A DNA stretch of 64,000 nucleotides from Gammaproteobacteria bacterium (GTDB lineage: Bacteria > Pseudomonadota > Gammaproteobacteria > Tethybacterales > Persebacteraceae), in contig OZ244916.1 in NCBI GenBank assembly GCA_965221835.1, forward strand, positions 654,477-718,476, written 5' to 3'. Shown piece after piece: positions 1-64,000 of this stretch (positions within the stretch are counted from its first letter, which is position 1; every line of letters begins with the position of its first letter). A model generated the notes under the pieces. The model saw only the letters and a list, made by a program, of their open reading frames with translations. It was not told where the DNA came from and did no database searches. The position numbers and the translations under genes are program-made.

Positions 1-1226
1 ATCGCGGCGATTGGCGACGCGCGATGGACACATTGCATTCCACAAATAACTTTCCCGAATTTACCGGACGCGTCTGCCCCGCCCCGTGCGAATCCGCCTG
101 CACGCTAAATATTAACGACGATGCGGTAACAATTAAATCCATAGAACGCGCGATTGTCGACAACGCATGGAACGAAGGACAAATTGCACCGCTGCCGCCG
201 CAAACCAAAACCGGCAAACGAGTCGCCGTTGTCGGTTCCGGTCCGTCCGGACTCGCTTGCGCACAACAACTCGCGCGCGCCGGACACGCCGTTGAAGTGT
301 TGGAAAAAAACGAAAAACCCGGCGGACTTTTGCGTTTCGGCATTCCCGATTTTAAGATGGAAAAATATCTCATAGACCGCCGCATTATGCAAATGGAATC
401 CGAAGGCGCGGTTTTCAAAACCGGCATAAATGTCGGCGGCGACACGGACGCAAAAAAATTGGCGCGAGAATACGACGCTGTCGTTATCGCTTGCGGTTCC
501 GAAACGCCGCGCGATTTGCCGATTGACGGACGCGATTTGCGCGGCGTGCATTTTGCGATGGATTTTTTGCCGCAACAAAATCGCCGTGTCGCCGGATTGC
601 CGGTCGGGGCGGCGGACATTCTCGCCGCCGGAAAACATGTTGTCGTTATCGGCGGCGGCGATACTGGTTCCGATTGCATCGGTACTTCCAACCGGCAAGG
701 CGCAGCGGAAATTGTGCAATTTGAATTGTTGCCGCAACCGCCGCACGACGAAGACAAACCGCTGACATGGCCGCACTGGCCGCTAAAACTTCGCGCTTCT
801 ACTTCGCACGATGAAGGATGCGAACGCGAATGGGCGGTAATGACGAAAGCGTTTGTCGGCGACGAAAACGGCAATGTCCGCAAACTTCGCGGCGCGCGAG
901 TTGAGTGGAAAAACCAAAACGGAAAAATGAAAATGGAAGAAATTCCCGGCGGCGAATTTGAACTTCCCGCCGACCTCGTTTTGCTGGCGATGGGCTATAT
1001 GCATCCGACACAAAACGGAATGCTGTCCGATTTAAATTTGCAATTGGACGCGCGCGGCAACATTTTGGCGGACGACAAAAACTATAAAACTTCGGTAAAA
1101 AACATTTTCGCCGCCGGCGACTGCCGCCGCGGTCAATCCCTCGTCGTCTGGGCAATCCGCGAAGGACGACAATGCGCCCGCGCAGTAGACAAATTCCTCA
1201 CCGGCAAATCGGATCTGCCGCGATAA
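1..1226 (+). CDS. gltD: Glutamate synthase small (beta) subunit, 5'-partial. The reading frame is open from position 1. The encoded protein contains [24 protein letters not shown] and GGGDTGSDC motifs.
   Basis: The ORF translation matches GltD along its whole length, covering the 4Fe-4S region and both nucleotide-binding motifs. There is no stop codon between position 1 and the listed ATG at 24. Confidence 0.9.
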
Positions 1227-1249
1227 AAAATTTCGCAAATCGCGGCAAC

Positions 1250-1876
1250 ATCATAATCCACACCCGCCCAAATGGGCGGGTGAATACTGACGAATTTCGA
1301 GTTGTGTGTGCGGCTGTTTCAATCCACACCCGCCCAAATGGACGGGTGAATGTTGGATAATCACATTCCCGACACTTTTGAGTTTCAATCCACACCCGCC
1401 CAAATGGACGGGTGAATCCACGAAGTCGCAGGGATATGAATCCAACGGTTTCAATCCACACCCGCCCAAATGGACGGGTGAATGACGAAATAAAACTCAA
1501 GCATCCGGTCTATGTTTCAATCCACACCCGCCCAAATGGACGGGTGAATCGGCAGTACGGTTGTTATAACTTCGGCATTGTTTCAATCCACACCCGCCCA
1601 AATGGACGGGTGAATTTCGGCGGCAGAGTCCTCATCTTGTTCTCGTTTCAATCCACACCCGCCCAAATGGACGGGTGAATGGCGGCGGCGGTTTTTCCTT
1701 GATTTTATCGTTTCAATCCACACCCGCCCAAATGGACGGGTGAATCAATTTCCTTCAATGCCATTTTCATATTGTGTTTCAATCCACACCCGCCCAAATG
1801 GACGGGTGAATAAAACCCGAATATGAAGCGGGTTTTCTTTGTTTCAATCCACACCCGCCCAAATGGACGGGTGAAT
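1250..1876 (-). CRISPR. CRISPR array of 10 repeats and 9 spacers. The repeat is 36 bp, GTTTCAATCCACACCCGCCCAAATGGACGGGTGAAT on the plus strand. Its reverse complement ends in GATTGAAAC, as type I-C repeats do. Spacers are 29-30 bp. The terminal repeat at 1250-1285 is degenerate.
   Basis: The repeat recurs with a 65-66 bp period at 1316, 1382, 1448, 1514, 1580, 1645, 1710, 1776 and 1841. Every spacer is unique. The repeat contains an internal palindrome, CACCCGCCCA / TGGACGGGTG. The array abuts the cas genes. Transcription is inferred to run on the minus strand, from the leader at 1877-1939. Confidence 0.95.
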
Positions 1877-1939
1877 AGCAAAATGTTAAAGATCTGTTAA
1901 TTCGCTTTTTTGCGAATAATCGGCGAATTAAAATTACTG
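1877..1939 (-). promoter_or_regulatory. AT-rich CRISPR leader lying between the cas7 stop codon and the first repeat.
   Basis: This is a 63-bp AT-rich stretch sitting directly between the cas7 stop at 1940 and the leader-proximal repeat, which ends at 1876. The repeat-degeneration gradient is consistent with this orientation. Confidence 0.6.
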
Positions 1940-2834
1940 TTATTTTAACCAATCTTCCAGCGTTACGCCCCAACTTTTCGGCGGCGTTTCGGCGGATACT
2001 TCAAAATCGGAAAAAGAACGCGGCGGCGCGGCGGCGTTTTTGCGCGCTACTTTTACCAAATCAAATAACTGATGCGCCGGTCTGTTGCCGAGTTTGCCAT
2101 CGTGCTTAAAAACATACAAACCGCGGACGGACATCATCCCGCGCGCCGCCGAACGGTCGTGTTCAAACATATTCCGCAACGCCTCCCAAAACAACGCCAA
2201 ATCTTCATCGGAAAAACCGATCCGCCGCCAAATGCGCCGAAATAAATCCGTGCGCGCGATACAGCGAATATGGAATCGTGTGCTTCCGCCCCATCGTCCG
2301 ATTGTCGCCGCTTTGTTTTTGCGCCTCCTTTTCGGTGGTGACCGCCATCCGCGTAATGGAATGTTCCAGCGAAACAATCGGCGCAACCGAACGCGCAAAA
2401 GTCATCTGCACCGGTCCGCGCACCTGTCCGCAATTGACGCCGGTGGACATCACCGCGCCGAAAGTGCGAATGTCGTAAAAATTGCCGCACATCCATTTGC
2501 GGAGATTTTTCGGTTCCCTTTCCGTTTTTGTCAACGCGTCATGGGCGCGCTGGTGTTGATTGTTCAGCACTGCCTTTTCTTTTACATAAATTTCATGGCG
2601 CGGCGACTCGCCGATTTTATAACTCTTCGGCTTGCCGTCCGCTTCGTCTTCCGCAAACTTCATTTCCACATAGTTGCGAATTTTGCGTTTCAGGCATACA
2701 TCGGTTACCAGCCCGTCGCCGGTTTCCGCGTCTATGCGCGGGTGATTTCCCGCATCGGGGTCGCCGTTCGGATTGCCGTCCAGCACATCAAAAAGCAATA
2801 CAAAATCATGCCGGTTTTGGATGGGATTATTCAT
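1940..2834 (-). pseudogene. cas7: Type I-C Cas7 (Csd2) with a broken reading frame. The N-terminal 209 aa and the C-terminal roughly 90 aa lie in different frames.
   Basis: The N-terminal part, [56 protein letters not shown], is a classic Csd2 start. That frame stops at 2205 after [15 protein letters not shown] second frame covering 2398 to 1940 carries the expected continuation, [27 protein letters not shown]...LFDLVKV. The junction lies near 2218-2226 in the sequence gcggcggatcgg. A strong RBS (aaggag) precedes the ATG at 2834. Confidence 0.7.
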
Positions 2835-4590
2835 TGTTATTCTCCTTTTTTGTGAAAAAATTCTGCCGCTGATGATAGTAGCCGAGGGCAAACAGCCCCT
2901 GCTCCTGCATTGTCAGTTGCGGCGGGAAATTGGCGAGTTTGCACATAATTTCGCCGACGGTTTTTTGGCGATTGACGGCAAGCCCGGGTTTGGCGTCTTT
3001 TAGTTTACTCAGATGGTGTTGGTGCAATTTTATCAGCGCGGGAAATGCCGCACCCGGCGACGATGACGCCGCACCGTAATAGCGGTCGCGAATGGTGGCG
3101 TTTATGCCGGGATTCGCGTCTTCTTGCAATTTTTCCAGCGCGGCAAACAACGCGCCCAGCCAATACCCCGGCGATTTAACTTCCGGATCCAGTTTCATAT
3201 CAATCTCCTTGTTGAGTTGCAAAGCGGGCGGCAATTGTTCCGCCCGATAAAATCGGTTTATGCAACCGCGCAAAAGCGCGGCGCGGTCCGGCGAAACATT
3301 TTCGCGTCGTTCCCCGTATTTTACGCCCGCGCGGCAACGATTGACCGCCGCCAGAAATGCCGTGCGCGGATACGGCGAATTTTGCAATATCGCCTGCATC
3401 ATTTCGCCGCCCAAATTGGGCGGGATATTGTCCGCCTTGCCTTGCACCGCCGTGGCAACCAGCAAACGAAATAGCCCCGGCGGGCGGGAGTCGTCCGCGC
3501 CGTCAATTTTAATGTCGTCAAAATGCCGCCGAATTCTTTCCGCAACATCTCCTACCGTTCCGTCGTGCCAAAAACGCACCGTCAACCGCACGCGATTCGC
3601 CCACAATCCCAGCACATAAAACGGCAAATCGCCTTCCGCGGCGTATGTTTTTCCGCTTCGGGGCGATTCGTACAATTTTTTCACCGCGGCAGTCCGGCGG
3701 TCGGGATTGTCTTCGGATGCGCCGCCAAATAAAACGCTAAAATCGGTTTCCAGTAGCGCGTCCTTTCCCGCCCAAAACACGGCGGTAGAATCGCCGACCT
3801 TGATTTTTTGTTCGCCAGTCAGCAGCATATTTAACGCGGCGGTGTATTTGTACATTGTCGCTTTTCCCACGGACGCATTTTTTGCCTTTGTTTTGCCGTA
3901 CGAATTAAACGCCGATTGCTTAAACGCGATAACTCCCGCGCCCGCCCCCGCACCGTTCACGCCGCGCACCGCGTTGTGCATATCCGGTATTTCGTCTTCG
4001 TCTCCGGAAATAATGCACCGTCCGTCCGGTTTCGCCGCCGCGCCGACATTTCGTTTTATTTCCGCCGCAACCGGCGGCGAATCGGAAACTATCGCATAAT
4101 CCGAATTTGCCAACTGAAACGACAAATACGCCAGACGCAAACGTTCATCACAAATTTCCGCCCACATCGGATCGCCGCGCACCGCGTCCATATCGGGATT
4201 TTGCAGAAACGCGACAACCGCGCGAACGCCCGAATCTTCGGCGACACTCTCCGGAATTTGCGTTTGTATTTTCCGCAAAAAACTTTCGCGGCGTTTTTTT
4301 GATACGGCGGCGGATGTGCCGCCGACTCCGAAAATATATTCCAAATTGTCGTACAATAAATTCGGATTTATCGCGCTTCCGCCGCGACACGACGGTTTAA
4401 TTGCAACTCTAACCGTATACTTCCCGCCGCGGTCTTTCGCATCGGCGCGGGTATCCTTAAAACCGGCAAACTCGCCGCTTTCGTTCAACACAATCAAAAA
4501 CGGAATTGGTTGATGTTCAAATCCCAGCGGCGGCATTTCGCCGCGCAACATTTTGCGGTCGTAATATTCCGTCAACGCGCGAACAGTCAT
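2827..4590 (-). CDS. cas8c: Type I-C Cas8c (Csd1) large subunit.
   Basis: The 587-aa translation begins [41 protein letters not shown], matching Csd1. It is positioned between cas5c and cas7, as in a canonical I-C operon. Confidence 0.85.
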
Positions 4591-5237
4591 TTGCGAATTT
4601 CCGCGCTATCGGGCGGCGGCAGATGAATCACGCCGTTTTGCATTTTCGCCCGAAACATCATCGGTTTCATTTCATCGGCAAAATCAATGTCGTACAACAT
4701 AAATCCCAAATCGCGGGAGTCGTCAATCGCCGCCCGTGCCGCCGCTTTCGTTCCCGGCGTTGCCAGACAAAACGCCGCCGAAAATTCGCGACATCCCAAA
4801 TACGGCTGATTAAAACACTGCCCTTTTTCCGCCCGCCGCGCAAATATTTCGGCGAATTTAACAATGCCGTCGCCCTCGCCCGCCTTGTCGGTCAATTGCA
4901 ACCGCGCATGCAAACGATACGCCACATCGCGCAAAAACAATCCCGCCCGCTGTTGCCGGTCTTCTTCCACATAAATTCCGCAACCCGCTTTGGACGGCGG
5001 ACGCGCAACACTCCCCACTTCGTTGCGGCGAAGATTAATCCACCGAATCGGTTTTAGTACTTCAATTTTTTCGGGAATCCACCTGATTGCCGGTTTCCAC
5101 ATAATCGCCTCAAAAATCGCCCGCGCCGCGGACGGAGTCATCACATCATAAGAAACGCGTTCCACTTTCATTTCCGGGCGCGTAAAGCAGGCAAAATCGC
5201 CCCAAACTTTCAGGCAAAAAGACGGCGACGATTTCAT
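4587..5237 (-). CDS. cas5: Type I-C Cas5c (Csd5d), the pre-crRNA-processing Cas5.
   Basis: The 216-aa translation contains FCLKVWGDFACFTRPEMKVERVSYDVMTPSAARAIFEAIMWKPAIRW, the Cas5d signature. Its stop overlaps the cas8c start by 4 bp. Confidence 0.9.
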   Translation of the reverse strand: MKSSPSFCLKVWGDFACFTRPEMKVERVSYDVMTPSAARAIFEAIMWKPAIRWIPEKIEVLKPIRWINLRRNEVGSVARPPSKAGCGIYVEEDRQQRAGLFLRDVAYRLHARLQLTDKAGEGDGIVKFAEIFARRAEKGQCFNQPYLGCREFSAAFCLATPGTKAAARAAIDDSRDLGFMLYDIDFADEMKPMMFRAKMQNGVIHLPPPDSAEIRK

Positions 5238-5245
5238 AACCGCGA

Positions 5246-7510
5246 TTATACTCCGCCCCGCCCGGGAATCGCAAACCCCGTTTCGTCCGAATAATTCGCC
5301 GCGCCCGATTCCGTCAGCACAAAAACGCCCGCCGTCAATTCTTCTATTTCGCCGCGACCGCGCATTTCGTCAAAATCTTTTTCCGGCACAGAAACCGAAA
5401 ACCGTTGCAACCCGCGCATCGTTGCACGCAAACGCGCACCTTCCGCCATCTGCAACGTTTTCCGCATTTTTTCGGAACCGGTATACCAAACGATAACCGG
5501 AATTTTTCCGTCTTCTTCAATAAACCGGAACTTCGCCGCCGCATCCCGAAATTGCATCTCGTCCGAACTCAACAGCCGGGAAATTCCTTTGTCATCAAAA
5601 TTGCGAATATCCCGATACAACAATTCAAAATAGCGGCGAAACTTGTCCGGCGTAAACATATCGTCGTCCGCGGCGAACAATTGCCGCATTTCTTGCACGA
5701 CCTGCCACCCCTGACGGATAAAACCCGGCGGCGGTATTTTCGGCGGCATAAACACGCGCAACTCGCCGCCGTCCGGCAATTTTCCTTCGCGGTTGCATCT
5801 TCCCGCCGCCTGCGCAATAGAATCCAATCCCGCCAGCGCGCGCCAGACGACCGGAAAATCAATATCCACGCCCGCCTCTATCAATGTCGTACTGACGACA
5901 ATCACTGGTTCGTTATTTTTCAATCGCGCCTTGATTTTTGCAATTTGTCGCGCGCGATGTTCGCCGCACATCAGCGCGGACAAATGAAAACATTCGGCGG
6001 CACCCCGTCCGATTGCGGACATTCGCGCCTTCGTTTTTTCGTACAAATCGCGGCACTCGTTCCGGCTGTTGACGATGCAAAGCGCGGATTTGTTTTCGCA
6101 AAGTTTTACGGCGATTTCGTCCCATTCCGTTTTTGACAAATCCCAGCGCGCGCGTACGCGCCGGAATTGGTCGCGGCGGAACAATGTTTCCGGCTGTTCG
6201 CAAACTTCGCGCGGCGCGCTGTTCAACGCCGCTTTCGCTTTCCGCAACGATTCCGCCCGAAACGCCGGTTGCGTAGCGGTGCAAAAAACAAAACTCGTTT
6301 TGTAAAACGCCGTCAATTCTTCAATCGCCGCCAAAGTCGGCGCGATCAATTCCAGCGGCAACGTTTGCGCTTCGTCCAAAATAACGACCGAATCGGCGAT
6401 GTTATGCAGTTTGCGACATTTCCCCGGCGCGGCGGCGAAAAGCGATTCAAAAAATTGCACATTCGTCGTAATGACAATCGGTGCGTCCCAATTTTCGGTT
6501 GCCAGCCGATTTTTGTACGCCGCGCGGCGCGCCTGTTCGTCTTCGGATTCTTCGCCGCGAATGTTGGAATGATGTTCCACGACATTGTCGTCGCCGAAAA
6601 CGCCGCGAAAAATATCGGCGGTTTGTTCAATAATGGAAGTGAACGGAATGGCGTAAATAATTCGCCGTTTGCCGTGCGCCGCGGCATGCGCCAGCGCGAA
6701 CGCCATGGACGACAATGTTTTGCCGCCGCCGGTCGGCACCGTGAAACTGAACAATCCCGGCGACTGTTCGCCCGCCGCAACGCATTGCGTCAAAATGTCG
6801 GCGCGGATTTTGTCAATCGCCGTTTTTTCCGCGTCCGTCTTAAAACCTTTCATATAGCCGTCAAACTTTTCGCGCAACGCGGAAATTTCCGCATAATCGC
6901 CGCGCACCGGCGGAACAGGCGAAGAAGATTTTTCCGCATGCAACCGGTCGGCATCCACCAAACACGAAAACAACATTCGCGTCCACAAAGAAAGTCGAAT
7001 CCAAGAAGGGGCGTTTTCATGTCCGGTGTTGCGGCGCAAACACGCCAAACCGGGAATTGTCGCGTTGCGCACAAATTCGGGAAAATGTTTCTCGTTTTTG
7101 CGCGCCTTATCCAGCCATTCGCCTTCGCGGAAAATTCGTTCTTCCAAACTCGCGCCTTTCGCATCGCCGTCTCCGCAATTCGGCAAGCCGGTGTGATGTC
7201 CGAAAATGACAAACGACAACAACTTCGCCGCGCATTTTTCTTCCGCATTTTTTGCGAGAAAGTTTTGCGCGTACAATCCGCCCGCCGAGGAATGTTTAAT
7301 TTTTCCGCGCGGCGCATTAATTTCGCCGCGTAAATATTGTTGAAACTCATCGCCGTATTTGCCGAGGTCGTGCAATCGCCCCGCCAACGTCGCCCATTCT
7401 TTCGCGCCAAAAACGGCGGCAAATCCTCCCGCATTTTTACCGACCGAATTTAAATGTTCCGCCAAATCGCATTTGGTGTTTTCGGAAAAATGCGAAAAAA
7501 ATGTTTTCAC
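5246..7510 (-). CDS. cas3: Cas3 HD-nuclease/helicase with a GTG start.
   Basis: The 754-aa translation has an N-terminal HD domain (HDLGKYGDEFQ), a Walker A motif (VPTGGGKT) and a DEAD-like VILDEAQ motif. The GTG start lies 4 nt after the mpl stop codon. Confidence 0.9.
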   Translation of the reverse strand: MKTFFSHFSENTKCDLAEHLNSVGKNAGGFAAVFGAKEWATLAGRLHDLGKYGDEFQQYLRGEINAPRGKIKHSSAGGLYAQNFLAKNAEEKCAAKLLSFVIFGHHTGLPNCGDGDAKGASLEERIFREGEWLDKARKNEKHFPEFVRNATIPGLACLRRNTGHENAPSWIRLSLWTRMLFSCLVDADRLHAEKSSSPVPPVRGDYAEISALREKFDGYMKGFKTDAEKTAIDKIRADILTQCVAAGEQSPGLFSFTVPTGGGKTLSSMAFALAHAAAHGKRRIIYAIPFTSIIEQTADIFRGVFGDDNVVEHHSNIRGEESEDEQARRAAYKNRLATENWDAPIVITTNVQFFESLFAAAPGKCRKLHNIADSVVILDEAQTLPLELIAPTLAAIEELTAFYKTSFVFCTATQPAFRAESLRKAKAALNSAPREVCEQPETLFRRDQFRRVRARWDLSKTEWDEIAVKLCENKSALCIVNSRNECRDLYEKTKARMSAIGRGAAECFHLSALMCGEHRARQIAKIKARLKNNEPVIVVSTTLIEAGVDIDFPVVWRALAGLDSIAQAAGRCNREGKLPDGGELRVFMPPKIPPPGFIRQGWQVVQEMRQLFAADDDMFTPDKFRRYFELLYRDIRNFDDKGISRLLSSDEMQFRDAAAKFRFIEEDGKIPVIVWYTGSEKMRKTLQMAEGARLRATMRGLQRFSVSVPEKDFDEMRGRGEIEELTAGVFVLTESGAANYSDETGFAIPGRGGV

Positions 7511-7514
7511 TTTT

Positions 7515-8861
7515 TTAGATGTTTTTCACCATTTCCGCCACGGTTTGCGGGAGGTTGGCGAAGTCGCCGTTGGACATTAATATTATGCAGTCGTTTGTGC
7601 GGATTTCGTGGTGCAAGTAGTCGGCGGCGGTGGCGGCGGTCGGGAAAACTTTTGTTTTTTCGGGCGGCAGAAATGTCGCCAACCATTCTTGTTCTCCGAC
7701 TGCGACAACTTTGTGTGCCGCAGCGAAAGCGTTCGGTAAACGCGCGCGCAATGCGCCCGCTTTCATCGTGTTGGAACGCGGTTCAAACACTGCGACAATT
7801 CGTTTTTGCGGATATTCCGCCGCCGCTGCTTCCAAAGTTTTGCGGTAGGCGGTCGGATGATGTGCGAAATCGTCGTAGACCAAAATTCCGTTCGCGTCTG
7901 CAAGTTTTTGCATTCGCCGCAACGGCGGACGAAATCCTTGCAAATAATCCGGCAGTTTGCGCACATCCGCTCCCGCATAATGTGCGGCGGCAGCGGCGGC
8001 GAGAATATTGTCGCGATTCGCTTCGCCGAACATCGGCGGAACAAACGCGCACATTTCTTCGCCGCGATAATAAACGCGCATTATTTTTCCGTCTTTGTCG
8101 CGTCTTTGCCATTCGCCGCCTTTTCCGAATTGCGACAGCGGCGAATATATTCCCGCCTTCGCCGCCGCGCGCAAATAACGCGAACGGGCGCGCATAATCA
8201 CCCGCCCGTTGCCGGGAACGCAACGCAACAAATAATGAAACTGTCGCGCGATTTCGTTTTCATTACGATAAATATCTGCGTGATCAAATTCTAAATTATT
8301 TAACAACGCGATGTGCGGGCGGTAATGCAAAAACTTCGGACGTTTATCAAAAAACGCCGTGTCATATTCGTCCGCTTCAACTACAAACCATTCGGAATTG
8401 CCGCTGCGTGCGGAAACGCCGAAGTTTGGTGCGATTCCGCCTGCCAAAAATCCCGGCGACAAACCGGCGCGTTCCAAAATCCATGCCAGCAATGCTGTCG
8501 TTGTTGTTTTGCCGTGCGTGCCGGCAACCGCTAATACTTTTCTGTCGGCGAGAATATTTTCGCCAAGCCATTGCGCCGCCGAAATATACGGACGGCGTTC
8601 CGCCAACACCGATTCCACCAACGGATTGCCGCGCGAAACCGCGTTGCCGACAATATACAAATCGGCGGGACGGTCAACGACTGTCGCCTCGTATCCTTCG
8701 TATAACTTCGCGCCCGATTGTCGCGCCGCATCGCCGAAAGGCGGATAAAATGCGCGGTCGCTGCCGCAAACAGTGAATCCTTTTTCCGCCGCCAGTTGTG
8801 CAACCCCCGCTCCCAATGCGCCGGCGATTCCGATGAAATGCAAATGTTTCATCGCCGCCAA
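7515..8861 (-). CDS. mpl: UDP-N-acetylmuramate:L-alanyl-gamma-D-glutamyl-meso-DAP ligase.
   Basis: The 448-aa translation shows the Mur ligase fold, with GIAGALG and GTHGKTTTT motifs and an Mpl-like C-terminus. Confidence 0.9.
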   Translation of the reverse strand: MAAMKHLHFIGIAGALGAGVAQLAAEKGFTVCGSDRAFYPPFGDAARQSGAKLYEGYEATVVDRPADLYIVGNAVSRGNPLVESVLAERRPYISAAQWLGENILADRKVLAVAGTHGKTTTTALLAWILERAGLSPGFLAGGIAPNFGVSARSGNSEWFVVEADEYDTAFFDKRPKFLHYRPHIALLNNLEFDHADIYRNENEIARQFHYLLRCVPGNGRVIMRARSRYLRAAAKAGIYSPLSQFGKGGEWQRRDKDGKIMRVYYRGEEMCAFVPPMFGEANRDNILAAAAAAHYAGADVRKLPDYLQGFRPPLRRMQKLADANGILVYDDFAHHPTAYRKTLEAAAAEYPQKRIVAVFEPRSNTMKAGALRARLPNAFAAAHKVVAVGEQEWLATFLPPEKTKVFPTAATAADYLHHEIRTNDCIILMSNGDFANLPQTVAEMVKNI

Positions 8862-9526
8862 AGCGGTTTGATTCCGGTATCTTTTTCCATCGCATCCAAA
8901 AATAATTCGTGTGCGGCAAGTTCTGTTGCAGACGGCGCGCGCGAAATAATTTTTTTCGCTTGCAAAATATCTTTTGCTTTTGCACCGCGCGACATACTCA
9001 TCGCGATTTGTTCACGCGTCATTGCAAAATAAACTTGCGCCAAAAGACGGGCGTCCAAAAGCGCGCTGTGTGTTGTGCGTTCCGAATCGTCAACGCCGAA
9101 ATGTTTGCATAAATCTTCCAAACGATGATGCCGAAGTCCTTGGTTTTTTAGACGCGACATTTCCAAAGAACATGTTATTTTGCAAATATCTTCCAGCGGC
9201 GGCATTCCGCATATTTTAAATTCTGAATTTAAAAATCCTTTGTCAAAAGCGGCGTTGTGAATAATGACTTCGCCGCCTTGCAAAAAGTTTTGCAATTGTT
9301 CTGCAATTTCCGAAAAATCCGGTTTGTCCGCCAAAAACTCATCGGAAATGCCATGTACTTTTTTTGCGTCCGCATCAATAGCGCGATGCGGATTGCAGAA
9401 AAAATGTATACTTTCAAACGCGTTCGTGCGGCGGTCGGGATAGGTCAGGGCGACGACTTCCACGATGCGATGTCCGCGTTCCACTTCCAAACCGGTAGTT
9501 TCGGTATCCAAAAAAATTTGTCTCAT
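8849..9526 (-). CDS. dnaQ: DNA polymerase III epsilon subunit (3'-5' exonuclease). The true start is the internal ATG at 9526 of the longer listed ORF.
   Basis: The translation begins [13 protein letters not shown] and contains HNAAFD. This gives a 225-aa product. The upstream extension of the listed ORF overlaps rnhA. Confidence 0.9.
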
Positions 9527-9960
9527 TGTTGTGCCGCCTCGCTTGCGCCCCGGTTTGCCAAATTGTCCGCCGCTTCGTTGCCGTCGTTGCCCGCATGCCC
9601 TTTCAGCCACCGCCATTCCACGCGATGACGCATCGCTGCTTGTTTTAGCAACTTCCACAAATCTGCATTTTTTATCGGGCGTTTTTTGGCGTTGAGAAAT
9701 CCGCGCCGTTCCCAATTCGGCAACCATTCGGTAATTCCTTTTTGCAAGTACGCGGAATCGGTATACAACACCACTTCGCATTCGCGTTTTAACGATTCCA
9801 GCGCGCGAATTGCGGCGCACATTTCCATCCGATTGTTGGTTGTGTCGCGTTCGCCGCCGTACAATTCTTTTTTCGTTTCGCCCCAATACAATACCGCCCC
9901 CCAGCCGCCGGGACCGGGATTGCCTTTGCATGCGCCGTCCGTATAAATCACAACTTTCAT
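9523..9960 (-). CDS. rnhA: Ribonuclease HI.
   Basis: The translation begins [21 protein letters not shown] and runs to DNLANRGA, 145 aa. Its stop overlaps the dnaQ start by 4 bp. Confidence 0.9.
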
Positions 9961-10658
9961 CGCCGGCACTCCGCTTTTGCTTTGGACGGCGCACGCCAGA
10001 ACGGAATGCGGCGATGACGCAAACGCCGAATCATTCGCATCCCGCAAGTATATTTTGTCGCGCTTAAAATATAAACGCCGCCGGCAAGCGGCCACCATCG
10101 CCGTCCGGCTTTTTCCATCCAGCCGAACCATTTACGATGACGGCGGCGATGCGGCGGCATAAACGCCGCGAATTGTCCTTCTTCGGCGGATAAATTCAAC
10201 AGCGTCAACCAATCTTTAACGCGCATCAGCGAAATCCAGTTTTTGCGCCACGGCATTACCGAAATCCGCGCACCCAACAAACTCCACGGATTGAATCCTA
10301 TAACCAACAGCCGCCCGTGCGGACGCAACACCCGCGCCGCTTCGCGCAATACTTCGTGCGGCGCACCGGATGCTTCCAAAGCGTGCGCAAGAACGATGCA
10401 ATCTACCGATTCCGCGGCAAACGGCAATGCCGTCCAGTCGGCGACAATGCTGCAATCGCGATTGACGCCGACAATCGCATGACTGCGCACCGGCACGCGC
10501 AAAATGCGGCGGCGATAACCGAGTTGCAACGCATAAAATCCGAACACTTCGCCGCTCATCATCCGGCAGCAACGCATTTCTTGCGCCATTATGCCGCGCC
10601 CGAATTCGGACGCGAACCAGTTTTCGGATTTGTTTTCGCCGGCGGATTGTATTAACAT
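9957..10658 (-). CDS. Class I SAM-dependent methyltransferase. The start is uncertain: M1 at 10658 or M24 at 10589.
   Basis: The translation contains a VLDLACGTG-like methyltransferase type 11 region ([23 protein letters not shown]...[11 protein letters not shown]). It sits downstream of rnhA, as in other Neisseria genomes. Confidence 0.7.
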
Positions 10659-10665
10659 TTACGGG

Positions 10666-11427
10666 ATGAGTTTTGACATACAAATTATTAACGCGTTTGC
10701 CGACAATTATATCTATTTGACGGCGGCGAACGGTAAAACCGTCGTCGTAGACCCCGGCGATGCGGATGCGGTATCGGATTCGTTGCCCGCACAAACGGCG
10801 TTGGAAGCGATTCTTCTCACCCATTCGCATGCCGACCACATCGGCGGTGTGCGGACGTTGATGCGGCGTTTTCCGTCTGCGAAACTATACGCCGCCGAAG
10901 AATGCGGTTTCGCCGCAGCCAGAATCTGCGCAGAAGGTGCGCAAATCGCGTTATTGAACGGCGCGCTTAATCTTGCGACAATGGAAACGCCCGGGCATAC
11001 CGCCGGGCATATTTCGTTTTACGGCAGCGGCGTTTTATTTTGCGGCGATGTTATGTTTGCCTGCGGTTGCGGCAGATTGTTGGGCGGTACGGCGGCGCAA
11101 ATGCAAAACTCTCTCGCCCGTTTCGCCGCCCTGCCCGCCGACACGAAAGTTTATTGCGGACACGAATATACGCTTGCAAATATCGCCTTTGCGCGGGCGG
11201 CGGATTGCGAAAACGCCGCTTTGCGCGAACGGCAAAAAATCGCCGAAAACTTGCGCGCCCGCCGATTGCCGACAATCCCTTTCACCATCGCCGAAGAGTT
11301 GGAAACTAATCCGTTTTTGCGTTTGGATTCGCCCGCCGTCATCGCCGCCGCCCGCGCCCGAAATCCCGCCGCCGCCGACAAAACCGCCCTTTTCGCCGCT
11401 TTGCGAGAATGGAAAGACGATTTTTAA
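10666..11427 (+). CDS. gloB: Hydroxyacylglutathione hydrolase (glyoxalase II).
   Basis: The translation begins MSFDIQIINAFADNYIYL and contains THSHADHIGG and GHEYT motifs. The start is placed at the internal ATG at 10666. Confidence 0.85.
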   Translation: MSFDIQIINAFADNYIYLTAANGKTVVVDPGDADAVSDSLPAQTALEAILLTHSHADHIGGVRTLMRRFPSAKLYAAEECGFAAARICAEGAQIALLNGALNLATMETPGHTAGHISFYGSGVLFCGDVMFACGCGRLLGGTAAQMQNSLARFAALPADTKVYCGHEYTLANIAFARAADCENAALRERQKIAENLRARRLPTIPFTIAEELETNPFLRLDSPAVIAAARARNPAAADKTALFAALREWKDDF

Positions 11428-11543
11428 GAAGGTGCAACAAAATACTGAATAATGGATATTTGTCGGAGAAGGGCAATATGGTTTATGGGCTGTGGCAGAT
11501 AAGAACCATCTTGCATTAAATAAGAATCGGCGGCGGCAGAATG

Positions 11544-11582
11544 ACAAAAACCGGCGGGGATTCCGTTTCCCCGCCGTTTTTT
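11544..11582. terminator. Intrinsic terminator hairpin, CCGGCGGGGATTCCGTTTCCCCGCCG followed by T6. An identical copy is present at 23668-23714.
   Basis: An 8-9 bp GC-rich stem with a U-tract lies downstream of gloB. A 39-bp identical sequence recurs about 12 kb away. Confidence 0.7.
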
Positions 11583-11738
11583 ATGGGAATTCGGCGCGCT
11601 GTGGAATTCGCAACTTCGGCGATAAACGGCGGCGGGAAAATCCGCAACTGCGGCGAAAGTTTATTCTCGGAAGCGAACGCGGGAATGGAAAAAAGCGGCA
11701 ATTTTTTCGGTTTGCGGTCTTTGCGCTATAATTGACGG

Positions 11739-12251
11739 ATGCAAAAAAATATGTCCGAAATGCGCGCGCGATTTCGCCGCTATCTATCTTCGCTTTTGCT
11801 TGCAGAATTGTGCCGGGGAATGGCGCTGACTTTCCGGCAGATGTTCCGCCGCAAAATCACCGTGCATTTTCCCGAAGAAAAAACACCGCGCAGCCCCCGA
11901 TTTCGCGGACTGCACGCCTTGCGCCGCTATCCGAACGGCGAAGAACGATGCATCGCTTGCAAATTGTGCGAGGCGGTTTGTCCGGCGATGGCGATTCATA
12001 TCGCTTCCGAACAACGCGAAGACGGCAGCCGCCGCACTACTCAGTACGACATTGATTTAACCAAATGCATTTTTTGCGGAATGTGCGAAGAGGCGTGTCC
12101 CGTTGATGCAATTGTAGAAACGCATGTTTTGGAATATCACGGCGAACGGCGCGGCGATTTGTACTACACAAAAGAAATGCTGCTCGCCGTGGGCGATAAA
12201 TACGAAGCGGAAATCGCTTCCGCCCGCAAAACCGATGCCGCTTATCGCTAA
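11739..12251 (+). CDS. nuoI: NADH-quinone oxidoreductase subunit I (2x[4Fe-4S] ferredoxin). It is isolated from any nuo operon.
   Basis: The translation contains [31 protein letters not shown] and [18 protein letters not shown], and is near-identical to NuoI over its full length. A TATAAT box lies about 20 bp upstream. Confidence 0.85.
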
Positions 12252-14418
12252 ACTTTTCCGCGCAACGGCGGCGGCGATTGTTCTCGGCATATTGTCGCCA
12301 TCTTTCGCCGAACCCGTCTCGGCGTATTCGCCGGAAAAAGAAATAGAAGAATTGGAACAGCGGTTTGTGCGCCAAGAAATTCTCGCCTTGCAGCGGGTGG
12401 AAGATGTGGAAACGCGGATTGAAATATTGGACCGCCATTTCAATCGCGTTTTTTTGATTTTGGGATTATCGGCGGCACTTGCGTTGATGCTTTTCGCCGC
12501 CCATCAACGCAGTCGCAATCGCTTAAATACCGAACGCTTAAATCGTGCCGTGCGCGAAGCCGATATGTTGCGAGACGATATTCGCCGCGAATTGCATCGC
12601 CCGGAAACGGAGTTTTTGCGCATCGGACATTTTTTGCGAAGAATGATGCGCGAATCGCTGGACGCCAAACCCGCCGAACGACATTTTTCGGAAATTCGTG
12701 CCATTATTCGCGACCCTAATGTGCCGGTGTCGCTGCATTATATGGCGCAAATTTTGCTTTTTGAACACGATTCGCGTTGGCGAGATGCCGAACATGTTTT
12801 GGAACAACTTCGGCAAATGGATCCCGAAGATCCTTTCGTACTTTTGCATTTATTTCATGTACATACCCGCATTTCCGAAGGTTCGGGCGATTCGTACGAC
12901 CGCAAACGCCATCGTCAAACCGCAAATCAATACTACGCCCAATTTGCAGTTATCGCGCAAACAAAAGACATTCCCGCCTCTCCGGCAACGGCGAAAAAAT
13001 CCCCGCCCGCCCCGAAAACGCCGCCCCCGGCAATTGCCGCCGCCGAATCCGAATCCGAAAACGCTTCCAAAACTGCCGAAAACGATTCCGAATTTGATTC
13101 CGAATCCGCCGCCGAAAACATTACCAAAAACGCCGCTGAATCCAAATCCAAATCCGCCGCCGAATCCGAATCCAAATCCGCCGCCGAATCCGAATCCGAA
13201 TCTGCATCCAAAATTGCCGAAAACGTTTCTGAATCTGATTCCGAATCCGTTGCCAAATCCGCCGCCGAATCTAAATCCAAAACTTCCGAAAACGTTTCTG
13301 AATCTGATTCCGAAAACATTGTCAAAAACGCCGCTGAATCCGAATCCAAATCCGCCGCCGAATCTAAATCCAAAACTTCCGAAAACGTTTCTGAATCTGA
13401 TTCCGAATCTGCTTCCGAAAACATTGTCAAAAACGCTGTTGAATCTGAATCCAAAACTTCCGAAAATGTTTCTGAATCTGATTCCGAAAACATTGCCGAA
13501 AACGTTTCTGAATCTGAATCCAAAACTTCCGAAAAAGATTCCGAAAACGATTCTGAATCTGAATCCGAATCTGGTGCGGAAGTGCAAACGAATATTTCCA
13601 AACCGCAATCGGAAATTGTGCATACAAAACCCGCGCAATCGCCGCCGGTTAAAACCGAATTCGCTCCTCCTCAAATTGTACCGCCCAAACCGCCGAAAAC
13701 GGCGGAAACAAAGCCCGCTCCGAAAATGCCGCCGTCATTGCCGTCCGCCGCAAACGGCAAAAAACGTCCCGCCGAAAATTTATTAATGAAAAAAATCGGC
13801 AAACTATCATGGCGGGGAATCGGCGGCGCAATCAAAAACAAAACCGTCAATTTAATCGGCGAAGCAACGAATGTTGCCGGAAAAATTAACAACGGCGCGA
13901 ACGGCGACATCCCGCCGTTTTTGCCGGTGCCCGCAATTTCCGAATTGCCGGAAAAAAAAGGAACGGCAGAAAGCGAAATGTGGAAATGCATTCGCGCCGG
14001 TGATTTGGCAATGGCGCAAGCCGCCGCAGTTGCGAATATGCGTCATCGCAATCGTTTGATAGACCGCGCGTTAATTTCTTATGCGCAAGCGCAAGGACAC
14101 AAAACTAACGAAACTTTGTATTTGAATTGGGGATTGTCTTTGCTCGGCAAGGCGTTGCATTTGCCGCTCAAAAAACGCGAACCATTTTTTAATGCCGCCA
14201 TAGATAAATTTTTGGCGGGCAATGTTATCAGTCCGCACCGTTTTGATTTTTCGCTGGCGACTTTATACGCTATCATCGGGCGCGAAACCGAGTGCAAACA
14301 ATGGCTTGCCACAGCGCGCGAATCGGGAACGCTGAATTTGGAATCGTTGCATCATGCGCCCGATTTTGACGGCGTGCGCAATCAGCCGTGGTTTGCCGAA
14401 TTCATGCGCGACGAATGA
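12235..14418 (+). CDS. Hypothetical membrane protein. It has an N-terminal signal/anchor, a coiled coil, a second transmembrane segment, an acidic Ser/Glu-rich tandem-repeat region, a Pro/Lys-rich linker and a C-terminal helical (TPR-like) domain.
   Basis: The 727-aa reading starts at the ATG at 12235, overlapping the nuoI end. Hydrophobic segments [14 protein letters not shown] and [18 protein letters not shown] are present. Repeats of the form [31 protein letters not shown] recur. A proline-rich stretch, [28 protein letters not shown], follows. Confidence 0.6.
13020..13600 (+). repeat. Imperfect in-frame tandem repeats of roughly 69-bp units, encoding Ser/Glu/Lys-rich acidic repeats.
   Basis: The motif gaatc(c/t)gaatccaaa(a/t)c... 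recurs many times. Antisense and alternative-frame ORFs here are artefacts of this repeat: 12698-13786 (PNPNPP-rich) and 12850-13674 (GFGFGG-rich). Confidence 0.8.
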
Positions 14419-16046
14419 TTCCTTCCGTTTTTATTGCGCAACGCGATTATCCGGTCGGCGCGCTCGCCCGAAATCGTTGCGCTATTTTGGCGGCGGCACA
14501 ACAAGCGCAAAAAAACGATGCATGCGCAGCGCTTACGCCGGAACTCGCGTTGACCGGCTATTGCCCGGACGATATGCTTTTTGATTCTTCGTTTATGGAT
14601 GCGGTGGAACGCGAGTTTGAAATACTCGCCGCGGAAGTGCCGCCGCTGCCGCTGATTGTCGGATTGCCGTGGCGCGAAGATGGAAAATTGTACGGCGCGG
14701 CGGCGTTGTTGCAAAACGGGCGCGTTGAATTTGTTTACAAAAAAACGCGTTTGCCGAACGAATCGGTATTTGACGAACGGCGATATTTTACCGCCGGAAA
14801 CGAATCGCCGCCGTGTTTTGAATCGGGCGGCGTAAAATTCGCTGTGCAAATTTGCGCCGATGTGTGGGATGTTTCGCAAGGTGCGCGAGTCGCCGAATGC
14901 GGCGCCGATTTTGTATTGTCGCCGAATGCCTCGCCGTTTCATCTCGGCAAACACGCCGAACGATTGCGCGCCGCCCGCGCATTTGTTGCCGCCGCCCGCG
15001 CCGGTTTATTTTATTGCAATTCGGTCGGCGGACAAGACGAATTGGTGTTTGACGGCGCATCTTTTTTTATGGACAAAGACGGCGCGGTGCAACGACAATC
15101 GCCCGCATTTGCGGCGGATGATGGCGGCGACAACATCGCGCAATATCCGGATGACGACGAGGCGGCGTATTCCGCATTGGTGACGGGACTTCGCGATTAT
15201 GCCGCTGCCGCCGGATTTCGCGGCGCGGTGTTCGGATTGTCGGGCGGAATCGATTCGGCATTAACCGCGGCGATTGCAGCAGACGCCCTCGGCGCAAAAA
15301 ACTTGCTGGCGGTGATGATGCCCTCCCCCCATACTTCCGCCGCGAGTTTGCAAGACGCCGCTGCAATCGCCTCCAATCTCGGTCTGGAATTGTTGACGAT
15401 TCCGATAAATCCGCTGATGGAATCGTTTGCCGCCGCGTTGTCGCCGCATTTGCAAACGCGAGACGGCGACATAACGCACGAAAATATACAAGCGCGTCTG
15501 CGCGGAATGTTGCTGATGGCGTTGTCCAACAATCGCGGATTGTTGACTCTCGCAACCGGCAACAAAAGCGAACTCGCTTGCGGTTACGCGACTTTATACG
15601 GCGACATGTGTGGCGGTTTTGCGCCGCTGAAAGATGTTGTCAAAACGCGCGTGTGGACGCTTTCGCGTTATCGCAACCGGCGCGGCGAAGTCATTCCCGC
15701 GCGCGTTATTTCCCGCGCCCCGTCCGCCGAATTGCGCGACAACCAAACCGACCAACAAACATTGCCGCCGTACGAAACGATAGATGCCGCCATCGCCGCG
15801 CATGTGGAAAACGGTGCGCCTTTTGGCGAATGGACTCGCGCGGCGGGTGCGCAAACGGCGCGACAATTTTTAACTCTTCTCGCGGCGGGCGAACATAAAC
15901 GGCGGCAAGGCGCGCCGGGACCAAAAATTACATCCCGCGCATTCGGACGCGATTGGCGAATGCCGATTGCGAATCGTTTTCGTTATCCGTTGCAAAACGA
16001 GTCGCCGAACGCGGCGAATGAAAACAATGCCGACAATGTCGATTGA
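14415..16046 (+). CDS. nadE: Glutamine-dependent NAD+ synthetase, with an N-terminal CN-hydrolase domain.
   Basis: The translation contains a GLSGGIDSALTAAIA PP-loop and an N-terminal nitrilase-like domain. The start is the ATG inside ATGA overlapping the upstream stop. Confidence 0.9.
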   Translation: MIPSVFIAQRDYPVGALARNRCAILAAAQQAQKNDACAALTPELALTGYCPDDMLFDSSFMDAVEREFEILAAEVPPLPLIVGLPWREDGKLYGAAALLQNGRVEFVYKKTRLPNESVFDERRYFTAGNESPPCFESGGVKFAVQICADVWDVSQGARVAECGADFVLSPNASPFHLGKHAERLRAARAFVAAARAGLFYCNSVGGQDELVFDGASFFMDKDGAVQRQSPAFAADDGGDNIAQYPDDDEAAYSALVTGLRDYAAAAGFRGAVFGLSGGIDSALTAAIAADALGAKNLLAVMMPSPHTSAASLQDAAAIASNLGLELLTIPINPLMESFAAALSPHLQTRDGDITHENIQARLRGMLLMALSNNRGLLTLATGNKSELACGYATLYGDMCGGFAPLKDVVKTRVWTLSRYRNRRGEVIPARVISRAPSAELRDNQTDQQTLPPYETIDAAIAAHVENGAPFGEWTRAAGAQTARQFLTLLAAGEHKRRQGAPGPKITSRAFGRDWRMPIANRFRYPLQNESPNAANENNADNVD

Positions 16047-16488
16047 ACGCGCCGCAAAAACACCCGCCGCTGCCGCCGCCATGGCGCGCCGATTTGCGCG
16101 TGCATTGCCGCCGCCGCCGATGCATTTGCATTTGCGCGGCGAGTTGGGAGCGGGCAAAACATTGTGGGCGCGCGCCGTCATTAAAGAATTGGGCGGCGGG
16201 CATGCGCCGAGTCCGAGTTATGCAACGGCGTTGTCTTACCCATCGCCGAAAATGCCGGTGCATCATTTAGATTTATTTCGTCTGCCGCCGCATTCGTTGT
16301 TGCCCGGCGAGTTGTCGGAGTTGCTTGGCGAAAATGCGTTGTGCATTGTGGAATGGCCGGAACGGGCGGCGGATTTACCGGCGGCGGATGTGGAAGTGCA
16401 TTTCCATTTCGCCCCTGCGGGTAGACGGCTGATTTTTACCGCCGCCGGAGAACGGGGAGAAAAATGTTTGCGCGCTTTTTTACGTTGA
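16018..16488 (+). CDS. tsaE: tRNA threonylcarbamoyladenosine biosynthesis ATPase TsaE (YjeE).
   Basis: The translation contains the P-loop GELGAGKT and is about 156 aa. It precedes amiC-mutL-miaA, as in the conserved operon. Confidence 0.8.
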   Translation: MKTMPTMSIERAAKTPAAAAAMARRFARALPPPPMHLHLRGELGAGKTLWARAVIKELGGGHAPSPSYATALSYPSPKMPVHHLDLFRLPPHSLLPGELSELLGENALCIVEWPERAADLPAADVEVHFHFAPAGRRLIFTAAGERGEKCLRAFLR

Positions 16489-17597
16489 TATTGTCGCTTG
16501 TTTTGTTGTCGCCGGTACGCGGCGCAGATTTTGATGCGCGTCTGTGGCCGGCGGCAGACCGAACGCGTCTCGTGATAGAAACATCCGCACAAGTGGAATA
16601 CCGAATTTTAAGTTTGCAAAATCCCGCCCGTTTGGCGGTAGACATTACCGACACAAAAAATAACGCCGATTTTTTGAACGACATTTCGCTGCGAGATGCA
16701 TCTTATTTGGGCGGTTTGCGCGCCGCACGACACGACAACAACACGCTGCGGTTGGTGTTTGACATCGCGGCGAAAATTAATTACGAAGTGCGCGCTATCG
16801 CCCCCGTCGCCGGCTATGCGCATCGTTTGGTAATAGACATTGCGCCGCAAGAATATACAGATCCGTTGCTCGCGCTCATTCGTTCGCTGGAAGAAAAAGA
16901 TCGCGAAGATGTACCGCAGTTTTTGGTACTAATAGATCCCGGACACGGCGGCGAAGATCCCGGTGCGGTCAGCAAAAATAATATTTATGAAAAAGATATT
17001 GTTTTATCTATTTCGCGAAAATTGAAAGAAGAAATTGAACGCCGTCCGGGAATGCGCGCGATATTGACGCGTTCCGAAGATCGTTTTTTGCCGCTTGCAC
17101 AACGAGTGTTAATCGCGCATCGTTTGGAAGCGGACGCTTTTGTATCGGTGCATGCCGATTCGGTTGCATCATCAAAAGCGAGTGGTTCGTCGGTGTTTAT
17201 GTTGTCGCAGCGAGGTGCAAGTTCCAAACTCGCGCAGCGATTGGCACGAGACGCGAATTTGTCCGACATTGTCGGCGGTGCGGCGGACGACCCGCAGTTT
17301 TCCGCCGCCTTGCCCGCTTTTTTTAAGGACGGCAAAGAACGCGCCTCGCGCACGCTTGCGATGTTGCTTGTTAAAGAAATTTCCGCAATTAATAAAATGC
17401 ACAAAAAGGAAGTGGAATCGGCGGGGTTTGCGGTATTAAAATCGCCGTCCATTCCTTCGGTGCTTGTTGAAACTGCTTTCATCAGCAATCCGCACGAAGA
17501 AAAAAAGTTGCGCAACGAATCCTTTCAGCAAAAAATGGCATCCGCCATCGCCGAAGGTTTGGATCAATATCGCCGCTGCTGCGAAGTGAGCGAATAA
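16464..17597 (+). CDS. amiC: N-acetylmuramoyl-L-alanine amidase with an N-terminal AMIN domain and a signal peptide.
   Basis: A signal peptide (MFARFFTLILSLVLLSPVRGADF) is followed by the amidase_3 motifs IDPGHGGEDPGA and VSVHAD. Confidence 0.9.
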   Translation: MFARFFTLILSLVLLSPVRGADFDARLWPAADRTRLVIETSAQVEYRILSLQNPARLAVDITDTKNNADFLNDISLRDASYLGGLRAARHDNNTLRLVFDIAAKINYEVRAIAPVAGYAHRLVIDIAPQEYTDPLLALIRSLEEKDREDVPQFLVLIDPGHGGEDPGAVSKNNIYEKDIVLSISRKLKEEIERRPGMRAILTRSEDRFLPLAQRVLIAHRLEADAFVSVHADSVASSKASGSSVFMLSQRGASSKLAQRLARDANLSDIVGGAADDPQFSAALPAFFKDGKERASRTLAMLLVKEISAINKMHKKEVESAGFAVLKSPSIPSVLVETAFISNPHEEKKLRNESFQQKMASAIAEGLDQYRRCCEVSE

Positions 17598-17600
17598 AAA

Positions 17601-19367
17601 ATGCGGCGGCGCATTAAAACATTGGCGCCTGCGGTCGCGGGAAAAGTCGCCGCCGGCGAAGTCATTGAACGACCGGCATCGGCGTTAAAAGAACTCATGG
17701 AAAACGCGTTGGATGCGCGCGCCGAAAATATTCGCATCCGCATTCGCGATGGCGGAGCGGCGTTGCTGGAAGTGCAAGATGACGGCGAAGGAATCGTTTC
17801 CGAAGATTTGCCTTACGCATTGATGCGACACGCAACAAGCAAAATCGCAAGCGAAGAAGATTTTTGCAAAGTGTCAACTTTCGGATTTCGCGGCGAAGCG
17901 TTGGCATCTTTGGCGGCGGTGTCGGAGTTTTCGCTCGCAAGTCGCACGGCAAATTCACCGCACGGTGCAATCTTTTCGCCGGGCATGAACGCGCCGCGCC
18001 CGCATCCGATGGCGTCCGGCACGATTGTATCGGCGCGCGCGTTATTCGCCGATTTTCCGGGACGGCGACGTTTTTTGCGTTCGCCTGCAACCGAAACCGC
18101 ACACTGCGCAAACGCTGCGACAATCGCCGCATTGTGCGCCCCGCAAACCGCATTCAATTTTAATGTCAACGGGCGCGACCGTTTAACTTTGCCGTCCAAA
18201 CAAACGCCGCAAGAACGTCTCACCGAATTGTTTCCGAAATTGCAAGACAATGTTCGCGAAGTCGCCGAAAATGCAGGCGCGCTATCTTTAAGCGGCGCGA
18301 TATTCGCCCCCCGACTCGGCGCGACCGCCCGCAGCATCGGGCAGTTTTTTTATGTCAACGACCGATTCGTTCGCGACCGTCTTTTGCGGCGCGCGGTATC
18401 AGATGCGTTGCGCGGTATGGCGCATGACGGCGAACCGGGTTATGCGCTTTTTTTGCGTCTTCCGCCCGCGGCGGTGGATGTAAATATGCATCCGGCAAAA
18501 CTGGAAGTGCGATTTATGGAACCGCGCGCGATTTTTGAATTCGTCCGCCGCGGCGCGGCAAAAGCGATGTCCGCACCGCTGGGAGAACCGCTCAATGCGG
18601 AAACATTGCCCGCGTCTTTGCCGCCCGCCGCCGATTCCAAATCGCCCGCATCGCCGTCAAATCCCGCCCCCGCCTTGCATTCGCCGCCGTCTTCTGCTTC
18701 CGCCGCCGCCGAAACATGGCGGCAGATGTTCGGCGATATGTACGCCCCGCCGTCTTCATCCGAATCGTCTTCGTCTCTTTTCGGCGATGCACCGCTCGGA
18801 CGCGCTATCGGACAATTGCACGACATTTACATCATTGCCGAAAACAAAAACGGACTCGTCGTATTGGATATGCACGCCGCACACGAACGAATTTTGTACG
18901 AAGAATTAAAAACCGCATGCGACAATGCGCGCCCGCCGATGCAACGTCTTCTCGCGCCCGTTGCGGTGGCGTTGTCGCCGTTGCAAGCGGCGGCGCTCGC
19001 CGAACACGGCGACAAACTGCCGGGAATCACCGCGGTGTTGCGGGACGATTACACCGCCGAAGTGCGCGAAGTAGCATCCGTCATCGCGCGCACATGCGAC
19101 CCGGCGAGTTTGCTGGCGGAAATATTGGACGCCGTCGCCGAAGCCGCAACAGGCGACCGGGCGCAAGTGTTGCGCGATGCCGCATTGTCGTCGGTCGCAT
19201 GTCATGCGGCGGTGCGGGCGAATCGCCGTTTGTCGCTGGACGAAATGAATGCGCTATTGCGGCGAATGGAAGAAACGGAACGGTCAGGCACATGCAATCA
19301 CGGTCGTCCGTGCTGGCAAAATATCGGGCGCAACTATTTTGACCGGATTTTCCGGCGCGGACGATGA
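17601..19367 (+). CDS. mutL: DNA mismatch repair protein MutL.
   Basis: The translation has an N-terminal GHKL ATPase (VAAGEVIERPASALKELMENALDA) and a C-terminal dimerisation region. It is 588 aa. Confidence 0.9.
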   Translation: MRRRIKTLAPAVAGKVAAGEVIERPASALKELMENALDARAENIRIRIRDGGAALLEVQDDGEGIVSEDLPYALMRHATSKIASEEDFCKVSTFGFRGEALASLAAVSEFSLASRTANSPHGAIFSPGMNAPRPHPMASGTIVSARALFADFPGRRRFLRSPATETAHCANAATIAALCAPQTAFNFNVNGRDRLTLPSKQTPQERLTELFPKLQDNVREVAENAGALSLSGAIFAPRLGATARSIGQFFYVNDRFVRDRLLRRAVSDALRGMAHDGEPGYALFLRLPPAAVDVNMHPAKLEVRFMEPRAIFEFVRRGAAKAMSAPLGEPLNAETLPASLPPAADSKSPASPSNPAPALHSPPSSASAAAETWRQMFGDMYAPPSSSESSSSLFGDAPLGRAIGQLHDIYIIAENKNGLVVLDMHAAHERILYEELKTACDNARPPMQRLLAPVAVALSPLQAAALAEHGDKLPGITAVLRDDYTAEVREVASVIARTCDPASLLAEILDAVAEAATGDRAQVLRDAALSSVACHAAVRANRRLSLDEMNALLRRMEETERSGTCNHGRPCWQNIGRNYFDRIFRRGR

Positions 19368-20290
19368 TTCGCGCGCTGGCGCTCGCCGGTCCGACAGCAT
19401 GCGGCAAAAGCGCGTTCGCGCCGACTCTCGCCGCCGCATTCGGCGGAGAAATTATCAGCGTCGATTCGGGCGCGGTCTATCGCGAAATGGATATCGGCAC
19501 CGCAAAACCGCCCGCCGAATTGCGCGCGCGTCTGCCGCATCATTTGGTGGATGTGTGCGCGCCGGACGAACCGTTTAATGTCGGAATGTTTTGTCGTCTC
19601 GCAACGGCGGCGGCGAAAGAAGTTTGCGCGCGCGGTGATGTACCGATTTTTGTCGGCGGCGCGATGATGTATTTTAATGCGCTCGTTCGCGGACTGCACG
19701 ATTTTCCCGAAATAACCGCCGAAATCCGCGACACCGTGCGCGAAATGATGCGACAAAACGGCGCGCCCGCAATGCATCAAAAATTGGCGGCGTTAGATTC
19801 GCGGGCGGCAGAAAAAATTCTCATCACCGATTCGCAGCGAATCGCGCGCGCGATGGAAATCGCAATGCAAACGCGCCGTTCGCCATCCGATTTTATCGCA
19901 GGCGCAACACCGCCGCCGCAACTAAATTTAACTTTCGTTTTTTTGTCGCCCGCAAATCGCACACCGTTGCGCGATTCTATCGCCGCACGACTCGCGCAAA
20001 TGTGGACGAACGGACTCGTCGACGAAACCGAACAGGTAATGCGCAAATACAAACTACCGCCGCAATCGCCGCCGTTGCGAATGGCGGGCTATCGTCAAGC
20101 GGCGGCGTTTTTGCGCGGCGAAACAAGCGAAAGCGAAATGCGCGAACACGCCCTTTTCGCCACCCGCCAACTCGCCAAGCGACAAATGACATGGATTCGC
20201 AACTGGAAAACCCCCGCCACAATCATCGACCCGTTCACACCAAACTCCGAAAAACAAATCCTCTCCGCATTTCACAAATTTTCAGATTAA
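19364..20290 (+). CDS. miaA: tRNA dimethylallyltransferase.
   Basis: The translation begins MIRALALAGPTACGKSAFA (P-loop). It overlaps the mutL stop by 4 bp. Confidence 0.9.
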   Translation: MIRALALAGPTACGKSAFAPTLAAAFGGEIISVDSGAVYREMDIGTAKPPAELRARLPHHLVDVCAPDEPFNVGMFCRLATAAAKEVCARGDVPIFVGGAMMYFNALVRGLHDFPEITAEIRDTVREMMRQNGAPAMHQKLAALDSRAAEKILITDSQRIARAMEIAMQTRRSPSDFIAGATPPPQLNLTFVFLSPANRTPLRDSIAARLAQMWTNGLVDETEQVMRKYKLPPQSPPLRMAGYRQAAAFLRGETSESEMREHALFATRQLAKRQMTWIRNWKTPATIIDPFTPNSEKQILSAFHKFSD

Positions 20291-20398
20291 TAAAAAATTT
20301 TAAATTAACGAAATTTTATTTATTTCGCCAAAGCGAACCGTTTTTATGATTTTGCAAAATCGGTTAAAATAGTGTTTTTACTTTTCGGAGAAATATCA

Positions 20399-21046
20399 AT
20401 GAAACTCAAAACTATTCTTTTCCCGCTTTTCGCCGCCGCACTGATGACGGTTGCGCCGTCTACATTCGCGCAAACCAAAGAAAAGAAAGCAATTGCTGCC
20501 CCGTTCGGTCTCAAATGGGGACAGTCCAAAGACGAAATTCGCGCGTTGGGCGTGAAGTTTGGTATCGTTAATATTTTCGGTTTCACATCTACTGATAAAT
20601 GTACCGATGAAGGCGCGTACGAATATTGTATTACAAATTCGCTTCCCAAAAATATAGAGAATGTATATTTCTATCGCCTTACGATTAATCCGAAATACGG
20701 GCTGATAGAAGTGTATTATGAATCCGAGAGTTTCGTTAACGATTCGTATGGGACGCACGGAAAAGAAGCATATCAGCGGATAAAAGATTTCATATCCGCG
20801 AAGTACGGTGCGCCGATATCAGAAGAATATGAGGGAGGAACAGAACTTTCCTCTAATAAATATTTTTATGAATGCTTGGAAAATGAAAAATGCGGACAAT
20901 GGCGTTCTGATTGGGAGGGAACTAATGACGGATTCATTCAACTTCGGCTATATCCCGAAAGCGATGACGGAGGTTCATTATCATTATTTTATGTTTCGCC
21001 CGATTATTCCAAAGCGGAAAATGAACACGCGGCGGACGCTTTTTAA
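20399..21046 (+). CDS. Hypothetical secreted protein. The gene is noticeably AT-rich.
   Basis: A signal peptide, MKLKTILFPLFAAALMTVAPSTFAQ, is present. An RBS (ggag) and an AT-rich promoter region lie upstream. There is no recognisable domain. GC content is lower than in flanking genes. Confidence 0.6.
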   Translation: MKLKTILFPLFAAALMTVAPSTFAQTKEKKAIAAPFGLKWGQSKDEIRALGVKFGIVNIFGFTSTDKCTDEGAYEYCITNSLPKNIENVYFYRLTINPKYGLIEVYYESESFVNDSYGTHGKEAYQRIKDFISAKYGAPISEEYEGGTELSSNKYFYECLENEKCGQWRSDWEGTNDGFIQLRLYPESDDGGSLSLFYVSPDYSKAENEHAADAF

Positions 21047-21077
21047 TTTCACTCTCCGCCATTCCGCATCCACATTT

Positions 21078-21884
21078 TCACTTTTGACAACGCGGGCAAT
21101 AATAAGTAGCGCGGGAGTTTTGGGTGATTTTTTTGACGATTCCGCCGCAGGTGCATTTTGTGTTTTCGCGTCCGTATACTTTCCACTGCATTTGAAAATA
21201 ACCCGGTGCGCCGTCCGTTTTTGCAAAATCGCGCATTGTGGAACCGCCCGCACGAATCGCCCGCCGCAATATATTTTTTATTGCCGCCGCCAGTTTTTTG
21301 GTGCGGACAGAAGACAATTCGCCCGCCGCAGTTTGCGGATTCACGCCCGCCAAATATAAAGATTCGGACGCGTAAATGTTGCCGATTCCGGCGACAACTT
21401 TGCCGTCCATCAGCGCGGTTTTAATCGACATTTTTCGCCCGCGCAACTTTTCGCGCAATACCGAACCGGAAAAAGCCGCCGACAACGGTTCCGGTCCCAA
21501 CTTTTGCAGCAAGGGATGCGAATCGGGCGAATCGCATAAAACAATGCATCCGAATCGCCGCGGATCTTTGTATATTAAAAATTCTTTTTCAATCTTAAAT
21601 CCGACATGTTCGTGTCGCGCTTTTTCCGGCGGCGAATCGGAAAAATAAAAAACGCCGCTCATTCCCAAATGCGCGATTAATGCAATTTCGTTAAATTCAA
21701 AAACTAAATATTTTCCGCGCCGCCGTAAATTTAATATGCGCCGTCCACAAATCCGGCGGCGAAAACTCGCATCCAACGGCAAACGCAAACGCCGTTCGCG
21801 AATGACAATATCGGAAATGATTCGCCCGACAATGCGCGGCGATAAACCGCGGCGGACGGTTTCCACTTCGGGCAATTCGGGCAT
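21078..21884 (-). CDS. mutM: Formamidopyrimidine-DNA glycosylase.
   Basis: The translation runs from MPELPEVETVRRGL to a C-terminal zinc finger, CPRCQ. It is 268 aa. The listed ORF over-extends upstream. Confidence 0.9.
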   Translation of the reverse strand: MPELPEVETVRRGLSPRIVGRIISDIVIRERRLRLPLDASFRRRICGRRILNLRRRGKYLVFEFNEIALIAHLGMSGVFYFSDSPPEKARHEHVGFKIEKEFLIYKDPRRFGCIVLCDSPDSHPLLQKLGPEPLSAAFSGSVLREKLRGRKMSIKTALMDGKVVAGIGNIYASESLYLAGVNPQTAAGELSSVRTKKLAAAIKNILRRAIRAGGSTMRDFAKTDGAPGYFQMQWKVYGRENTKCTCGGIVKKITQNSRATYYCPRCQK

Positions 21885-21898
21885 GCGATGCGCGTATT

Positions 21899-22762
21899 TT
21901 AACGCGGACGAACGGCGAAAGTCATGCGCGGCAAACGCGCCATATCGCGGCGACAACAAATGCCGCAAAAACCGGCGGCGGCAAAAATCTTCCGCACTTC
22001 GTCTTCCTGATTCGCGCCGTGTTCCACAAACAACAATCCGCCGGGACGAAGTTTTTGCGGCGCACCAGCGATGATTTCTTTTAACGCGCGCAATCCGTCC
22101 GCACCGCCGCACAACGCGAGATGCGGTTCGTAATGCAAACTTGCCAACGCGGAATCGTCCGCCGCAATATACGGCGGATTTGCGACAATCAAATCAAACT
22201 CGTCGCCGATTCCGTTGAACCAATCGCTGCGACAAAACCGCGCCGGGGATTGCAACATTTCGGCATTGCGCCGCGCCAACGAAAGCGCATCTTCGCTGCA
22301 ATCCGCCAACAAAACGCTGCTTTGCGGACGCAATCGCGCGATGGACAAACCGATAACGCCGCATCCCGCACCGAGATCCAACGCCCGCGCGGCGCGTCCC
22401 GGCAAAATATGCGCAAGCGCGATTTCGGTCAACTCTTCGGTTTCGGGACGCGGCACTAACGCGGCGGATGTGGTGATGAAATCCATCCCCATAAATTCGC
22501 GTTTGCCGACAATATAGGCGGCGGGTTCGCCGTCCAAACGCCGCGCAATGTCGCGCAAAAACGCGCGGCACACTTCGCCGTCCACAATGTCGTTTTCGCG
22601 CGCGACAAGCGCGGCGTCGCCGATTTGCAACCGGTGTTTTAGCAATGCGCGCGCATCCACATCGGCGGCGGCAACTCCGCCCGCCGACAAACGCCGCGCC
22701 CCGTCCCGCAAAAGCATTCCCGCCGTGCAATCCGCCCCGCCCGTTTTATTTTGTCCGGTCAT
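21899..22762 (-). CDS. prmC: Release factor glutamine N5-methyltransferase (HemK).
   Basis: The translation contains DLGAGCGVIGL and FDLIVANPPYI motifs. Confidence 0.85.
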   Translation of the reverse strand: MTGQNKTGGADCTAGMLLRDGARRLSAGGVAAADVDARALLKHRLQIGDAALVARENDIVDGEVCRAFLRDIARRLDGEPAAYIVGKREFMGMDFITTSAALVPRPETEELTEIALAHILPGRAARALDLGAGCGVIGLSIARLRPQSSVLLADCSEDALSLARRNAEMLQSPARFCRSDWFNGIGDEFDLIVANPPYIAADDSALASLHYEPHLALCGGADGLRALKEIIAGAPQKLRPGGLLFVEHGANQEDEVRKIFAAAGFCGICCRRDMARLPRMTFAVRPR

Positions 22763-22897
22763 TGTTTCATATTATAAGAAACAATCGGCAAAAATTTGGA
22801 ATTTCCGCCGATTTTTTCGGGTATAATATCATTTTCTACGGGCGGAAAATGGTTTCCGTCCGGGATTCCATCAACTCTCAAAAAGGAGAATAAAATA

Positions 22898-23218
22898 ATG
22901 AAAAAGAAAACTATGGCATTTATGCCGATTATCGCCGCCTTTGCTTTGGCGGGTTGTGCAACGCCGCATGTCGTTGAGGAAACGAAAACTTCGGACAAGG
23001 ATTTGTCTTGCACATCTCTGCAGTCCGAAATTGACGAAGCCAAGCGATTTGAACAACAGGCGCGGGAAGAAAAAGGGTTTACCGGCACGAATGTCGCGGC
23101 GGGACTTCTCTTTTGGCCGGCAATTATCGGCACCTATGCCAACGCCAACGAGGCGATAGAAGCGGCGCAGGAACGGCAAGAACATCTGTTGAAAATCTTC
23201 AACGAAAAGGATTGCTAA
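22898..23218 (+). CDS. Small lipoprotein, paralogue 1.
   Basis: A lipobox (FALAGCATPHVVEETKTSDKDLSCTSLQSEI) is present. A strong RBS (aaaggag) lies upstream. The product is 106 aa. Confidence 0.65.
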   Translation: MKKKTMAFMPIIAAFALAGCATPHVVEETKTSDKDLSCTSLQSEIDEAKRFEQQAREEKGFTGTNVAAGLLFWPAIIGTYANANEAIEAAQERQEHLLKIFNEKDC

Positions 23219-23652
23219 TGTATATCCGCAAAACCTTGATTCGTTTTGCGGGCGTTTCGGCGGCGGCGGCGGTTTTCATCGCCCTCGCCGGTTGCGCGAC
23301 TCCGCATGTCGTAGACGAGATAAAAATATCCGACCGCGATTTAAATTGTGACGCGCTTGATTCCGAAATTCGGAAATCCCGGGAACATTGGAGAACCGCG
23401 GAAAATGAACGGGAATCAACAACCGCGTCTGTTGTTTTTAACGGCATACTTTTTCCGCCGATGTTTTTGTTTTTGCCCGCCTCTATCGCTCTGGATAGCG
23501 CGAGCAATTCCAACATTGAAGAGGCGAAAAACGCCGCAAACAAACGGGAAGCGCATCTTCGGGATTTGTATAATAAGAAAAAATGCAATGAAAAAAAGGC
23601 GCGCGATGCCGAACGCACTTGGCCGACAAAAAATTCGAAAGAAGGGGAATAA
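23218..23652 (+). CDS. Small lipoprotein, paralogue 2.
   Basis: The ATG overlaps the upstream stop (TAATG). A lipobox (IALAGCATPHVVDEIKISDRDLNCDALDSEI) is present. The N-terminus is homologous to the upstream gene. Confidence 0.65.
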   Translation: MYIRKTLIRFAGVSAAAAVFIALAGCATPHVVDEIKISDRDLNCDALDSEIRKSREHWRTAENERESTTASVVFNGILFPPMFLFLPASIALDSASNSNIEEAKNAANKREAHLRDLYNKKKCNEKKARDAERTWPTKNSKEGE

Positions 23653-23667
23653 TTTGCCTTTTCGGAG

Positions 23668-23714
23668 GCAACAAAAACCGGCGGGGATTCCGTTTCCCCG
23701 CCGTTTTTTGTTGC
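23668..23714. terminator. Bidirectional intrinsic terminator. It is identical to the hairpin at 11544-11582.
   Basis: The sequence GCAACAAAAACCGGCGGGGATTCCGTTTCCCCGCCGTTTTTTGTTGC forms an extended palindrome with A/T tracts on both sides. Confidence 0.7.
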
Positions 23715-24077
23715 ATTCGTCTCCCGATTCCATTTCCGCCCAATTTATCATTCCCGCGAACGCGGGAATCTATTATGAGAGACAAATTCGCGCTTTCACC
23801 TCGTTTTTTGCGAAAAAATGCGGAAATTTCAAATTTAATTTTCGCATAAAATTCGCGGGAATTTCAAACTTAATCTCCCTTCCCGCTTTCGCAAGAATGA
23901 CGAATTTTTTTCGTTCGCAAACGCGCGAATCTCTGCGCAAACAGTGGAAATTTTTGTTTCGCGGAATTTTCTTGGTCTTTGCAAATAAAAAAATAACGAA
24001 AACGTTTTTCGGTTTTTTGGGAAATTAAAAAAATTTCCGTTTTTGTCAAAAAACACGAAAATGCCGAAAAAAAATCG
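23715..24077. repeat. NIME-like repeat block made of dRS3 (ATTCCCGCGAACGCGGGAAT) and RS-like units.
   Basis: ATTCCC-N8-GGGAAT elements are present. RS-like units (gaaatttcaaatttaattttcgc...) are shared with the array at 56658-57776. Confidence 0.7.
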
Positions 24078-25166
24078 TCATTCCCCGCCGTCCGCATCGG
24101 CGAGGGCGTTTAGTACTTCGTCCAAATCGCCTTCTATTACGGCGGGGAGTTTGTACAGAGTTAAGCCGATTCGGTGGTCGGTGATTCTGCCTTGCGGAAA
24201 GTTATAAGTGCGAATTCGTTCGGAACGGTCGCCGCCGCCGACAAGTGCGCGGCGTTCGCCCGCTTCTTTTTCGCGGCGTTCGCGGCGTTTTTGTTCTGCG
24301 ACTCGCGCATGCAAAACCGCTAACGCGCGTTCGCGATTTTTGTGTTGCGAACGGTCGTCCTGACATTCAACAACCGCACCGGTCGGCAAATGCGTAATTC
24401 GCACGGCGGAATCGGTCGTGTTGACATGCTGTCCGCCCGCACCGGACGAACGAAAAGTTTCAATGCGCAAATCGGCGGGCGAAATATGCACATTGTCTTC
24501 GGGTGCGGATTCGGGCATTACCGCAACGGTCGCAACCGAAGTATGAATGCGTCCTTGCGATTCGGTATCGGGAACGCGTTGTACGCGATGCGCACCCGAT
24601 TCGTATTTGAGTTTTCCGTAGACGCCGCCGCCGCCGATGCGGGCGATGATTTCTTTGTAGCCGCCAATTTCACCTGCGGCGGATGAAACAATTTCGGCGC
24701 GCCATTTTTGCGATTCGGCGTATCGCGAATACATGCGAAATAAATCGCCCGCAAAAAGACACGATTCCACGCCGCCGACCGCCGCGCGAATTTCCAAAAA
24801 ACAACTGCGCGAATCGTTTTCCGATTCCGGCGCAAAAAGACGGCGCAAAGTTTTCGTTAAAGTTTCGCATTGCGCGACAAGGGCGTCGCATTCTTCGCCG
24901 GCGATTGCGCCGAGTTCGGGATCGTTTTGCATTTCGCGCAACTCGCAAATTTTGGTTTGCGCGGCGCGCCATTGCCGATATTTGTCCGTTGCGGGCAGCA
25001 GTTTTCCATATTCTTCCGATAACGCCTGCCATTCTTCGCGCCCGGGTTGCGCCGCCATTTTATTTTCCAAAATCGTCCGCCGCGCATTTAACGCATCAAG
25101 TTTTTCTTGCACTTTCGGCGGCAATATACGATTTCGCACATTTTGCAAAGAATCAGAATCTGTCAT
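24078..25166 (-). CDS. prfA: Peptide chain release factor 1.
   Basis: The translation contains GGQHVNTT and the RF1-type RTYNFPQGRITDHRI motif. It is 362 aa. Confidence 0.9.
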   Translation of the reverse strand: MTDSDSLQNVRNRILPPKVQEKLDALNARRTILENKMAAQPGREEWQALSEEYGKLLPATDKYRQWRAAQTKICELREMQNDPELGAIAGEECDALVAQCETLTKTLRRLFAPESENDSRSCFLEIRAAVGGVESCLFAGDLFRMYSRYAESQKWRAEIVSSAAGEIGGYKEIIARIGGGGVYGKLKYESGAHRVQRVPDTESQGRIHTSVATVAVMPESAPEDNVHISPADLRIETFRSSGAGGQHVNTTDSAVRITHLPTGAVVECQDDRSQHKNRERALAVLHARVAEQKRRERREKEAGERRALVGGGDRSERIRTYNFPQGRITDHRIGLTLYKLPAVIEGDLDEVLNALADADGGE

Positions 25167-25273
25167 TAAGCAATTGTATCAAAAATCCCACATCCGAAGT
25201 TGGTGTTTGATTCCCGCTTTCGCGGAAATGACGAGTACTTATTATTTCGCCCCCGCCGCCCGTCATTCCCGCA

Positions 25274-26599
25274 TTAGATATATCCGAGTTCGTGCAGCCG
25301 TTTGCGGGCGTTTTCCATTGTGCGCGTTGATTTAATGGTGTTGCACGAACCGCAAAGAAGTTGCAAATTTCCGTCCACATCCGGACCGCCTTTTGCGCGG
25401 GGAATAATATGATCTAAATGAAAATAACGCGGTTCAAAATGGTGTTTGCAAAGATTGCAATTACCCCCCTGTCGTCCGTACAAAATTTGGCGAATATCCC
25501 GGCTGCGGATTTGTTTATAATCGGTGCGCATCGGGCAGTCGTTTTTAATGTTGCGGTGATGCACTTTCCGCTCGCCTTCGCCGAGTTTGCCTTTTTCGGT
25601 TTCCGATTTCAGCCGGGCTTTTACCAAACTTGCCGCCTTTTCGGCAACATCAATTCCAATCCATTTTCGGTCCAATCTTTCGGCGGCGATGCAAGTTGTC
25701 GCGCAACCGCAAAACGGATCAATAACCAAATCGCCTTCGTTGGAGGATGCAAGAACGATTCTTTCCAAAAGCGCGAGTGGTTTTTGCGTCGGGTATCCGG
25801 TGCGTTCGGGGGAATTCGGACCGAATGTAATTTCCCACCAATCTTCCGGAACTTTTCCCGCCGAATGCCGTGCCGCCAATTTTTCGGGCGGATCCCCCTT
25901 CCATATTCCGGATCCTCCGCGATTTCTTTCGGGGATATTTTTCCGTTCGGGCATGCGGGAAAGTTTGTAAGGCACGCGAACGGAATCGGCGTTAAAAACA
26001 TAATTCTCCGTTTTGCTATACCGGAAAATTAAGTCATGTTTTCGCGGAAAATCTTTTTTTGCGCTGCTTGTTGACGCATAACACCAGACAATTTCGTTGC
26101 GAAAATTGTTGTCGCCAAAAACAATATCCATAAGAAGTTTCAGCGAATGCGACATCGTCGGGTCGCAATGCAAATAAATGCTGCCGGTCGGTTTCAGCAG
26201 TCGCCGCATTTCCATCAATCGCGCCGCCATAAACGATAAATACGCCATTTCCGCATTGCCAACGATTTCGCCCATCGTTTCCAAAAAGCGCACGATTTTT
26301 TTCGCCGTTGCGCCGTCTATCAGCGGATTCCCGTCCGCCGCCGCCGCAATCAATTCGTCAAACGCATACAACTCCGCGTACGGCAAATACGGATTTTTTT
26401 CGTCCGCCGCGCTGTCCCAACCCCAAATATCCTTAAATCCAAACTCGGCGGAACCGCCTTTTCCAATCGGAAAAACAAACTTTTTATTGAACGGCGGATC
26501 TAGATAAATTAAATCCACCGTTTCGGAATTCATCGCGCGCATCACCTCCAAATTGTCGCCAGTAAACAAAGTCCGATTTTCTATCTGTTTTTTACTCAT
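25274..26599 (-). CDS. DNA methyltransferase (beta-class N6-adenine/N4-cytosine family, DPPF motif) fused to a C-terminal HNH nuclease domain. This is copy 1.
   Basis: The translation contains DLIYLDPPFN (motif IV), then ERTGYPTQKP and VIDPFCGCATT (motif I), then C-terminal CNLCKHHFEPRYFHLDHIIPRAKGGPDVDGNLQLLCGSCN (HNH). The start is placed at MSKKQIENR, which has an RBS (aaaagga). Confidence 0.8.
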   Translation of the reverse strand: MSKKQIENRTLFTGDNLEVMRAMNSETVDLIYLDPPFNKKFVFPIGKGGSAEFGFKDIWGWDSAADEKNPYLPYAELYAFDELIAAAADGNPLIDGATAKKIVRFLETMGEIVGNAEMAYLSFMAARLMEMRRLLKPTGSIYLHCDPTMSHSLKLLMDIVFGDNNFRNEIVWCYASTSSAKKDFPRKHDLIFRYSKTENYVFNADSVRVPYKLSRMPERKNIPERNRGGSGIWKGDPPEKLAARHSAGKVPEDWWEITFGPNSPERTGYPTQKPLALLERIVLASSNEGDLVIDPFCGCATTCIAAERLDRKWIGIDVAEKAASLVKARLKSETEKGKLGEGERKVHHRNIKNDCPMRTDYKQIRSRDIRQILYGRQGGNCNLCKHHFEPRYFHLDHIIPRAKGGPDVDGNLQLLCGSCNTIKSTRTMENARKRLHELGYI

Positions 26600-26757
26600 A
26601 ACATTCCTTTTCAATTCCGATATCCGCAAAAACTAATTATACCCGAATCCCGCCGCCGTTAAATGGTAATCGTGCGGGGTGATTTTCATTGTTCATCATT
26701 TCCGTGGCGGGCGGAGTCGGGGGCTTAATGGTGGGAAGATTTGTTTTGGTCATTTTT

Positions 26758-27774
26758 TTATTCGCCGTGCAAAATTCGTGTTTCGCGTTTTTCCCACCAT
26801 AAGCAAAACTCGTGTACATGGCGGGTGATGATTTCGTCTGCTGCTGTTGTTGCCGCCCGTCTTGCTGTTTGCGATTGTTCGGCTTGTTTTCCTAACTGTT
26901 CTAGCGTGTAGACAAACGCGCCGGATAGTTTGGCGATTTCGGGTTCTAAATCGTGCGGGACGCCCAAATCGGCGAATACGATTGGCGTGCGGCGGATCAT
27001 TAATGCGTGTTCGGCGGCGCCTTTTCCGATAATCGGCAGCGGGCTGGCGGTTGCGGAAATGACGATGTCAAACTGCGGCAGCATTTCTGGTACGCGCGAC
27101 AATGCAATCATTTCGCCGCCCGCTTGTGCGGCGAGTTCTTCCGCGCGTTCGGGCGTTCGTCCGGCGACGGCGATTCGGCGAACGCCCCTTCCGGCAAAAA
27201 TCGGAATGCCGGAACGGGTCATATCTCCGGTGCCGATAAATAAAACCGAAAGGCGCGAAAAATCGGGGAAAATGCCCGCCGCAGCGCGCGCGACCAATCC
27301 GCTGTATGAAACCGAACGCCGTCCGATGTCGGTGCGGGTGCGCACTTCTTTGGCGGCGGCGAGGGATTTTTCTAACAGGCGATTGACGAAAACGCCGGAA
27401 GTTCCGGCATCGCGCGCGATTTGGGCGGCGCGTTTGACTTGTCCGGTTATTTCGGTTTCGCCCAAAATTTGCGATTCTATTCCGCTGGCGATGCAGAATG
27501 CGCGGCGGACTGCATCTTTTGCGCGAACGCAAAATAACGCATTTTCGCTGCCGTTTGCTAACCATCGCGCGACTTCGTCGGGGCGGTCGGTGAGGCAATA
27601 AATTTCGGTGCGGTTGCAAGTAGAAAGCACCGCCGCCTCGCTGGCAATTCCGGAAACGAGTTGACGCAATTTTTGGGCGGCGGAATCGGCGGAAATTCCG
27701 ATAACTTCGCGCAACGCCCGCGGCGACATCCGAAAATCCGCGCCGATAGAAAACAAGTTTGATATTTCGCCCAT
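26758..27774 (-). CDS. hemA: Glutamyl-tRNA reductase, apparently 3'-truncated. The product is 338 aa against about 415 expected.
   Basis: The translation contains LSTCNRTEIYC and NAD-binding motifs. The N-terminus aligns from MGEISNLFSIGADFRMSPRALREV. The protein ends at WWEKRETRILHGE, which is where the roughly 80-aa C-terminal dimerisation region normally continues. Confidence 0.75.
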   Translation of the reverse strand: MGEISNLFSIGADFRMSPRALREVIGISADSAAQKLRQLVSGIASEAAVLSTCNRTEIYCLTDRPDEVARWLANGSENALFCVRAKDAVRRAFCIASGIESQILGETEITGQVKRAAQIARDAGTSGVFVNRLLEKSLAAAKEVRTRTDIGRRSVSYSGLVARAAAGIFPDFSRLSVLFIGTGDMTRSGIPIFAGRGVRRIAVAGRTPERAEELAAQAGGEMIALSRVPEMLPQFDIVISATASPLPIIGKGAAEHALMIRRTPIVFADLGVPHDLEPEIAKLSGAFVYTLEQLGKQAEQSQTARRAATTAADEIITRHVHEFCLWWEKRETRILHGE

Positions 27775-27839
27775 CGCGTTAATTATACAAAAATATGCGG
27801 CACTTGCGGAAGAAGCAAAACGGCGGCACTTCCTCGCCC

Positions 27840-27950
27840 ATGACATTTTTCGGGTGAGAACAGCCGCAAAAGTTTACTGCTACAAAACCCGGCATTTTCC
27901 GCAACTGATAAAACGGGCGGCGTAAACTCCGCCTTTTGCGGGAATGAAAA
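27840..27950. repeat. Partial, diverged copy of the MITE-like element found at 41968-42118.
   Basis: The sequence is about 80% identical to the internal part and right end of the 41968-42118 element, in inverted orientation. The short translated ORFs share AENxGFCSSKLLRL. Confidence 0.55.
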
Positions 27951-27956
27951 ACAAGG

Positions 27957-28046
27957 CGGAGAGAGGGGGATTCGAACCCCCGAAGGGAGGGAAACTCCCT
28001 TAACGGATTTCAAGTCCGCCGCATTCAACCGCTCTGCCATCTCTCC
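27957..28046 (-). tRNA. tRNA-Ser (anticodon TGA).
   Basis: On the minus strand the sequence reads GGAGAGATGGCAGAGCGGTTGAATGCGGCGGACTTGAAATCCG..., with a long variable arm and a GGGGGTTCGAATCCCCC T-arm. The acceptor pairing is GGAGAGA/TCTCTCC. Confidence 0.85.
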
Positions 28047-28076
28047 GCGCGAATTTGTGTTAAAATACGCCTTTCC

Positions 28077-28152
28077 GCCGCCATAGCTCAGCCCGGTAGA
28101 GCAGCTGATTTGTAATCAGTTGGTCGGGAGTTCAAATCTCTCTGGCGGCACC
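28077..28152 (+). tRNA. tRNA-Thr (anticodon TGT).
   Basis: The sequence GCCGCCATAGCTCAGCCCGGTAGAGCAGCTGATTTGTAATCAG...GGGAGTTCAAATCTCTCTGGCGGCACC folds as a cloverleaf. U33 and A37 flank the TGT anticodon. Confidence 0.85.
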
Positions 28153-28157
28153 GGAAT

Positions 28158-28922
28158 TTACGATGCCGGACAACGCGCTGCGCTTAAAATTCGCCCGGTA
28201 TCCCCTTGTTGCAACCATACTGCGCAATCTTGCAAATCGGCGTCAAATGCGGGAATGTCTATATCTCGCACGCCGAAAGGCGCACTTTCCAAACGCGTAA
28301 CGACATTTGTGTTGTGCAATAACTTTCCTTTATTTTCGCCGGCGACGACATCCGTTTGTCGCATTCGCCAAAAAATCGCGTAATAAACTTTTGCAGCGGG
28401 CGGCAATGCGCCTTCCGCCCGAACTTTGTTGCGCCCCGAAAAACGAAAGCGAACAGACGGCGTTTCTGCTAATGTTTCGTCTATCGCGCCGGTAATTCTG
28501 CCGCTTTGGGTGCCGGACGCTTGTTTTTGCCCTTGAATAATCGCTTGCGGCGTATAAACGGAACGGGTATTGCGAATGCGAATGTTATAACCGCTTTGCC
28601 GTCTCGTATATGCCGCATCGGAAAACGGATCTTTCCAGACCGACCCGCCGTATAACAAATCGTCCCAATAATCCACATGCAATTCCAGCGGCAACGCGCC
28701 GGGATATGTCGCAATTTCTTCCGCCAGAACGCGTTCGGCGGGCGGGCAGGAATAACATCCTTGCGAAGTAAACAACTCCACAATTGCCGCCGGGGGCGCG
28801 AAATCTTCCGCAAATGCGGGAATTGTTGCGCACAATGCCGCCGCGATTGCCGTTTTGCGCATTGTTTTGCACATCGTTTTGCGCATTATTGCCGATATTT
28901 TTTTTGGTGTCGTTTCAGGCAT
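28158..28922 (-). CDS. DUF1223 family secreted protein with a thioredoxin-like CxxC motif.
   Basis: The translation contains ELFTSQGCYSCPPAE. A signal peptide and a strong RBS (ggagg) are present. Confidence 0.7.
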   Translation of the reverse strand: MPETTPKKISAIMRKTMCKTMRKTAIAAALCATIPAFAEDFAPPAAIVELFTSQGCYSCPPAERVLAEEIATYPGALPLELHVDYWDDLLYGGSVWKDPFSDAAYTRRQSGYNIRIRNTRSVYTPQAIIQGQKQASGTQSGRITGAIDETLAETPSVRFRFSGRNKVRAEGALPPAAKVYYAIFWRMRQTDVVAGENKGKLLHNTNVVTRLESAPFGVRDIDIPAFDADLQDCAVWLQQGDTGRILSAARCPAS

Positions 28923-29004
28923 GAATTTCCTCCGAAAGTATTATAATAGCCGAATGGTAAGTTATTATACGCGTAAACGATACAAATCGGAAAGGATATA
29001 AATC

Positions 29005-30414
29005 ATGCCCGCAAAAACTTCGGCGGCAAAAAAAACCGCCGCCAAAACCGCCGACAAACCGGCGAAATATAACAGCACGAGTTTGACCGCTTTTATGAGC
29101 GGATTGACTCGCCGCACGCCCGGCGAATCGGAGTTTCATCAGGCGGTACGCGAAGTCGCCGAAACGGTCGTGCCATACATTCGCCGACACGACAAAATGA
29201 CTCGCGCCATCATTATGGAACGAATGACGGAACCCGAACGGGTTTTTATGTTTCGCGTGTTGTGGGAGGACGACGACGGCAATGTCCGCCTAAATCGCGG
29301 CTATCGCGTTCAATTTAATAACGCATTGGGACCGTACAAAGGCGGTTTGCGGTTTCATCCGTCCGTCAATCTCGGCGTATTAAAATTTCTCGCATTTGAA
29401 CAAACTTTTAAGAACGCCCTCACCGGATTGCCGTTGGGTGCGGCAAAAGGCGGTTCCGATTTCAATCCGCGCGGAAAATCGGACGCCGAAATGCTCCGGT
29501 TCTGCAAATCTTTTATGCTGGAATTATTTCATCATATCGGTCCAGACATAGATGTGCCTGCCGGCGACATCGGTGTCGGCGAACGCGAAATCGGCTATCT
29601 TTTCGGGCAATACAAACGCATCACCGGCAAATTCGCTTCCGGCGTACTGACCGGCAAAGGATTGACTTTCGGCGGCAGTTTAATCCGCCGCGAAGCGACC
29701 GGTTACGGCACGGCATATTTCGCCGAAGAAATGCTGAACCGGCGCGGTGATTCGTTGCGGGGCAAAACTTGCACGGTATCCGGCAGCGGCAATGTCGCAC
29801 AGTTTTGCGCCCAAAAAATTATTCAACTCGGCGGCAAAGTAATGACAATGTCCGATTCCGACGGTTCCATAGAAGACCCGGACGGAATTGATGAAGAAAA
29901 ACTCGCGCACATTATGGAGTTGAAAACCGTCCAACGCGCACGCATTCGCGAATATACAAATCGCTATCGCCGTGCGCGTTATCACGCCGGAAAACGTCCG
30001 TGGGATGTCGCATCTTTCGCCGCTTTTCCGTGCGCAACGCAAAACGAAGTAGACGCCGCAGACGCCCGCCGTCTGTTGCGCAACAAATGTTTTCTGATGG
30101 CGGAAGGCGCGAATATGCCGACAACATTAGACGCCCTCGCCCTTTTGCGCGACAAAGTAATGATCGCCCCGGCGAAAGCGGCAAATGCGGGCGGAGTCGC
30201 CATTTCCGGTTTGGAAATGAGTCAGAACAGTTTGCGTTTGTCGTGGTCCGAAGAAGAAATGCAGACGCGTCTTCGCGACATTATGCGCCGCATTCATTCG
30301 CAATGCGTCCAACACGGCGGCAAACGCGGGCGCAAAGAAATTGATTATATCGCCGGTGCGAACATCGCCGGTTTTGTCCGTGTCGCGGAGGCGATGCTCG
30401 CGCACGGCGTTTAA
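29005..30414 (+). CDS. gdhA: NADP-specific glutamate dehydrogenase. With the ATG at 29005 it carries an Ala/Lys-rich N-terminal extension. An alternative start lies at 29095.
   Basis: The translation contains the GGLRFHPSVNLGVLKFL and GAAKGGSDFNP motifs. An RBS (aaagga) precedes 29005. Confidence 0.9.
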   Translation: MPAKTSAAKKTAAKTADKPAKYNSTSLTAFMSGLTRRTPGESEFHQAVREVAETVVPYIRRHDKMTRAIIMERMTEPERVFMFRVLWEDDDGNVRLNRGYRVQFNNALGPYKGGLRFHPSVNLGVLKFLAFEQTFKNALTGLPLGAAKGGSDFNPRGKSDAEMLRFCKSFMLELFHHIGPDIDVPAGDIGVGEREIGYLFGQYKRITGKFASGVLTGKGLTFGGSLIRREATGYGTAYFAEEMLNRRGDSLRGKTCTVSGSGNVAQFCAQKIIQLGGKVMTMSDSDGSIEDPDGIDEEKLAHIMELKTVQRARIREYTNRYRRARYHAGKRPWDVASFAAFPCATQNEVDAADARRLLRNKCFLMAEGANMPTTLDALALLRDKVMIAPAKAANAGGVAISGLEMSQNSLRLSWSEEEMQTRLRDIMRRIHSQCVQHGGKRGRKEIDYIAGANIAGFVRVAEAMLAHGV

Positions 30415-30495
30415 TATCGCGATGCGTTATCTCTTCATTTCCGGCGATTCCGAAAATTTTTCGGCGCATTTTATGGCGCGCAATCTTGCCGCATT

Positions 30496-31548
30496 TTGGC
30501 GGGATGCGCTTTCCGGTCGTCTGCAAAATTGAACGCAAAACGGCGGCTGGCGTGGTTTGTCGTATTGCTGGCGGTGTGCGCCGCCGGTTATGGCGGCTGG
30601 CGACATTATCAAAGCGCGCTTTTTGAGGCGATGCTTGCCCGTCCGCTGGCGGCGCAAATGACAATTGAAATTCCGTCCGGCGCATCTTTGCGCGACATTG
30701 CCGCCGCCGCATCGCAATCGGGTGCGCCGTTGTCGGCTACCGAATTTATTCTCGCGGCGCGGCGGATGAATGTTGCCGCTAAATTGCAGGCGGGATATTA
30801 CGAGTTTATGGCGGGCGAATCGGCGCGCGATATTTTGCTGGCATTCGCCGCCGGAAAAGTCGCTCCGGCGTTGCGATTTACTATCGTGGAAGGAATCACT
30901 TACCGCGATTTGCGCGAAAACTTGCGCGCCGATTCGCGTTTGATGCAAAAACTTCCGCAAATGAATGAAGAAGAAATCCGGCGCGAAATGGAAAGCGAAA
31001 ACGGTCTGGAAGGCGTTTTTTTGCCGGAAACTTATTTTTTCAATCGCGGCGATTCCGATTTGGATATTTTGCGGCGGGCGCGGCGCGAAATGCAAAAAAC
31101 ATTGCAACCGCTATGGGAAAAACGACAAGACGGCGGATTATTTAATAACCGTTACGAAGCGTTAGCACTCGCATCCATCGTAGAAAAAGAAACCGGCGCG
31201 GCGGAAGAACGTCCGTTAATCGCATCAGTTTTTGCAAACCGTTTGCGGCGGGGAATACCGCTGCAAGCCGACCCGACTGTGATTTACGGACTCGGCGAAA
31301 CATTTGACGGCAACTTAACACGCGCGCATTTGCGCGACAAAAAAAATCCCTACAACACTTACGCGCGGCGCGGCATAACGCCGACTCCCATCGCGTTGCC
31401 GGGAAAAGATGCAATCGCTGCCGTTTTGAATCCGCCGGAAACGGATTATTATTATTTTGTCGCAAGCGGCGGCGGGCGACATGTTTTTTCTAAAACTTTG
31501 CGCGAACATAACAACGCAGTCAACAAATATCAGCGGCGGCGAAAATAA
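30496..31548 (+). CDS. mltG: Endolytic murein transglycosylase (YceG family).
   Basis: The translation has an N-terminal transmembrane segment and a YceG-like domain. It is followed by tmk-holB-tatD, as in the conserved cluster. Confidence 0.85.
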   Translation: MAGCAFRSSAKLNAKRRLAWFVVLLAVCAAGYGGWRHYQSALFEAMLARPLAAQMTIEIPSGASLRDIAAAASQSGAPLSATEFILAARRMNVAAKLQAGYYEFMAGESARDILLAFAAGKVAPALRFTIVEGITYRDLRENLRADSRLMQKLPQMNEEEIRREMESENGLEGVFLPETYFFNRGDSDLDILRRARREMQKTLQPLWEKRQDGGLFNNRYEALALASIVEKETGAAEERPLIASVFANRLRRGIPLQADPTVIYGLGETFDGNLTRAHLRDKKNPYNTYARRGITPTPIALPGKDAIAAVLNPPETDYYYFVASGGGRHVFSKTLREHNNAVNKYQRRRK

Positions 31549-32186
31549 TGCGCGGCGTTTTTGTCAGTTTTGAAGGAATGGACGGCGCCGGAAAATCCAC
31601 GCAACTTAAAATGTTGGCGGCGCGTTTGCGCGAACGCGGCGTAAAAGTTTTAGAAACGCGCGAACCCGGCGGCGATGCAACTGCCGAAAAACTCAGACAA
31701 ATTGTGTTGGACGCCGAAGGCGGTTTGGACGGCGCAACCGAAACTTTATTGATGGCGGCAGCGCGATGCGAACATGTCATTCGCCGAATCCGCCCCGCTT
31801 TGTCGGACGGCGAATGGGTGTTGTGCGATCGGTTCAGCGATTCGACTTTCGCCTATCAGGGCGGCGGGCGCGGCGTTTGTCGCGAATGGATTCGGGAAGT
31901 TTTGCGCGAAGCAGAAAAAAATATCGCACCCGACATTACATTTTATTTGCAAGCAAGCGCGCGTTCGGCGGGGCAACCTTTGTTGGCGGCGGGCGATAGT
32001 TTTGAAAATCAAAATGGCGATTTTTATTGCGCCGTAGAATCGGAATACAAAAAATTGAAAAAACAAAATCCGAAACGCATCTCTGAGATTCGCGCTTTTG
32101 TCGGCAACGCACGGCGCGAACGAAAAGAAATCGCCGAAGAAATTTACGCCGCTGTTCTAAAACAATTTTCGCACAAACTGCCATGA
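31548..32186 (+). CDS. tmk: Thymidylate kinase.
   Basis: The translation begins MRGVFVSFEGMDGAGKSTQ. Confidence 0.9.
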   Translation: MRGVFVSFEGMDGAGKSTQLKMLAARLRERGVKVLETREPGGDATAEKLRQIVLDAEGGLDGATETLLMAAARCEHVIRRIRPALSDGEWVLCDRFSDSTFAYQGGGRGVCREWIREVLREAEKNIAPDITFYLQASARSAGQPLLAAGDSFENQNGDFYCAVESEYKKLKKQNPKRISEIRAFVGNARRERKEIAEEIYAAVLKQFSHKLP

Positions 32187-33109
32187 TTTATCCGTGGCAC
32201 CGACAAACATTAAAAGAAACCGCGTTGGTACCGGCGACTCTGTTGCTCGGCGAAGAAGGCGACGGGCGCGATACATTGGCGTTGGCGTTGGCGGCGTCTT
32301 TTGCGGGCGCAGAAGAAAACGCAAATATCAATTCGCTCATCGGCAATTTAACTGCAATCAAAAAAAGCGAATCGTCCGCGAAAGAATGGTTTTTGGATAA
32401 AAATACCGACATTATGGCGGTGCGTCCGGATCAGGAAATTATTCCCGTAGATGCCGTGCGGCGGGTGATTGAGTTTTGCGCGTTGACGCCGATTGCGCTC
32501 GCCCGCCGTGCGGTCGCGATTTTGCGCGCCGAGTGTTTGAACGCCGCCGCCGCAAACGCCTTATTAAAAACTTTGGAAGAACCTGCCGAAGATAAAATTT
32601 TAATTCTTTCGGCGCGTTCGTCTTCTTTATTGCCGCCGACAATTACGAGTCGCTGTCGCATTGTTATCGCGCCCCGCCCCGCCGCCGAAGATGCACGCGA
32701 ATGGGTGATGCAACACGGCGGCACAGATTCCACTCTCGCATTTTGCGGCGGCGCACCGATTGCCGCAGCGACAACGGACGAAAACAAAATCGGGGAAGCC
32801 GCGGCACATTTTGCGGCAGGCAAAAACATCAACATTCACGCCGCGGCGCAAACAATGGCAAACTTTGACGGCTGGCTGGATTGTTTGCAAAAATGGATAG
32901 CAGATGGTGCGCGGGCGGCGGCGGGACTTTCGTGCCGCTATTTTCCGGGCGTTGAAAAACGGCAAATCGCATTGTGCGACAATCCGTTGCGATGGCTGGA
33001 TGCGTACGCCGCCCTAATTAAAAAACGTCGCCTCGTCAATCATCCGCTGGCGGCGGATTTATTTATCAAAGAGATTTTATATGATTTCCGAAAAATGTTT
33101 TTGGATTGA
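32183..33109 (+). CDS. holB: DNA polymerase III delta-prime subunit.
   Basis: The position in the tmk-holB-tatD cluster and the AAA-like N-terminus support the call. It is 308 aa. Confidence 0.75.
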   Translation: MIYPWHRQTLKETALVPATLLLGEEGDGRDTLALALAASFAGAEENANINSLIGNLTAIKKSESSAKEWFLDKNTDIMAVRPDQEIIPVDAVRRVIEFCALTPIALARRAVAILRAECLNAAAANALLKTLEEPAEDKILILSARSSSLLPPTITSRCRIVIAPRPAAEDAREWVMQHGGTDSTLAFCGGAPIAAATTDENKIGEAAAHFAAGKNINIHAAAQTMANFDGWLDCLQKWIADGARAAAGLSCRYFPGVEKRQIALCDNPLRWLDAYAALIKKRRLVNHPLAADLFIKEILYDFRKMFLD

Positions 33110-33875
33110 TTCGCATTGTCATCCGCATTTTCCGCAAACCGGCGGCGACATCTCCGCGGTGCGAAATGCCATGCGCGAAAACGGAGTCGCGTCTGCGTTG
33201 GCGGTGGCGACCGGCGGAAAAGAATGGGAAACAGTGCGCGAACTGGCGCGCGATTATCCGGGCGTATTTTACGCCGCTTGCGGCGTTCATCCGCTCGCCG
33301 ATGCAGATGAAAAAGATGATGAAAAAAGTTTAACCGCCGCATGCGAAGACAAAACGGTGTTGGCGGTCGGCGAAACCGGTTTGGATTTTTTTCGCGGTGC
33401 AGAAAGCGAAACAATGCAACGGCGGCGATTCGCGGCGCACATTGCAACGGCGCGCCGTTTGCAAAAACCGCTGATTATTCACACTCGCGATTCGCTGCCG
33501 CAAACTTTGGATATGTTGCGCGCCGAAAACGCGCGCGATTGCGGCGGCGTTTTGCATTGTTTTACCGGCGATGAAAAAGAAATGCGGGCGGCAGCAGACA
33601 TTAATTTTGTCGTCTCTTTTTCCGGCATTTTAACTTTTCGCAAATCGGATGAAATGCGTCGGGTCGCGGCGGCGGCGGCGGCGGACGGTTATATGATTGA
33701 AACCGATGCGCCGTATTTGTCGCCCGCACCGCATCGCGGAAAAATCAACACGCCCGGTTATGTGCGATTTGTCGGCGAAACAATTGCCGCCGCGCGCAAC
33801 ATTTCCGCCTCGCAAGCGGCGGCGGAAAGCGCGGCAACATTCCGGCGATTGTTCAAACCGGAAAACGCGCAATGA
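33081..33875 (+). CDS. tatD: TatD-family metal-dependent DNase/hydrolase (YcfH).
   Basis: The translation contains WIDSHCH and other TatD motifs. The start overlaps the holB end. Confidence 0.85.
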   Translation: MISEKCFWIDSHCHPHFPQTGGDISAVRNAMRENGVASALAVATGGKEWETVRELARDYPGVFYAACGVHPLADADEKDDEKSLTAACEDKTVLAVGETGLDFFRGAESETMQRRRFAAHIATARRLQKPLIIHTRDSLPQTLDMLRAENARDCGGVLHCFTGDEKEMRAAADINFVVSFSGILTFRKSDEMRRVAAAAAADGYMIETDAPYLSPAPHRGKINTPGYVRFVGETIAAARNISASQAAAESAATFRRLFKPENAQ

Positions 33876-34747
33876 TGCGGCGCGGAGTTTTATTGGCGGG
33901 CGGCGCAAACACGCGATTGTATCCGGCGACATTGGCAACGGCGAAATCGCTACTACCGATATACGACAAGCCGCTGATTTATTATCCGCTTGCGTCATTG
34001 ATGGATGCGGGGGTGCGCGAAGTTTTGATTATCGCCGCGCCTGCGCATCTCGAATCGCACCGCCGCCTTTTCGCGGACGGCGCAAAATGGGGAATGCATT
34101 TTTCATATTTGCCGCAAGAAAAACCGCGCGGAATCGCGGACGCATTTATACTCGGCGCGGATTTTATCGGCGGCGAATCGTCCGCGCTGGCGTTGGCGGA
34201 CAATATCCATTGCGGCAACGGCATGCGAAAAATGTTGCGACAAGCGGCGGCGCAAACAGATGGCGCAACGGTGTTCGTCCGGTGCGTAAAAGATCCGGAA
34301 CGATTCGGCATTGCAGAATTCGGCGAAGACGGACGGGTGTCGGGTTTGGAAGAAAAACCGGAAAATCCCAAATCGCCTTTTGCCATCACCGGAATATATT
34401 TTTACGATTCGCAAGTTTGCGATATTGCGGCGAATTTGTCGCCGTCTGCGCGCGGCGAGTTGGAAATTACCGATGTCAATCGCGAATATTTGCGGCGCGG
34501 CGAATTGCGGGCGGAAAAAATGCCCCGCACCGCCGCATGGTTTGACGCCGGCACGCCCGACAGTTTAACGGAATCGGCGAATTTCATTCGCAAAACGCAA
34601 ATGCGTAAACAAAACATTATCGCCGCTCCCGAAACAATCGCTTTCCGAAATAAATGGATTACGCGCGAAGAACTCCGCCGCCTCGCCGCCGCCCTCGGCA
34701 AAACCGAATACGCCGCCGCCTTACAAAAAATCGCCGAAAACGAATAA
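33872..34747 (+). CDS. rmlA: Glucose-1-phosphate thymidylyltransferase.
   Basis: The translation contains GGANTRLYPATLATAKSLLPIYDKPLIYYPL, the RmlA signature. Confidence 0.9.
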   Translation: MMRRGVLLAGGANTRLYPATLATAKSLLPIYDKPLIYYPLASLMDAGVREVLIIAAPAHLESHRRLFADGAKWGMHFSYLPQEKPRGIADAFILGADFIGGESSALALADNIHCGNGMRKMLRQAAAQTDGATVFVRCVKDPERFGIAEFGEDGRVSGLEEKPENPKSPFAITGIYFYDSQVCDIAANLSPSARGELEITDVNREYLRRGELRAEKMPRTAAWFDAGTPDSLTESANFIRKTQMRKQNIIAAPETIAFRNKWITREELRRLAAALGKTEYAAALQKIAENE

Positions 34748-34793
34748 AACTTTCACCCGCCCCTTTTCCATTCCCGCGAAAATTGGGCGAGAA

Positions 34794-34930
34794 GATAAAT
34801 TTTTTTTTCGAACATTTTCGGATAAATTAAATTTGCACCATTTCCGCAACTCGTTTTTTATAGATAAATTTTTTTCGGACATTTTCGGATAAAATTAAAT
34901 TTGCACCATTTCCGCAACTCGTTTTTTATT
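34794..34930. repeat. Direct tandem duplication of a 68-bp unit. The two copies carry T9 and T7 homopolymer tracts.
   Basis: Two near-identical units read gataaat(T7-9)cg(a/g)acattttcggataaa(a)ttaaatttgcaccatttccgcaactcgtttttta. They are followed by a TATAAT box at about 34947. Confidence 0.8.
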
Positions 34931-34957
34931 CGCGGCGAAATTTATTATAATAGCGAA

Positions 34958-35135
34958 ACCACATCACGCGAGATCTTTCCGACTCTGTCGGGTGGCTCGT
35001 GAATACAATACCCGATAACGGAGGGAATAATTAACCCGCCGGGGGAATAAACGGGGACATTCAGGAAGGTCTGCGTGTGATGTGGTAATCCTCCCGACTT
35101 TTTGGGGGACTTTGTCATTACCGCAAAGGACTACT
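34958..35135 (+). promoter_or_regulatory. Long structured 5' leader of the second MTase-HNH gene. A long-range stem (ACCACATCAC at 34958-34967, GTGATGTGGT at 35067-35076) encloses about 100 nt. The leader shows partial sequence similarity to the leader of copy 1.
   Basis: A 10-bp perfect long-range inverted repeat is present, with internal hairpins (CCGACTCTGTCGG). The motifs CCGACTC and TAACGG.GGG.ATAATT also occur in the leader of copy 1, which spans 26757-26600 on the minus strand. Confidence 0.4.
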
Positions 35136-36461
35136 GTGAACCAAGCGCAAATAGAGAACCGGACTCTGTTTACCGGCGACAATTTGGAAGTGATGCGCGC
35201 CGTCAATTCCGAGACGGTGGATTTGATTTATCTGGATCCGCCGTTTAACAAAAAATTCGTTTTTCCGATTGGAAAAGGCGATTCCGCCGAATTCGGATTT
35301 AAAGATATTTGGGGATGGGATAGCGCACCGGATGAAGGCAATCCGTATTTGCCGTACGCGGAGTTGGCGGCGTTTGACGAACTTGTGGCGGCGGAAGCGG
35401 ACGGCAATCCGTTAATAGACCGCAAGATGGCGAAAAACACCGTCCGCTTTTTGGAAACGATGGGACAAATCGCCGGCGAAGCGGAAATGGCGTATTTGTC
35501 GTTTATGGCGGCGCGTTTAATTGAAATGTGGCGGTTGCTGAAACCGACCGGCAGCATTTATTTGCACTGCGACCAAACAATGTCGCACTCGCTTAAACTT
35601 TTGATGGATATTGTTTTCGGTGAAAATAATTTCCGCAACGAAGTTATTTGGTGTTATGTCGGTGGCGGAAACGCAAAAAACGCTTTTAACAAAAAACATG
35701 ACACGGTCTTTTTTTACACGAAACAAAAAAATCGTTCGTTTTTTAATTGGAAAGATGTTGCTATGCCATATAATAATATTCCGCTTACGGCGCAATGGCG
35801 CAAAGGGTTTACAAACAGACAAGAAGCGGAAAAACGCGCCTTGGCAAAATATAAAGATGGCAAAGCGCGATATGATTGGTGGACGGATATTCCATCTTAT
35901 GGAACGGCTACGCGGAATCCCGAAAGAACCGGCTACCCGACTCAAAAACCGGTTTTGCTTTTGGAAAGAATCATAAAAGCGTCCAGCAACGAAGGCGATT
36001 TTGTTCTTGACCCGTTTTGCGGATGCGCGACAACTTGCGTTGCCGCCGAAAGATTAAACCGCCATTGGTGCGGAATTGATGTTGCCGAAAAAGCGGCGCA
36101 ACTCGTTCGCGCCCGCCTTCTTGCCGAAACAAAACAAGGCAAACTCGGCGACAAAGTACCGCAAGTGCATCACCGCGATTTCGGCAAAGGCGATTTTCCG
36201 ATGCGCACCGATTTGGGCGATTCGCGCAGTAAAAATATCCGCATAGTTTTGTTTGGAAATCAGGAAGGCAAATGCAATCTTTGTAAACGCCGTTTTGATT
36301 TGCGCGATTTTGAGGACGATCATATTATTCCGCGCAAAAAAGGCGGACCGGATGTTGACCGCAATTTGCAATTGCTTTGCAGTTCGTGCAACCGAATTAA
36401 ATCCACGCGCACAATGGAACAAGCCCGCAAACGACTGCGCGAATTGGGATACGCCGCTTAA
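35136..36461 (+). CDS. DNA methyltransferase (DPPF, beta-class) fused to a C-terminal HNH nuclease. This is copy 2, with a GTG start.
   Basis: It is about 70% identical at the protein level to the 25274-26599 product. The N-terminal 200 aa are near-identical, and the DNA is about 85-90% identical there. HNH motif: CNLCKRRFDLRDFEDDHIIPRKKGGPDVDRNLQLLCSSCN. An RBS (aaagga) lies 5 nt before the GTG. Confidence 0.8.
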   Translation: MNQAQIENRTLFTGDNLEVMRAVNSETVDLIYLDPPFNKKFVFPIGKGDSAEFGFKDIWGWDSAPDEGNPYLPYAELAAFDELVAAEADGNPLIDRKMAKNTVRFLETMGQIAGEAEMAYLSFMAARLIEMWRLLKPTGSIYLHCDQTMSHSLKLLMDIVFGENNFRNEVIWCYVGGGNAKNAFNKKHDTVFFYTKQKNRSFFNWKDVAMPYNNIPLTAQWRKGFTNRQEAEKRALAKYKDGKARYDWWTDIPSYGTATRNPERTGYPTQKPVLLLERIIKASSNEGDFVLDPFCGCATTCVAAERLNRHWCGIDVAEKAAQLVRARLLAETKQGKLGDKVPQVHHRDFGKGDFPMRTDLGDSRSKNIRIVLFGNQEGKCNLCKRRFDLRDFEDDHIIPRKKGGPDVDRNLQLLCSSCNRIKSTRTMEQARKRLRELGYAA

Positions 36462-36500
36462 AACGGAATCGGATTTACGCGGCGGGAAATTCCGATTTTT
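36462..36500 (+). terminator. Intrinsic terminator: GGAATCGG ... CCGATTCC hairpin followed by T5.
   Basis: A hairpin and a T-run lie immediately after the stop of the MTase-HNH copy 2. This is a convergent gene end. Confidence 0.55.
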
Positions 36501-36503
36501 CCA

Positions 36504-37319
36504 TTAGTTTTCGTGGCGGGATTTTAGGGTTTCTTCCAAACTTTTTAGGCGGGCGGAAATGTCGGCGAGTTGTTCGTCGGTTGTCGGCGAATCGTCTTCC
36601 TCTTTCATCATTCGTTCGTGCGCTTCCTGCATTACATTAATCACCACGCCGATCATCATATTGAGAAAAACAAACGCAGAAAGAAAAATAAAACTGATAT
36701 AAAAAATCCAACTCAACGGATATTCCACCATCGTCTCATACATCACATCCGTCCAATCTTCCAAAGTTGCAACGCGAAAAAGTGTGAGCATCGCTACGCC
36801 CACATCGCCCCACAATTCGGGATTGACCGGCGCAAAAAATAAGTTGCCCGCCGCAGCGTAAATATAAAAAATAATGAACATCATCAGCGCGATATACGAC
36901 ATTCGCGGCAAAGATGCCAGCAACGATTCCACCATTAAGCGCAGTTGCGGGACGAAAAAAATCAAACGCATCACGCGAAACAAGCGCAAAAGTCGCGCCA
37001 AAAGCGCGTATTCGCTTTCGTCTACCGGAATGAGAGAAGCGACGACGACAATGAAATCAAATATATTCCAGCCGCGCCGCCAAAAATTCCGCCAGCCGTC
37101 CGCCAGATAACGCACCGAAATTTCGGCGACAAAATATAAAGTCACCAAAAAATCCAACGCCTGCAACGCCACTTGCGCGGTTTCGGGAATGTCGTAAGTT
37201 TTTGCGCCGACCGCGAACGCCGACAACAAAATAACCGCCACCGTAAACCATTCAAATAAAGTATTGTGCCGCAACGCGCGCAGCGCATCCCGCCATTGCA
37301 CAAATTTATTTTGCGGCAT
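36504..37319 (-). CDS. Voltage-gated ion channel (NaChBac-like, single 6TM domain).
   Basis: An S4 segment with Arg at every third position (LLRLFRVMRLIFFV) and a pore motif (TLEDWTD) are present. It is 271 aa. Confidence 0.7.
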   Translation of the reverse strand: MPQNKFVQWRDALRALRHNTLFEWFTVAVILLSAFAVGAKTYDIPETAQVALQALDFLVTLYFVAEISVRYLADGWRNFWRRGWNIFDFIVVVASLIPVDESEYALLARLLRLFRVMRLIFFVPQLRLMVESLLASLPRMSYIALMMFIIFYIYAAAGNLFFAPVNPELWGDVGVAMLTLFRVATLEDWTDVMYETMVEYPLSWIFYISFIFLSAFVFLNMMIGVVINVMQEAHERMMKEEDDSPTTDEQLADISARLKSLEETLKSRHEN

Positions 37320-37334
37320 TGTCCGACAAAAAAA

Positions 37335-40300
37335 TCAGGCGACTCTGACGGATTCCATTTCCATCATCGCGCGGCGATATTCGTGCGGCAGTACTTTGAC
37401 GAATTTCATCCGGCAGGAATTCCAATCCGCCAGCACCGCCCGCGCCTTGGGACTGCCGGTATGCAAAATATGTTTTTCCAGCATATCGCGAACGATTTCC
37501 ACATCCGGACGACCGAGATGTTGCCCCGGACCGGGCGCGGCAGTCAGCGGTTCCAATGAAACCATATCCATATTGCACATCCGCGCAAAACGCGCGTGTT
37601 CGTCAAAAATATATGCCACGCCGCCGCTCATGCCCGCCGCAAAGTTGCGCCCGACATCGCCCAATACCAGCACCGTGCCGCCGGTCATATATTCGCAACA
37701 ATGATCGCCCGCATGTTCTACCACCGCATGCGCGCCCGAATTGCGCACCGCAAAACGCACACCCGCCGCACCGCGACAATAGCATTCGCCGCAAATCGCC
37801 CCGTATAACGCCGTGTTGCCGACAATCGCATTGTCGCCGTCCGCACCGCGCGAAGACGGCGGCGGAAATATCGCCAAAACGCCGCCCGACAATCCTTTGC
37901 CGACATAATCGTTCGCCTCGCCGCACAAACAAATCGTCATTCCGCGCGCGGCGAATGCACCAAAACTTTGTCCGGCAACTCCGCGTAAATTAATGTGAAT
38001 GGTATCCGGCGGCAATCCGGCATGTCCGCGGCGGGCGGCGATGGCGTTTGCAATCATCGCGCCCGCCGTGCGGTCGGTGTTTTTAATTTCGTCATTTATG
38101 ATAACTTTTTCGCCGTGCATAACCGCCCGTTCGCAACGCGCAAGCCATTTTTGATCAATCGCATTTTGCAATGCGTGTTCTTGTTTTTGGATATTGCGGC
38201 GCGCATATTCCGGCGGTGCTTGCGGCAACGCCAACACCGGCGACAAATCCACCGCCGCGCTTTTCCAATGTCCGCCCCGCCGCCGCCGCAACAAATCGGC
38301 GCGCCCGACAATATCGTTTAGTTTGCGAAATCCCATTTCCGCTAACAATCGCCGTACTTCTTCGGCAACAAAGAAAAAATAGTTGACGACATGTTCGGGT
38401 TTGCCCGCAAACTTCGCGCGCAATCTTTTGTCTTGAGTCGCGATGCCGACCGGGCAAGTATTGAGATGACACTTGCGCATCATAATGCATCCTTCGGCGA
38501 CAAGCGGCGCGGTGGCGAATCCGAATTCGTCCGCGCCCAATAACGCACCGATAACGACATCGCGTCCGGTTTTAATTTGCCCGTCTACTTGCAAACAAAC
38601 GCGCCCGCGCAAATCGTTTAATACGAGCGTTTGATGCGTTTCGGATAATCCCAACTCCCACGGCGTACCGGCGTGTTTGATGGACGACAGCGGACTCGCA
38701 CCGGTGCCGCCATCGTGTCCGGCGATGGTGATATGATCGGATTTTGCCTTTGCAACGCCCGCCGCAACGGTGCCGACTCCGCAACGGGAAACGAGTTTTA
38801 CGCTTACCTGCCCGCGCGGATTTGCACATTTCAAATCGTAAATCAGTTGCGCAATATCTTCTATGGAATAAATATCGTGATGCGGCGGCGGCGAAATCAA
38901 TCCGACTCCCGGCACCGAATGTCGAACGCCCGCAATCGCGTCGTCTACTTTGTGTCCGGGCAGTTGTCCGCCTTCGCCCGGTTTTGCGCCTTGCGCGATT
39001 TTAATTTGCATCATATCGGCGTTGGCGAGATATTCAGCGGTTACGCCGAATCGTCCGGACGCTACTTGTTTGATGGCGGAACGCATAGAATCGCCGGACG
39101 GCAGCGGGACAAAACGCGCCGCCTCTTCGCCGCCTTCGCCCGTGTTGGATTTGCCGCCGATGCGATTCATCGCAATCGCCAATGTGGTGTGCGCCTCGCG
39201 CGAAATGGAACCGAACGACATCGCGCCGGTGGAAAAACGCCGCACAATTTCCGCCGCCGATTCCACTTCTTCCAAAGCGACGGGTTGTTTTGCATCGACA
39301 ATTTCCAGCATACCGCGCAATGTCATTCGCTTTTCGTTTTGGATATTTATGTTGTCGGCGTATTCGCGATATTTTTCGTCACCGCCGCCGCGCACAGCGT
39401 GTTGCAATGCTGCAACAGTTTGCGGCGTCCACAAATGCGATTCGCCGCGAATGCGATAGGCGTAATCGCCGCCCGCATCCAAAGAATCGTCGCCGGAAAT
39501 AGATTCCGCACCGTACGCCGATTCGTGCAAGCGAAATGTTTCGCGCGCAACTTCCGCCGCCCCCACGCCGTCAATTTGCGAAACCGTGCCGCAAAAATAC
39601 TCGTCTACAAAATCGCGCGCGAGTCCGACTGCTTCAAAAATTTGCGCGCCGCAGTACGATTGATAAGTCGACACGCCCATTTTTGACATTGTTTTAAGAA
39701 GCCCTTTTCCCGCCGCGCGACGGTATCTTTGAATCCGTTGACGCGGCGACATTGCAGACGATTTGCGCACCGGAATCGCCGCCGCCAAATCATAAGCAAG
39801 CCACGGATAAATCGCTTCCGCACCATAACCCGCCAATACCGCAAAATCATGCACTTCGCGCGCCGCGCCGGTTTCGGCGACAATTCCCGCACGAAGTCGC
39901 GCACCATTAGCGACAAGATGATGATGCACCGCCGCCGCCGCCAAATAAACCGGCACGGCAATTCGGTCTTCGCCCGCCGCACGGTCGGACAAAATTAAAA
40001 TGTCGCATCCGTCTTCGCACACCGCCCGCAAAGCGGCATCGCGCAAATCGCGTACCGCCTTTTCCATTCCCGCCTCGCCCGCCGCCACCGCCCATGTAAA
40101 ATCCAACACCCGCGTACCAGAATGCGCGCGCAACTTCGCAAACTCTTCGGGCAACAATATCGGCGATTCCAGCGCGATACACGAAGTTTCCGGCGCATCC
40201 AGCGGACGAAATAAATCGGGACGTCCGCCGAGAAATGATTTCAGCGACATCACAACTTCTTCGCGAATCGGATCAATCGGCGGATTGGTCACCTGCGCAA

Positions 40301-41870
40301 ATTCTTGCCGAAAATATGCCGAAAGCGGTTTCATTCGTTCGGACAATACCGCCGTCGGCGCATCATCGCCCATCGCACCGATTGGTTCGGCGGCGTCTTC
40401 TACCATCGGGCGAAGAATAAATTTAATATCCTCTTCGGTATAACCAAAACTTTTTTGCAATCGCCGTTCGTCGTTTTCGGACAATGCGATTTTTTCCGCC
40501 GCCGCTGCCGGCAACTCGGCAATCGGCGTTTGCGACCGCCGCCGCCATTCGTCATAATCGCGTTGCAAAATCAATTCTTTTTTGATTTCGGAATCGTATA
40601 CCACCCCGCCTTTTTGCATATCTACAAGCAACATTTTGCCGGGTTCAATAAACCATTTGCCGGTAATTTCCGAATCGGGAATATCCAACGCACCGGCTTC
40701 AGACGCCATTACAATTCGCTCGTCTTTGGTTAAACAATATCTGCCGGGACGCAAACCGTTGCGATCCAACACGGCGGCAATTTGTACGCCATCCGAAAAA
40801 ACCACCTCGGCGGGACCGTCCCACGGTTCCATCATCGGCGCATGATATGCATAAAACGCGCGCCGTGCAGGATCCATCAGACGATCTTGCTGCCACGCTT
40901 CGGGAATGAGTACCGACAACGCATGCGCCGGCGAATAACCGGACAATCGCAACAACTCCACGGCGTTATCCAAAGATGCAGTGTCAGATTGATTTTCGTC
41001 CGCCAGCGGCGCAAGTTTGGCAGAATCGCCGCCCCAAATTGTAGACGGCGAAATATCGCCACGCGCGCGCATATTGTTAACATTGCCGCGCAAAGTATTG
41101 ATTTCGCCGTTGTGTGCGATGTAGCGATACGGATGCGCAAGCCGCCACGCCGGAAAAGTATTGGTGGAAAATCGCTGATGCACAAGTGCCAACGCCGAAG
41201 CAAAAAGCGGATTGGTTAAATCGGGATAATACGCCGCCAACTGCGCCGCCAAAAACATTCCCTTATACACCACCGTGCGCGAAGACAGCGAACAACAATA
41301 AAATCCCGCCGCATCATTTTCGGCAACAACAGCGCGTTCCATACATTTTCGTGCGACAAACAAACGCCGCTCAAACGCATCGCCGGCGGCGGTATCATTG
41401 CGCCCGACAAAAACTTGCCACACCGCCGGTTCGCTCGCCGCAACTTCGTCATTAATCGCCGCACGATTTGTCGGCACCCGCCGCCAGCCCAAAACAGGCA
41501 GATTTTCGCCGCGCAAAACTTCTTCAATTTTGGCAACTGCCGCCGCGCGTATTTTTTCGTCTTGCGGCATAAACATCATCCCGCAAGCATATTCGCCCGC
41601 CGGCGGCAATGCAAATTCGGTTTCGGCACGCAACAAAACATCCGGCATTTGCGCCAGCAATCCCGCCCCGTCGCCCGTTGTCGGATTTGCACCGGTCGCA
41701 CCGCGGTGTGTCAGATTGACGAGAATTTGCAACCCTTGCCGCACAATATCGTGTGCCGCCCGCCCCCGAATATCCGCAACAAAACCGACGCCGCAACTGT
41801 CATGCTCATAACGCGGATCATACAAACCATGCTTTGGCGGCTGCAAATGCCGATTAATTCGTTCTTTCAT
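37335..41870 (-). CDS. gltB: Glutamate synthase large (alpha) subunit. The start is probably the ATG at 41870. The listed ORF extends to 41966.
   Basis: The translation has an N-terminal amidotransferase domain with EHDSCGVGFV, FMN-binding and GXGXG domains, and a C-terminal GAGGRH-like region. It is about 1510 aa. Confidence 0.9.
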   Translation of the reverse strand: MKERINRHLQPPKHGLYDPRYEHDSCGVGFVADIRGRAAHDIVRQGLQILVNLTHRGATGANPTTGDGAGLLAQMPDVLLRAETEFALPPAGEYACGMMFMPQDEKIRAAAVAKIEEVLRGENLPVLGWRRVPTNRAAINDEVAASEPAVWQVFVGRNDTAAGDAFERRLFVARKCMERAVVAENDAAGFYCCSLSSRTVVYKGMFLAAQLAAYYPDLTNPLFASALALVHQRFSTNTFPAWRLAHPYRYIAHNGEINTLRGNVNNMRARGDISPSTIWGGDSAKLAPLADENQSDTASLDNAVELLRLSGYSPAHALSVLIPEAWQQDRLMDPARRAFYAYHAPMMEPWDGPAEVVFSDGVQIAAVLDRNGLRPGRYCLTKDERIVMASEAGALDIPDSEITGKWFIEPGKMLLVDMQKGGVVYDSEIKKELILQRDYDEWRRRSQTPIAELPAAAAEKIALSENDERRLQKSFGYTEEDIKFILRPMVEDAAEPIGAMGDDAPTAVLSERMKPLSAYFRQEFAQVTNPPIDPIREEVVMSLKSFLGGRPDLFRPLDAPETSCIALESPILLPEEFAKLRAHSGTRVLDFTWAVAAGEAGMEKAVRDLRDAALRAVCEDGCDILILSDRAAGEDRIAVPVYLAAAAVHHHLVANGARLRAGIVAETGAAREVHDFAVLAGYGAEAIYPWLAYDLAAAIPVRKSSAMSPRQRIQRYRRAAGKGLLKTMSKMGVSTYQSYCGAQIFEAVGLARDFVDEYFCGTVSQIDGVGAAEVARETFRLHESAYGAESISGDDSLDAGGDYAYRIRGESHLWTPQTVAALQHAVRGGGDEKYREYADNINIQNEKRMTLRGMLEIVDAKQPVALEEVESAAEIVRRFSTGAMSFGSISREAHTTLAIAMNRIGGKSNTGEGGEEAARFVPLPSGDSMRSAIKQVASGRFGVTAEYLANADMMQIKIAQGAKPGEGGQLPGHKVDDAIAGVRHSVPGVGLISPPPHHDIYSIEDIAQLIYDLKCANPRGQVSVKLVSRCGVGTVAAGVAKAKSDHITIAGHDGGTGASPLSSIKHAGTPWELGLSETHQTLVLNDLRGRVCLQVDGQIKTGRDVVIGALLGADEFGFATAPLVAEGCIMMRKCHLNTCPVGIATQDKRLRAKFAGKPEHVVNYFFFVAEEVRRLLAEMGFRKLNDIVGRADLLRRRRGGHWKSAAVDLSPVLALPQAPPEYARRNIQKQEHALQNAIDQKWLARCERAVMHGEKVIINDEIKNTDRTAGAMIANAIAARRGHAGLPPDTIHINLRGVAGQSFGAFAARGMTICLCGEANDYVGKGLSGGVLAIFPPPSSRGADGDNAIVGNTALYGAICGECYCRGAAGVRFAVRNSGAHAVVEHAGDHCCEYMTGGTVLVLGDVGRNFAAGMSGGVAYIFDEHARFARMCNMDMVSLEPLTAAPGPGQHLGRPDVEIVRDMLEKHILHTGSPKARAVLADWNSCRMKFVKVLPHEYRRAMMEMESVRVA

Positions 41871-41967
41871 AGCCGCAAATTTTACCACAACGCCGCAAAC
41901 CACTATACAAATCTCTCCATTTCCGCAAAACGACCGGGAAATAAAATTTACCATTCCGGCGTTCATG

Positions 41968-42118
41968 ACTCGCCCCCGACATTTGTCGGGGGCGAAACGA
42001 GTTCGGCGGAGTTTACTCCGCCCCGCATTTCTATCGTTCGCGGAAAATTCCGGGTTTTGCAGCAGTAAACTGCTGCGGCTTGTTTCGCCCCCGACAAATG
42101 TCAGGGGCGAGAAATTAA
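41968..42118. mobile_element. MITE-like element of about 150 bp with about 30-bp terminal inverted repeats (GACTCGCCCCCGACATTTGTCGGGGGCGAAAC / GTTTCGCCCCCGACAAATGTCAGGGGCGAG).
   Basis: Near-perfect terminal inverted repeats are present. A partial copy lies at 27840-27950. The element sits between two gene ends. Confidence 0.6.
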
Positions 42119-42121
42119 GAA

Positions 42122-43555
42122 TCAGAAACGATGAATCGCGTTTATTTGGAATCTGGCGTTTTCGGTGAAATCTTTTGCGTTTTCCCAGCGGAATCCGGCG
42201 GAGGGGAGAATCGTCCAGCCGTCATAACGGAAATTGCCTTGCAGATTTAACTCGTTGCGAGTTTCCGTTTCGCCTTTGTCATATTCGGAGTGCAGGCGAT
42301 AGACGGGGGAAAACATCATTAAACTCCCGTCTATATCCGCCGACAGCATAAATGAGGAGTTAGCCGTCTCGCCTGCAACGGATTCGGAAAATGCCGCTGT
42401 AAATAAATCGCCGTTATATTTTCCGCCCGATGTGTAGCGGAAATCACCGAAATCGCCGTTTGCGTTTGTTTGTTTTGCGGTGTAATACAAATGCCAATTG
42501 TCTTTGCGGAAATCCGCCCGTCCGCCGACATTTGCGTAATAGCCGCTTTCGGTTATGGAATAGCCGAAATCGGGCGACATATTAAAAGACGGAACGCCGC
42601 CTGCCAAAAATACCGCTATCACTCCGACAGCCAAAAGTCCGGTAGCGGTATTGATAGATTTTACCCTTCTCTCCTTATTATCCGCCCGATTTTGCGGTGT
42701 TTGCGTTGTCGGATTTTGCGTTTCCGGCGGATTAGTTCCCGTTTCCGTGTTGCCGTCTTGCGGATTTTCCGTTTCCGTGTTGTCGTCTTGCGGATTTGTT
42801 TGACAAATTCCGGCGTCGTCTCTTGTTTCAGTATCCAAACATGCGTCTACGCAAACGCCGTTAACAAAATCGGGAGTCGCCCCCGGGCAATCGGCGGCGG
42901 ATTCAATTGCACGGCAAGAAAGTCCGCCTGTTTCCAAAATCGGCAATTCATCGGTTGCACATTCGCATGCATCGCCCGCCTCGTTTAAGTTTGCAGTCGT
43001 GCCATCGCAAAAATCGGTTTCAATTATCGTATCGCAAGTTGTCGTTCTTCCCGCATCCGCCGCCGTGAAAGTAAACACATCGGTCAGCGGGATAGCATTT
43101 TCGGTTATATCCCGTGCAACGACAAGACAATCGCAGTTTGCGGGATCTGCACACTGATTCATTGCATGTGTGTGTGCCTCTGCTGCGGTGTCGCCTAGTC
43201 CCTCAATAGTTGCTACATCTCCTAAATTGGGTATGGATAAATCTGCATAAACGGCAAAATATTCCTCACCATTAACATTTCTTGCTACTGCTGAACAAGT
43301 ACTAGCAGTATCAGGATGAGATTGACATGTTAAAGCTGAATGAGCTACTGCAAGACGTTCCGTTTCTCCCATAACCTCCTCTGCAGGATAGCCGACAGCA
43401 ACACCGATAATAAGTATTGTTGGGTCTGGGCTGCCCGGACTAAAATCAGTATCAAATCCGGCAGTAGCAGCCCCTTCTGCATTTGCGGAAATGTTAGACA
43501 ATCCCGCCGCAAAAAAGACGGCGGCGATGATGATTTTATTGATTGTGTTTTTCAT
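42122..43555 (-). CDS. Hypothetical secreted or surface protein. It has a signal peptide, a Cys/Asp/Thr-rich central region, and a C-terminal region rich in aromatic/Gly beta-strands that ends in RF, which is outer-membrane-barrel-like.
   Basis: The start is at MKNTINKIIIAAVFFAAGLSNISANA with a strong RBS (gaggag). The C-terminus, ...FRWENAKDFTENARFQINAIHRF, has a terminal Phe. The listed 632-aa ORF over-extends into the upstream repeat array. Confidence 0.6.
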   Translation of the reverse strand: MKNTINKIIIAAVFFAAGLSNISANAEGAATAGFDTDFSPGSPDPTILIIGVAVGYPAEEVMGETERLAVAHSALTCQSHPDTASTCSAVARNVNGEEYFAVYADLSIPNLGDVATIEGLGDTAAEAHTHAMNQCADPANCDCLVVARDITENAIPLTDVFTFTAADAGRTTTCDTIIETDFCDGTTANLNEAGDACECATDELPILETGGLSCRAIESAADCPGATPDFVNGVCVDACLDTETRDDAGICQTNPQDDNTETENPQDGNTETGTNPPETQNPTTQTPQNRADNKERRVKSINTATGLLAVGVIAVFLAGGVPSFNMSPDFGYSITESGYYANVGGRADFRKDNWHLYYTAKQTNANGDFGDFRYTSGGKYNGDLFTAAFSESVAGETANSSFMLSADIDGSLMMFSPVYRLHSEYDKGETETRNELNLQGNFRYDGWTILPSAGFRWENAKDFTENARFQINAIHRF

Positions 43556-43684
43556 GGTTTTGCTCCTCTGATTAAAAATGTCTGCGAAAGTATAACACAT
43601 TCCGCCCGAATCAACAAAAAAACGGGCGGGTTCGGCAAGAAATGCGTAAATTGCTGATTTCCCGCCTTTTTTCTGCATTTCCGT

Positions 43685-43936
43685 GCGTTCGGAAATGTTT
43701 TCAGAGCGTTCCAAAATGTTTTCAGAGCGTTCGGAAATGTTTTCAGAGCATTCCGAAAAGTTTTCAGAGCGTTCGGAAATGTTTTCAGAGCATTCCGAAA
43801 TGTTTTCAGAGCATTCCGAAATGTTTTCAGAGCGTTCGGAAAAGTTTTCAGAGCGTTCGGAAATGTTTTCGGAGCGTTCGGAAATGTTTTCAGAGCATTC
43901 GGAAATGTTTTCAGAGCGTTCGGAAAAGTTTTCCGA
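43685..43936. repeat. Twelve tandem copies of a 21-bp unit (GCGTTCGGAAATGTTTTCAGA and variants), 130-380 bp upstream of the 42122-43555 gene.
   Basis: The units are head-to-tail with an exact 21-bp period and minor variants (gcattccgaaat, gcgttccaaaat). The ORFs 43642-44052 and 43683-43967 are translation artefacts of this array. Confidence 0.9.
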
Positions 43937-44035
43937 GACCTCGCAAAACATTTGCGGGGTTTTGTGAACGCCCTTTTTTGCCGAAAATTTTCGGCTGTGG
44001 TACAATTGGCATTCGCACATTTGGAATTGAAATTA

Positions 44036-45307
44036 ATGAACGAAACTTTTAATCAGACCGCCGCCCCGTCCGTTTCGGGGGGCGATATTGCCCGTGCCGC
44101 CCGCACCGCCGCACCCGTTATGTCGCGATTGCCGAGTGCAGTCAAAAACGCGGTATTGCAATTTTTTGTTGAAGAATTGCGCGATCAATCCGCGCGCATT
44201 ATTGCCGAAAATCGGCGCGATATGGAAGCCGGTGCCGGTTTGCCGGAGTCGCTAAAAGACCGCCTGCTTTTGGACGAAAAACGTCTGAATGCGATGGCGG
44301 CGGGAATCGGCGAAGTTATCGCCTTGCCCGACCCGATAGGCGAAATCGCAAACGCCATCGTCCGCCCTTCCGGAATTCGTGTCGGACAAATGCGCGTGCC
44401 GCTCGGCGTGATTTTGGCGATTTACGAATCGCGTCCGAATGTCACCGCAGACATCGCCGCCTTGGCATTAAAATCGGGCAACGCCGTTATTTTGCGCGGC
44501 GGCAGCGAAGCGAAATATAGCAACACCGCCATCGGCGATTGTCTCAACGCCGCGTTGCAAAAAGCCGAATTGCCGCCCGCCGCCGCACAAGTTGTCGCCG
44601 ATCCGTCCCGCAGTTTGGTGGATGAATTGTTGGCATGCGGCGACGATATTGATCTCGCCATTCCGCGCGGCGGACGCGGTCTGATAGAACGCGTTGCAAA
44701 AATCGCGCGGATGCCGGTGTTGAAACATTTGGACGGCAACTGCCATGTGTATGTGGACGCCGCCGCCGATTTAACAATGGCGGAAAAAATTGTAGAAAAC
44801 GCAAAAACCAGACGCTATGGCGTATGTTGTGCCGCCGAAAGTTTGCTGGTGCATCGCGATATTGCCGCCGTTTTTTTGCCGTCTATCGCATCTGTTTTTG
44901 CCAAACACGGCGTGGAAATTCGCGGCTGTCCGGCGACTCGCAAAATCATAAAATGCAAAACGGCGACGGCAGACGATTGGCGCAGCGAATATCTCGCGCC
45001 GATTATCAGCGTCAAAATCGTGCCGGATGCGGACGCCGCAATCGCGCACATAAACGAATTCGGTTCCGGGCATACCGATGCGATTGTGTCGGACAGCGTC
45101 AAAATCGGCGAACGATTTTTGCGCGAAGTGGATTCGTCTTCCGTGATTCTAAACGCGTCCACCGCATTTGCGGACGGCGGCGAATACGGTCTCGGCGCGG
45201 AAGTCGGAATTTCCACCGGCAAATTGCACGCCCGCGGTCCCGTCGGGCTTTGCGGTCTTACATGCCAAAAATATGTCGTCATCGGCGACGGCGCATTGCG
45301 CGCCTGA
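44036..45307 (+). CDS. proA: Gamma-glutamyl phosphate reductase.
   Basis: The translation begins MNETFNQ and contains aldehyde dehydrogenase-family motifs. It is 423 aa. Confidence 0.85.
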   Translation: MNETFNQTAAPSVSGGDIARAARTAAPVMSRLPSAVKNAVLQFFVEELRDQSARIIAENRRDMEAGAGLPESLKDRLLLDEKRLNAMAAGIGEVIALPDPIGEIANAIVRPSGIRVGQMRVPLGVILAIYESRPNVTADIAALALKSGNAVILRGGSEAKYSNTAIGDCLNAALQKAELPPAAAQVVADPSRSLVDELLACGDDIDLAIPRGGRGLIERVAKIARMPVLKHLDGNCHVYVDAAADLTMAEKIVENAKTRRYGVCCAAESLLVHRDIAAVFLPSIASVFAKHGVEIRGCPATRKIIKCKTATADDWRSEYLAPIISVKIVPDADAAIAHINEFGSGHTDAIVSDSVKIGERFLREVDSSSVILNASTAFADGGEYGLGAEVGISTGKLHARGPVGLCGLTCQKYVVIGDGALRA

Positions 45308-45322
45308 TATTAATTTTTTGCG

Positions 45323-46687
45323 ATGGAAGTTTTAATTCTCGGTTGCGGAAAAGTCGGCGGTGAAATCGCCCGGGCGCTCATCCAAAACGGATGTCGTGTC
45401 ACCGTCGTCGACAACGACACCCGCCAACTTTTGGAATTGCAATCTATGTACGATTTGCGCACCGTCACCGGCAACGCCGCCGATCCTACCGTATTGCGGC
45501 GGGCGGGCGGCGAAAATGCCGAAATCGTCATCGCCGTCACCGCCATAGACGAAGTCAATCTTGTCGCCTGCCGCATCTGTTCGGTCATATTTAAGACGCC
45601 CAAAAAAATCGCCCGTTTGCGAAACGATGCGCTCAACACGCCCGAAATTTCCTCACCCGAAGGATTTGACATTACCCGCATTTTTTCGCCGGAACAAATT
45701 ATTGCGGACAGCATTTGCGATACGATTCAACATCCCGGATGTCTTACGGTACACCGTTTTTCCGACCATCGTGTCGCGCTGGCTTCGGTGCGCGTTCTGG
45801 CGGGCGGCGAAATGACCGGTGCCGCCATCGGCGACATTCGCCGCGCCTATCCCGAAATTGATTTTCGCGTTGTCGCCGTTTATCGCGACAACAAAATTCA
45901 CATGCCGAACGGTCTTACGCGTCTTTTTGTCGGCGATGAAATTTCAATTGTTATTGCCGAAAACGATTTGGATGCGTTGCTGCCGCTCATCGCCGGCAAA
46001 GGCGATTGCCGCAATGTAATGATCGCCGGCGGCGGCAACATCGGATTGCAAGTCGCCCGCAAAATTCAGAAAACCAGCCGATTAAAAATAATAGAAAGAT
46101 CGCAAGAACGATGCGCCCTGCTTTCCGAAGAGTTGCAAGAATCGCTCGTCTTAAAAGGTCTTGCATCAGACGAAAGAACGCTGCTTGAAGAAAATATTCA
46201 CGACACCGATGTTTATTGCGCGTTGACAAACGATGACGAAGAAAATATTTTATCGGCGATGCTCGCCAAACGGTTGGGCGCAAAACGCAGCATCGTGCTG
46301 GTCAATCGCAACGCCTATGCCGATATTCTCGGACGCATTTTAGACAATGTCGTATCACCCGCCGAGCTTTCCATCGGCGCGATTCTCGCACACATTCGCG
46401 TAGGCGACATCGGCGTCGTGCATTCGTTGCACCACGGCAAAGCGGAAGTGATAGAGGCGATTATTCACGGCGCACCCGAAAACTCGCCGATTGTGGGACG
46501 CGCGATTATTGATATTGAATGGCCCGAAAACGCGATGCCCGGCGCGGTCGTGCGCGATGGCAGAATGATTGTCGCACACGACCGGACATTACTTTTGGAC
46601 GGCGACCGGCTGATTGTTTTTGTCGCCGGCGGAAAAGCAATGCGACAAACCGAAAAGTTATTGCAAGTTTCCGTTGGTTATTTTTAG
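45323..46687 (+). CDS. trkA: Trk potassium uptake system NAD-binding protein.
   Basis: The translation begins MEVLILGCGKVGGEIARAL. Two RCK/TrkA-N domains are present. It is 454 aa. Confidence 0.9.
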   Translation: MEVLILGCGKVGGEIARALIQNGCRVTVVDNDTRQLLELQSMYDLRTVTGNAADPTVLRRAGGENAEIVIAVTAIDEVNLVACRICSVIFKTPKKIARLRNDALNTPEISSPEGFDITRIFSPEQIIADSICDTIQHPGCLTVHRFSDHRVALASVRVLAGGEMTGAAIGDIRRAYPEIDFRVVAVYRDNKIHMPNGLTRLFVGDEISIVIAENDLDALLPLIAGKGDCRNVMIAGGGNIGLQVARKIQKTSRLKIIERSQERCALLSEELQESLVLKGLASDERTLLEENIHDTDVYCALTNDDEENILSAMLAKRLGAKRSIVLVNRNAYADILGRILDNVVSPAELSIGAILAHIRVGDIGVVHSLHHGKAEVIEAIIHGAPENSPIVGRAIIDIEWPENAMPGAVVRDGRMIVAHDRTLLLDGDRLIVFVAGGKAMRQTEKLLQVSVGYF

Positions 46688-46695
46688 GCGCGGCG

Positions 46696-48150
46696 GTGCG
46701 GCGGTTTTTCGGCATATTGGAACGGCTGGGAAAACTCGCCGTTTTTTTCAGCGCGCTGATGTGTCTGCCGGCAATCGTTTCTTTTTTGTACGAAGACAAT
46801 CTCGCGGCGGTATATTTGCAAAGTGCCGGACAAACCGCGTTCGGCGGATTGTGTTGCGCGTTGTTGGGCGCGCGATTTAAGAGTCCGCGTCTCGGATTGC
46901 GCGACGGTTTTTTGTTGGTCGCGCTGATTTGGATTTTATTGCCCGCCCTCGCCTCGCTGCCGATTATGCGCGTCTTGCCCGATTTGTCGTTTACCGGTGC
47001 ATATTTTGAAGCGGCATCCGGATTGACGGCGACTGGTGCGACAGTATTGTCGGGTTTGGATGATTTGCCGCCGTCTTTAAATTTCTGGCGCGGCGAAATG
47101 ATATGGCTCGGCGGGATGGGATTGATTGTTTTGGTTATCGCCATTTTGCCGGCGTTGTCGGCGGGCAACGCCGCGATGATGCAAAACGAATTACCCGGCG
47201 TTGCGCGCGACGAACGATTGACTCCGCAAATCGCGCAAACCGCAAAATCGTTGTGGCTGACCTACGCCGCATTGACGGCGGCATGCGCGGCGGCGTATTA
47301 TGCCGCCGGAATGTCCGGGCTGGACGCCGTCATTCATGCATTCACAACTTTGGGATTGGGCGGATTTTCATCGCACGATGCGAGTTATGCATTTTTTGAT
47401 TCGCCGCTCATAGAAGCGATTGCGGTGGTGTTTATGATTGTCGGCGGGATGAATTTCTTTTTGCATTTTCTGGCGTGGAAGCGGCGTGCGCCGCGAATGT
47501 ATTTGCGCAATTTGGAATGTCGCGCCTATTTGCTGGCGGTTTTTGCGGCGGCGGCGATTGTCGTTTTATATTTGCGTTTTTCGGGCGAATACGGATGGCT
47601 GGATGCCGCGCGTTTCGGCATCTTCAACACCGTTTCCATCATAACGACGACCGGTTATTCAAACAGCGATTACGGTGCGTGGCCATTGTTTGCGCCGTTG
47701 CTGATGCTGATTTTGGCGAACTTTATTTCTTGCGGCGGTTCTACCGGCGGCGGAATTAAAATGCAACGCACATTACTCACGCTATATCAAACCGGTTCCG
47801 AAAGCGACAAAAGTTTGCATCCGCAAGCGTATTACAGCAACAAAGCGGCGCCGTCTTTGCCGCAAAAACATTTGGTGACGGTGTTATTTTTTGTCCTCGC
47901 CTATTTCGGTACGGCGTGCGCGTTAATGCTTGTGTTGGCGGCAACGGGAATGGATTTTCTCACCGCCTTTTCGGCAGCGTTGGCGACAATCAGCAACACC
48001 GGTCCCGGACTCGGCGAAGTCGGTCCCGCCCAAAACTACGGATGGCTTTCGCCGCTGCAAACATGGCTATGCGCCGCCGCAATGCTGGTCGGACGACTGG
48101 AACTAATTTCATTTCTGGTAATACTCCGCCGCAGTTTTTGGAGATATTAA
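46696..48150 (+). CDS. trkH: Trk system potassium uptake protein TrkH, with a GTG start.
   Basis: The translation from the GTG begins (M)RRFFGILERLGKLAVFFSALMCLPAIVSFLYED, matching the TrkH N-terminus. It is 484 aa with multiple transmembrane segments. Confidence 0.85.
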   Translation: MRRFFGILERLGKLAVFFSALMCLPAIVSFLYEDNLAAVYLQSAGQTAFGGLCCALLGARFKSPRLGLRDGFLLVALIWILLPALASLPIMRVLPDLSFTGAYFEAASGLTATGATVLSGLDDLPPSLNFWRGEMIWLGGMGLIVLVIAILPALSAGNAAMMQNELPGVARDERLTPQIAQTAKSLWLTYAALTAACAAAYYAAGMSGLDAVIHAFTTLGLGGFSSHDASYAFFDSPLIEAIAVVFMIVGGMNFFLHFLAWKRRAPRMYLRNLECRAYLLAVFAAAAIVVLYLRFSGEYGWLDAARFGIFNTVSIITTTGYSNSDYGAWPLFAPLLMLILANFISCGGSTGGGIKMQRTLLTLYQTGSESDKSLHPQAYYSNKAAPSLPQKHLVTVLFFVLAYFGTACALMLVLAATGMDFLTAFSAALATISNTGPGLGEVGPAQNYGWLSPLQTWLCAAAMLVGRLELISFLVILRRSFWRY

Positions 48151-48686
48151 AGATTCGCGTTCGCGGATTTGGAGATATTAAAGTTTCGCGTTCGCGGAAA
48201 TGAAAGAGGGGCGGGAGAACGAATTTTTAATATCTCCAAAATGCGCGGCGCGAAATATCAATTGAATTTTCGCGGCGGTGTTTGTTATGCGGCGAAATTA
48301 GTACGGCGAAGTTTATTACGCCCCTGCTTGTTTTAGAAGAAGAATTATTTCCCAACCATAACTTTTTTCGGCGAACTTCAAAGCAGCGTCACCGTCTTTT
48401 GTGATTCGGATTACATTCCGCTGACAGCAAAATGTCGACAACTTCCGCATGCCAATTTTTTACCGCCAACATTAAAGGCGTGTTATTTTTTTTGATTGTC
48501 GTAATTCGGATTACCCTTTTGCCGCCAACAATATTTTGACAACTTCAACATATCCGTTTTTTGTTTTCTCTTTTTCGGAAAAAACAATTGTCCGCCGATA
48601 AAACAGAATAGTTGCGTCAAAATTAAAATCTTATTCCCTCTCCCGCCCGTAAAATGCGTTCTTTCGCGGCGGTGTGTGCGGCGAAA

Positions 48687-51452
48687 TTAATGTGTGATGA
48701 GTGCGGGCGGGGCGGTTTTCGGGGGTTTCGGGGTTTTAATTGGTGCATCGGCGGCGCGTTTGCGCGCGGTTTTGGCGGCGGGCATTTTGACAAGCGCCAG
48801 CGCAAAAACTTCGTCCACCCATTTGACCAAACAGATTTCAAACTTGTTTTTGATTTCTTGTTGGATTTCTAAAAGATCCTTTTCGTTTTCGGATGGCAAA
48901 ATAACGCGATTAATACCGCCGCGCGCCGCCGCGAGAAGTTTTTCTTTTACGCCGCCGACCGGCAATACTTCGCCGCGCAAAGTAATTTCGCCGGTCATCG
49001 CAACATCGGCGCGCACGGGAATATCGGCGACCGCGGACAAAATTGCCGTGGCAATGGCGACGCCCGCCGACGGACCGTCTTTGGGAATCGCGCCTTCTGG
49101 CAGGTGAATGTGAAAATCGCTTTCGCGCCACAACGCGGGCTTAATTTGATAGTTGTCGCACCGGCTGCGCACGGCGGAAAAAGCGGCGTCCACCGATTCT
49201 TGCAATACTTGTCCGAGTTTGCCGGTGCGCATGATTTTTCCGCGTCCGGCGAACTTGCACGATTCTATGGAAAGCAAATCGCCGCCGGTCGCCGTCCATA
49301 CGAGTCCGGTGACTTGTCCGACTTTGTCGTCCGCCGCCGATACGCCGAAACGGTGTTTGCGCGGCCCGAGATATTTGTCCAACGACGAAGCCGACACCCG
49401 CCGTCTGCGAACGCGTACGACATTTTCGGCGATGTTTGTTTTTTTCGCGATTTTGGCAATTTTGGTTTTTGCGCGTCTTTTTTTGGCGCGCGCGGAATCG
49501 TCGGCGGTGCGATCAATATCCAGAACGATTTTGCGGCACACCTTGGAAATACAACGATCCAAGGCGCGTACGCCCGCTTCGCGCGTGTAATAGCGAATCA
49601 TACCGCGCACGGCGGATTCTGTAATTTGCGCCTCTTTATTCTCCAGCCCGTTTTCTTTAAATTGGCGCGGAATAAGATGATCGCGGGCGATATTAATTCT
49701 TTCGTTTTCGGTGTAGCCGGATAAATTAACGATTTCCAACCGGTCCATCAGCGGCGGCGGAATATCCAGCGTGTTGGCGGTGGTGACAAACATTACTTCC
49801 GACAAATCAAAATCCACTTCCACATAATGGTCGGAAAAAGTCGCGTTTTGTTCGGGATCCAAAACTTCCAACAACGCCGAAGACGGATCGCCGCGAAAAT
49901 CGTATCCCATTTTGTCAATTTCGTCCAGCAAAATAATCGGATTTTTGACTCCCGCACGACTCATCGCGTTGATAATTTTTCCGGGCATTGAACCGATATA
50001 GGTGCGGCGATGCCCGCGAATTTCGGCTTCGTCGCGCACGCCGCCCAGCGAAATGCGCCCGAATACGCGCCCGGTCGCCGCCGCAATGCCGCGTCCCAAA
50101 GAAGTTTTACCGACTCCCGGCGGACCGACAAAACACAAAATCGGCGCTTTGCCGTTCGGTACGCGTTTTTGCACGGCGAGATGTTCCAAAATTCGTTCTT
50201 TGATTTTGTCCAGACCGTAATGATCCGAATCTAAAACTTTGCGCGCGTCTTTCGCCGAAACCGGCAGCGAAGTTCGCTTAACCCACGGCAGCGACAATAT
50301 GGTGTCTAAATAAGTACGCGTGACCGTTGCCTCGGCGGACATCGGCGGCATCATTTTTAGTTTGCGCATTTCCTGTTCGCATTTTTCGCGCGCCTGTTTG
50401 CTCATTCCCGATTTTTGGATGCGCTGTTTCATTGAATCCAACTCGGCATTTTGGTCGTCGCCGAGTTCGCGTTGAATGGCGCGCGCCTGTTCTTGCAAAT
50501 AATATTCGCGATGATTTTTTTCCATCTGATTTTTAATCCGCCCGCGAATCTTGCGTTCTATTTTTTGCACTTCGGTTTCGCGCCCGATAAGCGACAGCAA
50601 TCGCGCGGCGCGTTCGGCGACATCTGCCATTTCCAGCATTTCTTGCCGCTTTTTAATATTCAGCGGAAAGAAACCGGCAACATGATCCACCATCCGTTCA
50701 AAATCTTCAATCTCCTCTATTTTTGCCGACAAATCATCGCCGACTTTGTGATTAACCTTTGCATAAGAAGCAACGGCGGCGCGAAAAGACCGCAACAACG
50801 CGGTCGCTTCGTCAGCAGGCGGACGATTGACGGCGGGCATCGGAGAAACTTCGGCGGAAATTCGGGCGTTTTCTTCCACGCGATATTTCGCCTTGCCGCG
50901 CGAGATTCCTTCTACCAAAACTTTGACGGTGCCGTCCGGCAATCGCAACATTTGCAATACATTTGCCGCGCAACCGACATCGTATAAATCTTCCGCCGCC
51001 GGCGTATCGGTGTCGGGCGATTTTTGTGTTGCGAGAAAAACGCGCCCGCCTTCTTCCATCGCTTTGTTTAACGCGTCCAGCGACATTTGTCTGCCGACAT
51101 ACAAAGACAAAACGACTCGCGGAAATACCACGACATCGCGCAACGGTACCACTTGCATTCTCGTGTCATATTTCAATTCGCCGCCGCCCGCCGAATCGGA
51201 TTTTTTGACCGGCGCATTGTCGTTTGCGGAATCTGCCGCCGCATCCGCCGGGGATTCTTCCAAATCGGTCGGCGCGCGTTTTGTCGGATTTTTCGGCGAA
51301 TCCGCTGCGGCGGGTGCGCCGATAATCGCGTCTGTTGCGTCTATTGCCGCGTCTTTTGCGCCTGTTGTCGCGCCCGCAGCGGGTTCGTTTGCGGCGGAAT
51401 CGTCTTTAATGTCGCCGCCTTTTTTTATGTCGTCAAAACTGTCATCGCTCAT
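48687..51452 (-). CDS. lon: ATP-dependent Lon protease. The start is uncertain. The ATG at 51452 gives an acidic N-terminal extension of about 95 aa.
   Basis: The translation contains [10 protein letters not shown], the Walker A motif [11 protein letters not shown], and a C-terminal catalytic Ser-Lys proteolytic domain. Confidence 0.9.
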
Positions 51453-51558
51453 GTTTACCGACCTTTCCCGCCTTGCGGCGGCGTTAATCTTTTATTTATA
51501 GCACTTGAATTGCAAATTGCAAGCGCCCGCAAAAACGATGTTGCCGGACGCCGCATTT

Positions 51559-51861
51559 TTATTGTTCTCCGCCGGGCAATACAAAAATTTCGCCTTTTTT
51601 TATCATCTGCAAACGGCGGCGCGCGACTTCTTCCAGACGCGAAGTATCCGCCCGGACTTCGCGCACAAGAACGCGCATTTCTTCCACTTCCAGTTTCAGG
51701 CGGCTGTTGTCGCGCTGAAATGTCGCGAATTCGGCGCGGAGTTTCGCCGCCCGCACGGCACCGTCTCCCGGGTCGTAGGCGGCGGAATACAACATCCACG
51801 CGCTTCCGGCGACAAACGCCAGCGCCATCGCATAATATTTTCGTCCCGTCATGAACGACAT
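51559..51861 (-). CDS. ftsB: Cell division protein FtsB.
   Basis: A 100-aa product with a transmembrane segment (YYAMALAFVAGSAWMLY) and a coiled coil. It sits downstream of eno. Confidence 0.75.
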   Translation of the reverse strand: MSFMTGRKYYAMALAFVAGSAWMLYSAAYDPGDGAVRAAKLRAEFATFQRDNSRLKLEVEEMRVLVREVRADTSRLEEVARRRLQMIKKGEIFVLPGGEQ

Positions 51862-53147
51862 TTTAGCACGGATTGCCCGGCATATTTTGCCGCACCGCCC
51901 AATGCCTCGGCGATTCGCAAAAGACGGTTATATTTTGCGGTTCTTTCGCCGCGACACGGCGCGCCCGATTTGATTTGTCCGGCATTCCATGCAACCGCAA
52001 TATCCGCCAAATCCGCATATTCCGTTTCGCCGGAACGGTGCGACATCATCACGCCATAACCGGCATTTTGCGCCAGCCGCACTGCATCGCGCGTTTCCGT
52101 CAATGTGCCGATTTGATTCGGTTTAGCGAGCAACGCGTTCGCCGCCCGCCGGTCAATTCCTTTTTGCAACCGCACGCAGTTCGTCGCAAATAAATCGTCG
52201 CCGACAAGTTGCATTTTGTCGCCGAGACAATCGGTCAACAATCGCCAGCCGTCCCAATCCTCTTCGGCGCATCCGTCTTCAATACTTGCAATCGGATATT
52301 TTTTGTGCCAATCCGAAAACTTTTCCACCAACGCGTTCGCATCGCCGCGAAAGTTTTCGCCGGGCAAATGATACGCGCCGTTATGATGCAATTCGCCGGC
52401 GGCAACATCCAACGCAATTGCAATTTGTTTGCCGGGCGCAAAACCCGCGCTAATAATTGCCTCGCAAACTAATTCCAACGCTTTTTCGGCGTTATGCAAA
52501 TCGGGCGCAAATCCGCCTTCGTCGCCGACCGCCGTGGACAATTTTTGTCGCGCGAGCAATTTTTTTAACGAATGAAAAACTTCCGCGCCCGCAAAAAGCG
52601 CGGACGGAAAATCATCAAATCCTATCGGCGCAATCATAAACTCCTGAATATCTAAATTGTTGTCGGCATGCGCGCCGCCGTTAATGATGTTCATAAACGG
52701 CACCGGCATCGTGCATCCGTCGCCGAGAAATTCGTAAAACGGACGCGCACAAAACTTCGCCCCCGCTTTTGCCGCCGCCAAAGATGCCGCCAAAATCGCG
52801 TTCGCACCGAGGCGCGATTTGTCCGCACTGTTGTCGGCGGCAATCAGCAAATTGTCTACGCTTTCATAATCGCGGCAGTCCGCACCGCAAAGCGCATCGG
52901 CGATTTCCGAATTGAGATTCGCGGCGGCACGACGAACGCCTTTTCCTTGCAATCGTTTTTCTTTGTCGCGCAACTCCACCGCTTCGCCGCCGCCCACAGA
53001 CGCCCCGGACGGTGCGGCGGCGAATGCACGAATGCCACACGCGAGATGCACTTCGGCTTCCACAGTCGGCATTCCGCGCGAATCTAATATTTCGCGCCCG
53101 CAAACTTTCGCGATTTTCGCGCCCGCAGAATTGTCCGCCGCACTCAT
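51849..53147 (-). CDS. eno: Enolase.
   Basis: The translation contains GREILDSRGMPTVEAEVHL and SHRSGETE motifs. The start is placed at MSAADNSAGAKIAKV. Confidence 0.9.
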   Translation of the reverse strand: MSAADNSAGAKIAKVCGREILDSRGMPTVEAEVHLACGIRAFAAAPSGASVGGGEAVELRDKEKRLQGKGVRRAAANLNSEIADALCGADCRDYESVDNLLIAADNSADKSRLGANAILAASLAAAKAGAKFCARPFYEFLGDGCTMPVPFMNIINGGAHADNNLDIQEFMIAPIGFDDFPSALFAGAEVFHSLKKLLARQKLSTAVGDEGGFAPDLHNAEKALELVCEAIISAGFAPGKQIAIALDVAAGELHHNGAYHLPGENFRGDANALVEKFSDWHKKYPIASIEDGCAEEDWDGWRLLTDCLGDKMQLVGDDLFATNCVRLQKGIDRRAANALLAKPNQIGTLTETRDAVRLAQNAGYGVMMSHRSGETEYADLADIAVAWNAGQIKSGAPCRGERTAKYNRLLRIAEALGGAAKYAGQSVLKCRS

Positions 53148-53172
53148 CGCATTAAAATTAATAAATATTTTT

Positions 53173-55482
53173 TCATTTCGCAATTATACTCAAATCCCGG
53201 CGTTTGTTTTTTTCCGGCGGGCGATGCCAATAGCGAAAATATTCGTCACGCCATCTCGTCATTGCAACGCCGCTTGTCGAAAATTCGGCGACAATCGCGC
53301 CGTCTTTGTCGGTGCGATAAATCGCCGCCCCGAAATCCTCCGCACGCGCCACCACATCTTCGCGAGGATGCCCGAAACGGTTGCCGTCTCCTGCCGAAAA
53401 AATGACGGCGGCGGGCGACACTGTTTCCAAAAATGGAATCGCGGAAGAATCCGCACCGCCATGATGCGGCGCCAACAAAACATTCGCCCGCAACGAATCG
53501 CCATAACGCGCCGCCAAACGCAACTCCACTTCGCGCGGAATGTCGCCGGAAAGCAACGCCGTACCGCCCGCCGCGGTAATTTGAATAACGCAACTTTTCG
53601 CATTGTCATCGCCTTCGGCAGTTTCGCCGGACGGATGCAAAACCGCAAAATGCACGCCGTCCCATTCCCATTCGTCGCCCGCCGTACACGATTTTGCGTT
53701 TGTGTTGTGTCGCAACAAATGCCCCGCCGATAACGAAGATAAAAACACTTTCGGCGGACGCGCTTTCAACAATCGCGCCGCACCGCCGCTATGATCAATA
53801 TCGTCATGACTTACGACAATCATATCCAAATCGCCATGTCCGCGCAAAAAATCGTCAATGATGCGAAAGGCGAAAGGCGGACCGGTATCATAAACCAGCA
53901 AATGATTTTCGGTTTCCACCACCGCCGCCGCACCTTGTCCGACATCCAAAACCGTCATCTTAAAATCGCCCGCTTCCGGCGACGGTGCGCGCGCCAGCAG
54001 CATTGCAATTATCGGCGCAGCACCCGCCCACCGCAACGGCGTACCGCGCGGCATCAACATCCACGCCCCGCCCGCACATGCAGTCGCAAAAAACCACCAC
54101 GGCGCATTTGTTTGCAAAGCGGCAAACGGAAAATCGGATAACCAACGCAAAAAACTAAAACATTGCGTCAACACTTCCGCGGCAAGATACCACAACACAT
54201 CGCCGGGAATAAAAAGATCCAAAAAAATCAGCGGCAAAATAACAAATCCCGTCAACGGTACGGCAACCAGATTCGCCGGTAAAGACGCCAAAGACGCTTC
54301 GTTAAAAAATTGCAAAGTTAGCGGTATTGCAAAAAGCGATAATAAAAATTGCAACTTAAAAAGACGAATAAAAAAATTGCCGCCCGCCGAAGAAGCGGCG
54401 ACCACCGCCCCCGCCAACATAAACGAAAGCCAAAATCCCGCCGACAATACCGCCCACGGGTCAGCGAATGTCACGACAATCGCCGCCACCGCAATTGCAT
54501 TTGTCGCACCGATTGCGCCACCGGCAAGCATTGCCGCCGCCGCCGCCAGAAACATCAACGCGCCCCGCTGCACCGGCACTTCCAATCCTGCAAGCCACGC
54601 ATAACCCGCGACAAACGGAATCGCCGCCAGCAACGCCGCTTTTTGTGCGGGCATTATGCGCATCAGTTTACGATTTCGCCGCCAAAAAAATCCGCCCCAA
54701 AACGCAGCAACTCCCGCCACCAACGCAATATGCGTTCCCGAAATGCTGAACAAATGCGCGACTCCCGTACGCCGCAAAACGCGCCATTGTTCGTTGCGCA
54801 TTTGCGAACGGTCGCCGACAAGCAACGCCGACACCAACTCCCCGCCGTGCGGCAAAGACAACGCGCGTCGCCGCAACGCACCGCGAACACCTTCGCCCGC
54901 AGATAATAAAACAACTTTGTCGCGCGCGCGCACATAACCGGCGGCGCGAATGCCGCGCGCAAACAAATAACCCGCATAATCAAAACCGCGCGGATTAAGA
55001 TTCGTGCGCGGCGGACGGATGCGAATTTTCATTCGCAATCGCGCACCGTTTTGCAAAAAAGCAAACGATTTGCCGTAATGATAATCGGACAATCGCGCGC
55101 GCAATTGCAAATCCATCGGCGGCAAAACAATTCTTTCAATATCAAAATCAAAACGCGTACGCCGTTCGTCATTATCCGGAAATCCGCGCACGACGCCTTC
55201 CACAACAATGTCGCGCCATTCGTGCGCCGCCGGTACGCGTTCGGCGAGACGACTCTCGGCGCGATATGCCGCATATCCCCATCCGACAAAAAATATGCAA
55301 ATCAACATCGGCGCGCGCGCCCGCCGCCAAATCGCCCAAACCAACGGCGGCAAAAACGCCAACGCCCACTCCCACGGCGGCAAGGAATCTTGCGTCTGCA
55401 AAAGACATATTCCGGCGACAAATGCAGCGGCAGCGAACGGCATCGGCGAAATTATACGGCGCATTGCCGTACCGAAAAACAT
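53173..55482 (-). CDS. comEC: DNA internalisation competence protein ComEC/Rec2, with a C-terminal metallo-beta-lactamase domain.
   Basis: The protein is a polytopic membrane protein. Its C-terminus contains VLDVGQGAAAVVE...HDDIDHSGG. Confidence 0.85.
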   Translation of the reverse strand: MFFGTAMRRIISPMPFAAAAFVAGICLLQTQDSLPPWEWALAFLPPLVWAIWRRARAPMLICIFFVGWGYAAYRAESRLAERVPAAHEWRDIVVEGVVRGFPDNDERRTRFDFDIERIVLPPMDLQLRARLSDYHYGKSFAFLQNGARLRMKIRIRPPRTNLNPRGFDYAGYLFARGIRAAGYVRARDKVVLLSAGEGVRGALRRRALSLPHGGELVSALLVGDRSQMRNEQWRVLRRTGVAHLFSISGTHIALVAGVAAFWGGFFWRRNRKLMRIMPAQKAALLAAIPFVAGYAWLAGLEVPVQRGALMFLAAAAAMLAGGAIGATNAIAVAAIVVTFADPWAVLSAGFWLSFMLAGAVVAASSAGGNFFIRLFKLQFLLSLFAIPLTLQFFNEASLASLPANLVAVPLTGFVILPLIFLDLFIPGDVLWYLAAEVLTQCFSFLRWLSDFPFAALQTNAPWWFFATACAGGAWMLMPRGTPLRWAGAAPIIAMLLARAPSPEAGDFKMTVLDVGQGAAAVVETENHLLVYDTGPPFAFRIIDDFLRGHGDLDMIVVSHDDIDHSGGAARLLKARPPKVFLSSLSAGHLLRHNTNAKSCTAGDEWEWDGVHFAVLHPSGETAEGDDNAKSCVIQITAAGGTALLSGDIPREVELRLAARYGDSLRANVLLAPHHGGADSSAIPFLETVSPAAVIFSAGDGNRFGHPREDVVARAEDFGAAIYRTDKDGAIVAEFSTSGVAMTRWRDEYFRYWHRPPEKNKRRDLSIIAK

Positions 55483-55496
55483 ACTATAATAACGAA

Positions 55497-56657
55497 ATGC
55501 AATTTTCGCTTTCGCCCGAACAAAAAATGATCGTTTCCGCCGTCCGCAGTTTTGTGGAAAAGGAAGTTTATCCGCTGGAACGCGAGGTTGAAAAAACCGG
55601 AATCGTGCCGCGCGAAATCGCCGATTCCATTAAACAAAAATGCAAAGACGCCGGTTTTTACGCCGCCAACATTCCCGCCGAAGCAGGCGGCGGCGGATTA
55701 TGCAATTTGGATTTTGCATTATTAGAACGCGAACTCGGACGCGGGGCGATGGCGCTGACCGTTTTTTTCGGACGCCCGTCCAACATCTTAATGGCGTGTC
55801 GCGATTCGCAACGCGACAAATATCTTTATCCCGCAGTACGCGGCGAAAAAATGGACGCACTTGCAATGACCGAACCCGCCGCCGGTTCCGATGTACGCGG
55901 AATGCGATGCGCCGCCGTCCCCAAAAACGGCGATTGGATTCTTAACGGCGGCAAACATTTTATTTCGCATGCCGACATTGCCGATTTTTTCATCGTCTTT
56001 GCGGCAAGCGGCGAAGAAGAATCACCGCGCGGCATTCGCAAAAAAATTACATGTTTTTTGGTCGACCGCGATGCGCCCGGTTTTTCGGTTCGCCCCGGCT
56101 ATCATTCCGTTTCACATCGCGGCTATCACAACGGCGTTTTGCATTTTGACGATTGCCGCTTGTCAACCGAACAAATTTTGGGCGAAGTCCACCGCGGTTT
56201 CGAAACCGCAAACGAATGGCTATATGCAACGCGAATCACAGTCGCCGCAATGTGCGTCGGGCGGGCGAGACGCGTTTTTGATTTCGCACTTTCGCACGCC
56301 GCCGAACGAAAACAATTCGGGCAAGCAATCGGAAAATTTCAGGGAGTCGGATTCAAACTCGCGGATATGATTACCGATATTGACGCCGCAGATTTTTTAA
56401 CTTTGCACGCCGCATGGCGTTTGGACCAAAAACTTCCCGCCAATCGCGAAATCGCATCGGCAAAAGTTTTCGCCTCCGAAATGCTATCGCGAGTCACCGA
56501 CGAAGCAATTCAAATTCACGGCGGAATGGGATTGATGAACGATTTACCGCTGGAACGATTTTGGCGGGACGCCCGCGTAGAAAGAATCTGGGACGGCACT
56601 TCCGAAATCCAACGCCACATCATCGCCCGCGAACTCCTCCGCCCCCTCGGCGCATAA
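55497..56657 (+). CDS. Acyl-CoA dehydrogenase.
   Basis: The translation begins MQFSLSPEQKMIVSAVRSFVEKEV and ends with ...IWDGTSEIQRHIIAREL, the ACAD C-terminal signature. A TATAAT box lies just upstream. Confidence 0.85.
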   Translation: MQFSLSPEQKMIVSAVRSFVEKEVYPLEREVEKTGIVPREIADSIKQKCKDAGFYAANIPAEAGGGGLCNLDFALLERELGRGAMALTVFFGRPSNILMACRDSQRDKYLYPAVRGEKMDALAMTEPAAGSDVRGMRCAAVPKNGDWILNGGKHFISHADIADFFIVFAASGEEESPRGIRKKITCFLVDRDAPGFSVRPGYHSVSHRGYHNGVLHFDDCRLSTEQILGEVHRGFETANEWLYATRITVAAMCVGRARRVFDFALSHAAERKQFGQAIGKFQGVGFKLADMITDIDAADFLTLHAAWRLDQKLPANREIASAKVFASEMLSRVTDEAIQIHGGMGLMNDLPLERFWRDARVERIWDGTSEIQRHIIARELLRPLGA

Positions 56658-57776
56658 AAATTCCGAATTTCATCGGAATGGTAGAAGTTGGAAATTAGGA
56701 AAATAAAATTCACCATTCCCGTGAACGCGGCGGAATTCCGCAAAAAAACCCCGTCATTCCCGCGAAAGCGGGAATCCATTACGGGCGATTAATTTTAGAA
56801 TTTCCGCAAATTTTACGCGAAAATTAAATTTGAAAATTCCCGCATTTTTTCGCAAAAAACGAAGTGAAAGCGCGAATTTTACGCGAAAATTAAATTTGAA
56901 ATTCCCGCGAATTTTAAGCGAAAAACCCCCGTCATTCCCGCGAAAGCGGGAATCCATTACGGACGATTAAATTTGCAATTCCCGCAAATTTTACGCGAAA
57001 ATTAAGTTTGAAATTCCCGCACATTTTTTTGTGAAAAACGAGGTGAAGGCGGGAATTTGTCGGTAAAAATGGATTCCCGCTTTCGCGGGAATGACGGCGG
57101 GAATCCGCACATTTTACGCGAAAATTAAGTTTGGAATTTCCGCAAATTTTACGCAAAAAACCCCGTCATTCCCGCGAAAGCGGGAATCCATTACGGGAGA
57201 TTAATTTTAGAATTTCCGCGAATTTTACGCGAAAATTAAGTTTGGAATTTCCGCGAATTTTTTCGCAAAAAACGAGGTGAATGCGAGGGTTTGTCAGTAA
57301 AAATGGATTCCCGCTTTCGCGAGAATGACAAGGTGAAACCGCAAATTTTATGCGAAAATTAAGTTTCGCGAATTTTACGCAAAAAAACCCCGTCATTCCC
57401 GCGAACGCGGGAATCCATTACGGGAGATTAATTTTAGAATTTCCGCAAATTTTACGCGAAAATTAAGTTTGGAATTTCCGCATTTTTTCGCAAAAAACGA
57501 GGTGAAAGCGCGAAAACGAGGTGAATGCGGGAATCCATTTTGTCGCGAAAATTAAGTTTGGATTCCCGCTTTCGCGGGAATGACGGCGGGAATCCGCACA
57601 TTTTACGCGAAAATTAAGTTTGGAATTTCCATATTTTTTCGCAAAAAACGAGGTGAATGCGGGATTTTGTCGGTAAAAAATTCCCGCTTTCGCGGGAATG
57701 ACAAGGTGAAACCGTGAATTTTAAGAAAAAATTAAGTTTGGAATTTCCGTGCATTTTTTCGCGAAAAGGGTGGGAA
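56658..57776. repeat. NIME-like array of about 1.1 kb. It contains multiple dRS3 units (ATTCCCGCGAAAGCGGGAAT) in both orientations, separated by RS-like blocks of about 100-150 bp.
   Basis: At least 8 dRS3 copies are present. The block GATTAATTTTAGAATTTCCGCAAATTTTACGCGAAAATTAAGTTTGGAATTTCCGC recurs. The many small ORFs here are artefacts. Confidence 0.85.
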
Positions 57777-59090
57777 CTAATCGCGTTCTTCAACGAGGCG
57801 GAGTCCGGCGGCGATGGCTTGTTTGGAAAAACCGGGAAATGAAGTCGCGACATTGTCGCAATCGCGCACGATAATATCGCCTTTTGCGCGCAATGCCGCA
57901 ATCGCCATCGCCATCGCAATACGATGATCGCCGCGCGATTCTACTTCGCCTTTGTCAAAAACAAATTCGCGTTCGCCTCGTCCGTCCATTGTTAAGCCGT
58001 CTTCGGTTTCTTCGCATTCCACGCCCAGAGTGCGCAATCCGGCGACCATTGCGCCGATGCGGTCGCTTTCTTTGTGTCGCAACTCGCCCGCACCGGATAA
58101 TGTTGTTTCGCCTTTTGCGGCGGCGGCGGCAACCAGCAAAGCGGGAAACTCGTCTATCGCAAACGGCACATCGGCGGCGGTAATGTCAATTCCGCGCAAC
58201 TCGCCGCCCAATATGCGAATGTCCGCCACCGGTTCCGCGCCCATTCGCCGCGGATTTAAGATTTCAATGCGCGCGCCCATTCGTCGCAACAACTCCACGA
58301 CGCCGATGCGGGTCGGATTGATTCCCGTCTCGCGCAACAGCATTTCGCCGCCCGAAATTGCCGCACCGACCATCAAAAACGCCGCCGATGAAATATCCGC
58401 CGGCACGCCGAAACGGGCGGGCGACAACGCCGCCCCGCCGCAAACCGAAACGATATTGTCGTTTAGCGATACCGGTGCGCCGAAAACTTCCAGCATTCGT
58501 TCGGTATGATCGCGAGTCGGCAGCGGTTCTGCAACCGATGTTTCGCCTTCGGCACGCAATCCCGCCAGCAGAAGGGCGGATTTGACTTGCGCGCTTGCGA
58601 TGTCAATTGTGTGCGCCGTGCCGCGAAGTTTTGCGCCGCCGCCAATTTGCACCGGCGGCGTACCGTTTTCGGCGGTGCGAATGTCCGCCCCCATTGCCGC
58701 CAGCGGTTCGGCAACGCGCCGCATCGGTCGGCGCATTAGCGAAGAATCGCCGATTAGAGTTGCCGCAACTCCCCATCCCGCCGCAACGCCGCAAAACAAA
58801 CGCATTAAAGTGCCGGAGTTGCCGCAATCAATTTCGGCAGCGGGCGCGCGCAATCCGCCGCCGTCTACGGTGAGTCGTCCGTCTTCCCGTTCGCAAACTT
58901 TTACGCCGCATGCGCAAACGGCGTTGATGGTTGCGCGCACATCTTCGCTCATTAAAATGTTTGAGATTTCGCTTGTGCCGTCTGCAAGTGCGGCAAGCAT
59001 AACCGCCCGATGCGACACCGATTTGTCGGACGGTACGCGCCATTCGCCGCGCAACTCGCCGCCGGGTGATACGACAAAACGCACGGTCAT
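57777..59090 (-). CDS. aroA: 3-phosphoshikimate 1-carboxyvinyltransferase (EPSP synthase).
   Basis: The translation contains LRGEWRVPSDKSVSHRAVMLAALA. It is 437 aa from the internal ATG at 59090. Confidence 0.9.
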   Translation of the reverse strand: MTVRFVVSPGGELRGEWRVPSDKSVSHRAVMLAALADGTSEISNILMSEDVRATINAVCACGVKVCEREDGRLTVDGGGLRAPAAEIDCGNSGTLMRLFCGVAAGWGVAATLIGDSSLMRRPMRRVAEPLAAMGADIRTAENGTPPVQIGGGAKLRGTAHTIDIASAQVKSALLLAGLRAEGETSVAEPLPTRDHTERMLEVFGAPVSLNDNIVSVCGGAALSPARFGVPADISSAAFLMVGAAISGGEMLLRETGINPTRIGVVELLRRMGARIEILNPRRMGAEPVADIRILGGELRGIDITAADVPFAIDEFPALLVAAAAAKGETTLSGAGELRHKESDRIGAMVAGLRTLGVECEETEDGLTMDGRGEREFVFDKGEVESRGDHRIAMAMAIAALRAKGDIIVRDCDNVATSFPGFSKQAIAAGLRLVEERD

Positions 59091-59944
59091 TTTTCCAAAT
59101 CCTCGCGCCATCGCCGCCGCAATGCCCGCGCCGCCGAAAACTTTTGATTGAGCAATTCGCCATCGCCCGCGCGAATCGCCTCGTCCAATATGTCCAGTTG
59201 CCGCCGAAATCGCGCCGTTGCCGCCAGCAATGCATCGCCATTTTGCAGACAAATGTCGCGCCACATAACTGAATTTGAACCGGCGATTCGCGTAAAATCA
59301 CGAAATCCGCCCGCCGCAAAACGCAACGCCGATTCGCCTTCGGAATCGGCGCGCAACGATTCCATCAGCGCGAACGAAAGCAAGTGCGGCAGATGACTGA
59401 CCGCCGCAAAAACCGAATCGTGTTGCGCCGCCGTCATTTCCGTCACACGCGCACCGGTTCGTTGCCACGCCGATTTTGCAATTGCCGCAGCGTCCGCATC
59501 CGATTCCGCCGGACACATCACCACCCAGCGGTCGGCAAACAACTCCGCGAAAGATGCAGCAAAACCGCTATCTTCTCCGCCGGCAACCGGATGAGACGGC
59601 ACGAAACGCCCGGCTTTTTCGCCCAAATATTCCGCCGCAACCGCCGCCGCCTGCCGTTTGCAACTGCCGCAATCAAACACCGTTGTGCGCGGAGAAATAA
59701 CATCGGCGATTGCGGCGAAAATGTCGCCGAACGCCCCGACCGGCGTTGCGATAAAAACTTCATCGGCAACACAAACCGCCGCCGGTTCGGAATAAACTTC
59801 GTCCGCCGCACCCGCCGCCCGCGCCGCCGCCCGTGTTTCGGCGCAAATATCCGCGCCGATAACGCGCATTCCCGCCTTTTTGCACGCCCGCGCAAATGAC
59901 CCGCCGACAAGTCCCAAACCGATAACGCCCGCCGTGCGATTCAT
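59087..59944 (-). CDS. tyrA: Prephenate dehydrogenase.
   Basis: The translation begins MNRTAGVIGLGLVGGSFA (Rossmann fold). It overlaps the aroA start by 4 bp. Confidence 0.8.
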   Translation of the reverse strand: MNRTAGVIGLGLVGGSFARACKKAGMRVIGADICAETRAAARAAGAADEVYSEPAAVCVADEVFIATPVGAFGDIFAAIADVISPRTTVFDCGSCKRQAAAVAAEYLGEKAGRFVPSHPVAGGEDSGFAASFAELFADRWVVMCPAESDADAAAIAKSAWQRTGARVTEMTAAQHDSVFAAVSHLPHLLSFALMESLRADSEGESALRFAAGGFRDFTRIAGSNSVMWRDICLQNGDALLAATARFRRQLDILDEAIRAGDGELLNQKFSAARALRRRWREDLEK

Positions 59945-61047
59945 TGCGAAAAACTTTTGCGAAAACTTTTGAGTACGCGCAAAAAGCGGCGATTTTCTTC
60001 TTCCCGCCCGATGGAAACGCGCAACCATTCGGGCATTTTGTATCCCGCCAGCGGACGGATGATAATGCCGCCGTTTAACATTTCTTCGTAAATGTGTGCG
60101 GCGGCGGAACCGGCGTTAAAAGTGATGAAGTTTGCGCGCGAATGCAGGCGCGGAATTTTCATTTCGTCCAACGCCGCGCCAATTTGCGCCATTCCGGCGG
60201 CGTTTGTTTCCACGCTGCGGGCGACATGCGCGCGATCTGCAATCGCCGCAATCGCCGCCGTTTGCGCCGCCGCACCGACATTAAAAGGTTGACGAATGCG
60301 ATTTAACATCGCGACAACTTCCGCATCTGCAACGCCGAATCCGACTCGCAATCCGGCGAGTCCGTGTATTTTGGAAAAAGTGCGGGTGACCAGCACATTC
60401 GGAAATCCGGACGCCGTTATTCGGTCTTCGCCGTCCGTATATTCGCGATATGCCTCGTCCAAAACGACCAGCACATGCGGCGGCACGCGCGCTATCATTG
60501 CCGCGATTTTGTCGGGCGAATGCCAGCCGCCGGTAGGATTATTCGGATTTGCGACAAAAAGCAGACGCACATCGGGTTTCGCCGCCGCCGCTGCCAACGC
60601 ATCCAAATCGTGTTCGTAATCGCGGGCGGGAGCGACAATCGCGCGGGCACGGCGGGCGGCAACGGCAAGCCCATACACCGCAAACGAATACGCCGAAAAA
60701 ACCGCCGCATCGTTTTCCGTTAAAACGAGTTGCGCGGCGAGTTCCAAAACTTCGTTTGAGCCGTTGCCGACAATCACGCATTCCGGCGACACCGCAAGCC
60801 GTTCGCCGATAGCACGCCGCAATGTTTCGCCGCCGCCGTCCGGATAGTGCGATACCGCAGCAGGCGGCAACTCGCGCAACGCCCGCAACGCCGCCGCGCC
60901 CGCCCCAAGCGGATTTTCATTAGACGCCATTTTGACGACATCCTTCAATCCGCGTTCCGCCGCGACTTCTTCAATCGGTCGCCCCGGCTGATAAGGCGAC
61001 ATTTGCCGCACCGATTCCGCGACATTTTGCAACACCGGATTAACCAT
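59941..61047 (-). CDS. hisC: Histidinol-phosphate aminotransferase.
   Basis: The translation contains MASNENPLG and a PLP lysine region. It is 368 aa. Confidence 0.85.
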   Translation of the reverse strand: MVNPVLQNVAESVRQMSPYQPGRPIEEVAAERGLKDVVKMASNENPLGAGAAALRALRELPPAAVSHYPDGGGETLRRAIGERLAVSPECVIVGNGSNEVLELAAQLVLTENDAAVFSAYSFAVYGLAVAARRARAIVAPARDYEHDLDALAAAAAKPDVRLLFVANPNNPTGGWHSPDKIAAMIARVPPHVLVVLDEAYREYTDGEDRITASGFPNVLVTRTFSKIHGLAGLRVGFGVADAEVVAMLNRIRQPFNVGAAAQTAAIAAIADRAHVARSVETNAAGMAQIGAALDEMKIPRLHSRANFITFNAGSAAAHIYEEMLNGGIIIRPLAGYKMPEWLRVSIGREEENRRFLRVLKSFRKSFSQ

Positions 61048-61765
61048 ATTTTTGCAAAATCTGTTTGAGCATTTGCGGATTGTTATATGCGGCGCGTCCC
61101 ACAACCGCCCCGGCGATATTCGGATGCGCCGCCAATGCGCGAAAATCGTCTTCGTCACGCGCACCGCCTGATGCGATAACCGGACACGGCGACAGCCGCG
61201 CGACTTCGGCAGTCGCGTCCACATTGACGCCGCCCAACATTCCGTCCCGCCCGATATCGGTAAAAATCACCGCCGCAGGCGGATTCGCGCGAATCGCATC
61301 CAGCAATTCGCCGACTTGCATTCCCGCATCTTCGCACCAGCCGGCGACCGCGATGTGTCCGTTGCGGGCGTCTGCGGCGAGCATTATTTTTTCGGGAAAT
61401 GCCGCAAATATTTCTTCGCGAAATGTCGCATCGCGAATTGCAGCAGTGCCGACAATTGCAAATGCCGCGCCCGCATCCAGCACGCGGCGAATATCTTGCA
61501 TCGTCCGCAATCCGCCGCCGGTTTGCACTGTCGCACCGAATTCGGCGGCGGCGGCAATGACGGCGGCAACCGCCGCGGCGTTTTCGTCACCGCCGCTTTT
61601 AGCGGCATCCAAATCTATCAAATGCAAACGGCGCGCGCCGAGGGCGAAAAATCGCCGCGCCATTTCGGCGGGATTGTCGCCGAAAAACTCCGCCGATTCG
61701 TACGCGCCGCGCCGCAAACGGGCGCATTTGCCGCCGAGAATATCAATCGCCGGAATCGCCCGCAA
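61040..61765 (-). CDS. hisA: Phosphoribosylformimino-5-aminoimidazole carboxamide ribotide isomerase. The start is probably a TTG.
   Basis: The translation from the TTG begins (M)RAIPAIDILGGKCARLRRG, matching the HisA start. It is about 241 aa. The listed ORF over-extends. Confidence 0.7.
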   Translation of the reverse strand: MRAIPAIDILGGKCARLRRGAYESAEFFGDNPAEMARRFFALGARRLHLIDLDAAKSGGDENAAAVAAVIAAAAEFGATVQTGGGLRTMQDIRRVLDAGAAFAIVGTAAIRDATFREEIFAAFPEKIMLAADARNGHIAVAGWCEDAGMQVGELLDAIRANPPAAVIFTDIGRDGMLGGVNVDATAEVARLSPCPVIASGGARDEDDFRALAAHPNIAGAVVGRAAYNNPQMLKQILQKYG

Positions 61766-61769
61766 TCCG

Positions 61770-62234
61770 TTATTCCGCTTCGCGATAGCCGAGTCGCGCC
61801 AACTCCCGCTGAATTGCGGCGATATTGCGGCGGTGTTCGTCGCGGCGTTTTTGCAGAAATTGCCGCCGCCGGTCATCATCCGCGTTTTCCGCCATCCCGT
61901 TGAGACGCAACTCAATTTGTTTTTCGCTGCGCAATTCGTACAACAAAATATCCCCGCGTTTTTTGTCCATTTCGCTCTGCCGCCGCGATGACACTTTTCC
62001 GAATTTACCCGGCGAAGACGAAGACGCTTTCGGTGCGGCGGCGGAAGATTTTTTGACGGGTTTTTTGCCGCTAAACGAAGGCAACTCTTTGTACGACGAA
62101 GAACACTGTTCGGCGGAAGACACAAATCGCACTCGCCCGTCTTCGCCCTTGCATTGATACAACTGCGCCTGCGCCGCCCCCACCGCAAACAACACAAACG
62201 CGCAACCCGCGCAAATATTTCGTCCGTTTGTCAT
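61770..62234 (-). CDS. DUF4124-like periplasmic protein.
   Basis: A signal peptide (MTNGRNICAGCAFVLFAVGAAQA) is followed by LYQCKGEDGRVRFVSS. Confidence 0.55.
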   Translation of the reverse strand: MTNGRNICAGCAFVLFAVGAAQAQLYQCKGEDGRVRFVSSAEQCSSSYKELPSFSGKKPVKKSSAAAPKASSSSPGKFGKVSSRRQSEMDKKRGDILLYELRSEKQIELRLNGMAENADDDRRRQFLQKRRDEHRRNIAAIQRELARLGYREAE

Positions 62235-62246
62235 TAACCCGCAATT

Positions 62247-63803
62247 TTACACCGATTCCGCCGAATCAAAAAAAAGGGCGGCGGTGCGCCGCGCCGCGCC
62301 GACGACGCCGAAATCCTTGATAAACGCCTTCGCGTAGGATTTCCAGCCATTACGATAGTCGCGTCCAGTGCGGCGGATGAAAAAATCCATGTCGGCGGAA
62401 TTCAACTGCGCCAGCAACTCATCCTCGCCGATGGCGCGGTCTTTAATCTTAATCGCATAGCCCGAATAAAAAGTGTACTGCGGATCGGGGCATTTCATAA
62501 AATTCGGCGCGCGATTCATTCCCGAAGTCAGAATTTTGTCGCCCAAAGTTTTGTGCAGATTAATTTCGCGCCCGTACGCATACCACGGCGCACGCGCCGC
62601 GCCCTTGTCGCGCATCAGCAAACGCGGTTTGCGCGCCGAAAGATACGCGAATATTTTCGGAAATCGCGCGCGCAATTCGTCCTCCGGCAACAGCGGCGGA
62701 CGGCGCGCGTCCGTCATTTTGTACGGGCAAATAATAACGCGATTTTTGGGATCGCGCCCGCGCTTCATCACCGAAACTTTCAATATCGGCAAAACCCCCG
62801 CCTTTTCCAAGCGAACGGTGTCGCCGTCCGCGGTTTTGCAAACAAACCATTCGCCCTCTTCGCCGACGGTCTCCAAAATAAAAACATCGTCCGCCAGCGT
62901 TTGTACGCCCACGCTGATGTCGGCGATTTGTGCGAGCGGCGCGCCGCGGCGGCGAATGCTTTCCGTCCGCGCGTATTCTTCCCCGCCACACAAATCCCAG
63001 CGCGGCGCGTGCAGACGGTCACATTCCATCCGGTCGCAAAAGCGTATTTTGTCGCCGTCATAACGATATAAATCCAACGCCGCGCCGTCCGCGTTCTTGT
63101 CCAAAATGGTAATCAGTGAATAAGTCGTCGCGTTCGCAAAAACCTGATGTTCGCCGAAATCAATCAACGTTTGCACGACGCCCTCCGCCGCCAGCAATTC
63201 GCGCAACGGTTTTCCCGCGTCCGTCTTTGTAAAACCGTTCGGAGTGATATAACCGAGCCGCCCGCCAGCGTTCAACAGATTCAATCCCGCCTCAAAAAAC
63301 GCCATATAAATGTCGCTGCATCCCCGCGCCGCCGCCCGCCACTGCCGCGCAAGCCGCACGCGCGTTTCTTTCGGCAAATGTTGAATGCGGATATACGGCG
63401 GATTGCCGGCGACAAAATCAAACGCGCCGAAAAAAGGCGCGAGCGCGTTTTTGTCCGCGCCGTCCATTCGCCGCAAATTCCAATTGATATTCGCGCGCAT
63501 TCCGCGTTCGCGCAAAAGCGTATCCAACCGCGCGCGACATTTTTCCAAGGCGGCGGAATCCAAATCAAATCCGCAAACGCCGTTTTGCAAATCCCGTTTC
63601 AATGTTTTGGAATCACCGTGTTCGGAAAGAATTTTTTCCGCCGCGGCAACGAGAAAGTTGCCGTCCCCGCACGCCGGATCGCAAAGCGCCTTGCCGCGCA
63701 ATCCGCCCCCGCACAGACGCGAAAGAATTTCATCCACAATCCAGCGCGGCGTATACACCGCGCCATTCCGCTTTTGTTCGCCGATGTCGTTTCTCAACGG
63801 CAC
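62247..63803 (-). CDS. Gamma-class N6-adenine DNA methyltransferase (Eco57I/TaqI-like) with a C-terminal target-recognition domain. It has a GTG start.
   Basis: Motif X (VYTPRWIVDEIL), motif I (DPACGDGNFLV) and motif IV (VAGNPPYI) occur in gamma-class order. The start overlaps the stop of an upstream minus-strand ORF by 8 nt. Confidence 0.8.
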   Translation of the reverse strand: MPLRNDIGEQKRNGAVYTPRWIVDEILSRLCGGGLRGKALCDPACGDGNFLVAAAEKILSEHGDSKTLKRDLQNGVCGFDLDSAALEKCRARLDTLLRERGMRANINWNLRRMDGADKNALAPFFGAFDFVAGNPPYIRIQHLPKETRVRLARQWRAAARGCSDIYMAFFEAGLNLLNAGGRLGYITPNGFTKTDAGKPLRELLAAEGVVQTLIDFGEHQVFANATTYSLITILDKNADGAALDLYRYDGDKIRFCDRMECDRLHAPRWDLCGGEEYARTESIRRRGAPLAQIADISVGVQTLADDVFILETVGEEGEWFVCKTADGDTVRLEKAGVLPILKVSVMKRGRDPKNRVIICPYKMTDARRPPLLPEDELRARFPKIFAYLSARKPRLLMRDKGAARAPWYAYGREINLHKTLGDKILTSGMNRAPNFMKCPDPQYTFYSGYAIKIKDRAIGEDELLAQLNSADMDFFIRRTGRDYRNGWKSYAKAFIKDFGVVGAARRTAALFFDSAESV

Positions 63804-63805
63804 GA

Positions 63806-64000
63806 CAATTTTGCCGCCTTGTATTCGGTCAGTTTGACGAAAAGATTAATAAAATGTTCCAAACTCGCGTCTGTCTTTAGAAATTCTTTAATTTCCGGGT
63901 CAAATTCGGTTTTATCAATATCGGTCAGACGGGCGACTTTCCTGCTTTTGTAATTAATATCCACAAACACCAATCCGAACGCGTCCGGTTTATGCGGAAA
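63806..64000 (-). CDS. 3' end of an unidentified gene translationally coupled to the MTase. It may be the cognate restriction endonuclease or a specificity partner. It is AT-rich.
   Basis: An open frame runs from the window edge to the TGA at 63806-63808, giving ...DINYKSRKVARLTDIDKTEFDPEIKEFLKTDASLEHFINLFVKLTEYKAAKLSCR. GC content is lower than in flanking genes. Confidence 0.4.

Follow-up and report, generated by a model that had tools for sequence, protein, structure and literature searches.

Comparison of related loci shows that twelve contiguous 21-bp repeats, located upstream of a gene for a 477-aa protein, form a non-coding, DNA-level minisatellite in the modular 5' cassette of a multigene family. 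The same comparison shows that whole cassettes are exchanged, presumably by homologous recombination, both between paralogous loci and between co-occurring strains. Copy number was stable over the divergence between strains (0.5-1% scale) in two same-allele strain pairs. Our leading interpretation, which we hold tentatively and with somewhat less than even confidence, is that the array may be a protein-docking module, phased with the helix and shuffled by recombination, that lies upstream of the family promoter.

The array and its surroundings

The window, that is, the whole stretch of 64,000 nucleotides that was analysed, has a GC content of 52.8%, against 24-43% for array units of all types. 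Positions 43685-43936 consist of 12 contiguous 21-bp units without gaps, and Tandem Repeats Finder reported a repeat at 43678-43937 with period 21, 12.4 copies, 89% matches, 0% indels and a score of 408. When up to three mismatches were allowed, the consensus had 12 matches, every one of them inside the array, against 0.02 expected from dinucleotide-preserving shuffles. The twelve repeats of the original prediction are thereby borne out. Variants recur at unit positions 3 (G/A), 12 (T/A) and 19 (A/G/C). The central base of TTC-S-GAA, a 7-bp palindrome whose forms TTCGGAA and TTCCGAA are reverse complements of one another, changes from G to C in units 4, 6 and 7, and unit 2 reads TTCCAAA. What had been described as a GG to CC flip is therefore a genuine, recurrent change from TTCGGAA to TTCCGAA, but one that involves the single central base and not two.

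The array lies between two divergent start codons, ATG 43555 on the minus strand and ATG 44036 on the plus strand, and no conserved open reading frame extends across it. Head-to-tail, non-coding and intergenic, it has the structure of a bacterial minisatellite (VNTR). Its distance of 130-381 bp 5' of ATG 43555 agrees with the predicted placement 130-380 bp upstream, and relative to the predicted transcription start in the window it spans approximately -100 to -350. The assignment to the promoter region of a surface-protein gene is correct in that the array is upstream of the 477-aa gene, but it is equally upstream of the divergent proA. On its other side, the 477-aa gene is followed by gltB. 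Feature coordinates are collected in Table 1.

Table 1. Features of the array locus, with positions numbered from the first nucleotide of the window.
Feature	Position	Strand	Description
Type-B minisatellite	43685..43936	.	12 ungapped 21-bp units; plus strand GCGTTCGGAAATGTTTTCAGA, gene-sense strand TCTGAAAACATTTCCGAACGC
Distal flanking unit of another type	43937..43957	-	single unit, gene-sense CCGCAAATGTTTTGCGAGGTC; matches the type-D unit AAATGTTTTGCGAGGTC arrayed at other loci
Shared leader	43616..43684	-	terminator-shaped hairpin, A-run-GGCGGG...CCCGCC-U-run, reading alike on both strands
Predicted core promoter of the secreted-protein gene	43589..43617	-	-35 TTGTTG (43617-43612), 17-nt spacer, TGT-extended -10 TATACT (43594-43589)
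Ribosome-binding site	43563..43569	-	AGAGGAG, 7 nt before ATG 43555
477-aa member of an orphan multigene family	42122..43555	-	Sec signal peptide MKNTINKIIIAAVFFAAGLSNISANA, hypervariable Cys-rich middle, conserved C-terminal domain
Predicted proA promoter	43978..44006	+	TTGCCG, 17 nt, TG-TACAAT
proA (aldehyde dehydrogenase family)	44036..45307	+	divergent neighbour, followed by trkA and trkH

Between the array and the predicted core promoter of the 477-aa gene lies a terminator-like leader of approximately 70 bp. This leader is conserved beside arrays of types B, C and E at five loci, with at least 90% identity, and its RNA folds at -21.3 kcal/mol (z = -2.9) beside these arrays. The hairpin has the shape of a bidirectional intrinsic terminator and may function as one. 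A second element, the hairpin CCGCCCG-N14-CGGGCGG, overlaps the predicted core promoter itself. As read from the sequence, the core-promoter module is kept 5' of every family member examined (21 loci), and within the family it varies in the length of a poly-T run (6-9) and in (TG)n. The predicted promoter of the 477-aa gene was missed by a consensus scan because its -35 matches the consensus in only three of six bases; in the spacer that scan recovered a single sigma-70 match, the predicted proA promoter. In the type-B allele, the -35 of proA sits within a perfect 16-bp palindrome, GCCGAAAATTTTCGGC (43980-43995). The TGTGGTACAAT part of this promoter is kept in 13 of 13 strains, and the palindrome and the -35 occur in the type-B allele only.

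The family to which the 477-aa protein belongs is a large orphan family, with at least 10 matches on one 3.2-Mb contig. In its members the signal peptide hardly varies, the Cys-rich middle is hypervariable, and the C-terminal domain, approximately 170 aa long and ending in ...HRF, is conserved; variable Gly runs occur in extended open reading frames of the family. The 477-aa protein had no sequence match in Pfam, NCBIfam or PDB, and no database record with its exact sequence was found. While the full-length structural model is poor (pLDDT 44), the C-terminal domain modelled alone is usable (pLDDT 76.8) and comprises a helix and approximately 11 beta strands. Its best structural matches are all outer-membrane beta-barrels, including porins and the invasin/intimin beta-domain, at E >= 0.019 and TM <= 0.5. 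The signal peptide and this model indicate a secreted protein that is probably anchored in the outer membrane. Because the beta-barrel matches are weak, however, the label of surface protein given in the original prediction is plausible but not proven. The nearest named relative of the Lon protease encoded in the window is that of Candidatus Persebacteraceae bacterium Df01 (70% identity), with approximately 55% identity to the Zoogloea and Thauera proteins, which points to an uncultured, Tethybacterales-like lineage. Tethybacterales are recorded in published work from sponges and nudibranchs.

Array cassettes across strains and paralogous loci

Twelve syntenic loci were obtained from three ENA metagenome assemblies by an exact TrkA look-up and from two close homologues of the 477-aa protein, giving with the window a strain comparison of 13 sequences; 20 related loci were compared in all. 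Because their housekeeping flanks are 99.0-99.6% identical to the window, the 13 sequences represent co-occurring strains of one species. The intergenic region measures 424-444 bp between fixed anchors in all 13, yet it exists as three alleles. The commonest, found in 10 of the 13 strains, contains two 124-bp NIME-like units bounded by ATTCCCGCGAAAGCGGGAAT, a boundary motif that resembles the dRS3 repeats of neisserial intergenic mosaic elements (NIMEs). A dRS3-type motif was found in this alternative allele and also at 56744-57533 of the window, and a search for ATTCCC-N8-GGGAAT in 43685-43936 gave none. The second allele, carried by the window and L011, holds the type-B array with 12 units in each. 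The third, carried by L005 alone, has an unrelated 21-bp array, type C, in which TGCAAATTTTTATACTGTTCA is repeated 8.8 times. Since the commonest allele has no 21-bp array and the 477-aa-type genes of most strains without one at this locus look intact, the array appears to be dispensable.

Within the type-B allele, the arrays of the window and L011 differ by two substitutions and no indel (99.2% identity) and have the variant units in the same order. This divergence is the same as that of the housekeeping flanks, so the array has diverged at the flank rate. The 477-aa gene is 94-96% identical between strains whose flanks are at least 99% identical, and 95% identical between the window and L011. 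L011 keeps the resident ribosome-binding site and signal-peptide variant, and the window has the variant found at L014 and L016-18; comparison of the two sequences shows that conversion tracts stop at differing points.

The paralogous loci extend this picture. The protein database was searched with the concatenated open frames of the arrays, which led to P0070, a 737-aa gene call whose N-terminus is translated array. Its locus (L014), downstream of ribBA-ribH-nusB-thiL-pgpA-cinA, encodes another paralogue with identical signal peptide, ribosome-binding site, promoter and leader, and it carries a type-B array of approximately 17 units, the distal ones degenerate yet in 21-bp register. A further paralogue (L020), with identical leader, promoter and signal peptide, is preceded by a type-B array of approximately 11 units. 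Type D, with the unit AAATGTTTTGCGAGGTCTACG, is present in 9.4 copies at one locus sampled in two strains (L015 and L019), the two arrays being identical, and in 11.6 copies at L017. Type E, with the unit TTTGGTTACGGAATTAAATTG, is present in 11 copies at L016, and at the same locus in another sample (L018) it is replaced by 10.6 copies of type D. One locus (L021) has NIME-like repeats only and no 21-bp array.

Every array has a period of exactly 21 bp, approximately 9-17 copies and a length of 190-360 bp, and ends approximately 120-150 bp upstream of the ATG, with the exception of L015/L019 (approximately 228 bp). The arrays always precede a shared TCAGC..TTTACGC..TTGCCGAACCCGCCCG-T(6-9) segment, which is followed by the core promoter and the signal-peptide cassette; the leader motif shared by the family is GCCGAACCCGCCCG-T(6-9). 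Elsewhere on the chromosome, array loci adjoin rib, ftsK, purA and kdsB genes, and at least six chromosomal loci carry arrays.

Unit consensus sequences were compared over all rotations and on both strands. Types B and D agree at 15 of 21 positions, in inverted orientation only (P < 0.004 against shuffles), whereas C and E agree with B, with D and with each other at no more than 12 of 21 positions, which is no better than chance. These comparisons show that no fewer than three unrelated sequences, including one that occurs in both orientations, are amplified to 9-17 copies with a period of exactly 21 bp in an equivalent place. Tandem repeats of other periods also occur in these spacers, at 22-24 bp (in 2-3 copies only) and at 70, 81, 86, 94 and 124 bp. 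In type E, a 7-bp block accounts for 11 of 13 minimum mutations, and a 14-bp core is nearly invariant (scan statistic, P ~0.004); in types B, C and D the clustering of variable positions was not significant. Array edges are more degenerate than array centres.

No motif common to all four unit types was found, and inspection by eye for a CsrA-sponge-type GGA motif and for IHF, Fis and ARG box consensus sequences gave none that was consistent across unit types. No significant evidence emerged that the array units derive from the NIME-like repeats nearby. The exact unit pattern had no match in GTDB genomes or JGI metagenomes, the leader had none in JGI metagenomes, and a ProA-based locus search of GTDB gave a single distant match (49%).

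The original prediction had also proposed a copy-number-variable spacer that tunes expression, and had called for copy number to be compared across isolates. That proposal finds no support in the 12 and 12 copies of the window and L011 or in the identical arrays of L015 and L019. Copy number was constant in both same-allele pairs, and the variation that was seen between strains concerned presence or absence and type, that is, replacement of the whole cassette.

Possible roles of the array

A period of 21 bp corresponds to two helical turns, as the original prediction pointed out. The period is exact and recurs in sequence-unrelated arrays at equivalent positions, which leaves a model of binding on one DNA face viable. 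In the tentative docking model that we prefer, the array cassettes (type B, the B-like but inverted type D, and the unrelated types C and E) would be the distal module of a cassette made up of leader, promoter, ribosome-binding site and signal peptide. The arrays may act as helically phased platforms on which one or more oligomerising DNA-binding proteins dock. These could be a silencer, an architectural protein or regulators specific to each unit type, and they would determine how active the neighbouring family promoter is. Differences in expression among strains would then come from cassette replacement, and perhaps from the length of the poly-T and (TG)n tracts in the core promoter, rather than from slippage of the 21-bp unit.

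Docking by phased proteins is inferred because unrelated units keep the two-turn period together with a similar array length and position. Moreover, the presence of the B/D sequence in either orientation fits a role at the level of DNA, and the conserved core with an adjoining hypervariable block in type E is a pattern typical of protein-binding repeats, supporting the docking model. The strongly degenerate distal units at L014 that stay in register were counted on the same side, as was the higher AT content of all unit types than of the window. Against docking stand the terminator-shaped hairpin between array and promoter, the lack of a motif common to the four types, the significant clustering of variable sites in type E only and the dispensability of the array, as well as predicted curvature and single-strand structure no greater than in arrays of shuffled units, and a possible common descent of all types with an inherited period. 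It is also conceivable, albeit improbable, that the arrays are 'address labels', with each unit type serving as the operator array to which one cognate DNA-binding protein binds cooperatively. If so, cassette swaps would rewire which family members answer which regulator, in a combinatorial manner that differs from slippage or inversion.

The strongest alternative, although rather unlikely in our judgement, is a neutral minisatellite that arose once in an ancestral family member, spread with the 5' cassette by duplication or conversion and diverged by unequal crossing-over, so that the period is inherited and the array does nothing. It is favoured because 10 of 13 strains have NIME-like repeats in place of the array at this locus without obvious harm. 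The homology of B and D, though inverted, the variation of copy number by locus (9-17) and the greater degeneracy of array edges, as unequal exchange predicts, are also consistent with it, and the mosaic spacers contain many other short tandem repeats with 21-24-bp periods. It is weakened because types C and E are unlike B and D while standing next to a leader that is at least 90% identical, which would call for extreme, array-specific divergence without a single register-breaking indel. The strongly conserved 14-bp core of type E likewise speaks against neutrality.

Considerably less probable is that the array serves recombination. Together with the conserved leader and signal peptide upstream of the variable middle and the conserved C-terminal domain downstream of it, the array would supply homology that promotes gene conversion of this middle between paralogues. 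The 70-bp repeats 5' of trypanosome VSG genes and the NIMEs beside neisserial surface genes would be analogues of such a block. One array type is found at several loci and several types at one locus, conversion tracts end at differing points in L011 and the window, and the 477-aa gene is more divergent between strains than its flanks, all of which speak for a homology block. However, the leader, promoter and signal peptide alone supply approximately 200 bp of homology, and differing array types would hinder exchange. A tandem array is unnecessary for this role, which moreover leaves the 21-bp period unexplained.

A contingency switch, in which slippage of the 21-bp unit alters promoter output at high frequency, is very unlikely. 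The paralogous loci do differ in copy number (11, 12 and 17 for type B, 9.4-11.6 for type D), and the family has other signs of contingency in its poly-T runs of 6-9, its (TG)n tracts and its variable Gly runs. Nevertheless, the window and L011 have retained 12 units each in the same variant order at 0.8% divergence, and the type-D arrays of L015 and L019 have not changed at all. In addition, the 21-bp unit is far longer than classical slipped-strand repeats (1-9 bp), and the array ends approximately 100 bp 5' of the predicted start site and 130 bp 5' of the ATG, where gain or loss of two helical turns would have no obvious effect on the promoter.

Intrinsic curvature, whereby phased A/T tracts would bend the upstream DNA and activate the promoter or recruit an H-NS-like silencer, deserves still less credence. 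Curvature was computed with the Bolshoy-Trifonov wedge model, which as a check reproduced phased A-tract curvature and the A4T4/T4A4 contrast. The type-B array, with an end-to-end/contour ratio of 0.67, was more curved than 99.4% of 252-bp windows of the sequence, and type C was curved as well. The model predicts coherent curvature for any tandem repeat of 21 bp, however, and the real units ranked only at the 45th (B), 47th (D) and 27th (C) percentile of shuffled units, while type E was essentially straight (0.98-1.0). Since shuffled units are equally curved and type E is straight, the curvature follows from the period and not from a selected feature of the unit.

Least credible of all are coding heptads, (SENISER)n in frame with the downstream gene, and the iterons or centromere of an integrated replicon. 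Five of six frames are open through the repeat, one minus-strand frame enters the signal peptide (ORF 42122-44020), and at 17/21 positions, in the same codon phase, the sense-strand unit agrees with a Ser/Glu/Asn coding repeat located elsewhere in the window. Because open reading frames run through them, the arrays are a source of annotation artefacts; gene callers have produced fusions of 737 aa (P0070), 625 aa (L011), 555 aa (a 'ProA' of L005) and 488 aa. A coding role was nonetheless rejected, since the promoter, Shine-Dalgarno sequence and full signal peptide all lie downstream of the array, no Shine-Dalgarno sequence or conserved start was found upstream of it, types B and D are inverted relative to the gene, and the frames are not kept beside types D and E. 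The antisense open reading frame from the leader is 136 aa long in the window but 20-25 aa beside D/E arrays (L016-L018 leaders), and synonymous changes are not in excess. A run of 12 direct repeats with a unit near 21 bp does resemble iteron or sopC-type arrays, and the period falls within the 17-22 bp, or about two turns, of plasmid iterons; a conserved core with a variable spacer is significant in type E only. The iteron-like operator of the original prediction is not supported by the genomic context: rep and par genes are absent near the array, where the neighbours are gltB, the orphan secreted-protein gene, proA, trkA and trkH, no plasmid or phage similarity was found, and arrays are spread over several chromosomal loci.

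Two further candidates were rejected. An RNA or single-strand structure was not supported, as array folding energies were -1.7 to +1.4 SD of shuffled-unit tandem controls and an Rfam scan of the array reached at best 31 bits against a gathering score of 249, the top matches being mostly eukaryotic miRNA and snoRNA models. A CRISPR array was dismissed because the units are contiguous without spacers. Elsewhere in the window, at 1316-1877, there is a CRISPR-like array of 36-bp repeats.

Comparison with known systems

The host lineage is dominant, strain-rich, uncultured and symbiont-like, and it possesses a large orphan family served by one shared promoter cassette. In host-associated bacteria, the usual means of controlling variable surface-protein families are short slippery repeats, invertible promoters or conversion from silent cassettes. 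If the arrays are docking modules, cassette swapping would be a distinct route by which co-existing strains could vary their surface expression; neutral arrays would still be useful as strain markers.

Repeat arrays that resemble the present one in part are known from several systems. Bacterial intergenic VNTRs, such as the mycobacterial MIRU-VNTR loci, are likewise non-coding head-to-tail repeats in a spacer, with locus-dependent copy number and degenerate edge units. Unlike them, several unrelated arrays here share an exact 21-bp period and one position in a cassette, and vary by replacement. Plasmid iterons and centromeres (the 22-bp iterons of RK2/R6K, the 12 x 43 bp of F sopC, the R1 parC arrays) offer approximately 10 direct repeats with a period of about two turns and, as at least in type E, a core plus spacer, but here no replication or partition gene is nearby and many chromosomal copies are tied to one gene family.

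The NIMEs of Neisseria meningitidis reportedly consist of RS units flanked by dRS3 (ATTCCC-N8-GGGAAT) beside surface-protein genes. They too are mosaic, recombination-prone blocks next to variable surface genes, and the alternative allele at the present locus, with its 124-bp units, is of this kind. The 21-bp array differs in being homogeneous and without a dRS3-like inverted repeat, and the host is not Neisseria. In the vlhA (pMGA) family of Mycoplasma gallisepticum, a (GAA)n tract is said to lie 5' of each promoter, with expression set by its exact copy number via slippage. Both are surface multigene families in which each member has its own tandem tract 5' of a conserved promoter. The vlhA unit, however, measures 3 bp, whereas the arrays described here have 21-bp units of several unrelated types with strain-stable copy number.

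Promoter repeats of Neisseria and Haemophilus, such as the porA poly-G, nadA TAAA and hmw 7-bp repeats, have units of 1-7 bp, change length at high frequency, and sit in the promoter spacer, just 5' of the -35 or in the 5' UTR (PMC3639595, PMC8262952, PMC12721329). They share with the present array a place in the control region of surface-protein genes of host-associated bacteria, but this array is longer in period, distal and stable, and the poly-T and (TG)n tracts of the family are their closer analogues. A literature search found no description of such 21-bp arrays. The arrays are set apart from the known systems by their long unit, by variation through cassette replacement and by a strict two-turn period common to unrelated units, the last of which is a concrete and testable oddity.

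Length-variable tracts in the promoters of the secreted-protein family

The core promoter module shared by the window and the family sequences L001-L021 contains two short tracts of varying length, a poly-T tract and a (TG)n tract. The poly-T tract consists of 6-9 T and adjoins or overlaps the -35 element; even at the window's own locus, it is T6, T7 or T8 depending on the strain. The (TG)n tract sits immediately before the -10 element. Among these sequences, TGTGT-TATACT, with a 17-nt spacer, is present only in the window, whereas the others carry TGTGTGT-TATACT, with a 19-nt spacer. If slipped-strand switching acts on these promoters, the poly-T and (TG)n tracts are more likely to carry it than the 21-bp array, originally considered as a possible copy-number-variable spacer tuning expression.

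In addition, some called paralogues carry N-terminal extensions with the pattern ...KGGG(3 to 6 G)YNSLKG... directly ahead of the signal peptide. Because the number of glycines in these extensions varies among cluster members, the paralogues may contain a variable poly-G DNA tract beside a TATAAC-like -10 element, as the protein sequences suggest. Poly-G homopolymer tracts are of the classical phase-variable type.

Variation in and around the secreted-protein gene

The coding region of the secreted-protein gene also differs among strains. Its 30-bp repeat is present in 2 copies in the window versus 4.2 in strain L001, indicating copy-number variation inside the coding region. The orthologue of the window gene (42122-43555) is broken into two or three ORFs in strains L004, L006 and L010 (for example, 246 + 55 + 177 aa), which suggests frameshifts or pseudogenisation in these three strains. 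IS30-type transposases of equal size also adjoin members of the family in L007 and L014, which represent two strains or loci.

On the proA side, the palindrome overlapping the -35 element is confined to the array-bearing (B) allele. Non-B alleles have a GC-rich -35 region at the proA promoter, and the predicted promoter in these alleles is putatively dependent on the extended -10 element TGTGGTACAAT.

Features of the window and related sequences. L001-L012, same locus in co-occurring strains; L014-L021, paralogue loci; P-numbers, proteins of the family.
Feature	Location	Strand	Remarks
CRISPR-like array	window 1316-1877		about 9-10 copies of 36-bp repeat GTTTCAATCCACACCCGCCCAAATGGACGGGTGAAT, spacers ~30 bp
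Ser/Glu/Asn-rich coding repeat	window 13037-13573		in ORF 12124-14418 (+)
DNA methylase and HNH nuclease domain fusion	window 35082-36461	+	N6_N4_Mtase + HNH
30-bp coding repeat	window 42739-42797; L001 6760-6885		NPQDDNTETE-type linker, within secreted-protein gene
Core promoter module with variable tracts	window 43589-43640		same module in L001-L021
Perfect 16-bp palindrome GCCGAAAATTTTCGGC	window 43980-43995		overlaps -35 of predicted proA promoter
Mosaic intergenic repeats	window 56744-57533		units of 35, 124, 178 and 234 bp
IS30-type transposase, 316 aa	L007 354-1304; L014 7569-8519		HTH_38 + rve
Paralogues with poly-Gly extension	P0003, P0008, P0017, P0019, P0036, P0120-P0128		protein sequences only
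Gene calls affected by repeats	L001/L002		ProA, 488 aa
	L005		555 aa
	L011		625-aa call
	P0070		737 aa
	L017 887-1504		205-aa call

Other repeats and the known elements they resemble

Elsewhere in the window, a 400-aa ORF (24-1226) adjoins the CRISPR-like array, and an AT-rich 68-bp x 2 tandem repeat (34793-34929) lies ahead of the methylase-HNH gene. The ORF with the Ser/Glu/Asn-rich repeat encodes a 764-aa product with a TPR-like end. This repeat has periods of 6, 12, 24, 69 and 105 and matches staphylococcal SD-repeat models weakly. When the 21-bp array unit is read in gene sense, it agrees with this coding repeat at 17/21 positions and shares its codon phase (SENI; P < 0.01 versus shuffles), a similarity that could reflect either common origin or compositional coincidence.

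As the 21-bp arrays and the NIME-like repeats are open in most frames, automatic gene calls extend through them, and public protein sets consequently contain artefactual small ORFs as well as proteins with false N-terminal extensions.

The mosaic intergenic repeats, whose units are bounded by ATTCCCGCGAAAGCGGGAAT hairpins, also occur as alternative alleles in L001-L004, L006-L010, L012 and L021. The nearest named relative of their host is Ca. Persebacteraceae. With their hairpins, these mosaic repeats bear what we take to be a striking likeness to the dRS3/RS 'NIME' elements of Neisseria.
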